From Octopus vulgaris (lineage: Eukaryota): a DNA stretch of 64,000 nt. Numbering within the stretch: the stretch's first letter is position 1; the number at the start of each line of letters is the position of its first letter. The notes beneath the pieces are model-generated. The model saw only the letters and a list, made by a program, of their open reading frames with translations, was not told where the DNA came from and did not search any database. This document shows, piece by piece, positions 1 to 64,000 of this stretch. The DNA lies in contig OX597814.1 of the NCBI GenBank assembly GCA_951406725.2, forward strand, positions 177,010,001-177,074,000. The letters are read 5' to 3'. The position numbers and the translations under genes are program-made.

Positions 1-665
1 GCATTGGATAAAATGCTTTGCAGTCCTTTTTTCAACTCTCTATGCTCTGAGTTCAAATACCACTGAGGTTGACTTTACTTTTCAACATTTCAGGGTTGAT
101 AAAATAAAGAACCAGTCAAATACTGGGGTCAGCATAATAGACTTGCTGTTCTCCCTCAAAATTGCTGGCCTTGTGACAAAATTAGCAAGAATTGTTAGTA
201 TCATTATTTTGTTGTTATTATTTCATAACTTTATAAGGTGGTGAGCTGGCAGAGTTGTTAGCACACTGGATGGAATGCTTAGCAGTATTTCACCTGTCAC
301 TATGTTCTGAGTTCAAATTCCACCGAGGTCGACCTTGTCTTTTATTCTTTTGGGATCGATAAATTAAGTACCAGTGAAACACTGGGGTCGATGTAATTGA
401 CTAGTCCCCTCCCCACCAAATTTCAGGCCTTGTGCCTTTATTAGAAAGGATTATTTCTCACCTTTATAAAGTGGTGAGCTGGCAGAACCATTAGCATGCC
501 AGGTAAAATGATTAGTGACATTTTGTCTGTCTTTAGACAGGTCTGCTTTGCCTTTCATCATTTCAGGTTCAATGAAATCAGTACCAGTTCAGCACTGGGG
601 TTGATGTAATCAACCAGTCTCATCCTCCAAAAGTTCAGGCCTTGCGCCTATAAGAAAAAGAATTA
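1..665 (+). mobile_element. Three adjacent decayed copies of a tRNA-derived SINE with a MetaSINE-like central domain (SINE family 2)
   Basis: Repeated GGTGGTGAGCTGGCAGA head, GTTCTGAGTTCAAAT B-box and GAGGTCGACTTTGCCTTTCATCCTTTCGGGGTCGATAAATTAAGTACCAG-like core; the same family recurs throughout the window. Confidence 0.8.
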
Positions 666-845
666 TTTCACACCTTTATTACCGCTGTTAGAGCAGGAGG
701 TAAGGTACCAGTAATCCAAACTGTTGCATTGATATTAGCTCCTAGTTGAAACTAGTTCACTTCACTCACCTCCTTATGAGAGCTCAAAATATCCCGTGGA
801 AGCGTCATCCAACCAAAGTACAAATATATGGGAAATTACCACCTA

Positions 846-1103
846 TATCATCTTTTGTGAAAAGTAGAAGAGTCCAGTTTGCTGGACATTGTTGTTGAGC
901 TGAAAACGATGTAATTTCTACTCTTCTCCTCTGGAAGCCATCTGCTCGCAATACCAGAGGGCGCACACTCTCCTACCCTGATGTAATCTCCAGGGATACA
1001 GGCATCTAGCAACAGGACCTCTGTAATGCTATGATGGACCGTGAAGTCTGGCGTAACATAGTAAATTCCATTGTCTCGACCACGGTCGAACAATGATGAT
1101 GAT
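846..1103 (+). mobile_element. 3' end fragment of an RTE-clade LINE
   Basis: Translates as LSYPDVISRDTGI*QQDLCNAMMDREVWRNIV (RTE C-terminal DRxxWR motif) and ends in a (TGA)n tail. Confidence 0.65.
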
Positions 1104-1252
1104 CACTTCACTTAAGCAGCTGTTCAGAATTGAGGAAGAAAAAAAATCTATGAATGTCATCCAGTCGTTCCTTCTTAATAGATCAGTAGCCTTGGGCTTA
1201 AGTAAGAAATTATTATTATTATTTGAGTAGTATTAGTATGATAAATACATTA

Positions 1253-1636
1253 GGCGCAGCAGTGGCTGTGTGGTTCCGGGTTCAGTCCCACTGCATGGCA
1301 CCTTGGGCAAGTGTCTTCTACTATAGCCTCGGGCCGACCAAAGCCTTGTGAGTGGATTTGGTAGACGGAAACTGAAAGAAGCCCGTCGTATATATGTATA
1401 TATATATATATGCGTGTGTGTGTTTGTGTGTCTGTGTTTGTCCCCCTAGCATTGCTTGACAACCAATGCTGGTGTGTTTATGTCCCCGTTACTTAGCGGT
1501 TCGGCAAAAGAGATCGATAGAATAAGTACTGGGCTTACAAAAGAATAAGTCCTGGGGTCGAGTTGCTCGACTAAATGCGGTGCTCCAGCATGGCCGCAGT
1601 CAAATGACTGAAACTAGTAAAAGAGTAAAGAGAGTA
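1253..1636 (+). mobile_element. Octopus-type tRNA-derived SINE family 1, with an internal (TA)/(TG) microsatellite
   Basis: GGCGCAGGAGTGGCTGTGTGG-type head, GGGTTCAGTCCC B-box, AAGAGTAAAGAG tail. Other copies at about 2065-2425(-), 7505-7917(-), 11172-11582(+), 16085-16370(+), 21195-21637(-), 26950-27470(+), 36168-36555(-), 46840-47243(+), 53210-53895(-), 57050-57440(-), 57945-58790(+). Confidence 0.85.
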
Positions 1637-3128
1637 GTGAGATTTTATAAGCTTTTGTTTTTCTTTTTATGGACTGAACATACAAAATAATTTTGATCCA
1701 TTAGCTAGAACTGTTTCATAATAACATAAGTTGAATGTGAGTAAGCCTAGGAAGAGGCTGGGTACCACAAGGCATTAACTAATGCATTATAAAAGAGATA
1801 ACTGTGTTGATGCAGACATTTAACCCTTTTGAAACCAATCCACTTAGGACAGCCATTAGTTGTAGGGTTTTAAAGTGATCTGAATTCAAACCTCCCATTA
1901 AAATTTCATGTAAATTTTTTTCCATAAATATCAGTTTAAGAATGACAGTTATTATTTTACTAAAGCTTCCATTCTTTTCAAAATTAACTGAAACAAAGGT
2001 ATAGTATTTGGCAGAAATATGGTAGCAAAAGACTTAATGTAAATTGTTTTTATTTTTTATTTTCTTTTATTCGTTTCAGTCATTGGCCTGTGGCCATGCT
2101 GGGGCACCACCTTGAAGGGTTTTAGTTGAACAAATTGATCCTGGTACTTAGTTTTTTTTTTTAAAGTTTAGCATTTATTCTATTGGTCTCTTTTGGTAAA
2201 CTGCTAAGTTACGTTGGCATAAACAAACCAATGGCAGTTGTCAAGTGGGAGAAGAGTTGTAAACACACACACACACACACATGTATATATATATATATAT
2301 AATGGGCTTCCATGCAGTTTCTGTCTATCAGATTCACTCAAAAGGCACTGGTCAACTTGGGTCTATAGTAGAAGATACCCAAGGTGCTGTACAGTGGGAT
2401 TGAACCCCAAATATGTGGTTGCAAAGCAGATGAAATTAAAAGAAAAACATAATACAGAGTTTAGAGTACATGTGATAGAGGTAGCTAGAGCATGCCATCA
2501 TAAGAGGTTGAAGAGAAGAACAACATCCATAAAGTTACAGTATTGCAAAACTTAGCAAACAAATATATAAATGAGATTAATTGGCTAAAGAAATTTGTTG
2601 ATCGGAGCTCAGTTTGTGCAGTTGTCTAAACTATAGGATCTTGTAGATGATTCCTAGGGAAACTTTGCTGCTGCAAAATAATCCAGTGACCACATAGAGG
2701 TTCCCCCATTGGTTTAATCAATCTAATGGTTTAGTTTTCTTGCCTAAACTTTAGCAGTAATTCTAATACACTATTAAATTTCTCAATTGAATTGCTTACA
2801 GTCCTGAATTTGGATCCAGTTTCAGTCAGTCTCTTGTCTAATGCATTTAATAAAGTTCTGTTCCTTCAGTGCTAAATGAAGAGGTACATGTTGAGCTATT
2901 ATGTTTTGTGTAAGCCAATTTATCCTAGTACAGACCAAGTGCTAGCCAATTCTAATGATTTTTTTGCAGTATCTGTTAAAGATTTTAGGATTTCTATTCT
3001 GAAAAATCTAGCTTTTGTAAAAGCAGAAGTGAGAAAGATGTTCAAGTTGGTCATATTTAGAACTGCCTGCTTCCACAATTTGAGTATATGACTTATATCA
3101 AAGTTGCAAATTGGTGGAGCCTTTAGAG

Positions 3129-3467
3129 CAGTGGTTCTCAACCAGGGTCCATATGACTCCTGGAGGCCTATATGAGATTTTGTGAGTTCATACTAGCAAA
3201 ATAGTGAATTGGGGATCCACAATGATATTTTGAGAGTTTATGAAAAGGTTTGATTTAAATGTATTAATTACAAAAAACAGCCAGGTTTCTTTTGCTAATG
3301 TTTTACATAGTTTAACCTTCACAAGTTAGTGAGTGAATAGCAAAATAGGAATTTTGGAAGAAGTAGCTATAAATTAAGTTTTCAAACATCAAACGGCTAT
3401 GGGGGGTTCACCAGAATAAAACAGTAAATAAAGGGGTCCATAGATAAAAGATGGTTGAAAACCATTG
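3129..3467. mobile_element. hAT-superfamily MITE
   Basis: Termini CAGTGGTTCTCAACC / GGTTGAAAACCATTG with an exact 8-bp TSD CTTTAGAG at 3121-3128 and 3468-3475. Confidence 0.9.
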
Positions 3468-5550
3468 CTTTAGAGTCTTGGATACAATGCCTTGTGCTCT
3501 TTGTTGCAGCTCTATATGTGCTGAGTTCAAATCCCATGAAGGTCAGCTTGGTTTTTCATTCTTTCAGAGTTGATAATTTAAGTAAAAATTTAAGATGGTG
3601 AATAGACAGAGGGGTTTCTTGGAGTATCTGTTCCAGTGCTTTGTGTTTGATGGTAATTCCTGTGAGCACACTGCTGCCAATCTAAATTGGCATTTGACTT
3701 TCTCTGGAGCAACATCATTGATGTGGAGAGGGAAGATTGATAAGAATGCGAGTCTGCTAGTCTTCCATAAGAAGGAAAAAAATTAAAAAAACATAGCTTG
3801 CCTAGTGTTGCATTTTGGTGAAGAACATTTTAAATGCAGACCTGTAGCCTCACAAAACTCATAACCCTCATCATTGTTATCATCAACATCATTGTAGTTG
3901 GTTTAACACTTTTATTTTTATGCTTGTCTTGGCTGGATGTGCCTCCAAGGTAACTACTTATTTAAATCTATCTTAATACTATGTGAGGTACAGGGTTCTT
4001 AGATCTAACTGTACCACTTTCTCCACAGGCTTTTCTTGTTCTGTGTCTTCCACAGGTACCTTTTATGAACTCAGCTAATCATTTAGGGAATCTCTATAGG
4101 ATGAAACAATCTGCTAGAAGTAGAAGCCAAATCGCTCAAATCAAGCTACACTTTCTCAAACAGGGGAGGATATATTGGATGATGTCATGCCAGATGCCCT
4201 TAAAAAAGATGGGATGGCCACAGCTGGGATCCTTTTGATTACAGATGTGCTCAATTAGATTTATACTGACCCATCTTGTGATGCATCTGTAAACTGGAGC
4301 TCATTAACTGTTTGTTGGCTGGTTCCTAGAGATATCTTGTAAATTAATGACTTATGTATAGCTTGTATAGCTTCCAGCTTATAATTCAGAATCTTACCAA
4401 ATCTCTTAATTATGATTATCAAAATAAAAGGTATAGTAGCAGAATCAAAAGAGATAGTACTGTTTTGTGTTAATTTTGAAGAAATGTTAAGCTGGTGACA
4501 ATAGTATATCAATCTTGTACTTATTAAAATGTCATCTTCATTACATTATGATAACAATCTTTGTATGTTTAACATATTGAGTTGATGTTGTTCATCCCAG
4601 GTTCGTCTTGATTGAACAAACCAATGATCAAAGATGTTCTAAATGAAAATATTTCTTCACTGCTTCATTCACACAGTGACATCCTACCAATGGCTGTTTC
4701 ATTCATCTTTTATCATCATATTGGCCATTTCTTTCACCCAGTGATCTCATACTATTCATTCTTATATTCATCAATGGCATTCTGTCTTTGACTACCAAAC
4801 TCTCCCAATGACATCATAACATTGGCTGTTACAATCATTCCATATCATCATACAACTGGCTGTTGCATTCATCTATTGGCCTCATTCCATTGATGGTTCC
4901 ATTCACATAACTATATTTTCACCTTTCAGTAACATATCATTGAATATAGAAATATATTATACCATTCATCTATGTCAATCCTACTGACATTTTGCTTGTG
5001 TTATTCTCAGTATATACCAGTAATATCTGTTTACACTCACTTAAATATTCTTTCAATGGTTCATGCCATATTTGCTCTCCACATTATTTTTCGATGCATG
5101 TCACATACATTTTACATATATTGTATTGAATACCTATAATTGACATAATCTCTCAGTAGAGGTAATACCAATTATCCATGTCGTATTTACTATGCAAATA
5201 TTATATCGACAATCGATGTCAACCTTTACAGCCAATGGTTTATGTTGCTTTACAAGCATTATAATGATCCATGTCACATTCACTTTTGATTACTCATTTT
5301 AAAGTCTACTGACATTGTACCACTAAGCTTCATGACATTACAACTGCAATCCATACTCTTTCTATTGATGTATCAATGATCCATTTTACTAATATTTCAC
5401 AGATGCTATTCTGATGACACATATCACACTCATACTACAAATATTTTACCAATCATTTATATCAAATGATTCTACCCATGTGCTTTATGTCCAGTGACCA
5501 CAATATATATATATATCAAATAAAATCAAAAACAGAACACAAAGGATATC

Positions 5551-5641
5551 GCGGTACACGTGTTTCAACCTTTATAAACAGCCCATTCTTACATCAGTGT
5601 ATAATTGATATAAAAGATGGTTTAAAGCTCTCTTCAGCCGC
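5551..5641 (-). ncRNA. Type I hammerhead ribozyme motif, canonical core, long stem II
   Basis: Minus strand: GCGG-CTGAAGA-G-AGCTTT...AAGGTT-GAAAC-ACGT-GTA-CCGC. Stem I GCGG/CCGC, palindromic stem III ACACGTGT, GUA cleavage triplet. Confidence 0.8.
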
Positions 5642-5855
5642 AAACATTGTTATTCCAAAGAGTTACATCACACTATAAAAAATATGAAAAGTACATATAG
5701 TATTACCCATTATAATAGTATATCATATCTCCCTGAGAAAGTGCATTTGTAAAATTTGCTTTATATTCAGTTAACATTTTCTTCTGAAGTATATGTATGT
5801 TGAGTTCTAACACCAAGTTATTAGTATGAATATCACTAAATGAAATAATAATATA

Positions 5856-7270
5856 CGAGGGGTGTATGAAAAGTCTTGAGCCTCAAAAAAAATAAAACAT
5901 GGTACAAGACTTCTGATGATTTATTTTTCAACATATGTTGGTGGCACATAAAATCACCCACTACACTCTCGGAGTGGTTGGCGTTAGGAAGGGCATCCAG
6001 CTGTAGAAACACTGCCAGATCTGACTGGCCTGGTGCAGCCTTTGGGCTCTCCAGACCCCAGTTGAACCGTCCAACCCATGCTAGCATGGAAAGCGGACGT
6101 TAAACGATGATGATGATAGTCCTCCTCAATAGTTCAACACTTTCTCCAGCAGTGCTGAAGTGCCAATATCCTGGCATAGAACTCTTTTGTTCGAGACTCC
6201 AAGAAACTTCCTACAGCGTCTATGATGTCATTGTTACTGGTAAAATGGCGACTAGCCAGGGCTTTTTTCATTTTTGGAAATAGGTGAAAGTCAGAGGGGG
6301 TTAAAGTCTGGCAAATAAGGTGGATGGGGAACAAGTTCGTATCCACAATCATGAATTGTTGACATGGCAGCCACTGAGGTGTAGGCTTGAGCATTGTCGT
6401 GATGAAAAAGGACTCCTCTGGTGAGCATTCTCGGCCTTTTTCCTTTGATTGCTTCTCGGCAGTGTTTCAGTAACTGAGAATAATACAGCCCTGTCATGGT
6501 GTGACCCTTTTCAAGGTAATCGATCAGCAAGACACCTTGAGAATCTCCCAAAACGGACACCATGACCTTGCCAGCTGAAGGAATGACCCTGGCCTTCTTT
6601 GAGATAGGAGTAAATGTGTGTTTCCACTGCTTTGATTGTTCTTTGGTTTCAGGCTGGTAGAGATGAACCCAACTTTCATCCATAGTAATGAAACGAGCTA
6701 GAAAGTTTTCTTTATTGGCTTCAAACAGTTCCAGATTGCTTGTGGACAGAGTGCATCTGATGCATCTGATGTTCAGGTGTCAAAAGGTGAGGGACTCACC
6801 TTGTAGAAACCTTTGAGAACCCAAGTTCTTTTGTCACAATGTTGTCTGCTCTTTCAGGTTGAGATGCCCAGTCTCTCGGCTATCTGATGACATGATATTC
6901 AGCGATCTTGCATTATCATACCAAGAGCAAGGTCAAGGTTGTCCTTGGTGGTTGCAGTTGGAAGTCTCCCTGGTCTGGGATCATCTTGCACACACTTCCT
7001 GCCATGCTTGAATTCATTTACCCAGCATTTGACTGTTGCATACGAAGGAGCATTGTCTGTTAAGGTTCTCACCATATCTTCATGGATTTCTGATGGAGTC
7101 ATGCCTTTCTGCATGGAAAGTGGACGTTAAATGATGATGATGCTTATGATAGAATCTTTTACTAGTTCTAGCCTAGGCAGTGAGCTGTTGCCATGGTAGG
7201 ACTACCTGTACTCATGCTGGAAATTGAACCAACTCTGACTGAGGTGAAATTCAGGACTCTGAGGCTGAAT
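5856..7270 (-). mobile_element. Decayed Tc1/mariner element (frameshifted transposase) interrupted by short retroposon fragments
   Basis: ORF fragments 6899-7114 (HTH, WVNEFKHGR..DDPRPGR), 6291-6683 (MDESWV, HHDNA, PHPPY) and 6134-6394 (PSDFHLF); left end TA-CGAGGGGTGTATGAAAAGT; RTE-tailed insertions at about 5936-6116 and 7110-7143. Confidence 0.9.
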
Positions 7271-7342
7271 GTGAACCATAAATTATTCAGAGATATTCCA
7301 GCGGTTTTTGTTTTGTTTTTATCATTCTCTTTCTCTTTGTAG

Positions 7343-7469
7343 GTAACCACTTGCACCGTTATTCAAAAGTTCTGGAGGGACACTTAGGCAACCCCAAACC
7401 TCGACCTCTGCCACCTTGCCCTCATCAAAGCTGGGCAGCTCCACACCTCCTGAACATATCAGCCCCTTC
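7343..7469 (+). CDS. MBTPS1: Membrane-bound transcription factor site-1 protease (S1P/SKI-1), penultimate coding exon
   Basis: Polypyrimidine tract and AG acceptor (7341-7342), GTAAG donor at 7470. Encodes [42 protein letters not shown], closely matching vertebrate S1[43 protein letters not shown] as recalled. Confidence 0.95.
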
Positions 7470-8169
7470 GTAAGTTTTATTTTTGCAGTTCTTTATAAAT
7501 ATATACTCTTTACTCTTTTACTTGTTTCAGTCATGTGACTGTGGCCTTGCTGGAGCACCGCCTTTAGTCGAGCAAATCGACCCCAGGACTTATTCTTTGT
7601 AAGCCTAGTACTTATTCTACTGGTCTCTTTTGCCGAACCACTAAATTACGGTGACGTAAACACACCAGCATTGGTTGTCAAGCGATGTTTGGGGGGGGGG
7701 GGACAAACACAGACATACAAACAAATACACACACATACATATATGTATATATATATACATGATGAGCTGCTTTCAGTTTCTGTCTACCAAATCCACTCAC
7801 AAGGCTTTGGTCGGCCCGAGGCTATAGTATAAGACACTTGCCCAAGGTGCCACGCAGTGGGACGAACCCAGAACCATGTGGTTCATAAGCAAGCTACTTA
7901 CCACACAGCCACTCCTAATATTTTTTTTTTGTCTGTTAGAAAAACATTATTGATACACTTGCATCAACATCTTCATACTCTGGTTGAAAAACACACACAT
8001 TATCCTGTATTTTCTGACATAGAAATCAAATTTTTCAGGCCGAAATTTATAGTGAAAAAATGCAGGTTGATTTATACACCAAGATGACTTGGAGAATCAA
8101 ATATTCCATGTGAAATACAGTAGGATTTGGAACAACTGTGATGGCGTTTGAATGTTTACACTATGAAGG

Positions 8170-8478
8170 CCAAGTGGTTAGGATAGTTGGCTCAAGATCA
8201 TATGATCGCAAGTTCAATATCTGGTGGTGTGTTGTGCTCTTGAGCAAGACACTTCATTTCATGTTACTCCAGGCCACTGAGCTGGCAAAAATGAGTTGTA
8301 CCTGTATTTCAAAGGGCCAACCTTGCCACATCTTGTGTCATGCTTAATCTTCTTGAGTACATTAAGTGTATTCGTGTCTGTGGAGTGCTCAGCCAACTTC
8401 CATGGTAATTTCCCAAGAAGCCTGTTCCATTGATTGTATCAACTGGAACCCTCTTCATCGTAACTGACAGAATGCCAG
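8170..8478 (+). mobile_element. tRNA-derived SINE family 3
   Basis: AGTGGTTAG A-box, GTTCAAT B-box, TTGAGCAAGACACTTCATTTCA body. Related copies at about 18305-18630(-), 22308-22553(+), 22830-23135(-), 30406-30651(+), 33220-33415(-). Confidence 0.7.
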
Positions 8479-8616
8479 TTTATACACTGTGTTGATTTGA
8501 AAGCTGGAAAATATGGTCAACACACATGCAGACACACACACACACACTAGGTTGCTTCATAGTTTCCCCTTACTAAATTCTACTTGGACAGTATCAGATA
8601 GACTGAGGCAATGATA

Positions 8617-8848
8617 TATATTTCTTTACTACCCACAAGGGGCTAAACACAGAGGGGACAAACAAGGACAGACAAAGGGATAAAGTCGATTACATTGACC
8701 CCAGTGCATAACTGGTACTTAATTTATCGACCCCGAAAGGATGAAAGGCAAAGTCGACCTCGGCGGAGTTTGAACTCGGAACGTAACGACAGACGAAATG
8801 CCTCTAAGCATTTCACCCAGTGTGCTAACATTTCTGCAAGCTTGCTGC
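8617..8848 (-). mobile_element. SINE family 2 copy with TSD, in the last MBTPS1 intron
   Basis: Reverse complement of the family 2 consensus, flanked by the direct repeat CTGAGGCAATGATA. Confidence 0.85.
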
Positions 8849-9116
8849 CTGAGGCAATGATAGAATATACTTGCCCAGGCTACCAAAAATCATACGATTG
8901 CAAAACTTCCTTGCTACACAACCATGCCTACACCTGTATATAAATTCATGTATATTTTTGGGATGAAATTATTAAAGCTGAATTGTTTTAGAAACACTTT
9001 ATTAAGGTATTGTTTCAATTGGGTTTTGAGGTATCTGGAATCTGTAAAGATATTCTTTCTCTTTCAAAAAATTCATTTTCGTGTTTTGAATTAACTTTAA
9101 CTTCTTTTATTTGCAG

Positions 9117-9423
9117 GAATCTGTTCCAGCAACCAAAACTATTGTCAGTTGACATTGGCCAGCAATCTAATTGGCGAAATGCACACCACTTCCCAATGAA
9201 GATTCCTGATAAAGCAATTCCAGTCATTGAAACACGTAGAATAGAATTTCCTATAACCTATGATGGGTTAAGTTTCTATCCTCTGTTTGCACTTGTGACC
9301 ACTCTGCTTGTCCTAATGTTTCTCATCAATCAATATTGCAAACACAAACCTCGACCAAAGAAGAAGAAGTCTTTTGTACGAAAGGTGCAACACATACTGT
9401 TGAGTCGAGTCCCCAGCGTCTGA
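9117..9423 (+). CDS. MBTPS1: Site-1 protease, final coding exon (TM helix, basic cytosolic tail, stop)
   Basis: TTTGCAG acceptor; phase matches the previous exon (TC+G = Ser). Encodes NLFQQPKLLSVD...LFALVTTLLVLMFLINQY (TM) ...KPRPKKKK...RVPSV*, compared with human NLWKHQKLLSID...KSRPKRRK...KTPSV. Confidence 0.95.
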
Positions 9424-10358
9424 TACTGTGATCGCAACCAGTGATGTTTTGTTTGTAGGTTCAAATTCTTGTTCTGTTGAATAATGCAAAATATCAAAGA
9501 GAAAGTCAAGTATGAGAAGACAACTGTTAGAAAAAAAAAAAAAGCAAAAAAGGAGAGAAAAACAAGCAATGTAATTTCTATGACTCTTTTGGAACTAGAA
9601 CTGCTGGCAGTATCTCCAGAATTCCGTTGACATGAAAATGGCAAATTCTAAAATCGTTTTTGTTTCTTCTATCAGAAACTTTACCCCCCCCCAAAACAAC
9701 CCTACCATTTTATTTTCATTCGCCCAAATATATTGATTCTAATTACAAATGGAGTAATAACATTTATATAATATATATATTTATGTGTTTATTTATATAT
9801 GTGTGTATGTATTTGTTTATGTATGTATTCATTTATTTATGCATGAGTATGTATTGATTCACATATGTATATATTTTTATATTCACATTCGCTTATATGT
9901 ATGTTATTTGCATTTGTGTATGCATGTGTGTACTGGCTATGCTAGCACTACTATTATTATTGCTGCAGTTAATGATTTTGGTCTGCTGCAGTCTTGTGAA
10001 TGAGTGTGTTTTGATGTGACTGAACTCCTAAAATGTTGTTGGTTCAGCTGAAGTCTTCTTGTACAGTGGAGTTTGAAAGAATTGGCATGTAAAGTCATAC
10101 AGATGAGCTTTGATGAAGGAAGTTAAACTGCTGGGATCCCTTGATACCTAATCCTCAGCTGGAAGTATAAGGCCATTACTTATGCTGTTTTGCAGAAGCT
10201 TGGAGACCAAGATTTTATGTCACTTTCAATGGTATAATTTTACACGAGTGCTAATATTTTCCAGACATAAACACAGTTGGGTTTTTATCCTTCTTCATAC
10301 TATAAAATAGAAGATTTCAAATATTTCACTTTATTTCAATAGTTTTGCTAGTTGATTG

Positions 10359-10775
10359 GGATCTTTTCGGTTTGAATGGCAGTTTTTTCTAGTGGTGTCA
10401 TATGAAATTGTCACCCATAATTACGACCCTAGTATCGATCTATTGCATTTCAATCTGTTTTAGGGTTAGGGGTGGGGGAAAGGGTATCTTTTTTCTTCAC
10501 AAATGTAAATAAACCCAATCTGTTTCTTAAACGAGGGACATATTCATACGGCACAGAATGTTTTTTTTTACCTCAATAGGCGTATTTGATTGGTTGAAAT
10601 TGCAGAAATTGCAGGAAAAAAATGCAACAAATATCTTACAAAAACTATAGAATTTTCTCAATAAAGCCAAGAGAAAAAAATGTTTTATAAACACATTCTA
10701 CCAGTATACAAAGTTTAAAATTTTCTAGTTATCTAGAAACTATGTTAAAAACTGCTGTTCAAACCGAAAAGATCC
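10359..10775. mobile_element. MITE with about 29-bp TIRs and internal TTAGGG repeats
   Basis: GGATCTTTTCGGTTTGAAYGGCAGTTTTT termini; 8-bp TSD GTTGATTG at 10351-10358 and 10776-10783. Confidence 0.9.
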
Positions 10776-11589
10776 GTTGATTGGAACAATCTTTATGAAG
10801 TATAACTGCTTCTTTCTATATTTGTTACTTTAGAAGGTAGTCAGATCTAGGTGCAATAGTTCCAGTCAGCTAAGAACAGGCTTCTTGGATACAGTACAAC
10901 CTCCTGTTTCCTTATTTGTTATCTAGATCCATCCTGTTAATCATTTGAAGATAATCTGTTATAAATAGGAGTATAAAATGTTGCATCATTACTCAAATAC
11001 ACAGGTTTCACAATTTTCCTGATTCTGGGAATGCAATTTTTTGAGGCCCTTTGTATTTGCTCTTCTTGTTTAGGCCTTATGCATTCGGACTGACTTTGCC
11101 TGCAGCATTCTCAAGAGATGTTAACAACTCTTGCACATCACTCAGCTGATGAGCTGTGAAAACAAAATCATAGGCTGTGTGGTAAGTAGCTTGCTAACCA
11201 ACCACATGGTTCCGGGTTCAGTCCCACTGTGTGGCATCTTGGGCGAGTGTCTTCTGCTATAGCCCCGGGCCAACCAATGCCTTGTGAGTTGATTTGGTAG
11301 ACAGAAACTGAAAGAAGCCTGTTGTATATATGTATATATATATATATGTATGTATATGTGTGTATGTGTTTGTGTCTCTGTGTTTGTCCCCCTAGCATTG
11401 CTTGACAACCGATGCTGGTGTGTTTACGTCCCCGACACTTAGCGGTTCGGCAAAAGAGACCGATAGAATAAGTACTGGGCTTACAAAGAATAAGTCCCGG
11501 GGTCGATTTGCTCGACTAAAGGTGGTGCTCCAGCATGGCCGCATTCAAATGACTGAAACAAGTCAAAGAGTAAAGAGTAAAGCTTCTGC

Positions 11590-12985
11590 TTGATGGTGAA
11601 ACTTTTGTTTTGTACGGAGTCAGAATATTACTTAAAGATGTATTCCACTACAGTCACAAGGAGAAAAGGAGACAGATTGACTTCCTGAAGGATTCCTACT
11701 GCTGTTCAAAGCTCATGGTAGACTATTTGTGCTTTGCATAAAGCTTGATAGATTTTCATATGCGAATAGTATAACTTCCACAATCTCATCTCTGATAATA
11801 TAAATCAACAAGATATATAACATGGCCTTTGTGTTGGCACTGTCAAATGTCTTAAAGAAATCCATAAACATGATTGTTGCTTTCTGCTTGAAGATTCTCA
11901 GCTCTATATTCTTCTAACGGTAAGGATTTTTTGTAGTGTTGATCTACCTTTCTGGAAGCCATTTTGGTTCTGCCTCTTTGGATGGGATTAGTATGGGGTA
12001 ATATTCTATTAAAAAGCATCGAGTTGTAGATTTCTGAGGCTAAAGACTAGTGTAATTCATATGAAGTTTTGAGGCAGATGAGGATCGCTTTTCTTTGAAA
12101 GTGAAATAATTGAAGACTTTGGGAAGGCTGTTAATCTGTTTACTTTTCAGGTCTCATTACAGAAGTCCAACAGATATTTGTAGAATATTTGTAGAATCAT
12201 CTTCTAGATGATTCTTGTGATGTTATCTGGACCTGGTGTGTCACCGGGTCCAGATAACACCACAGGAATCATCTATAGTGAGTGGGCTAATTTGGATTGG
12301 TTGGTTATCTGCTACTTTGTGTTTGAAGAAAGGATTATTACCATGTTTAGTGTTGCATAACTCTGCGTTATCAATTAGCAATCTAAAGTGCTGAAACCAG
12401 ACACCTAGATGCCAGTCAGTGGTTTCCCTTACAATGCAAATCACAGAAAAAGCTCACTTTTTGCTTAGTTACCTCACAGATATTCAAGCTGTGGCATGTT
12501 TGTTCTCATTGTGGAGGTTTCAAGTTCTTCAAGTCTTGATTTAATAGGTGCTTCTTGTACCTCCATTTATGCTTCATAAAGTGTAATTTTAGCTGAACCA
12601 AGGGCTATTTTAGTATTCTTCATGGACCTTGATTAATGTTTCTGGGTTGCTCTCTTTGGATCTTTTTTGATCCTTGTTACTTTCTCATTGGGAGCAAAGA
12701 TTACTGTCTTCATCTTCTAATAGAAGAAGAAGAATACTCAACTACATTGATGTTATTGGCAGTGAAATACAACATGGAAGTGAGAACCTACCAAAGCTAA
12801 TGGGAGACATAAATTCTTGGTGCAGCATTATGAAGCATATCTCAGTCGTAACCACCTGAAGATGAAGTCCCTATTTATCCTGGCTGCAATGTGTTTGGTC
12901 ATTGTTATTGAAGGGCTTGGTCACTTTCAGTGTTCCTTGCATATTCATCAAGTTTTGCTGCAAGTATTTTTAGCAAAGTGTTTTA
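11590..12985 (-). mobile_element. Decayed LINE (RTE-like) reverse transcriptase remnant
   Basis: Minus-strand peptides QNQNGFQKGRSTL and ATIMFMDFFKTFDS correspond to RT motifs QxGFRxGRST and FxDFxKAFDS; many disruptions. Confidence 0.7.
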
Positions 12986-13020
12986 CGGTGGTTGCTTTAA
13001 TATTGATATATATTAAAGGT

Positions 13021-13332
13021 CTTTATAAGCCATTTAAGAAACACAAAAACCGTTAGGTTCACTTCAACATTTAAATTTAATATGTCAAACTATTTTCATT
13101 GCTTTGAGACCGCGACCTGTTCACTGACAAAAGCACAGAGTTTTGTCAGTGAACAGGTCGCAGTCTCAAAGCGTCGAAAATATTTTGACGTATTAAATTT
13201 AAATGTTGAAGTGAACCTAACGGTTTTTGTGTGTTTCTTAAATGGCTTATAAACACCTTCCATGCTGCAATTGTTTTTGTTCCAGTATACAATCTCAGAT
13301 CAGGTCACTTGCTATGCAAGTACATCTCCGTA
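13021..13332. mobile_element. Fold-back retroposon insertion carrying two inverted hammerhead-like motifs (G3-C8 variant)
   Basis: Inverted arms of about 117 bp (13016-13132 and 13141-13259) with an 8-nt loop; direct repeat ATATATTAAAGGT at 13008-13020 and 13333-13345. Confidence 0.8.
13144..13190 (+). ncRNA. Hammerhead-like motif with G3-C8 core (mirror copy at 13083-13129 on the minus strand)
   Basis: TGTCA-GTGAACA-G-GTCGC-agtctcaaa-GCGTC-GAAA-ATAT-TT-TGACG: stem I, stem II and a palindromic stem III are all present. Confidence 0.6.
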
Positions 13333-15199
13333 ATATATTAAAGGTATATCTGTTTTAATATATTATAGATATATTTTACAATATATCCGTGAAAGTTATT
13401 ATGGTTAGTAATAGCTCTAAGATAGTTCCCTGAGTTACTTTGTCATGGAATAAGCCACCAGTATAAAAAAAGTTACTTTATATTTATTCTTCCCAAAATT
13501 ACCATGAATAAAATCCTGCCAGAGTCAAGAACCTCAGCATATTTACCACTGAACTTCAGGTACCTATCCTAATCAATCAAGAAAGAAATGTATCCACATT
13601 CTTGCTCCAGTATGAAGAAATATTTCATGTTGCATTATTGATCCAGTATCTGAAATCCAAGTATTGGAAATCTATCATATGGTGATGGCAATGGAGAAGG
13701 ATCCTGCATACATATGGATGTGAAACTATTGTTTTGAAATATAGCTTAAGTAAAAGTTGTTGTCTTCCAAAATGATGAACCGGAGGTAAAATTTTAGACA
13801 AGATACCAAAGTGAATAGTGAGAACAGTGTAGTTCTAAAGATGGAACTGCACTGACTTCTAGTTTATCTCATTTCAAACATTTTAGAGCACTTTGGTTTC
13901 TCTTTCACAAAGCCTTGCATTAACATCCAGTTCACTTTCATTTCTTTTACCATTTTTGGTTCCAGGAAATAGTAAACAAATGACAGGATTTTAGAATTCT
14001 ATGATTCAAAATCAGGTGGACTGAAATTAGCAATATGTCTAGAGGCATATCAGATATCGCAAAGTAACTGTTGAAAGGGTTAAGATCTTTTAAAAAAGAC
14101 ACTGAAAAGATATTCAATAGCTTCATGCTGTGTGGGCCTTCAAAGAATTCTCAGAAGTGAACCAAATTTTGTGAAGGGTAAGTTCCTTGGTGAGTGAACA
14201 CATGAAAGTAGTTGGTAGGACAAGAATACAAGAGTGATTGTTGTGTGTGTGTTATATGTATAAATACATAGATACATATATCTATGTATGTATGCATATA
14301 CTGTAGTTATGTGTGAACATATATATACATATATATATACAATCCTCCTTGAAGACTATCTCACAATGCATTTGCAGTACCAGTGCTGATTCCAACATTT
14401 GGGATACTTGACTCGTCTGTAGAAGAAATCCTTTCTGTAGATGTTAAAACACACAAGATACTGACATCAGCTAGAAAACTCCACAAAAATGGTGATATCA
14501 ATAGGTTCTGCTGAAGAAGAGATAAAGGGGATAGAGGTTTGAGATCAATGCAGATAGCCTTTGAATGTTGTTTAGTCTCTCAGTTTTTGTAAGTAAATGT
14601 CTAAGTGACAATCTGGATAAGTTAAGCTTTTCAGAAAAAGAAATCAACCAGCTAACTCACGCATTACAAAAACAATCTGTAAGTGGAACAGTAAAAATAT
14701 GCAAGATTTTTCTCATGTTTAAAATGTGGCATTGTTTTTGTTATCTACATTCCAACGGTAGAGCTTTGTAACTTTGTTAGAAACCAGTTCCTTCCTCAGA
14801 GAATTTGAATAATTAAAAACAGAAGAGAACCTACCTACCTACATACATACATATATACGTATAATATACAATCACTTAGGTGTAAAACAATGTGCAGAAA
14901 ATAGTTCTTGAATACCAAAAGTAGAGTAAAATAATGTTTTATAGAAAATGAAAAGATTTCATAAACTTACTCATAGTTTCACATAACCGGCCACCAGAAA
15001 TTATGAGTGTTTAGAAAAATACTCAGGACTATCTAACGATCAGTCATGTGATACCGAGTTACAGCTCGTGAGGTCTTTACTACTTCAAAACACACACACA
15101 TAATATGTACATTCCCGTGTATCTCTACATACGTAGATGTATACATACAAATATACATATAATGAAGATGGATAGGTTTTTGCAATCGAAAAGGGAAAG

Positions 15200-16060
15200 T
15201 TAAGTAATTTTTATATATTTCAGGCATAAGACCCCATCATCAGGAGTTATCTGATTAAAGTAACGTAAATTTATGCAGATCTGGTCATATTGAGTGTCGT
15301 GTAAGCAGTGATTCAGCTTTGTCCGTTTACATGGTGGTATTGGCAAAGGACGAATGTAGTAGCAGGACCCGTTCTCCCCGAACGGTGCTGGCAGTGGTTG
15401 TAGGGGTCACAGTTGGGATGGTAGTGGATGGCTAGCTGTAGGCTGGCAGTAGTGGTGAAGATAACTGCCTACATTGTTACTAGTGGTGGTGATGGGTGTT
15501 GGATATAGTAGTCGGTTCTAAGATGCTGGTCGGCAACTGCAGTCATCGCAGTGGTGATATTGGTTGTGTCAGTGGCGAACTTTGTGCTGGCAGGTTGCTG
15601 CAAAAATCATCATTGTAGGGGTGATGATATTGGCCACGGCTGCAGCGAAGTTAGTGACAGTTAGTAATCGATTGTTAATCATCAGGATGGGTCGATGAAT
15701 TATCAAGTATTCTTTGATCCGGAGGTTACCAATATTTGTCTGGACATTATGGAAGCGTGTATCGTTGGTGCTGTTGTTACATTTCAGGATGTATTTGCAG
15801 AATGATGTGTGTCTCGTCAGGTGTTCCTTCACCCGGATGTAGAATGGTCGGATCGTATTGTTGATGTAGTCGTCGCATTTGGAACACCCGTAACTGGTAG
15901 ACCACATGTGTCCGTGGACACTTGTTCGTGTTGCGGATGGGATAGTTGGCTAATGTTCAGGGGGTGTTGTTCAATGTGACCTTTCGCTGACAGACCTGTA
16001 GAAACAGCTGTGCGGGTTTGGATGTTACGACCTTCATTGCTGATGGCCTTATTGATGTCA
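15200..16060 (-). mobile_element. Penelope-like element remnant (GIY-YIG endonuclease and 3' region with a decayed hammerhead)
   Basis: With one frameshift the minus strand reads NKCPRTHVVYQLR/CSKCDDYINNTIRPFYIRVKEHL...NLRIKEYLIIHRPILMINNR (PLE VVY..C..C..YIG.T.R....R..EH pattern); CTGATGA..GAAA motif at 15206-15248. Confidence 0.8.
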
Positions 16061-16418
16061 CTAGTGGTCCTCTCAAGTTCCACTGCAGCACTTTCGGCAA
16101 GCACCTTCCACTATAGCCATGGGCCGACCAATGCCTTGCAAGTGAACTTGGTAGACAGAAACTGTGTAGAAGATCGTTGTGTTTGTGTGTGTGTGTGTTC
16201 GTCTCCATCACCGCTTGACAACCAGTGTTGATTTATTTATGCCCCTGTAACTTAATGGTTCTGCAAAAGAGACTGATAAAATAAACACTGGGGTAGATTT
16301 GTTCGACTCAGCCTTCAAAATGGTGCTTCTGCATGGCTGCAGTCCAATGACAGAAACAAATAAAAGATTATATATATATATATACATACAAAGAAAAAAG
16401 ACAAATCAGTACGTTGTA

Positions 16419-17702
16419 CGAGGGGCGTTCAATAAGTAATGCCCCTGACCCACCTCCCATAGCAGTAGAGCAACAAAACATGGCACAGTTATTAGTCTTT
16501 TTCTATATAGGAACCACCCAGAGTTACGCATTTCTCCCATCGTTTGATGCAGCTCTGGAGACCGTTTTTGTAGAAGACCCCAGCTTGGTTCTCCAACCAC
16601 GACGTGACTTCAGAAATCAAGGCTGCATCATCTGGGAAACGCTTTCCTTTCAAAAACAACTTCATGGCTGGGAAGAGGTGAAAATCAGAGGCTGCAAGGT
16701 CAGGGGAGTAGGGAGGATGGGGGAGGAGTTCATAGCCGCACGCCTGTGCTTCTGATCTGGCGACAGGCGAGTTGTGAACCGGAGCGTTGTCCTGCAGGAA
16801 GAGGATGCCTTTGCTGATCTTGCCTCGCCTCTTGATTTTGATAGCTTCTCTTAATTTCCTCAAAAGTGAAGCATAATAGGCTCCTGTAATTGTGGTACTC
16901 TTTGCCAGGAAATCTGTCATCACTACTCCGTCCTGGTCCCAGAAGACTGTGAGCATGACCTTGCCAGTGGAGGGCTGCACCCTTGCCTTCTTTGGAGGAG
17001 GTGAGTCACGGTGTTTCCACTGCATTGACTGGGCTTTGGTCTCTGGATCATAGTAATGGACCCAGGTTTCATCCTGTGTAATCAGTCTTTCGAAAAATTT
17101 TGACTCATCTTCTTGACACATCTTCAAATTCATCCTCAAGCACTCGACGCGTTCTTGCTTCTGGAAAGGTGTGAGCAGCCTGGGAATCCATCTGGCAGAC
17201 ACCTTTTGCATATGCAAATGGTCATGAATGATAGTTTACACAGAACCGGTACTAATCTTGATCTCATGGGCTATTTGGCGAATAGTTATGCGTCGATCTT
17301 CCATTATGGCTGCCTCAACTTGACGGACAGATGCCTCATCAATGGCTGAAGGGGGGCGGCTAGATCTGGGAGCTGTTTCCACAGAGTTCCGACCATGTTT
17401 GAATTTACGATGCCAGCGTTTTACAAGGTCATATGATGGGGCATCATCACCATAAGTTACTTTCATTTCATCAAAAGTCTCCCGTGGTGTGCGTCCTTTC
17501 AAATATAAAACCCGGATCACTACTCGACACTCAACAGGCTCCATTTCACACTTGACTCAGTTCAAACACCTGTAAATCAGAAACCACAATTAGTTCAGAG
17601 CTGTATTTTGCCACTTAATCTATAAAGATTGCACATGCAAAATTTCAGCTAGATCAAACAACTGCAAGTGGGTCAGGGGCATTACTTATTGAACGTCCCT
17701 CG
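16419..17702 (-). mobile_element. Full-length (1284 bp) mariner DNA transposon
   Basis: 35-bp TIRs CGAGGG(G/A)CGTTCAATAAGTAATGCCCCTGACCCAC with one mismatch; TA TSDs at 16417-16418 and 17703-17704. Confidence 0.97.
16492..17544 (-). pseudogene. Mariner DD34D transposase (350 codons) with a single in-frame TAA
   Basis: ORFs 17236-17544 and 16492-17217 share one frame, separated only by TAA at 17236-17238. Motifs WIPRLL, TQDETW, LQDNAPVH and YSPDLAASD; D-D spacing is 34. Confidence 0.95.
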
Positions 17703-17985
17703 TATGCAACCAATGGAATCCTCGTGAAAGTGTTGAGTTTCTAAAAAAAAAAACTATTTGTCTGCCTATGTTTGGAAATAAACTTCGGTGAGTTATCCTT
17801 ATTTTTTTTTCTGAATTATTTCAAATTATAAAGGTAATTTATGGACACACACACACACTCACGCACACATTCTCTCTCCCTCTGTATATATATAAAGTTA
17901 ATCCAAACAAGAAAGCACAAAAAACACAACAACGCGAGGACGTGGAACAAATATAGTATTATTGGACGCTCAGGAAAGAAGGAGG

Positions 17986-18020
17986 GTTTAACGTTTCGAG
18001 CGGAGCTCTTCGTCGGAAAC
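17986..18020 (-). ncRNA. Minimal hammerhead motif in a short interspersed repeat (about 17895-18080)
   Basis: Minus strand: GTTT-CCGACGA-A-GAGC-tcc-GCTC-GAAAC-GTT-AAAC. A sister copy with canonical CTGACGA lies at 37014-37048(+). Confidence 0.7.
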
Positions 18021-18688
18021 ATAGGAGAAGGAAAGATCCAGAGAAGGGAAGACAGAGGGGAAAAATCGCCAACGGTACACTAGTTTTCAGGCCAGCAATT
18101 TTGGGAGAGGAGAGTAGTCGATTTCATCGACCCCAGTGCTCAACTGATACTTATTTTAGCGACTCTGAAAAGATGAAAGGCAAAGTCGACCTCTGGAATT
18201 TGAATTCAGAACGTAAAGACGGAGGAAATGCTACCAAGCCTTTTTGTGCGGCGAATTTACGATTCTCGCTGCTCGCCGCCTTATGTTCAATTATAATAGT
18301 AATACTTACACTCCGTCGGTTACGACGACGTGATTTCCAGTCGATCCGATCAACAGAACAGCCTGCTCGTGAAATTAACGTGCGTGTGGCTGAGTACTCC
18401 ATAGACACGAGTACCCTCAACGCAGTTCTTAGGGAGATTCAGCGTGACATAGAGTATGACAAGGTTGGCCTTTTGAAATACTGGTACTACTCATTTTTGC
18501 CAGCTGAGCGGATAGGAGCAACACTAAATAAAGTGCCATACTCAAGGATACAACGCGTCGCCGAGGATTGAACTCACGACCTTGCAATCGTGAGCCGAAT
18601 ACCCTTACCACTAAGCCACGCGCCTCAACTAATAGTAATAATAATAAGAAAAAAAACTCGATTTTACACTAATCTGAAAGATTACTCG

Positions 18689-18735
18689 GACAGTCCGATG
18701 ATGGCTTAGCTGGCCGAAACTTCGAAGTCACTGTC
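18689..18735 (+). ncRNA. Type I hammerhead motif
   Basis: GACAGT-CCGATGA-T-GGC-ttagctg-GCC-GAAAC-TTCGAA-GTC-ACTGTC: perfect 6-bp stem I, palindromic stem III, GUC triplet. Confidence 0.8.
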
Positions 18736-18754
18736 ATTCATGTTAAAAGAATTA

Positions 18755-18758
18755 TATA

Positions 18759-18842
<84 letters not shown>

Positions 18843-18870
18843 GTCTGTCTACACACACACACACACACAT
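18755..18870. repeat. (ATCT)n and (AC)n microsatellite
   Basis: Direct reading of the sequence. Confidence 0.95.
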
Positions 18871-19367
18871 ATGTGACTAGGGTGTTAGAAACACCTACAT
18901 TGCTAGAAATAAGACCTAAAATGCTCTAATGCTGTAGTCAACGCTCATAAATATAAACGTATACACTAACAGAGACCTTAATCGTCCGAACAGCCTAGTC
19001 ACATCTAGTGACAATTATAACACACACACACACACACATCTATATGTATATATAAACCTTTGACTCTGCAACACTGTATATAAATTCCCTACTGGGGATG
19101 ACCAAGTTTAAAAATCTGCTGAGATCTCACTCATAAGGGAATCTTACATTGCTTATAAACTCTATATTTGGAAAGATTCATATTAAACCCTGTTGGACTT
19201 TTGGATTTTACTCAAAGGATATTGGAATATTGCATATATACCATTATTCCTATAAAACGGATTTACAACTTCAATACCCATACATATCTTACATCTATTT
19301 TCTTTCTTCCACCTCACTCTCTATTTTGTATCACATCTAAACTATGACTTAATTTTCCTCTCACACC

Positions 19368-19419
19368 GTCTCCGATGAAGGGATATTATTTATTAATATC
19401 CTAGAAACAGCTGTAAGGC
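19368..19419 (+). ncRNA. Type I hammerhead motif
   Basis: GTCT-CCGATGA-AG-GGATATTA-tttat-TAATATCC-TA-GAAAC-AGCT-GTA-AGGC; palindrome ACAGCTGT, GUA triplet. Confidence 0.75.
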
Positions 19420-19482
19420 CTATCTATAAATGCTCTAATATCTATACAGCCTTGGTTTTTTTATCTTATTACACAAAACATT

Positions 19483-19550
<68 letters not shown>

Positions 19551-20905
19551 AGAGTAAGCACATAAATGTGAAATTAAGTGGATTAAAAGACATCACAAAA
19601 CTCTTACTCAGGTGTGGGGGAGGAGAAGCTGATTGCACTTCAGTACTTGATTGGTACTTTATTTTATCGACCTCGGCTGCTTTTGAACTCAGAACGTAAT
19701 ACTGCTAAGTACTTTGTCCGACGTGCTAACGATTCTGCCAGCTCATCGCCTTTATGAATAATTGTTTCTGATGTAAAGCACAAGACCTGATATTTAGTGA
19801 TGGTGGTAGGTTGTTAGTTGATACCATTGATCCTTGTACTTTATTTTATTAAACTCGGAAGGCAAAGTTGACTTCGGTAAGATTTGAACTTAGAATATAA
19901 AGAGCCGGAACAAATAATGTAAAGTAATTTTCTCCGACGTTCTAACAATATTTCTAGCTGACATTAGACTGCAGGGCAAATTTTGTCAGAAGAAAGGGTT
20001 AGTTCAGTCAACATTAGTACTTGACTGGCATTCGTTTTATCAAACCACTCACCTCTTAGAAATATGATGATAACTAAGGTCACCTTTTCAGGATTTGAAC
20101 TCGGAATACAAGGTGATGTGACTAAATATAGCCAGTCGTTTTATCTACTGCTCCACTGATTCTGTCAAATCCAAATGACATTGTAAGATTAGTGAATATT
20201 GTCTGAAAGAACCAAAACCAAACTGCATATAATTGTATCTGAAAGCGAACCTAAATATATTCAATTTAACGATGAACTTAAATAAAAGAGGGGAAAAAAA
20301 GTATGAAGAAATAAAATAACTGATGGAACTGTCTGACATATTGAAATGAGACTGAATAAATTTATTTTATTTGTTACAGAGTTTTTCAATGACAATTTTT
20401 TTTCTGTTTTTCTCATTCAAAGTAGCAAGAAGTGGATGATTATTGATTGAAAAACATGATAAAACAAGATAAAAACAAGATAAAACAATGTAAATAGATT
20501 CAACGCTTGTGTTATGCGTATCTCTGTGTGCCGTAGTAGGATTTAAATGTACTTTAACTGGTTTTATTTAAATTTCACAACGTTTTTTCTTGAGGTTTCT
20601 AAGTTCATACTATTGTGATCCAGGAGGACTGGTTCATATCTCGTTGCTTCATTGATAATGAGTATAAAGCAAAATTTATATTTGGGGTACCGCATTTATA
20701 AACTCTCTATTAGTAGTCCGTAAATAGTTTCATTTTCTTGTATTTCGATGTTGCAATTTTGTGCAGGCATGGCTGTGCAGTTAAGAAGTTCGCTTTCCAA
20801 CCACATAGTTTAGGGTTCAGTTCTGCTCCGTAACCAAAACCCTTGTGAGCGGATTTGGTAGAAGACACTGTAAAAAAGCTCGTCATACACACACACACAC
20901 ACACG

Positions 20906-21107
20906 TAACGGGTGCTGAAAAGTTCATGGCTTTAAGGGTATCGCGAAAGGTCTGGCTGAAGGTCCATCATTCGGAGTTCTTCAGAAAAACTGAAGGACCT
21001 CTGTGTCAAATTGAGAGGGGAATATATTGGAATAAAATTGAAAATCATTACGAACTGACCCTCCTATATTTTATTTTACCCAAAGTCAAGAACTTTTAGT
21101 AATTCTC

Positions 21108-21110
<3 letters not shown>
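20906..21110. mobile_element. Short mariner-derived MITE remnant
   Basis: Imperfect TIRs GGGTGCTGAAAAGTTCATGGCTTT / AAAGTCAAGAACTTTTAGTAATTCTCGTA in a TA context. Confidence 0.55.
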
Positions 21111-21196
<86 letters not shown>

Positions 21197-21399
21197 CTCT
21201 CTTTACTCTTTTACTTGTTTCAGTCATGCGACTGTAGCCATGCTAGAGTACCGCCTTTAGTTGAGCAAATCGACCCCATTCTTTGTAAGCCTAGTACTTA
21301 TTCTATCGGTCTCTTTTGCCGAACTGCTAATTTACAGGGACGTAAACACACCAGCATTGGTTGTCAAGCGATGTTGGGAGGGGGGGGGGACAAACACAG

Positions 21400-21477
<78 letters not shown>

Positions 21478-21633
21478 GACGGGCTTCTTTCAGTTTCCAA
21501 ATCTACCAAATCCATTCACAAGGCTTTAGTCGGCCCGAGGTTATAGTAGAAGACACTTTCCCAAGGTGCCACGCAGTGGAACTGAACCCGGAACCATGTG
21601 GTTGGTAAACAAGCTACTTACCTCACAGCCACT

Positions 21634-21697
<64 letters not shown>

Positions 21698-22090
21698 TGC
21701 GTCTATGTGTATGGTATGTTTATGTCTACTTTTCTTGACACTGGGTGATAGATGTAAATGAGTATCATCGTTATACAAGCGGTGTTACTTATTTTTAATC
21801 TTCAATGAAAAAATCTGGCCAGGGGGAAATATCTTACTTGGAAACAAGAAAGAATTGGTGAAATACATCTGGTCATAGAAAATATGCCTCAGCGAATTCC
21901 GTTCAACCAATGCAAGCATAGAAATGTGGACGTTAAGACGACGAGGATGATGGTTAATGGTGATGACGATATTGGTGAGGGTCTCAAATGTAAATGAGTA
22001 TCATCGTCATAGTATATCCATTTGAGTATCTCTTTTTAAGACATGGATTTGATTTGAGAGACATTTCGGCAATAGAATTATGCACATACT

Positions 22091-22155
<65 letters not shown>

Positions 22156-23634
22156 AGATACAACTTACTCCCTGTCTTTCCAAAACTCGACACCGGATTA
22201 AATTCAGTTCGTGTTATTAGTGTATGTATGTATGTGTGTGCGTGTGTGTGCGTGCGTACGTGTGTGCATTAGAGCAGTGTGTTTGAATGAAGTATTGTAT
22301 GTTAGGCGGAGGCGCGTGGCTTAGTGGTTAGGGTGTCAGTATCATGATCGTAAGATTGTCGTTTCGATTCCTGGACCGGGCGACGCGTTGTGTTCTTGAG
22401 CAAAACACTACATTTCACGTTGCTCCAGTCCACCCAGCTGGCAAAAATGAGTAACGCTGCGATGGACTGGCGTCCCGGCCAGCTGGGGAACAGATACACA
22501 TTTGAAACCGGAAAACCGGGCCCATGACCCTGGATAAGCTTTAAAAGGGCGCATTTATTATTTTTTCTATTGTATGTTAGAGTTGTTGACATTGTTTAAA
22601 AGCAAGTATAACGCAAATTAGAAATTAAGGAGCGAAAATGAAGACAAAGCAATGCATTACACTTTATCTAATATTTCAATATTTCGAGCTTGAAACAACT
22701 TTATCAAAAGGAAATACAGGAAAGTGATGAGCTGTATCTTTTGCTCAGATATGAAGAAGGTTAAGATGCAACGTGCACAGACATATATTGTCCTAATCTA
22801 TCCGCTTTGTGCAATTCGCATCTCTCTCGTCGCCCTTTTCAAGCCTAGCCAGGCTCATGGGCCCGGTTTCCCGGTTTCTGTGGCGTATGTGTTCCCCCCA
22901 GCTGGACGGGACGCCAGTCCATCACAGCGTTACTCAAGAAACAGGAAGAGAGAGAGTGAGAGAAAGTTGTGGCGGAAGAGTACAACCGGGGTCGCCACAA
23001 CCCCCTGCCGGAGCCTCGTGGAGCTTTTAGGTGTTTTCGTTCAATAAACACACACAACGCCCGGTCTGGGAATCGAAACCGCGATCCTCCGACCGTGAGT
23101 CCGCTGCCCTAACCACTGCCATTGCGCCTCCACGCAATTCGCATCTACTGTTAATAAATTCATTCACATATTTAATGAGGATGGTTTCCTTGATCCTCAA
23201 ATTAATTTCTGGTGCTCTGTCGTCTTGGCAACCAATATGTCTAAGCTGTGGAATTCCGACAAGCGTTTCTTAATTGATGTGTTTTGTTTGTCTACACGTG
23301 TTCCTTAAGGCTGAAATGCAGTCTTCTGATAGTGCTTCCGATGTGGGAACTGCCATTGTGCTTATTGCAGACTATTTGGCTTTTGTGGTATATGATTTGC
23401 ACATAGGCTTTGTAGCATATTTCTACATTAATAATCGGGGAAGTTGACCAGTGTGTGAACAATGCTGCTGCCTGTTAAATGATTCCTAGTACTCTAGTTA
23501 TGCTAGTATTAATGTATTTAATGCGCACAACATTAAAAGATAAGCAGGAATAAATATGTGACGAGTACAAAAAAATGATATTGGCGATTGACTAACATTA
23601 TTTTAATTGTCTCAGCAAAAACCGGAGACAACTC

Positions 23635-24069
23635 GGATCTTTTCGGTTTGAACGGCAGTTTTTTAAAATAATTCCCACGTAACTAAACACTTTTAAACTT
23701 CGTATACTGGTAGAATGTGTTTATAAAACATCTTTATCTCTTGGCTTTATTGAGAAAATTCTATAGTTTGTAAGATATTTGTTGTTTTTTTTTCTTCAAT
23801 TTCTGCAATTTCAACCAATCAATGACGACTATTGAGTTGGAAACATTCTGTGCCGTATGAATATGTCCCTCGTTTAAGAAACAGATTGAGTTTATTTACA
23901 TTTCGGAAGAAAAAAAAGATACCCTTCTCCCACCCCTAACCCTAACCCTAACCCTAACTAACCCTAAAACAGATTGAAATGCAATAGATCGATACTAGAG
24001 TCATAATTATGGGTGACAATTTCATATGACACCGCTAGAAAAAAACTGCCGTTCAAACCGATAAGATCC
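23635..24069. mobile_element. Second copy (opposite orientation) of the TTAGGG-containing MITE
   Basis: Same TIRs as 10359-10775; internal (CCCTAA)n at about 23934-23968. Confidence 0.9.
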
Positions 24070-24230
24070 AAAATATTAGCCATTGACTAACATTATTTTA
24101 ATTTTCTCAGAAAAAACAGGAGACAACTCTTGAGATGAAAATGCCTTGTAGCAGTTGAAAGAGCACTGAACTGGGATCGCCGACCCTGCGTCATTGTATT
24201 ACTGTCGTTATTTAACCCGAAGCCAGCTTT

Positions 24231-24231
<1 letters not shown>

Positions 24232-24262
<31 letters not shown>

Positions 24263-25152
24263 TGTATGTATGTATGTATGTATGTATGTATGTATGTATG
24301 CATGCATGTATGTATGTATGTATGTATGTATGTATGTGTGTGTATGTATGTGTGTGTGTGTGTATATGTATGTATGTGTGTATGAATGTATGTATGTATG
24401 TGTGTGAATGTGTGTATGTGTGTATGTGAATGTGTGTATGTATGTATGTATGTATGTATGTGTGTATGTATGTATGTGTGCATGTGTGTATGTATTTATG
24501 TATGTATGTGTATGTATGTATGTATGTATGCATGCATGTATATATGCATGCATGCATGTATATATGTACGCATGCATGAATGTATGCATGCATGTATGTA
24601 TGCATGTATGTATGCATGTATATATGCATGTATGTATGCATGCATGTATGTATGCATGCATGTATGTATGCATGCATGCATGTATGTATGTATGTATGCA
24701 TGCATGTATGTATGTACATGCATGCATGTATGTATGTACACGCATGTATGTATGTATGTATGTACACGCATGTATGTATGTATGTATGTATGTATATATG
24801 TATGTACGTATGTATGCATGTATTTCTCTTTCTCTTATTCTGTGCAGTCAAGTATAACGTACATTTTTAAGTGCGTATGCCGCTGGGAGAAGAAATTTCC
24901 TGGCGTTTCGGAGCAAATTTTTCACCGGAGAGAAGAAACGTTTTTTGCGTCTTTCAACTATCAAAACCTTGGTGAAATACACACACACACACGCACACAC
25001 ACACACACACTCACACACACACACACAAACACACACGCACATACACACCCGCGCGTACATATGTATTATACTATATATTATAATATATATTATAATAAAT
25101 ATTGATATATCTATTTGCCATGCATATGTACATACACACAGTATGTGTGTGC

Positions 25153-25190
<38 letters not shown>

Positions 25191-25296
25191 GCCACGCATA
25201 TATACACACAGTATGTGTGTCTGTATATATATATATATCTATATATCTATATATCTATATGCCATGCATATATACATACATACGGTATGTATGTGC

Positions 25297-25351
<55 letters not shown>

Positions 25352-25529
25352 TGTGTGTGTATACGTATGCGTGTATGTGTTATATATCATTATGTGTGTG
25401 TATGTGTGTGTGTGTGTACATGTTTATTGATTGTGATTGCTAGGTGGCAGCTGTCCTGGTTTTGCTATCCAAGTCTACTGCAAAGAGTCTTGGGGGAAGA
25501 CAACGTATTACTTCAGACAGTAGGCACAT

Positions 25530-25628
<99 letters not shown>

Positions 25629-25745
25629 TTACACACAAACACACACGCGCACACAGTATGTTCTTTAGTGTCGTATGTTGGTCGGATTCTCTTAATGTCA
25701 ACAATGTTGATAACTGACAAGCTTCAATTCCTCCAAGACAACGCG

Positions 25746-25783
<38 letters not shown>

Positions 25784-26171
25784 TAATACACACATACATA
25801 CGCATATGTATAAAAAATATATGCATACAGAGCAACCATTACATTACATACACTCACACATCAGCAACAATCGATAGTATAGTAGAACCACACACACACA
25901 CACACACGCACATACGTACATAGATACATGCATACATACATACATAGATACATACATAGATACATACATACATGCATGCATAATACATACATACATACAT
26001 ACATACGCATATGTATAAAAAATATACGCAGAGACAATCACAACATTATATACACTTACACACACATCAGCAACAATCGATAGCATAGGAGAACCAAACA
26101 CACACACACACTCTCTCTCTCTCTTACACACACACAAACACACATTCTCTCCCTCGCGCACAGACACACAC

Positions 26172-26222
<51 letters not shown>

Positions 26223-26260
26223 TACACACTCTCTCTCCCTCTCTTTCTCACTCACACACA
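24232..26260. repeat. Compound microsatellite field, (TATG)n/(CATG)n/(CA)n/(TA)n/(TC)n
   Basis: Direct reading; the ORFs here are low-complexity artefacts. Confidence 0.95.
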
Positions 26261-27108
26261 CACGTGCTTGAGGCCATTTTTTTTCTCCCCATAGAAGGTT
26301 ATGATCTCAAACAGCAAACAAACTTAAAAGGTTTCATGTATATATTTGTAATAAAAAATGTCGACTTAGACCACCGCTAGTTTCCTTGGATCGTTTTTCT
26401 GCTTTGCACACACACACACACACATATGTATATATGTGTGTATGAATAATGAGCACTAACGATAAAAAAGAGTGAAAAGCAATGAAAATTTAGACTTCAT
26501 CAGCAGGCTTACTAAGGATTGTGACGGTTTCGACTCCTTGAGACGGAACCGCATATGCTACGGGTGTTATCAATCAATGGACACGGTGAGGCAGTGGTGA
26601 AGCAACAGAAAAAGAGAAATGAAAGTGTAAGAAAAAGATATATGGTTAAGACAAACAGTTAGGACATAAGCAAAAACATAGGTCTACATACGATAGAATG
26701 AAAATAAACTACAAGACTTTAAGTCAATTACCATCGAAATAAAACAAAACAACACTATTCTATTAACGAGTACGATGCGGAAGGGAAAGGAAAGAAAAGA
26801 CACGATAAGCGTTTAGACAATGTCCTTTAACCAATAGCCGAGAAGACAAGTTGAAAGGCAGGAGTTCATTGAGTATAATGGAAGTAGGAAGTGACGAGCT
26901 AGGAACGGAAGAAGGCACAACATAGAAAGGAAATGACGCAACATAGTAGCCAACTTCGTATATATATATGTATGTAGTTGTCATCTGTGTCTGTGTTTGT
27001 TCATCTAACTATCACTTGACAACCGCTGCTGGTGTGTTTACGTCCCCGTCACTTAGCGGTTCGGCAAAAAGAGCTCTATAAAATAAGTACTAGACTTACA
27101 AAGAATAA

Positions 27109-27193
27109 TGCATATGCCACGTGTATATGGCGTAGTGGTTAAGAGTGCAGGCTACTAACCCCAAGATTCCGAGTTCGATTCCAGGCAGTGACC

Positions 27194-27244
<51 letters not shown>

Positions 27245-27374
27245 GCATCGAAAATACCTTAGGAATGAGAACCCAGGTTCTGATGAAGGCTGGAGGGTAT
27301 ATCAGCCGAAACGTTGTGTTAACAACAAACAAGATGAGGACAAATATCTGTCAAATGTAAATAATGTAAATAAT
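27109..27374 (+). mobile_element. tRNA-headed SINE with (AAT)n linker and internal hammerhead motif, nested in a family 1 SINE
   Basis: TSD TTACAAAGAATAA at 27096-27108 and 27375-27387; A-box TGGCGTAGTGG; B-box GAGTTCGATTCC; CTGATGA-A-GGCTG..CAGCC-GAAACGTT at 27280-27315; AAATGTAAATAAT-type repeat tail. Confidence 0.85.
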
Positions 27375-27557
27375 TTACAAAGAATAAGTCCTGGGGTCAA
27401 TTTGTTCAACTAAAGGCGATGCTCCAGCATGGCCGCAATCAAATGACTGAAACAAGTAAAAGAATGAAAAAATAAATGCATATATATATATTTATGCATG
27501 CATGATCTCTCTCTCTCCCTCTGTCTGTCTGTCTGTCTCTGTCTCTGTCTCTCTCTC

Positions 27558-27633
<76 letters not shown>

Positions 27634-28678
27634 AACACATGCACACATACGACTGGTTTCCACAGTTTTCGTCTGCCAAATTCGCTCATCTGGAATTAGT
27701 CAGCCCAAAATTATAATAGAAGACACTTGCTCGAGGCGTCTTGCGATAGGACTGAACCCGAAGCCATGTGGATACAAAGCGAACTTCTTAACCATACAAC
27801 CATACTTGTACATACACACAAACACACACGTCCCCTCCCCATACAAATCAACACGACGGTACTTCCATTTACGTCTGTTGATTTTCCTTCTTTCAGGTAA
27901 CTGACTTCTGTTGGTTTCTACTCATTTAAAATCAAGTGTCCACAGTTATAATTTGTGCATTTTTTTATTTTGTTATTAGACGTTGGACATTGATTTGTTG
28001 TCACTTTTGCGATAGAGAAACTTCCAAGGACTTCGTTACTACAGTAACAATAGATTTTTGATTTATCAAAGTAAGGTGATATTTATATTAGCAATCTGTT
28101 GGCGCTTGTAAGTGCTTGTCAAATGTTGAGTGAATGGGATGGAACGCCATCTCAGAACATTTGTATTACGATTGGGTTCCATGTTTTTAGTCCATGATGC
28201 CTGTTCGGCAACTCTACAATTCTATTATAGAGAAGAACTCTGTGTGTGTTTTCTATCGATTTGTTTTATATCTTTCGATTGTTTCAGTCATTAGACAGCG
28301 GCCATGCTGGAGCACCGCATTGAAGAATTTTAGTCGAACGAATCCGGACGCTTCCAGAAAAAATAATTCAGTAACCGTTGGAAAACCGATTGTAGCAGTG
28401 ACTCGAACAATTGCTAGGGATATCTGAAAAAGGAATTTTTATATTCCAAAATATTATATCAGACTATGGATAATTAAATTATAACAGTTATTATAGCCCA
28501 TTGTCGTTATTATAGTGCATTGATGTACCATTCAAAACACATTATATTTTACAAACAATACACAATGCTTCAAGCGAACTACAATACTCTCCTAGACATA
28601 CATACAAACATACATACATGCAAGCATACATATATATATACATGTATAAGTATGGGATTATATAAACACAATTTATTG

Positions 28679-28722
28679 CAGTCCGACAATGGCATAGCTG
28701 GCCGAACTTCGAAGTCACTGTC
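28679..28722 (+). ncRNA. Decayed copy of the 18689 hammerhead family
   Basis: CAGT-CCGACAA-TGGCATAGCTGGCC-GAAC-TTCGAA-GTC-ACTG; core mutated. Confidence 0.6.
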
Positions 28723-28869
28723 GAGAACATTGTTTTATAAGAAAAATTCTTGATACAGTATTATAAATACTTGAAAAAAAAAAAATGAGTAGAGATGGCT
28801 TTTTTGGGTGGATAATTTTTAATTAAGATTAAAATAAAAATTATGCTCCCAAAAAAGCCAGCTCTACTC

Positions 28870-28921
<52 letters not shown>

Positions 28922-29860
28922 TAAAACATATGCATATATACATACATATATGTACATACCTACCTCTACATGTATATATACATGCATATATGGGTACAGG
29001 ACGCCAAAAAAAAAAAAACCTTGAACACAATGAGAAACGAAAACATAAACACAAAACCGAGGAAATTAACATTTTTTTTAAACAACGAAAAAATAGAGTA
29101 CAGGACATACAAACAAGGAAAATTCCCCTTTTATCTCGTTTGGCTTAACAGCCCTCCTTGTTTGTGTTACTGTTATTCTCCGTTGTCCTGTTTATATTTT
29201 GTACTGTCGTTACTGTCCTGTTTTTGTTACCATATTTACTCCACGGCAAAAAAAATCTCAAATTTGATTTAATTTGATTTCCGCGGGAAGGAAAATTTCA
29301 TTGAAGTCATGTATCGCCTGACCTTCGAAACGTGGAGTAGATGAAATTAAGGCGATATTATTAGAGGAGGAAAAAGCAAAACCAAGGTAGAACGAGAATC
29401 TCAAGTCATTTAGAATATATATATAAGATGAGATTCTTTCAGTGTTCGTCTACCAAATCCAGTCACAAGGCTTTGGTGGCCTGAGGCTATAGTGAAAGAC
29501 ACTTGCCCAAGGATCCACGCAGTGCAGTGGGACTGAACGCGGAACCATATGTTTGGTAAGCAAGCTACTTTCCACACAGCCACACTTACGTATATATTTT
29601 ACAAGATGAGTGGTAACGGTGACTTCTAAGTTTCAGCTTGCTAGCATTCATTGGACGACCCAATATAAGCTAGCAGGCCGAAGCTTCGAAGTCACTATCA
29701 CTACTTTTCTTGTAAAAGTTTAATACTCTACAAAATGTTTTAAGTAATCCTTCACTTTAATATTCTGTTGTATCTGGGGAGAGTCATTTTCTTTTTGTGC
29801 CTTATAATGTAACACACTCACCGGTAAAATTTCCACTATTTCTTATTTCTATTTTATTGA

Positions 29861-29897
29861 CTATTGAAAAGGTTGTAAAACGCAATGAAAATTTTAG
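29861..29897 (+). ncRNA. Hammerhead-like motif with U3-A8 core, in the loop of a fold-back with about 90-bp arms (29760-29991)
   Basis: CTA-TTGAAAA-G-GTTGT-aaaac-GCAAT-GAAA-AT-TT-TAG; decayed sister copy at 36586-36622. Confidence 0.55.
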
Positions 29898-30320
29898 GAA
29901 AATAAAAATAAGTAGAAATTTTACCGGTGAGTGTTTTACATTATAAGGCACACACAAAAAAAAATGACTCTCGCCAGAGACAACAGAATATGCTTCAACA
30001 CACGAACTCATATAAATAATCTTGCAAACCAAATCCAAAAATGAAATATAATTCACTTTAATACTTTAATATAAAATAGTTTTTAATTATAACTCGACAT
30101 AAAAACAAGAGTATATAAACACACACACACATACACATGCACCACCCATAGTCATCAATTGCAAGCGAGTATGACGTGGTAGCATCTACCATGATTTTGC
30201 TAACTGCTTTTAGGTGTTACTGTAGTCGCAAACAGACATAGACATTTTCTTGGCTGTTCCGCTCTTGATCCATCCAATTAGCCAAGATATATCAGTTGGA
30301 GAGAGAGAGAGAGAGAGGAG

Positions 30321-30351
<31 letters not shown>

Positions 30352-30997
30352 GGTGTACCAGGGATGGGCTGGTACTGATTTTCAGCTGGGTAGATCACGT
30401 TGAGTGGAGGCGCGTGGCTTAGTGGTTAGGGTGTCAGCATCATGATCGTAAGATTGTGGTTTCGATTCCTGGACCAGGCGACGCATTGTGTTCTTGAGCA
30501 AAACACTTCATTTCACGTTGCTCCAGTCAACTCATCTGGGAAAAATGAGTAACGCTGCGATGGACTGGCGTACCGTCCAGCTGGGGAACACACACGCCAT
30601 AGAAACCGGGAAACTGGGCCCATGAGCCTGGCTAGGCTTGAAAAGGGCGCAAAGGGGAAACGGGAAGATCACGTTGAATGATGTTGCTTTTCTCAAGGAA
30701 CTACAATGCCGAACTTGGTTCACGAATCGAACCTGCGATCTTATAGTTGTGAGCATAGCACGCTAGCCACGGGGCCACCCATATACATAATACATACATA
30801 CACACACACACACACGCACAGGTGCATACACACGTACGCTATTGTATGAAGGAAGCGCGTAGTTTCATCCGTCGTCACATTAGGCAGGCAACGATGCATT
30901 AGCCATCTGTGCAGAAGCAAAGAAAAGGAGGAAAATAAATAACAGAGATAGGAAGGAAACATATCTGTAATTCTTCAATGTATTAATAAATACACAG

Positions 30998-31030
<33 letters not shown>

Positions 31031-31453
31031 ACATAATATAATATAATGTAATATACTCTAATATAATATAATATAATATATATATATATATATGCACAGG
31101 CGCGCACACACAAAAGTACTGTATGTGATTATGGAACGAAACTTCATACCATTCATACCCATTATATGAACACTGCTGAAAGATTACAATTACGCTAGAG
31201 CTGTCATCATGTGTAAGTAAGTGATGTTCATTCCTGCAAGTGAAGAGTTACTTTCGAAAAATATAGAATAAATAACTAGAAGCACAAAAGTAAACATTTA
31301 GCGAAATTCCCCCCTCTCCAGGTGCAAAATTAATTCAGCTAGTCATCTGGTGGAATGGAATAAACTATCTAAGCATTGCTTACCTACAATACGAATACTA
31401 ATAATAAAAATGGTTACATTTTTATTATTGCATTTCATATATATATATATATA

Positions 31454-31492
<39 letters not shown>

Positions 31493-31962
31493 AATATTTG
31501 AAGGAAAAAGGTAACCAAATTGCATATGAATTGACGAGGTGGGAAACTTTCATAAAATTCAATTTTCATCTGTTTGCTAAATAGAAGTACGTGTTTCCTT
31601 TATTATATGTTCTTATGCGATTTTTGCTGTATTAAAATTTCATTTTTTTAAAAAATTCTCTTTTTTAAATTCTTTTTTTATTTGGAACCAGATGTTTCTC
31701 AGAACGTGATGCTTTGTCAAAAATGAAAATGTGAGGCTTTTAAGGATTCGCGTTGCGTTATAAATATTTGAAATGGAAAAATGTACAAAATTTTCTGATC
31801 ATGAATGCAATGGAGATGTTTAAGAAGGACATTTTTAAAATGGTTGAAAATGAGGTCTCCACCTGCTGCCGTCTATTAAGTATCGCTATTATCTCCAGGT
31901 GTTCCGTGCACGCAAATGATATTTGTAATATTTATTAAGCATGGGCGTATATTTGTGTGTGC

Positions 31963-31964
<2 letters not shown>

Positions 31965-32030
<66 letters not shown>

Positions 32031-32037
32031 GTATACT

Positions 32038-32068
<31 letters not shown>

Positions 32069-32109
32069 GTATACTTATATATATATATATATATATATAC
32101 ATATGTATA

Positions 32110-32165
<56 letters not shown>

Positions 32166-32208
32166 TATGTATACTATATATATATATATATATATACATA
32201 TGTATACT

Positions 32209-32300
<92 letters not shown>
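31965..32300. repeat. (TA)n field with repeated CATATGTATACT interruptions
   Basis: Direct reading of the sequence. Confidence 0.95.
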
Positions 32301-32303
<3 letters not shown>

Positions 32304-32440
32304 CATCGTACATTTAAACACATTAAGAGGTTTCCATCATAGGAATCCTTTACGCTAGAAAGAACTGCTAAAGTCCAAACCACTAATTTAGGGATAAATT
32401 CTCGAAGGGAATAAAAAATAAAAACATTTACCATCTCTTT

Positions 32441-32510
32441 CCTGGACCATGGTTTCTGACTTATTCTAGTAAATAAAATAATTTACTATGGCGTAGTCTT
32501 CATCAACAGG
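32441..32510 (-). ncRNA. Type I hammerhead motif with extended stem II
   Basis: Minus strand: CCTG-TTGATGA-A-GACT..TAGTAAAT/ATTTACTA..AGTC-A-GAAAC-CATG-GTC-CAGG; palindrome ACCATGGT, GUC triplet. Confidence 0.8.
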
Positions 32511-32521
32511 GACGCCAAGAT

Positions 32522-32572
<51 letters not shown>

Positions 32573-32867
32573 GTATGTATGTATATCACATATTTACATA
32601 CATACATATACTGGTGGGTAGATTAGAGATCACTATCACCATTGTCATGATTATTTGGCAGTATTATTAGCGTATCGGACAAAATACTTAGCGTCATTAT
32701 GTTCTGAGTTCAAATACCGTCTAGGTTGACTTTGCTTTTCATCCTTTTGGAGTCAATGAAATAAGTACCAATCAAGTATTGGTATCGATGTAATCGACTA
32801 GCCCCCCCCACCTCACTCCAAAATTAAGGTCTTGTGCCTATAGTAGAAATGAATTGTTGCTGTTGCT

Positions 32868-32949
32868 GTCTTCTTCTTCTTCTTCTTCTTCTTCTTCTTC
32901 TTCTTCTTCTTCTTCTTCTTCTTCTTCTTCTTCTTCTTCTTCTTCTTCC
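32868..32949. repeat. (CTT)n microsatellite
   Basis: Direct reading of the sequence. Confidence 0.95.
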
Positions 32950-33637
32950 AATCAGGACTCACGCCATTAGCCACCAAGAATAATCTCTAATTCGAGCCTA
33001 CTCTAAGTTACTAAGAATGCGTGTGGCAACTTGAAGATCCACCCACCACACGCGATAGACTGGAGGTTGCACGGGCGGGAAAGCTACGTTGCTATCCTCA
33101 TTCCATAAACGGTGGCTTTTAACGGGTGGAGAGCTGAACCATCCTGGGGTACAAAGGATTCGCAATCTAGACTAGGGTCTGAAACTTTACCACACCATAG
33201 TGTGGTTACACCATGGTTCCTCTACTTTGTGGAAGAAGTAGGAAGAAAGAGAGAGAAAGTTGTGGTGAAAGAGTACAGCGGGGTTCACCACCACCCCACC
33301 GGAGGATCGTGGAGCTTAGGTGCTTTTGTTCAATAAACACTCACAATGAGTGGTCTGGGAATCGAAACCGCGTTCTTACGACCGCGAGTCTGCTGCCCTA
33401 ACCACTGGGCCATTGATGTTGTTGCTGTTGTGGTGGATTGATAGAACCGTTACTGTCGGATAAAATGCCTTGAACTATTCGTCCCGGTTCTTTAGGTTCT
33501 GAGTTCAAATTCTGGCAAGGTCAACTTTGCTTTTGATCCTCCCGAAGTCGATAAATTAAAGTACGAGTCAAGTCCTAGAGTGGTTGATTTAATCGACTGC
33601 CAATCAAAGTACCAACATTCAATGGAAGTGGTTTGTC

Positions 33638-33708
<71 letters not shown>

Positions 33709-33814
33709 TGTCTCCTTGTCATAGGATTTTATGCCAGAAAGGATAAGGAAAGTGATATATCCAGTTTTGCAAATAACGGTCAGTTTCTATATGCCATCGA
33801 AAAAAGTGCGAGAG

Positions 33815-33864
<50 letters not shown>

Positions 33865-34496
33865 AGGAGAGAGAGAGAGAGAGACAGACTGATAGACAGA
33901 GAGCTCGCGCCGATGTATAGCAACATGTGAGCTCTTTCGTTTTGGACAGAGCAAAGTGAAACGTGTGGCTGCTGTTTTACTGACGACGAAGCGAGAAGAC
34001 CGGCGTGGCTCCTGCGCTACATGTTTGCCCGTAGATCACTAGCGTGGTATATGAGAGAGGCGGATACGATAATCATGACCAGATGCATTAGTGCTAATCC
34101 GAATCCTTAGTTTTTTGTCACACCTGCGCCATAATATTACTTTCAAGTTTTGGCACAATACCCGCAATTTCGGGGAAGGGATAGATAAATTAGATCGACC
34201 CCAGGGCTCAACTGGTGCTTATTATATCCTCCCCGAAAGGGTGAAGGTCAAAGTCGACCCAGACGGAATTTGATGTCGGGACGTAAAAGGCGGACGAAAT
34301 GCCGTTAAGCATTTTGCTCACGTGCTAACGATCATGTCAGCTCATCGCCTTACATCTGTGCCATAACATTAGCAGTTGACAAGCTCATAAATTACCCGCA
34401 ATAACAAGTCATAAAACCCCTCGAACACCACTAAACTATCTTCGAAAATATTTAGCTTCAGTTCAGAAGATCCAGATGGCAATTGAGAGAGGGCAA

Positions 34497-34730
34497 AAGG
34501 CGGCGAGCTGGCAGAAACGTTAGCACGCCGGGCGAAATGCGTAGCCGTATTTCGTCTGTCGTTACGTTCCGAGTTCAAATTGCGCCGAGGTCGACTTTGC
34601 TTTTCATCCTTTCGGGGTCGATAAATTAAGTACCAGTTACGCACTGGGGTCGATGTAATCGACTTAATCCCTTTGTCTGTCCTTGTTTCTCTCCCCTCTG
34701 TGTTTAGTCCCTTGTGGGTAGTAAAGAAAT
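34497..34730 (+). mobile_element. Young full-length SINE family 2 copy
   Basis: 16-bp TSD AATTGAGAGAGGGCAA at 34481-34496 and 34731-34746. Confidence 0.9.
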
Positions 34731-34793
34731 AATTGAGAGAGGGCAAGGAACATCTAATGCAGAACGTGTTTCACACTTTGCCATTGTGTAAGA

Positions 34794-34847
<54 letters not shown>

Positions 34848-35655
34848 GTGAAAGAGAGAGGGGCAAATAAAACCCATTCTTTACAGCGGGGAAAAATGGT
34901 TGGGTATTGGTTTGGTCCAGCAATTCGATCCCGCAAAGCATATATAATATGAAAGCCTACTACAGAACAAAATAATGATTGTGTCAAGGCCGTGTCTGCA
35001 AATAAGGAGATTAGAAACGAGAAGGGGAAATAAACACATATATAAATATATAATTCTGAAAAATTTGTTCACCATTTGGATTTTCTCTCTTGTTAGGTGT
35101 GCCAAAAGTCTTCCAGCTAGTTATTTAGAGCTTCTGTTCATCGCACCTTCTTCAGTTCAGCGGATTTAATGAATGAACGAGTGAATGGAGGAATAAAGGA
35201 ATAAATAAAACAACTTTAAAAAAAAAACCAAAAAAAAAAAAAAAAAAACAGTAAAATAAATTACTGCGCAAGCTGAACTAAAATCTAATCTCAACCAGTT
35301 TTAAGAAGAAATCAATAATTTCTAAAATGTTTCTAACGGGTGTTTGTTGTTTCCTGTAAATCTTAGATGTTAAGTTTGGTCTCCTGCACAAACACTGAAA
35401 GCGCGTCTACATAACGAATAGGCAACTACGGATGTTAGCTTATTATATGTATTTATGCATGCCTGTATGCATACAGGTACGTTATTATGCATGCCTGTAC
35501 ATGTATATATTTATATGCAAATATGCAAGCGCATACGTATGTATGTATGCATGTATGCATGTATGCAAGTATGCTTGCATGAATGTATGTATGGATATAT
35601 GTATGTATGCTGTATATCATTATTCAGTTTTATTTCAAGATTTCTTGCCAATAGA

Positions 35656-35704
35656 GAAAGAACCGGTTTCTAACCTAGACCCAAGGCTCCTTCATTGGAA
35701 TTTC
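35656..35704 (-). ncRNA. Decayed hammerhead-like motif in a short repeat (3' part duplicated at about 35787-35847)
   Basis: Minus strand: CCAATGA-AGG-AGCCT-tgggtct-AGGTT-A-GAAAC-CG-GTT; palindrome AACCGGTT; stem I is poor. Confidence 0.4.
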
Positions 35705-37062
35705 AACATCAACAACAGGGTATTTTTTTATGTATGTATGTATGTATGTATGTATGTATGTATGTATGTATGTATGTATGTATGTCATTCAGCCTATTTC
35801 GAAATTTCTTGCTAATAGAGAAAGAACCGGTTTCTAACCTAGATCCTGTATGTATGTATGTATGTATGTATGTATGTATGTATGTATGTATGTATGCATG
35901 TATGCATGTATGTATATGTGCAGATTTATATGTTTTGTTTTATGTGTGTCTTCTCATGCATGTACTTGCATATGTAGACATGATCGTATATACTTAAATG
36001 ATAAACTTTTGGAAAGTTTTACAGATTTTTACAGTTCCAATGATGGATTGGATTTGTAGTCTTCGAATGTATGTATGTGTGAGCGTGAGTGTTCGTGTGT
36101 GCATGTCTCTATGTATGCTTGAAGGTACCTATGTATATATGTATATATATATATATATATATTATTTTTTTACTTGTTTCAGTCATTTGACTGCGGCCAT
36201 GCTGGAGCACTGCCTTTAGTCGAGCAAATCGCCCCCAGGACTTATTCTTTGTAAGCCTAGTACTTACTCTATCGGTCTCTTTTGCCGAACCAGCAAGCAC
36301 ACCAGCATCGGTTGTCAAGCGATGTTGGGGGGACAAACACAGGCACACAAATATATGCACACACACATATATATATATATATACATATATACGACGGGCT
36401 TCTTTCAGTTTCCATCTACCAAATCCACTCACAAGGCTTTGGTCGGCCCGAGGCTATAGTAGAAGACACTTGCCCAAGGTGCCACGCAGTGGGACTGAAC
36501 CCGGAACCATGTGGTTCGTAAGCAAACTACTTACCACACAGCCACTCCTGCGCCTATATATATATAGGTATACATATATCAACGACTATTGAAAGGGTTG
36601 GAAGATGCAACGAAAATTTTAAAAATTTAAAAAAAAGAAATAAGTGGAAATTTTACCGGTGAGTGTGTTAAATTATAAGGCACCAAAAGAGAATGACTCA
36701 CCCCAGAAACAATAGAATATGCTTCAACACACGAACCCACATAAAAAATCTTGCAAACCAAATCCCAAATCGAAATATATATATATATATATATATAAAG
36801 TTAATCCAAACATGAAAACACAAAGAGAAAACACAACTACGTGAGGACGTGGAACAAGTATAGTGTTATTGGACGCTCAGAAAAGGAAAGAAAGAAGGAG
36901 GACTTAACGCTTCGAGGGAAGACGGAGGAAAAAAATCTCCAACGATACACACGCTGTCACATTGGCGATTTTTTTCCTCCGTCTTCCCTTCCTTAGATTT
37001 TTCCTTTTCCTATGTTTCTGACGAAGACCTCCGCTCGAAACGTTAAATCCTCCTTTCTTTCG

Positions 37063-37790
37063 CCGGGCGAAATGCTGAGCGGTATTTCATCTGCCGCTAC
37101 GTTCTGAGTTCAAAGACTTTGCCTTTCATCCTTTCGGTGTCGATTGAATAAGTACCAGTTACGCACTGGGGTCGATATAATCGACTTAATACGTTTGTCT
37201 GTCCTTGTTTGTCCCCTCTGTGTTTAGCCCCTTGTGAGTAGTAAAGATATAGGTATTACGTCAGCCGCTACGTTCTGAGTTCAAATTCCGCCGAGGTCGA
37301 CTTTGCCTTTCATCCTTTCGGTGTCGATTGAATAAGTACCAGTTACGCACTGGGGTCGATATAATCGACTTAATCCGTTTGTCTGTCCTTGTTTGTCCCC
37401 TCTGTGTTTAGCCCCTTGTGGGTAGTAAAGATATAGGTATTACGTCAGCCGCTACGTTCTGAGTTCAAATTCCGCCGAGGTCGACTTTGCCTTTCATCCT
37501 TTCGGTGTCGATTGAATAAGTACCAGTTACGCACTGGGGTCGATATAATCGACTTAATCCGTTTGTCTGTCCTTGTTTGTCCCCTCTGTGTTTAGCCCCT
37601 TGTGGGTAGTAAAGATATAGGTATTACGTCAGCCGCTACGTTCTGAGTTCAAATTCCGCCGAGGTCGACTTTGCCTTTCATCCTTTCGGGGTCGATTAAA
37701 TTAGTACCAGTTACGTACTGGGGGCGATCTAATCGACTGGCTCCCTCCCACAAAATTTCGGGCCTTTTGCCTAGAGTAGAAAAGAATATT
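37063..37790 (+). repeat. Head-to-tail tetramer of the SINE family 2 body (184-bp period)
   Basis: GGTATT junctions at 37252, 37436 and 37620. Confidence 0.9.
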
Positions 37791-38031
37791 CAAAAACTAG
37801 TTTTATAGAAACTTCTTTCAAAATTCATATTTTGTTTTTTCACGCATTCCCTTGTGTGGGTTGAACTATGTAAAATGTTAGAGAAAGAAGCCAAACTGTT
37901 TCCTGCAATACATATCAATAAATACATCTAAAGCAAATTTTTTTCAGGGCTCCTTAAAATATTATTGTGGACCCCGCCAACATTTTATATGGACCCTCAG
38001 GGGCTATGTGGACCTCAGTTGAGAACCACTG
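37790..38031 (-). mobile_element. Partial copy of the hAT-type MITE at 3129
   Basis: Reverse-complement similarity to 3129-3390; ends GTTGAGAACCACTG. Confidence 0.7.
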
Positions 38032-38265
38032 ATTTAGTCCATGTTCTTTTTTCCCCGACTTGAAGACAAGATAATATGTCAAGCAGGAAAATAGGCAGCC
38101 TACGATATCAGCAGAAGAAAACTTTGGAGGAAGAGTTCACGGTTCGGTGATGACTGAAGATGCACAGGATAAGGCTGGCGAAAATACGTGGAGGCAGGCC
38201 TTTTGTGTCAACTGCTGGAGGCGGGAGAAGTATCAGTACTATGTGAAATCATTACAATATCCTCA

Positions 38266-38329
<64 letters not shown>

Positions 38330-38339
38330 GCTGCTGCTA

Positions 38340-38382
<43 letters not shown>

Positions 38383-38453
38383 GCTACTACTACTGCTGCT
38401 GCTGCTGCTGCTGATGCTGCTGCTACTACTACTACTACTACTGCTGCTGCTGT

Positions 38454-38500
<47 letters not shown>
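38266..38500. repeat. (TAC)n/(TGC)n microsatellite
   Basis: Direct reading of the sequence. Confidence 0.95.
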
Positions 38501-40454
38501 TACGACAACGTCGGTGTTAGTCTCCAAGCGATCGCATAGCCTGCTCGAAATATCAACCAAACGTTTTTCAAATCACAGTAAGTGTTCGGTGCTAGAACGC
38601 TTTTGCTTGTGGATTTGCCTAGGGCTAAAAGACGATGATTATTGATTATTATGTCATTTCAAATGTAAGTAACTTTGCAAGTCCGACAAACAGTATGTTT
38701 TAACATGGCTTTCACACATTTGTCCATAAAACGAATAAGAACCAGTTGAATACCAAAATAATATCTTAAGTTATTTAGTTTTATGTCTTTATAATTTGAG
38801 TTCAAGTCCCGCCAAGTTCAACTTTAACTTACATTTCAATAGAAGTCAATAAACCAAATACTAGTAATAACATTCATTTAAAATCATGTTTACCACGTTC
38901 GAGTACATTCGAACGTGAGAAGACCTTCCGCATCGGAAATAGACCTGGGGAGAATGCGTTTCTGCCTTGTTTTGTTTCGTCATCTACGAACATTATATAT
39001 CAACGGGAACGAATTTAATCTAATTAAAAGAGCTTACAGTACATTTGCTGATGTGCATAAAGCTTGGGCAAGCAGCATTGAATAACATGTATTTGTGTAA
39101 AGTAATATTTAATACGCTCGAGTGCATTCGGATGGGAGAAGACCTTTCGCTGCAGAAATAGTCTCGGTAAAAATTCTTCTCTTAGACATGTAAAAAAACA
39201 CTTGTAGAGTAGTGAATATTTAATTTACTATCATTTACCAAATTACTTGTGCCTTTGTGCTTATGTTAGAAATCCTCATTATTAATATTTCCAGAACTAT
39301 TCAGCACACCCAACAGAGTTTCAGATTTAATACTTGTAATGTTCTGAGTTCTAAATTCCCCCTGGAACGGCATTATCTTTCAGTTTTCCGGTTCTGGTGT
39401 CGAGTACCAGTCAGCTATTGGAATCGTTCCGTTAGATGCATTACGTCTTGCTTTCTGAACACGTGGATTTTCAAAATAAAATTAAGTAGAAAAGTATTAT
39501 AATTAATGTTGAAATTCTACATAGAAAGCCAATTAATGAACTGTTTGAGATCATTTTTCCTCGTTTGGAGGAAAATCTCAAATTTATGAATAAAATAGAT
39601 TTTTCTTCATTGCTACGCAAAATGGCTTCTTCAGTCAGAAACACCTATACTCTCTTCCTCCTCTCCACGCTGTCTAAAACGATACTGAACGAACAAGTTT
39701 TTATGACTATTAAGCAAAAATATTTTACAAAATCTGCCACAAGAATATTTTCAGGAAAAACAAATCAAAAGTAGTGATATCTTTTTTACACAGTAACATG
39801 AGTGAGTGCATTCCATTTCTGACGATACTTTTACCAACAACACTCATTTATCCAGCATTCTACTAAGTGAGAATGCTAGCTGCAATGGAAGGAGTTCCTC
39901 TGACGCCAGTGGACACATGCTGTTTTAGGGTTTAAATGGGTTCCAGTTGGAGAAGGAAGCATAATAAAAAATCGTGTCTGTTTGCCAAGGAATTTATCCA
40001 AGAACAGGCAAGCAGGAAAGTGACCTGTATTTGTATCACGTAAAGAAAGCAGGGGACTTTTACTATGCCCTAAAAAAACGAATGATAGAGGATGATGTGT
40101 AGATGATGTGAGGGGAAGTGTATTAACTGTCAACCAAGGCAAAGCGTAAAGAATATCTTCTTGATTACCTAGACAGGTATAGGCTAGGTAAGACAGGCGA
40201 TAAATAGAGATAGTGCGACACACATATTCCCATCGGTTTAGTATGTCTCAATACATGGGCTAGCGAAATTCAAAGGTTGCACTGTCAGGAGCATTGGAAG
40301 TAATATTGACTGCTGGCTCATTGTCAAATTTTTAGCGCAAATAGGCCGGTGGTTAGTGCAAATGCGCAGAAAAATTACGTGGAGTTGCAAGTGTAAATAA
40401 CCCCTGAAAATACAGGGCTATTCCAGAGCTATGCACCATCATAGGTGTGGAAAC

Positions 40455-40717
40455 ACCTACGGTGGAGTATATTATTACAATCTGCTCCTTCCCCCGTTTC
40501 AAAGTGAGCAACGCACACTTCCAGATACCGAATTCTATCCCTATATCCTTGCTGCACATTTGCACAGTCTCAACCACCCTCTCCATCTCAGGTTCTGCTT
40601 TTGCGGACAGTTTTAAACCATCCATGAAGAGAAGGTGGTTGAGACGAGGTCCGTTCTTTCTCAGCTCATAGTGCGCGTTGACTTTGCGCAGGACTACAGG
40701 AAATGGGATCAAGCACT
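40455..40717 (-). mobile_element. R4/Dong-like non-LTR retrotransposon RT fragment
   Basis: LNHLLFMDGLKLSAK...SKDIGIEFGIWKC corresponds to the HLLFMDDLKLYA..DIGMEFGLDKC pattern. Confidence 0.8.
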
Positions 40718-41957
<1,240 letters not shown>

Positions 41958-42292
41958 GAGTGAGAGAGCAGTGCATGCCATCAAACTGACACTGGGGTCA
42001 TATATACCAAGCCCAGTATACCTGTCATGACTACCCGTCTGATAACGGTACAGTAGGTACATGCATCACAACCATATGTGCGCGACATGGTGATCTCATA
42101 TCAAGATAAACAGCACATGATCTTGCAGGTGGGGCCCAGTTAGAATTTTCTTCTGGTTGAGTAACCCATCCCGCACAAAAGGTCCCTGAATAAGGGTTGT
42201 TTAAGGATGTTGAACGAAACACCCATCTTTCCAGAGGTGAATTATTCAAACCCCAAAGAATCCCTCTCAACACACGGCTATAATGCTCCCCC

Positions 42293-42325
<33 letters not shown>

Positions 42326-42800
42326 GAGTGAGAGAGCAATACATGCCATCAAAGTGACACTGGGGTAAAATATACGAAGCCCAGTATATCCATCATGACT
42401 ACCTGTCTGATTAGGGTACACTAGGCATATGCATCACAACCATGTGTGCGCGACATGGTGATCTTACATGAAGATAAACAGCACATGACCTTGCAGGGGG
42501 GGGGGGGCAGTTAGAATTTTCTTCTGGTCGAGTAACCCATCCCGCTCAAAAGGTCCCTGAATATGGGTTGTTTAAGGATGTTGAACGAAACACCCATGTT
42601 TCCAGAGGTAAATTATTCAAACCCCAAAGAATCGCACTCAGCAAATGGCTATGATGCTGCCCCACTACTTCTGCTCGTGATCAGCGATGCACATATCGTC
42701 AGCCACTAAGAAACATGCTCAACTGATTAAGGTCAAACAACAGACAAGCAATTATGTGGTATTGAGCAGAATATTTGCTGTAGCCCATCTTTTATACCAA
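41958..42800 (-). mobile_element. Two copies of a (TAA)n-inserted non-coding repeat (also at about 45722-46245)
   Basis: Each copy begins GAGTGAGAGAGCAG/ATRCATGCCATCAAA on + immediately after (TTA)n and is followed by (TTA)n. Confidence 0.8.
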
Positions 42801-42823
42801 GGCAATTATTATTATTATTATTC

Positions 42824-42860
<37 letters not shown>

Positions 42861-43238
42861 TTGCTGCACAATAATGTTGTTTATAACATTATTTGTCACC
42901 ATATGATATTGTATCAACTACAGACAGCTGTATTTGTTTTAAATTGTTGGTGCTCGTCTATTTTAGTTCAGAGAATAATTGAATTTCATGTTTGAAGATA
43001 TTTTCGCTCACGTAAATCTTGTAGATGCTTTGAGCTGTGTCATTGGTGGAAAATAGATTTCTCAGAAAAATAAATACCTGTTACAGTAACAAATATCATT
43101 CTTGCTCTCGGGGTAAAAGACAGCCTCGTGACAAATACATCTCTCTCTCGCTTTCTTTTCTCTCTCCCTCTCTCCCTCTTACGGATCTAAATGTAAAAAG
43201 AATGATCTCAGGGAAGACAACTCCGTGAAAATGCAACA

Positions 43239-43281
<43 letters not shown>

Positions 43282-43544
43282 GCCATCTCTCTCTGAGGAA
43301 ACATCACTCTTGGAGCAAAAATAAAGCTTAAAAAGAAAATTTATAGATCTGCCAAGAGCGATTTGGATGTTCACTTTCAACAAGATAAAATAAACTGTAA
43401 ATCAAAACACACTCAAATATTACTAACATTCGTTAACATTCACGGTAAAAATAATTACAAACTTTATAAATACGCATTCGAGTGGCTAAACGGTAGAGCG
43501 ATGGGCGGTGTCTTTTTTTTTGTGTATAGGTGCGTCCCTTTAGA

Positions 43545-43958
43545 GGGCAGCGAGCAGGCAGAAAGGTTAGCACGCCGGACGAAATGCTTAGCGGTATTTC
43601 ATCTGCCGTTACGTTCTGAGTTCAAATTCCGCCGAGGTCGGCTTTGCCTTTCGTCCTTTCTGGGTCGATTAATTAAGTACCAGTTACGCACTAGGGTCGA
43701 TATAATCGACTTAATCCGTTTGTCTGTCCTTGTTTGTCCTCCCTGTGTTTAGCCCCTTGTGGGTAGTAAAGAAATAAGTATTTCATCTGCCGTTACGTTC
43801 TGAGTTCAAATTCCGCCGAGGCCGACTTTGCTTTCATCCTTTCGGGGTCGATAAATTAAGTACCAGTTGCGCACTGGGGTCGATATAATCGACTTAATCC
43901 GTTTGTCTGTCCTTGTTTATACTCTCTGTGTTTAGCCCCTTGTAGGTAGTAAAGAAAT
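43545..43958 (+). mobile_element. Dimeric SINE family 2 insertion
   Basis: Two bodies joined at the GTATTTC junction, flanked by one duplication ATAGGTGCGTCYCTTTA; a similar dimer lies at about 44478-44870. Confidence 0.85.
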
Positions 43959-44999
43959 AGGTGCGTCTCTTTACATTCTGAATTCAAGTTCGTTCGCGTC
44001 GACTTTGCCTTTCATCCACCCTCTGTCGCTAAAATAAAGAACTAGAGAAATACAAAGCGACTTGCTCCGTCTGGCGACTTACTCCATCTGGCATCGTGCT
44101 TACGTCAGAACGGATTTATGTACGGCATTAACTATATTAATAACAATCTATGGCAACGTCTGCAAAAAATTCCTAGATATCATTTCTTCAACAGCCGTTC
44201 ACCGACGAAAAAACAAAAAAAAATAAAATAGGCAGTGAATTAGGAACCTAATTTGTCTATCGTTCTATGTTAAACAGGCTTAGCGCATAACATTTTATCT
44301 TAAAAATCCTTTCAGAATTTTATCAACGTATTTCACCGAGCTTGACTTTGCTTTTTATCCTTTCGTGTCGATAAAATAAGTACCAGTTGAAGATTGGGAT
44401 CGATATAACCGACTTACCCCCTCTCCCGAAATTACTGGCCTTGTGCCATAATTTTAAACCAATATTTTATCATATTAAGGCGACAAGCTGGCAGAATCTT
44501 TAGCACGCCGGGCGAAATGCGTAGCCGTATTTCGTCTGCTGCTACGTTCTGAGTTCAAATTCCGCCGAGGTCAATTTTGCCTTTCATCCTTTCGGGGTCG
44601 ATTAAATAAGTATCAATTACGCACTGGGGTCGATATAATCGACTTAATCCGTTTGTCTGTCCTTGTTTGTCCTCTCTGTGTTTAGCCCCTTGTGGGTAGT
44701 AAAGAAATAGGTATTTCGTCTGCCGCTACGTTCTGAGTTCAAATTCCACCGAGATCGACTTTGACTTTCATCCTTTCAAGGTCGATGAACTAAGTACCAG
44801 TTAAACACTGGAGTCAATGAAACCGACTGTCCCCATCCCTAGAACTTACAGGTCTTATGTCAAAATTTGAAACCAATATTTTATCAACGTTTTCACATTT
44901 ACAAAATATAATTTTGGGAATAATAAATATTTACATTTTCTTATTTTTTGAAATCTTTATCAAAACTACTTTATTAATAAATTGGCATCAGTGAATACG

Positions 45000-45545
45000 T
45001 TAATCGGTCAAATTCTAGTTGGTGAATTTTAGTTAATCAGTGGATTGTTTGTGATAAATTGCTAACCAGTGGTTTGTAGGTGATATATTGTCGGTCGGTG
45101 AATTATCAGTCGGTATGTAATTGGTCGGTGTAGTGTTAGTTGATGAATGCTTGGTATACCAGTGATTAATGAATCGTTGCTTGCTATACTAGTGACCGGT
45201 GAATCGTTTAACGGTGCGCTGACGGTCGGTGAATTATTAGTCGGTGTTGTGTCAGTCGGTGAATTATTTGTCAGTATGTTAATGATCGGTGAATTGTGAG
45301 TCGGTGTGTTGACGGTCCGTGAATTGTTGATCGATCTGGTGTTAATCGGTATGTCATCGGTCTTTATGTTGGTGAAAGATGAGTTGTTAGTCAGTGCTGG
45401 CCAGTATACTGCCGATCGCTGAACTCTTGGTCACTTTATTGTTAGACGTTGTCAGTTAATCGTTGGTCGGTATATTTTCATTCGGTAAAGAGTTGTGGGA
45501 ATCATTCGGAGGTGAACTGTTGATCGGTAAACTACTGCCGGTGAA
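45000..45545. repeat. Degenerate minisatellite of about 15 bp (GTCGGTGAATTGTTA-like)
   Basis: Recurrent GTCGGTG/ATCGGT motifs at roughly 15-bp spacing. Confidence 0.65.
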
Positions 45546-45546
45546 C

Positions 45547-46365
45547 ATTATTTACATTATTTACATTCGACGTATATCTGTCCTCATCTTGTTTGTTGTT
45601 AACACAACGTTTCGGCTGATATACCTTCCAGCCTTCTTCAGGTGTCTTGGGGAAATTTCGAACCTGGGTTCTCATTCCTAAGGTATTTTTTCGATGTTAT
45701 TATTATTATTATTATTATTGTAGTGAGAGAGCAGTGTGCATGACACTGGGGTATTAAACTGCATCGCATCAAACTGGGGTAAATATAGTTATTATTATTA
45801 TTATTATTATTGAGTGAGAGAGCAGTGCATCCATCAAACTGACACTGGGTAAAATATACCAAGCCCAGTATACCCATCATGACTACCCGTCTGTTAAGGG
45901 TACACCAGGTATATGCATCACAACCATATGTGCGTGACATGGTGATCTCATATCAAGATAAGCAGCACATGACCTTGCAGGTGGGGCCCAGTTAGAACTT
46001 TCTTCTGGTCGAGTAACCCATCCCACTCAAAAGGTCCCTGAATAAGGGTTGTTTAAGGATGTTGAACAAAACATCAATGTTTCCAGAGGTGAACTATTCA
46101 AACCCCAAAGAATCTGTAGTATTGAGTAGAATATTTGCTGCAGCCCATGTTTTATACCAAGACAAAACAATGTACATGATAACCCTTCCAATCAGTTAAG
46201 ATCAGAAGCCATGAGAGCCACTGCCTGGTACTGCATCAGGGCATTTTATTAATATTATTATTATTATTATTATTATTATCATTATTGCTCAGATCACTGC
46301 TTGGAATCGAACTCAGAATCTTGGGGTTAGTAGCCTGAGCTCTTAACCACTACGCCATATGTCTG
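45547..46365 (-). mobile_element. Second copy of the hammerhead-bearing tRNA SINE, split at its (AAT)n linker by the TAA-targeting repeat
   Basis: tRNA head at about 46290-46360; hammerhead and tail at 45547-45700, homologous to 27109-27374. Confidence 0.85.
45601..45646 (-). ncRNA. Complete minimal hammerhead motif inside the SINE
   Basis: Minus strand: GACAC-CTGAAGA-A-GGCTG-gaaggtatat-CAGCC-GAAAC-GTT-GTGTT. Confidence 0.8.
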
Positions 46366-48550
46366 TAGGCTCTCTTAAATATAGAACTGTATTACTACCG
46401 GAGAATTTTCTTCTAGCTCAGTGGCTATGTGTAAAATCCCAGAAATAATTGGTGTGATTTTGTTTTTCCTTTTTCGCTCGTAGTCTACTATAATCAATAT
46501 TTTAAAAAATTGTTTTTACAGCTTAGAGGAAGGAAGGAAAAGTCCATTAGCTTTTTCAAGGGTGCGGAGTTTGATGGGAGGAGGGAAGTTATTTTCAGAT
46601 TGAAGATGTAATCCAAATGCTTACATTACGGCACCGAAAGGCCAGGTAGTGGCGTTAAACCGGGCGACTGGTTATCTCTACCAGTCAAGAACAGGAAAGG
46701 TTACGCCTACAGGCTTATACATAGTTTCTGTCTGATAAAAATCCTTGCGTCTGATAAAATTGTTGTGGCCCTTTACGCTCTGAGTTAAAGTCCCGTTGAG
46801 ATCGACTTTGTTAGTTATCTTTCCGGGTTCAATAAATAAGGCGCAGGAGTGGCTGTGTGGTAAGTAGCTTGCTAACCAACCACATGGTTCCGGGTTCAGT
46901 CCCACTGCGTGGCATCTTGGGCAAGTGTCTTCTGCTATAGCCCCGGGCCGACCAATGCCTTGTGAGTGGATTTGGTAGATGGAAACTGAAAGAAGCCTGT
47001 CGTATATATGTATGTATGTGTGTGTGTGTTTGTGTGTCTGTGTTTGTCCCCCTAGCATTGCTTGACAACCGATGCTGGTGTGTTTACGTCCCCGTAACTT
47101 AGCGGTTCGGCAAAAGAGACCGATAGAATAAGTACTGGGCTTACAAAAAGAATAAGTCCCGGGGTCGAGTTGCTCGATTAAAGGCGGTGCTCCAGCATGG
47201 CCGCAGTCAAATGACTGAAACAAGTAAAAGAGTAAAGAGAGTAAGTGTCAGATAATTACCAAAGTCAATGTAATCTACAATTTTCTCAACCACAAAAATA
47301 TCTGGCTTTTTGCCTGTGTAAGAAACCCACTTTCTTCTCCATTCAGAAAAAATAATCCACTTCTTCCTAGTCGAGAAATAATGCTTTCATGATACGATGC
47401 CGATTGTTTGGACCTTCTTCGCTTCTCTGTACCTTACCTATAAGAGATGCATTCGATTAGTCTCAACTCATTTACGTGCAAGAATAGTCCTCCAGCTTTA
47501 ACTTTCCTGTGATAATCATTTTAAATACTACGTTTACTATCCAGTCTTGGCTCATTCTGAGCGTGACTCAACTATTCGAGCAGCAGGCGATTTAATCAAA
47601 GGACAGAAGTATTAGATCCTTTTTCGCGGTACAGCTCCTCATTTGACTCTTTGTTGTGCCAGAAAATGTGACAAAGTTTTCTGGAAAACCCTTGTGGAAA
47701 GCATTTGTCTTATTGATATCTCATTGTGACACACGCTAGCATTCTGAGCCATGCAGTAGCAACGTTGAATAAAGTATATTCGTGTAAACTTATTCTTAAC
47801 ACGTTTGAGCACATTCGTCCGATTTTATTTACTTAACTCTAGTTCGACCAAGCTTTACGTACACCAGCAAGCGTACAATATACTGTTCTTATATAAGAAT
47901 AAATTTATTCTTATCAGGCTACGAACGACAGATTTGGTGTTCGAAGTTGATGACACAGAAGAACGTAGAAACTATGCGTCCTACAATCCAATTCACTGTG
48001 CAATATTTACATCATTCACCGTGCAATATATATTTTGACGCATATTGTCTAATAGCAGAATTTTCTCCTGGAACTATTTCCTCAGCGAAAGGTCTCCACG
48101 TGCGAATGTCCTCAAGATGCTAAATATGACTTTATAGTGAAGGGGTCACCAGTATAGTGAAATTGGTCACCAGTATAGTGACCAACTTCACTATGCGAAC
48201 TGGCAGAAACGTTAGCACGCCAGGCGAAATGCTTAGCGGTATTTCGTCTGCCGCTACGTTCTGAGTTCAAATTCCGCCGAGGTCGACTTTGCCTTTCATC
48301 CTTTCGGGGTCGATAAATTAAGTACCAGTTACGCACTTAATCCGACTTAATAACCGACTTAATCCGTTTGTCTGTCCTTGTTTGTTCCCTCTGTGTTCAG
48401 CCCCTTGAGGGTAGTAAAGAAATAAGTATAGTAACTGTCCTGGGTCACCAGTATGGTGAGTTCACTATCTTCGTAGCTATTGTGAGAAACTAAGTGAAGG
48501 AACTCAAGCATGGCCGCAGCCACATTAAATAAGTGACAATCGGATGTAGT

Positions 48551-48606
48551 AGAGGGAGCCTGTTAGAGGGAGCCTGTTAGAGGGAGCCTGTTAGAGGGAG
48601 CCTGTT
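48551..48606. repeat. Perfect 14-bp tandem repeat x4 (AGAGGGAGCCTGTT)
   Basis: Direct reading of the sequence. Confidence 0.95.
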
Positions 48607-49717
48607 TATTCGGCCAATCACAGACCGAATAGAACTGTAAACTTAGTGTCGTCTGAGTCTACTTTGAGATTAAAAATGTACGTGTTCACTAATGCTTGTA
48701 CAGACAGGCTACAATTTTACGCGAACATATTTTATTCGATGCTGTTTTGTGCAATTCTTTCCTATGTCGACGAATATTCAGTCTTGTTCGTTTATTTAGT
48801 GATTCGTTCATCCATATTTCGGTAGGTATGGTGACTGCTATACTTCACTGATTAGGTCAAAATAAGAACGAAACCTGCTTAGTGTTGTCTGCCGTGCTTT
48901 CCTGGAAAAATGAAAATAAAATGTTAGACATTAATATCGATTTACTTTACCTCACCGCATATTTATTCCTTACTAGTATATATTGAAATGTTCTCTGCAT
49001 TAATTATGCTAATACATCTACAGTTCTCTCTCTTACTTACCCGTCAATATTTGTCATGCTATAGTATCTCGTCATTGCATGTAAATTTGTAGTTAATTGA
49101 GGATTGAATATTTACAATAGTAACCTGCAAGTTTCCAAGTACTTTGTACATATTCAACGACTTAAACCATTGAGCGAAATCAATATCATAACTTAAGGTT
49201 TCCATATAAATGAAACAAGCTCGAGTTCTACGTTTACAAAACTCTTAACACGAAAGGGAATCTGAGATATAATCGAAATACATAAGAAACTACAGCAATA
49301 TTATAAAGATCTCTAGATTTATGCACAAAGAAAGAATATTTATAAAACGTAGAGTTTCCACGGATTCCGCTACGTTTTAATTATTAATACATTTGCATTA
49401 GACTTCCAGGGGCTGCTTAGCTTAATGCCATAGAACACTCAACTGATATCTGAGAGGTTTCTCTGTAATCACCTGCTGACAATTTTTTTTAAAAAAGGCT
49501 GTGAGATGACAGAATCGTTAGCACGCCGAGCAAATTGCTTAGCGATATTTCTTCCGACTTTACGGTATGAGTTCAAATCCCACCGAGGTCGACTTTGCTT
49601 TTCATCCTTTCGGGGTCGATAAAATAAGTACCAGCTGAGTACTGGGGGTGATGTAATCAGCTTACCCCTCCTCGAAATTTCTGGCCTTGTGCCAAAATTT
49701 GAAACCAATATTTTAGC

Positions 49718-49815
<98 letters not shown>

Positions 49816-49852
49816 CATATATACATACATATACATACATACATATACATAC

Positions 49853-49911
<59 letters not shown>

Positions 49912-49997
49912 TGTATGTATGTATGTATGTATGTATGTATATATATATGTATGTATATATATACATACATACATATATACATACATACATACATACA

Positions 49998-50062
<65 letters not shown>

Positions 50063-50376
50063 CATACAAAATGGGACAACAAAACATCCAAATAGACGAT
50101 GCAAAGAAAACAAGGACGGGTCATACGAAGTTGTCTTTCCTCAGTCGAGTACCAGATTATCTTCGCAATTTTGGCTGATTATACTCGAGATTGCTCCAAT
50201 CTGGCCAGCCCCAATGAAAAACTAAGCTAAGAGCATTAGATTCCTTAGAAGAAATCAGCGAATGTATACAAAAACAAGCACGGAAAAAAAGGACAATGTT
50301 ACACAAATACAATAAAAATAATAACAGGACATAACATGTGTCTTTCGACAAAGGACGAGCAAAATTAAGCTAGCGT

Positions 50377-50414
<38 letters not shown>

Positions 50415-51619
50415 GAATTATTAAAGTAGCTATTTATAATTTACAACCGAAAGGCCACAAATATAGTCGTCACTAAAGAAACTGAGGATGTTATTTAGCA
50501 TCAGTATTGCTACAAATAAGAGCCAAAACAATTCTTAGCCACGTGAGAGCACTTTTCTAACGACTGACAAGGGAGACAATATATAAAGAGCATAAGTAGG
50601 TTGAGATTCACTACAGCTGTTTCATACAAGTTATTGATGAATAAACTGATTACATTATGTAAAAAACAAAAAAAAAAACCTTTTCTTTAAGTGAACTAAA
50701 CATTTTATTTCAAAATTTTAAAATTTGGTTCTAAGAATACCGAGATGTGGAACGTATGTTGGCCCTCACATTGTGACAGCACTGTTGTTGTTGTTGTTGT
50801 TGTTGTTTTTGTGGTGGTGGTGGTGGTAGTAGTGGTGGTTCATGAAAACTCGTGCTTTTTTTCTCATGGAGGCGGAGGAGAAATAAGAAGGCGGAGGCGT
50901 TGTTTCGCGTGTTGAAACAAACATGTCATGATGTGAAGAATATACTAACTATAGCAATAAGTCTGATAGTTCATGTCATGATCCACCGTACCTTTCTTTC
51001 TTTCTTTCCTTCTTTCTTTCTTTCTTTCTTTCTTCAGCAGCAAAATCTCCTCATAAAAAACAAACACGTAACAAAGAAAAAACAACAAAAACAAAAAAAA
51101 CAAAAAAAAAACACACCACCAAACACACAAAAAAATAACAACTGCAACAACAACGACATCAAGATGGAAGTTATCGTTCAGACATTTTCTGTAACATTGA
51201 TTGGATTAATTATGAAGCGGCTCCAAAATGTCACTGATTAATAAATGTTATTGGATACATAATGGCGTGATAAGTTGATGGTGGTGGTGGTGGTGGAAGT
51301 GTTAGTGGTGGTGGTGGTGGTGTTAGTAGTGGTGGTAGTAGTATTAGTGGTGGTGGTAGTGTTGTTGTGAGAGTAGTATTCTAGAGGTGGTGTTAGCGTT
51401 GTTGCTGGTAGTGCAATGGTGGTAGAGGTATTGGTAGAGATGTAGTGGTTGTGGTAGTAGTGTTAGTAGTGGTAGAAGTAGTGAACCATTGAGATTGAAT
51501 TTATTATCTGGCTTGGTACGTTTTCTTTATTTGTTTTTGGTTTTTCATTTCTCTTCCATAATTTTATATTTTTGTTATCAACAAATCCTTCCTTCCTTCC
51601 TTCTTCCTATCTCTCTTGC

Positions 51620-52340
51620 TCTCCTCTCTTTCTACCTCTCCTTCACTATTTTCGATTCCCTCTCCTTCTCTCATTCACTCTCCTTCACTATTTTTGATTC
51701 CTTCTCCTTCTCTCATTCACTCTTATTCGCATTCCTCATTTATTCTACTCAATCTCCTTCTTTCCTTTACCTCCACTTCTTCCTTTCTATCTCTCCTTCA
51801 CTATATTCGATTCCTTCTCCTTCTCTCATTCACTCTTATTCGCATTCCTCATTTATCCTATCCAATCTCCTTCTTTCCTCTACTTTCACTTCTTCCTGTC
51901 TATCTCTCCTTCACTATTTTCGATTCCTTCTCCTTCTCTCATTCACTCTTATTCACATTCCTTATTTATCCTACTAAATCTTCTTTCCTCCACCTTCACT
52001 TCTTCCTGTCTATCATTCCTTCACTATTTTCGGTTCCTTCTCCTTCTCTCTTTCACTCTTATTCACATTCCTCATTTTATCCTATCCAATCTCCTTCTTT
52101 CCTCTACCATCACTTCTTCCTTTCTATCTTTCCTTCACTATTTTTGATTCATTCTCCTTTCATTCATTCTTATTTATATTCCTAATTCCTCCTACCCCAT
52201 CTCCTTTTTTCTTCTACTTTCACTTCTTCCTTTCTATCTTCCCTTCACTATTTTCAATTCTCTCTCTCTCTCTCTCTTTCATTCTCTCATACTCATTATT
52301 CGCTCATTCCTCCAATCCAATCTCATTCTTTTCTCTATCT
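51620..52340. repeat. Pyrimidine-rich minisatellite, unit about 110-114 bp
   Basis: TTCACTATTTT(C)GATTCC-like marker recurs at about 51684, 51797, 51910, 52020, 52134 and 52243. Confidence 0.85.
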
Positions 52341-52389
52341 TTCTCTCATTTCTCATAAAGTTTTACAAGAGTGAAACAAACAAACAAGA

Positions 52390-52442
52390 CCACCACCACC
52401 ACCACCACCACCACCACCACCACCACCACCACCACCACCACC

Positions 52443-52474
<32 letters not shown>

Positions 52475-52623
52475 CAACAACAACGACAGCAGCAGCAGCA
52501 GCAGCAGCAATAGCAAAAATAAAAGAAAGATAAAACAGACGAAGAATAAAGAAAATCTGGCAATTTCAAAACTTGATTGCTAAGCAGAACTGATTCTTAT
52601 TCAGTATCATCATCATCATGGTT

Positions 52624-52668
<45 letters not shown>

Positions 52669-53080
52669 GTCATCATCATCGTCATCATCATCGTCATCAT
52701 CATCGTCATCATCATCGTCACCATCGTCTCGACGTCGTCATTGTCGTCGTCGTCGTTGCCATCATTCTCGTTATTGTTGTCATCGTATCGTCGTTATCGT
52801 TATCATCAGAATCGTCGATATCGTGATAGCGTTGGTAGTGGTGGTCATCATCATCATCATTATCATCATCATTGTCATCATCATCATCATCATCAACCGT
52901 ATGTCCTCATCATTGTCTTGATCATCGTTGTCGTCGTTACCATCAACAGAAAATCTCACCACCACCACCACCACCACCACCACCACTGCCGCTGTCACCG
53001 CCACCACCACCGCCACCGCCTTCGCCTCCGCCGCCTCCATCATCACCATCTCTCTCACCATCATCAATGTCATCACCGCT
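52390..53080. repeat. Compound trinucleotide repeats (CAC/CAA/CAG/CAT/CGT)
   Basis: Direct reading of the sequence. Confidence 0.9.
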
Positions 53081-53440
53081 AAATTTAGTATGCTATCAAT
53101 CACGAGTTAATATGAAAGAAACTTTACGTGGTCGTTTGATCTGCTAGACATACTAACCAAACGTCCTGCAAACCATACTCTAGCACATTAAAAAACAAGA
53201 AGAACGCTTTATTTGTTTCAGTTATTGGACGGCAGCCAATCTGAGGCACCGCCTGCAAAGGTTTAGTCGTAGAAATTGACTGCAATGCTTATTTTAAAAC
53301 TCCGCTGCTAATTCTATCGGGTTCTTTTGCCGAACTGTTAAGTTACGAGAACATAGACGGCACAACACCGGTTCTGAAGCGGTGGTGGAGACATGTTACA
53401 AAACACACACACACACACACACGTGTACACATACACACAG

Positions 53441-53471
<31 letters not shown>

Positions 53472-53737
53472 CATACACACGCATGCACAAACATGCACAC
53501 ACATTCCAATATATCTTATTGTTTCATATTGTATGTGTGTTTGTGTATATATATATATATGTTCGACTCTAGAACTTACTTTTTTAAAGCCTAGTACTTA
53601 TTCCATCGTTTTGTTTTGCCGAACCGCTAATTTAGAAGAACGTAAACACTCCAACACCGGTTGTCAAGTGGTGATAGGGGTCAAAACACACAAGACATAC
53701 ACAGATATGAATGCATAAACATATACAAACATATACA

Positions 53738-53789
<52 letters not shown>

Positions 53790-53994
53790 GGGATATTGTA
53801 GAAAACACTTGCCCAAGGTGCCGCGCAGTGGATATGAACCTAAGACCACATGGTTGGGAAGCAAGCATCTTAATCACACAAGTACTCCTATGCCTTACAA
53901 ATAAAATAACAGGGCTGGCTTGTGGCTAAACAAAATATTTCGAAAATAGCGTAATTCTCATTATTACATCCTTTACCACCATGACCGGCAACCA

Positions 53995-54504
53995 CATACC
54001 ACCAATACCACCACCACCACCACCACCACCACCACCACTCCTACTAATACTATTACCGTCGCTGCTGCCGCCAACACCACCAGCACTAGCACCACGGCCG
54101 CCTTCACCGCTATCACTACTGCTGCCGCCACCTCTGTCCTCACCGCCGCCGTCACCGCTGCCATCTTCTCCGCCATCACCGCCATCGCCACCATTGCCGC
54201 CGTCGCCGCTATCGCCGCTGCCATCGTCGCTGCCATCGCCGCCGCCATCGCCGCTGCCATCGTCGCTGCCATCGCCGCCGCCATCACCGCCGCCGCCATC
54301 GCCGCCGCCGCCATCGCCGCCGCCGCCATCGCCGCCGCCGCCATCGCCGCCGCCGCCATCGCCGCCGCCGCCATCGCCGCCGCCGCCATCGCCGCCGCCG
54401 CCATCGCCGCCGCCGCCATCGCCGCCGCCGCCATCGCCGCCGCCATCGCCACCGCCACCACCACCACCACCACCACCACCACCACCACCACCATCACCAT
54501 CACT

Positions 54505-54552
<48 letters not shown>

Positions 54553-54595
54553 GTCATCATCACCGTCATCATCACCGTCATCATCATCATCATCG
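53995..54595. repeat. GC-rich compound trinucleotide repeat including a (GCCGCCGCCGCCATC)n array
   Basis: About 10 units of the 15-mer at about 54286-54436, flanked by (CAC)n and (CAT)n. Confidence 0.9.
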
Positions 54596-55446
54596 CGAAT
54601 TCCACGACTACGGTTACCAATACGACCATTGCCGTCATCATGGACGTCTTTTCAATTCACGACAATAACCAGCGTTACGGCTACCAACATCTCTGATTCA
54701 CCACACTAATTCTCTCTCATTTTCCTTCACCTTCTTGTTTCCTAATCTTCTCTGTACATCCCCCTCTCCTCTCTCTCTTTCTCTGTCTCTCATACTTGTC
54801 CTCATCTTTCTTGTTCTCCCACCCCGCGCTCTCTCTCTCTCTCTCTCTTTGCCTTTCTCTCGTGTTTACTCCTCCTTCAACAAGACCGCTATCGATGGTC
54901 ATGTAACCAAAGATACCTTGACATTTTTCGCTGTAGTCTCTTCTTCATACAATGAACCACAATTGTAAAAGTCAACAGTAGAGAGAGAGAGAGAGAGAGA
55001 GAGGGATAGAGGGAGAGAAAAAGAGAGGGATAGAGGGAGAGAAGGAGTGAGGGATAGAGGGATAGAGGGAGAAAGATAGAGAAGAGAGAAGGGGTGAGAA
55101 AGAAAGGGGGATGGGAAAGACTACATAAAAGAAGGGAACGGAAAAAGGAGAGAAACGTATGTACGTTTACACACATACACACACACACATGCACACACAC
55201 GCGCGCATACACACAACACACATTCATACACATGTACACACACACACTCATACATAGAAAATATGCTTACAAGAGTACAAGCACAAACATACATACACAC
55301 GTATACATATATCTATATAATATGCTTAGATAAAATTACATATATATACGTTTATACACACGCATATGCATGTATATATATGCATATATACATACAGGTA
55401 TATATGTATATATGTATATCTATATCTAGCTCTCTGTCTCTGTCTG

Positions 55447-55477
<31 letters not shown>

Positions 55478-55603
55478 TAGATAAAATTACATATATACGT
55501 TTATACACACGCATATGCATATATATATATGCCTATATACATACAGGTATATATGTATATATGTATATCTATATCTAGCTCTCTGTCTCTTTGTCTCTCT
55601 GTG

Positions 55604-55658
<55 letters not shown>

Positions 55659-55678
55659 GTATGTATATATATATCTAC

Positions 55679-55716
<38 letters not shown>

Positions 55717-55733
55717 ATATATATATATGTATG

Positions 55734-55764
<31 letters not shown>

Positions 55765-55777
55765 GTACGTACGTATG

Positions 55778-55847
<70 letters not shown>

Positions 55848-56236
55848 CACTTGATACATGTATCATATGCGTGTGTTGGTGTGCTGTGAGATTGAAGATA
55901 GAAGAAAAAACGAAAGTGAAAAAGAAAGAACGAAAGAGAGAGAGAGAGAGATAGAGAGAGAGTGAAAACGCGAATGAAAGAGAGCTGGAAAGAAGAAGTC
56001 GTAAGGATTGGACGGATAGATGAAAGGATGTGTGTGTGTGTGTGTGTGGTGTGCGGGCGAGTAACAGAATCTGTGTAGTCGTCTTAGACAGATTCAGTGT
56101 CTTGCGTTTCAGAACACAATTAGAATAATTATCTTTTCATTGTTCTCCATTGAAAATGTTGATCATCACTACATTTCTCTGTCCCCCCATCTTTCCCACC
56201 CCACCCGCATCCAGCAAGCATCTTCATTTCCTTCCT

Positions 56237-56300
<64 letters not shown>

Positions 56301-56592
56301 TCGCTCTCCCCCCCCTCTCTCTCTCACACATACACACCATATACACGTACACACACATACATTGACTTCAGCACTTTTTCTCTTGTGCATCTCCATACAT
56401 CCTCCTAATTATGTCATCCTCTTTGTGTGTCTTTCAATATGAGCTGGTATCATTCTACATGAATGCTATAAGTGAAAACGTGCCCGACTGTTCAGGTATA
56501 TATGTATGTGTGTATGTTTGTGTGTGTGTGAGTGTGTGTGTTTGTGTATGTGTGTGTGTGTGTATGTGTATATATATATATATATGTATATA

Positions 56593-56655
<63 letters not shown>

Positions 56656-57285
56656 GAATATATATATATATGTATATAAATGTATACATACAGACAGACA
56701 TATATATATGAATATGCTTATGAATGCTTGTATGTGCATATATATGTATATATATATATATGTACATATATGTATACACATAATTTATTTATATAAAATA
56801 TACATATAATATAATCTCTGTGTCTCTGTCTGTCTATCCCTCTATCTCTATCAGTGTGTATATCTATCTATGTTTGTGTGTGAAAGAGAGAGTGCGTATG
56901 TCTCAGGGATTCGCGTGTCTGTTTTGGATATGTGTGTAGGTAGTTGGCATGTACAAGTGTGTGAGCGTGTTTGTGTGTGAGCACTTTTGTGTGCATATGA
57001 ATTCTAAAGATGTACATTTGTGAACATTTGAGCATGTGCCTATGTATACTCTCTCTTTATTGTGGCCAAGCTGGAGCAACGCCTTTAGTCGAGCAAATCG
57101 ACCCCAGGACTTTTTCTTTGTAAGCCTAGTACTTATTCTATCGGTCTTTTTTGCCGAAACGCTAAGTTACGGGGACGTAAACACACCAGCATCGGTTGTC
57201 AAGCGATGTTGGGGGACAATCACAGACACAGAAACATATACACATACATACATACATACATACATACATACATACATACATACAT

Positions 57286-57374
<89 letters not shown>

Positions 57375-58115
57375 CATATATACGACGGACTTCTTTTTTC
57401 AGTTTCCGTCTACCAAGTCCACTCACAAGGCTTTGGTCGGAGTTAGTTTGTTTACGTCTTCATAACTTAGCAGTTAGATGAAAAAAGACCGATGGAAGAA
57501 GTACTAGGCTTTAAACATAAGTACTCGGGGTCTACTAAATCATTCAAGGTGGCTCTCCAAAATTCCCACAGTCCAATAACTAAAACAAGCAAAAAATAAT
57601 AGACAACCCATGAGGAGTAGTTCACAACCTAAGAGATGTGGTGTACTCGAATCAAAGAATACACAAGTAATAGCAGGATCAATACCAATCTTTTCCACTA
57701 TTGGAAGAACGCCTGAAACTTAAGGTGAGGGGAAGAGACTAGTCGATTACATCGATTCCAGTGCTTAACTAGTTCTTGTTACATTGATCCCGAAAGGATG
57801 AATGACAAAGGTGACCTCGATAAAATTTTATCTCAGTAAGTGCAAACGGACGAAATGCCGTTAAGCATTTTGCCCGGTGTGTTACCGATTCTGCCAGCTC
57901 GCTGCCTAGAATGAACAATAATAATTATTTGTAGTTTCTTTCTAGGCGGAGGAGTGGCTGTGTGGTCAGTAGCTTGCTTACGAACCACATGGTTCCGGGT
58001 TCAGTCCCACTGCGTGACACCTTGGGCAAGTGTCTTCTACTATAGCGTCGGGCTTACCAAAGCCTTGTGAGTGGATTTGGTAGAAGGAAACTGAAAGAAG
58101 TCCGTCGTATACATG

Positions 58116-58164
<49 letters not shown>

Positions 58165-58170
<6 letters not shown>

Positions 58171-58522
58171 TATTGAGTTTCTAAATGTCTCAAAGAGACA
58201 TGAGCGGTGGTGGAGCGATAGAGTGGTTGTATACTGTCAACATAACGTGACAGTCCCGTAAGGGAATTACACCACCGCAATTTAGCCCTAGGAAGCATCG
58301 ACGCTTCCTGTCGGCTTTGACACATTTCCTGTGTCCTTATATTTGCGAAGGGGAGGCAAGCACCCCCACCAGCTAGGGCTAGCACTTAGGTGCCTCCCCT
58401 TCGCAAGTATAGGGACACATCAAATGTGTCAAAGCCGACAGGAAGCGTCGGTGCTTCCTAGGGCTAAATTGCGGTGGTGTAATTCCCTTACGGGACTGTC
58501 ACGTTATGTTGACAGTATACAA

Positions 58523-58529
<7 letters not shown>
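58165..58529. mobile_element. Fold-back insertion of a highly structured repeat (family A) inside the microsatellite of a family 1 SINE
   Basis: 139-bp inverted arms 58220-58358 and 58391-58529, about 5 mismatches, 32-nt spacer. Confidence 0.85.
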
Positions 58530-58614
<85 letters not shown>

Positions 58615-60061
58615 TGTGTGTGTGTGTGTTTATCCCTTCCCAACATCGCTTGACAACTGATGCTGGTATGTTTACGTCCCCGTAAGTACTAGACTTACAA
58701 AGAATAAGTCCTGGGGTCGATTTGCTCGACTAAAGGCGGTGCTCCAGCATGGTCGCAGTCAAATGACTGAAGTAAGTAAAAGAGTAAAGAGTTTAGGTTC
58801 AAGACCTGAGATTTTTGGTAAGGGTCTAGTCAGTTACATCGACCCCAGTGCTCAACTGGTACTGATTTTATAGACTACGAAAGGATGAACGAAAGAGCTC
58901 GATGAAATTTGAACTCAGTAAGCACAAACGGACGAAATATCGTTAAGCATTTTGTCCGGTACGTTAACTATTCTGCCAACGCGCTGCCTAGAATGAACAA
59001 TAATAATTCTTTCTAGTTTAGGTTCAAGGCCTGAAATTTGTGAGGAGGGGGTCAGTCTATTGCATCGACCCCAGTGTTCAACTGGTACTTATTTTTTTCG
59101 ACTCCGAAAGAATGAAAGACAAAGTTAACCTCGTAGGAATTAAAACTTAGTACGTAATGACGGACGAAACGCCGTCATGTATTTCGTTCAGCGTGCTAGC
59201 GATTCTGTCAACTCACCACCTAGCATGAGCAAAATTATGGAATGACATAGACTTGTTAGTTGTTTAACCCTAGGCCATCTCTGAATGAAATGATGTATGA
59301 TCGAAGGTATTCCAGTCATGACCATTCTGTCATTTTATATATCAAAGACAAAATTGTCTAAAGCATTTTTTCTTTAATGTTTTAAAAATAAAATGGTGTG
59401 TGTAATTTCAAGGAATTTTTGCTTCATAATTCTGGTTGGTCGAACCAGCACGTAGAGGGTTCTTCTTTTGCCCAAGGAATAGAAAAAGATAGCTCGGAGT
59501 TAATCGACAAGGCCATCACCATCATCCCCCTTAGCAGCACTAGTCACAACAGCAGCAGCAGTAGCAGTAGCAGCGGCAGCAGCAGCACCCCAACCCTACT
59601 CCCACCTCCACCACCACCAACTTAGACAATAGCTACAACAAAGATAAGAAATGGAGAATAACAATAATAACATATTTAACATTGGCACATCGCCATTTTT
59701 TTTTTTGTTTTAGTGGGGAAAACGCCGTCAGTGAAATGTGAATCAATTTCAGTACTTGACTGGCGCCATTATATTACAGGATTTGAAGTCGGAACCTAAA
59801 GATATACATTCACTATCGCGTGGTTGCCTCGTATCTCCCATATTTCAGATACTATTATTGGTTTTTCACACCACTTCAGCTGGTCGTCTGAGACTAATCA
59901 CAAAGCATTGCTGAATAACCGCTCGAATCCGCTCAGAATAAGACATCACATGCCCATTGTCTCATATCAAACGCTGTATGGTGATTTTCTTGCAATGTTG
60001 AGTCCCTGCCACCCAATGCATTCGTATCTTAGGGCTAGTATCATTTCAAAGACTTTATATT

Positions 60062-60602
60062 TAAAATAGAAAATTTTTATTTGTAAATCTCTCAACGAGA
60101 GTCATTCAGTAACAGTACTGTAGAGTAAAGATTATTTGCCAACATAATGTGGCAGTCCTGGTTTAGGACGAATGTTATTGCTATTTAGCCCCAGGAAACA
60201 TCATCTCCAGCTGGCTATCCGACACACTATCCGTGTCCAGATATTTTCGAACAAGGGAGTTCAGCACCCCCACTCAGCACAGAACAATATCTATGTATCG
60301 CGATATCTGGGTTATTTCCCTTCATCAGCACAGAATAACTGTTCGGCTAGAGGTGGCGCTGCTAAATTCTTGTTCGAAATATATAGTTTTCAAAGTGACA
60401 CAGAGTCATTGATTTAATAAAATAGAAACCAGGATTGCCACATTATGGTGGCAAATAATCTTTACTCTAGAGTACTGTTACTGAATGTCTCTCGTTGAGA
60501 GATTTACAAATAAAAATTTCTATTTTATTAGATCAGTGTCTGTGTGTCACTTTGAAAACTATATATTTCGAACAAGAATTTAGCAGCGCCACCTCTAGCC
60601 GA
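60062..60602. mobile_element. Structured repeat family B with a hammerhead-like motif (60292-60332, -) and nested inversions
   Basis: Homologous to family A; inverted pairs about 60062-60165/60427-60527 and about 60345-60428/60516-60602. Minus strand: TGTG-CTGATGA-A-GGG-aaataa-CCC-A-GATAT-CGCG-ATA-CATA. Confidence 0.75.
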
Positions 60603-61110
60603 TAAAGCAGTACTGAAAGAGCGTGTATGGAGGACTCGAATGGAAAGTTTTGTGACAGGGTCCTTCGTCTCCGGCCCCAGTTTGCTATATTACTTCATAT
60701 ATCATCTGAAGAGCAAGATGGGGTTGGAGAGGAAGACCCTGCCACCGAGTGAATACGGAAAACGATAGAAGGATGTGATGAGAAAGGTCGGTGTCAGTAA
60801 CCCAGCTTAATCATCGAAGAAAGGAAAATACTAGTTGCTGGACATTATAGGCTGCCGGGTTTAGTTTTTGAACCTGCTATCCCTTTCCCTTTTATTACCA
60901 TATGTTATGATCTCTAGTTCTAATGTTAAAAAACCCCACAAAAGTTCTCGTTTTCAAGGCAAAAAAGTAAGTCAATTATTCGTTTATTTCACATCATAAT
61001 TAAATTTTTAAAAGTTTCATTCGAACTCATATAAAATTTTTGTATTTGTTTGTCTTGTTATGTCCTTTTCTATGTTCGATCTCATGATCATAATAAAGAT
61101 TTTACCTCAA

Positions 61111-61315
61111 GCCGATGAAGAGAAATAACCCAGACATCGCGAAACACTGATATTGTTTTGTGCTGAGTGGGAATGCTCAAATCCCTGGTTCGAAAATATA
61201 AGTACACAGACACTGTGTCGTATAACCAGCCGGAAACGATGTTTCCTGGGGCTAAATAACAGTAACATTCGTCTTAAACCAGGACTGACACATGTTGGCA
61301 ATAATCTTCACTTTA
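61111..61315 (+). mobile_element. Another copy of family B, inverted relative to 60130-60332
   Basis: CCGATGAAGAGAAATAACCCAGACATCGCG...GGAAACGATGTTTCCTGGGGCTAAAT...AAACCAGGACTG. Confidence 0.8.
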
Positions 61316-63578
61316 TATTTAGCGTGTAAGAAATGGTTAAATACCTTTCTGACCACCAGTAGGTCGGCTAACAGTGACTTACATAACATGTCTCTTCTAG
61401 TTTATCAATTGATTCCATCTAGTTTAATACTTTCTGATATTAGCTTCTCATTAAAACTAAGCGATTGTGTTCTAATATTACTTTTCAACCCAACCTCAAA
61501 TTTATTAGCATGATGACTTCAATAGAATCCGCTTAATTAATCCGCTTGCCGTCGGCTATCTATGTAAGAAACTACACCCTCAGTTTCTTGTTTTGAGGAC
61601 GGCTGCTTAGAAGTTCTGTGTTGATTATACAGACCACAAGCTTGTGGTCTGTGTAGCAAACTTGACAAAAATGTGTACCACTCTACGCTATCCAGATCCA
61701 CTAATCTAATAAAGTATTATATCTAAATATGATCTGGTTGATCTGTTCCGAGTTCTTCAAGTTTACTTTGGCACGTTCGAGGAAAACGTTCGAGAAAGAC
61801 ATTCCAGTTTGTTAAACAGTTGATGTCTGGATGGGTTTGAGAGTGTTTGCACCTTCCTCTTTTAGTCTTCCAATAGCAATAATTTGCTTGAAGAAGTTTT
61901 GTCATGTTGACCCACCAGGGCGGTTTGGCCAGTGCACTGCATTGTGTACTGCCTATGTCTAACATCATCAACCTGTCAGTGATATTCAGAAAAATTGTCA
62001 GTTATATTAAAAGAAAATTGTCATTACTTCGAGATCCAGGCATTCCTGAAACAACAATGATATCCACTTAATCTGCACTGAATAAACAAGGAACAAACCA
62101 CATAATCATTCACAAAATGAACAAGTTCGAGTGATAAGAAACGGTGTATTTTTGAGGATTATAACTTCTAGATTTAAAGAGGATTATAACTTCTAGATTT
62201 AAAGATACTCCCAGCTCATGCATATTTATACAATCAAATCTTGCCAGTGAAAGGGATGCTTATCTGGAACTGAGACTTCATCGGAACCCCGAAGACTGGT
62301 CTGAAAGCTCAAAGATTTTGAATACAAGAATACACATTTTATTAGTGGGTATAATCTTTGACTGGACAGGTAAATATTTTGTTGATCGTAGACTGATGGA
62401 AGATAAAGTCGACGAGTTGTATTTGAACAGAGAGCTAACGAACCTGAAGAAGTTTGATCACCTGATCTGTTTGGGAAACTCAACACGATAAAAATTTTGT
62501 CCAAAGATCTTAAGCTCTAAATCATATCTAAGTTAGGTACAAACCCATAAATTTAGGATAAGGGGTGTGGTCGATCTATCGATTCCAGTACTTGATTTAC
62601 ACATCTTCATTGATCTGAGAAGGGTGAAAAGTAAATTCATTTCATTGATTTTAGAAGCAAAGTAAAGCTCGAGGAGATTTGAGCACAGAGTGTAAAGGGG
62701 CGTAATTAAATACCACAAGATATTTTACCCGACGCAATACTGATTCTGCCACGTACCGCTCTTAATATCAATGATTATTGTTTCTGATATAGGCAGTACA
62801 AGGTCAGAAGCTTTGAGAAGGAATAATATAGACCTCAGACCCTTTCTTGACTAGTGCTTTTTTTTTTTATCTATCTTGGAGAGATGAAAGGAAAAGTTAA
62901 CCTCTGGGGAATTTGAACTCAGAAAGTAAAAATACAAGATATTTTGTCCGATGCAGTCCACTGCCCTTGATATCAACAGTGAAGAGGAGCCAACGGGAGG
63001 GCTTCAGATTGGTCGCTTGATTTGCTAGAAATAGTAGCCCAATCTCTCATCCAGTTGTCTTAAGAAAAGGATGGCACTGGATAATGTAAACACACTGTAT
63101 GAAGAATAAACAAATAAAACAAAGAAAGCAAAGAACAACCAAACCAAATTTGACAGGAAAGGTTCTGGCTGGAATGCCTTTTGGCCATAGACCTGATCTG
63201 CAGTAAACAACTAAAGCTACAACAGCAACAACAATAACAACAACAAAAATGATTCTTTACATTATATATTACTGCTAAGATGGTGAAGTGGCAGAATCGT
63301 AGTGGTACTTCGCCCGTTGCTACCTTCTGAGTTCAAATTCCGCCGAGGTCGACCTTTCCTTTCATCCTTTCGGGGTCGATAAATTAAGTACCAGTGAAAC
63401 ACTGGTACTTAATTTATCAATTATTCTGCTTCCCATAAACTTCCAGGCCTTCTGCCTATAGGTGAAAGGATTATATAATACTGCTGCTGCTGCTGCTGCT
63501 GCTGTTGTTGTTGTTGTTAAGCAACAAGACGGGTAAGGGTGATTAGGTGATGGTCAAGGGCTTAGGGGCGGGAAACCC

Positions 63579-63730
63579 CAGACCTTGGAAAAAAAAACTT
63601 TGGTCGTCTTGTGGTAGTCGAGGGCTCTTCGTTGACGCCCGACACCACTGGGAGGTGGCCCTCGAAGTCGCTGGAAATGGAGATCTCCAGGTCAATATTC
63701 TTGGACGGCTGCTGCTGCTGTTGCTGCTGC
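63579..63730 (-). CDS. Candidate coding exon of an unidentified minus-strand gene (polyQ followed by an acidic segment)
   Basis: GC3-rich open frame QQQ..PSKNIDLEISISSDFEGHLPVVSGVNEEPSTTTRRPKFFFP after a pyrimidine tract ending in CAG; ends at a weak AG/GTCTGG donor or reads through to the stop at 63562. No homolog recognised. Confidence 0.35.
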
Positions 63731-64000
63731 TGCTGATGGTGTGAAAAGAACAAAGAGGAGGAGGAAGAGGAAGAGGAGAAATAGGAGTAGTAGGAGACTG
63801 AATTAAAAAGAAAAACAAAACAATAGTAATATGAATATATGAATATAATGCAGAAACGACACAAACAACAACAAGAACGAGAAGGAAACGAGGATATGCA
63901 ATACGCTGCTGCTGCTAGTGAGGCTGGTGAGGCTGATGATGATGACGACGACCTACGACGTCGACGGCCACGGCGACCACGACAATACGGTGACACTGAT

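Follow-up and report, generated by a model that had tools for sequence, protein, structure and literature searches.

A covarying RNA fold with two fixed insertion ends in octopus non-LTR retrozymes: a candidate recruitment signal for a Penelope-like reverse transcriptase

Retrozyme insertions in the octopus window

The window, a stretch of 64,000 nucleotides from Octopus vulgaris contig OX597814.1, holds two insertions of a dispersed repeat, one belonging to family A and one to family B of the same element. A multi-helix structure of unassigned class had been predicted from the sequence at 58181-58345, with counterparts in family B. The features of both insertions are as follows, in window coordinates.

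58164..58385, minus strand: family A arm 1, a 5'-truncated retrozyme (family positions 1-223) from which the truncation removed the hammerhead
58164, minus strand: outer end of family A arm 1, equal to site 1 and adjoining a (TA)n run
58164..58186, minus strand: site 1 region, the fixed outer end, with a terminal hairpin in A; placed by the end common to 30/30 A loci and by the fold; putative first reverse transcriptase (RT) start
58187..58199, minus strand: GTCTC/GAGAC hairpin between both sites, CTC...GAG in all 11 subfamilies
58204..58278, minus strand: multibranch arm, a long-range helix (58204-58212 with 58270-58278) enclosing two hairpins and the site-2 segment; placed by covariation
58213..58224, minus strand: site 2 region (TAGAGT), the second fixed insertion end; placed by insertion ends and folds; putative second RT start
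58235..58252 and 58254..58265, minus strand: the hairpins enclosed by the long helix, TGTCA/TGACA and TCCC/GGGA respectively
58284..58316, minus strand: two-helix arm, AGCC/GGCT and an inner helix, the most sequence-conserved part of the domain
58319..58335, minus strand: GACAC/GTGTC hairpin; placed by covariation and fold
58391..58536, plus strand: family A arm 2, the inverted arm of the insertion of arm 1 (positions ~50/55-196)
58536, plus strand: outer end of family A arm 2, equal to site 2 and running into a (CT)n run
60063..60416, minus strand: family B arm 1, a complete unit of 353 nt from site 1, with the domain at ~60084-60240
60285..60335, minus strand: type I hammerhead of family B arm 1, core from 60328, predicted inactive
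60427..60602, plus strand: family B inverted arm with a tandem junction (positions 280-353, then 1-101)
60603..61104, plus strand: 3' fragment of a Tx1/L1-like LINE with an AATAAA, inserted in the B unit with an 11-nt overlap and lying outside the domain
61105..61316, plus strand: family B arm with a degenerate hammerhead and the domain as far as site 2 (positions 59-266)

The repeat that hosts the domain is almost certainly a non-LTR retrozyme with a type I hammerhead, given that the type I core is present in all seven full-length families. By every feature tested it is a retrozyme of a known kind, and families A and B are two of its subfamilies. The genome (2.8 Gb in 227 contigs) is rich in SINEs and microsatellites and contains thousands of retrozyme copies; a genome search gave 2528 first-look candidates for family A, 4604 for family B, and 1073-3043 for each of four further families, and a search pattern built on a single arm of the fold, with no match to family A, had 5299 exact genome matches against 0 for its reversed control. 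At least 11 subfamilies were distinguished, which is a lower bound: families C, D and E were chance finds in 20 regions, F was found afterwards, and four more subfamilies came from 40 small loci. Majority sequences were built from 15-70 segments for each of the seven main families, whose domains are 52-92% identical in pairs, and from 3-5 copies for each of the four other subfamilies (one copy being counted in two groups). The tandem unit measures 351-360 nt across subfamilies and ~352 nt in A and B, and head-to-tail units were found. When 30 A and 30 B loci were aligned, one end of the repeat was sharp and fixed and the other variable, and partial tandems and inverted arms were frequent. SINE-like repeats, both dispersed and in a 184-nt tandem, are also present in the window (235-439, 34497-34701, 37069-37736, 43544-44826, 48189-49699 and 63300-63474).

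The retrozyme unit is non-coding and too short to encode an RT, and a tblastn search with two Neptune proteins (E 1e-3) gave no match in the window or in the retrozyme loci. The transcript check covered assembled contigs only, from runs without an RNA record; two of these are host transcripts crossing another copy. In metagenomes the domain pattern had 0 matches, and the four stretches that match a hammerhead-like pattern (L290-L293) lack the domain.

The hammerhead-like motif noted beside the family B domain is a type I hammerhead; that of family A had escaped the original prediction. The core (CUGAnGA), stem II, GAAA, stem III and stem I are all present in 7/7 full-length family majorities, with the core variant U3-A8 in C, the youngest family. 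Stem III is short and mostly palindromic, which suggests that cleavage may need a dimer or the aid of a protein. The hammerheads in the window are damaged: the family A copy stops ~6 nt short of the cleavage site, and core changes are present in each of the family B copies, with GATA in place of GAAA in arm 1; the family majority core is canonical.

In each unit the hammerhead lies on the strand opposite to the one on which the structure was described. The fixed end marks the beginning of the cDNA, and the template is therefore the hammerhead strand. By hammerhead polarity and the geometry of fixed and variable ends, the RNA corresponds to the complementary strand of the one described, which is the minus strand at 58181-58345. 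Counts of G-U wobble pairs barely favour the hammerhead strand in the domain (11 versus 9) and lean the same way in the whole unit (23 versus 16) and in the 11-subfamily analysis (19 versus 11); these counts are weak and the choice of strand does not follow from wobble alone. Single-sequence folds of A, C and E are equal or better on the strand originally described, and the alignment energy of the whole unit is -86 kcal/mol on the hammerhead strand versus -69 kcal/mol on the opposite one.

A covarying fold across diverged families

There is very little doubt that the structure of the domain is real. The two window families align at 72-75% identity over 72-102 nt, and the hairpins, the long-range helix and the AGCC/GGCT arm with its inner helix all occur at the places predicted for A, with counterparts in B. 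RNAalifold applied to a sequence-only alignment recovered these helices on either strand, with an energy z of about -12 by column-shuffle comparison, and two Watson-Crick types were seen in 22-23 of 45-46 pairs against 7.2-7.5±2.5 (maximum 14) in 150 column shuffles. The proposed covariation between diverged families was borne out in 14 real copies of the seven families, where 87% of 611 cells pair and 21/44 pairs change on both sides, a count equalled by 0/500 shuffles and compared with 6-11 in slid controls, and on a tree of the 11 subfamilies, where 30 mappings gave 16-21 same-branch double changes and a further one gave 15, compared with nulls of 9.2±2.3 (maximum 17 in 3000) and 6.5±2.2 (maximum 15 in 5000); because these sequences had also served to choose the structure, the 14-copy and tree counts are somewhat inflated, and misregistered helices deflate them. 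A measure of further pair types in the 14 copies gave no excess over shuffles. Covariation was judged by shuffles, slid controls and a tree-aware null rather than by R-scape statistics. In the long helix 6/8 pairs change on both sides. The same helices appear in independent folds of the seven majorities, and topology, helix lengths and spacings are kept across families of 52-92% identity. Fold z-scores in the window are -5.95 for the A copy and -2.18 for the B copy.

Several details of the prediction did not hold. Double changes occur in 0/4 pairs of the closing stem, which in A is in competition with the terminal hairpin, and the supposed GNRA loop varies inside A (GTAA, GTAT, GTAAA, GTAGA). 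TAGAGT and ACATAAYG, described as conserved, occur only in A and B1 among the 11 subfamily majorities; the third motif said to be conserved and unpaired, TAGCCCYAGG, is indeed widespread (9/11 subfamilies) but is mostly paired. The AATAAA placed 3' of the domain is a private variant found in 2/30 B copies and 0/7 majorities, and the one near 61092 is part of the inserted LINE. Few unpaired bases of the domain are invariant over the 11 subfamilies. A pseudoknot scan found no helix of at least 4 bp confined to unpaired columns, and its single loop-loop candidate, rich in GU, was not supported.

The view that the structure fits no known RNA class agrees with the Rfam searches, in which the domain matched no family, SECIS, IRES and ribozyme models included. 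Among the best 150 of 206 matches for the whole 64-kb window none overlaps the domain, and a search of 58150-61400 with Rfam 15 gave 16 matches at E<=10, all under the gathering score and mostly miRNA models on inverted repeats.

The original prediction lacked two structural features: a small hairpin in the TAGAGT region, and further helices across the rest of the unit. The whole unit covaries, in 56-60 of 100 pairs against 16 in shuffles. Family positions ~190-350 (window 60250-60416) form a covarying long rod with the hammerhead at its end, and the stem of a short hairpin immediately 3' of site 1 exists in four sequence versions.

Two fixed insertion ends within the fold

Insertions of the retrozyme end at two places relative to the fold. 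Site 1 is its 3' edge. Site 2 is located 42-58 nt further in, where the small hairpin of the TAGAGT region has its loop, or next to that loop. It falls in the loop of a 4-bp hairpin in five subfamilies (B1, B2, D, E and F), and in C at the edge of a shifted hairpin; in A it occupies the homologous unpaired position, with no hairpin and a larger scatter (50-61). The structural position of site 2 is constant while its sequence changes.

Among 170 distinct insertions, 101 are direct and 69 are inverted with both outer ends facing out. One site 1 end and one site 2 end are combined in 44/69 inverted insertions; the 25/69 outside this pattern comprise 18 with site 1 and an end elsewhere, 4 with site 2 and an end elsewhere, 2 with neither, and 1 with site 1 twice. 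Site 1 is enriched in this set because the locus queries begin at site 1, whereas site 2 was not selected for. A second set consisted of 44 arms at 40 loci, hand-picked among the first 100 central-motif matches listed; 14/44 arms end at site 2 (11 of them at one base), 12/44 at site 1, 3 are tandem-internal, and 15 end elsewhere, a few just outside the site-1 window. The excess at site 2 in this set has p ~4e-6 against a flat expectation. Both insertions in the window follow the two-site rule, with ends at 58164 and 58536 in A and at 60063 and 61316 in B.

(TA)n adjoins 60/149 site-1 ends and 22/58 site-2 ends, and junctions, those at site 2 included, frequently have 2-4 nt in common with a (TA)n or (GA)n flank. 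Non-majority variants are shared more within an insertion than between insertions in 6/7 families. The B arm at 61105..61316 has 21/204 differences from the majority and is more diverged than the other arms, and may originate from a different template. Taken together, the insertions display a fixed 3' end, variable 5' truncation, an inverted arm, a one-sided tail, and microsatellite or AT-rich targets, all of which are hallmarks of Penelope-type insertion. The end positions tell where cDNA joins the target, and not what role the remaining fold has.

A candidate signal for a Penelope-like reverse transcriptase

Non-LTR retrozymes have been proposed to be non-autonomous derivatives of Penelope-like elements (PMC7229834; 10.64898/2026.07.22.740005). 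Insertions of the latter go into (TA)n targets and have inverted arms, with a tail of 30-40 bp on one side (Craig et al. 2021, PMC8557442). In vitro, the Poseidon protein cuts and extends both strands with a preference for ATT, and its RT begins at two internal starts in a stem-loop downstream of the hammerhead, the stretch between them being the genomic tail (Frangieh et al. 2024, PMC11167929). The two-end pattern of the retrozyme insertions matches this tail and these starts, from which we infer that the fold is the cis signal of a borrowed RT. On balance, the fold is probably a cis-acting RNA module on the hammerhead strand, through which the retrozyme RNA recruits a Penelope-like RT and offers it two sites for priming. 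Of the four roles first suggested for the structure, RT recruitment fits best, given the insertion ends at two fixed places in the fold, and nothing supports an IRES or a new ribozyme, since the unit is non-coding, a hammerhead core is already present, and few unpaired bases are invariant.

Under the proposed mechanism, tandem retrozyme copies would be transcribed and the hammerhead would release monomers, possibly circularised as is known for other retrozymes. A Penelope-like RT/GIY-YIG protein would bind the fold and cut both strands of AT-rich or (TA)n DNA; one DNA end would then prime at site 1 and its partner at site 2, aided by base pairing with the loop over 2-4 nt. Both cDNAs would extend toward the hammerhead, stop at variable points, and be joined; the product would be two inverted arms, just one of which carries a 42-58 nt tail. 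Where priming occurs only once, direct, 5'-truncated or partial-tandem copies would result.

Another use of the fold, considered unlikely, is that it mainly compacts the (circular) RNA, making it nuclease-resistant and leaving the hammerhead free, with the starts set by small local hairpins only. The covariation of the whole unit, in the proportion given above, is what such a role would produce, retrozyme circles have been described as highly self-paired (PMC7229834), and Neptune elements have two ends without such a large fold. Generic stability would nonetheless hardly demand that topology, lengths and spacings be held across 52-92% identity, nor that one arm be conserved in sequence too. 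Still less probable is a structure acting at the DNA level, either in single-stranded cDNA of the strand originally described or as a cruciform, that would serve as an endonuclease recognition or resolution signal with site 2 as its cut site. The tail has been ascribed to endonuclease resolution (Craig et al., PMC8557442), the Penelope tail of D. virilis is cited as needed for endonuclease recognition (in PMC11167929), and the wobble counts leave the strand undecided; against this, both tail ends map in vitro to RT starts (PMC11167929), the nucleotides shared between site-2 junctions and their (TA)n or (GA)n flanks are those that priming predicts, and the alignment energy of the whole unit prefers the hammerhead strand. 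A separate activity is very improbable, be it as an IRES, as a new ribozyme, or in binding a host protein for RNA-to-RNA replication: it would suit a multibranch fold with one sequence-conserved arm and no Rfam match, but invariant unpaired bases are few, no pseudoknot is supported, no reading frame follows, and the element ends are unlike an extra cleavage site, both being target junctions.

No autonomous element with the domain was found in the loci examined, which counts against the RT-recruitment reading. Neptune-type elements are abundant in the genome, with many intact 781-aa frames; the clade name is presumed from the CxxC linker and the C-terminal GIY-YIG layout. Searches with PF01541 and RT segments returned only Neptune-type families. 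The covariance model of the domain, run on the element ends at 34 GIY-YIG loci, gave no match with E below 0.9, no Penelope-like coding sequence occurs in the window or any retrozyme locus examined, and no RT and GIY-YIG frame lies upstream of the repeat, as a pLTR would require, in the examined loci, which are the top-scoring Neptune-type loci only. A partner may still exist, since the sampling covered only these. The window segment 61330-62150 was considered as a Penelope ORF and rejected, its relatives being decayed APE-type LINEs and Pfam finding nothing; on the minus strand it is a decayed LINE APE-endonuclease region that adjoins the site-2 end of the B insertion. One Neptune-type family (L147 1445-3790; ~150 loci among the matches listed) is very young, with a U3-A8 hammerhead and (TA)n targets. 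Neptune elements resemble the retrozyme in the type I hammerhead near the 3' end, the (TA)n targets, the U3-A8 core shared with family C, and, in one family, an optional 38-nt tail (5/20 ends) whose CTC...GAG hairpin is like the one that separates sites 1 and 2 of the retrozyme; they differ in having only ~75-115 AT-rich nt after the hammerhead and no covariance-model match.

In their non-coding tandem units and single type I hammerhead, the octopus repeats are like the metazoan non-LTR retrozymes, whose units in mussel are 350-390 bp (Cervera & de la Pena 2020, PMC7229834; Li et al. 2026, 10.64898/2026.07.22.740005). They are unlike those described in that most copies are dispersed partial or inverted insertions. 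The accessible text of the same two papers gives single-sequence folds only, with no covarying domain and no end mapping. The insertions also resemble the Penelope pLTR and tail, and PAc Poseidon in particular, in 5' truncation, partial tandems, an inverted arm, a tail at one end, AT-rich or (TA)n targets, and two internal starts 3' of the hammerhead (PMC11167929; PMC8557442). In PAc the region lies in the ORF start and forms an AC-rich stem-loop with a 30-40 nt tail (PMC11167929; PMC8557442), whereas the octopus domain is non-coding, with eight helices, a longer tail of 42-58 nt, and no ORF-bearing partner found. No description of the domain was met in the literature on retrozymes, Penelope-like elements, and octopus hammerheads and repeats, covered mostly as titles and abstract openings, with Repbase and most subscription papers outside; the accessible part of the octopus repeat annotation (PMC13282606) mentions no hammerhead, ribozyme or retrozyme. 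The retrozyme families may already have been named, for example in Repbase, and the supplement of PMC7229834 may list related elements; the conserved domain with its two mapped ends is apparently undescribed.

Only one Penelope-like element has been reconstituted (PMC11167929). The octopus domain bears on RNA recognition by the RTs of these elements and on the cause of their inverted insertions with a one-sided tail, as it is a compact, non-coding, covariation-supported RNA with two natural predicted start sites mapped to the base. With at least 11 sequence versions at hand, compensatory-mutation tests can be designed directly. The ends also provide insertion-level evidence for retrozyme mobility by the Penelope route, which previously relied on co-occurrence and homology. 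If portable, the fold could direct cargo RNAs to a Penelope-like enzyme.

Telomerase RNA is a structured RNA that presents an internal template start to its RT and uses short primer pairing. The domain would be analogous to it for an RT of a telomerase-related lineage, though it differs in having no pseudoknot found, no repeat addition, and no sequence or Rfam match. A more ambitious reading, offered tentatively, holds jointly that the domain is a dedicated telomerase-RNA-like loading module with two template starts for a dimeric enzyme priming both strands of a double-strand cut, which would explain inverted pseudo-LTRs and one-sided tails across the class, and that a Tx1-like LINE has specialised on retrozymes.

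The LINE in question is a Tx1/L1-like element of ~5.1 kb (ORF1 knuckle, APE and RT) which, together with a 1.68-kb ORF1-only derivative, lies within retrozyme units in four families (A, B1, B2 and D). Insertions were seen in the window (60603-61104) and at L006/L246, L034/L248, L203/L249, L027/L121, L020 and L041. Target preference is known among Tx1 elements (PMC4494074), and the LINE is possibly a retrozyme-targeting element or one captured by template switching. The insertions share one homologous site, ~10-30 nt 5' of the hammerhead core, and are all oriented with the hammerhead strand; overlaps measure 7-20 nt in 5/5 loci where both junctions were seen, and 7/101 direct retrozyme segments end in such a LINE.
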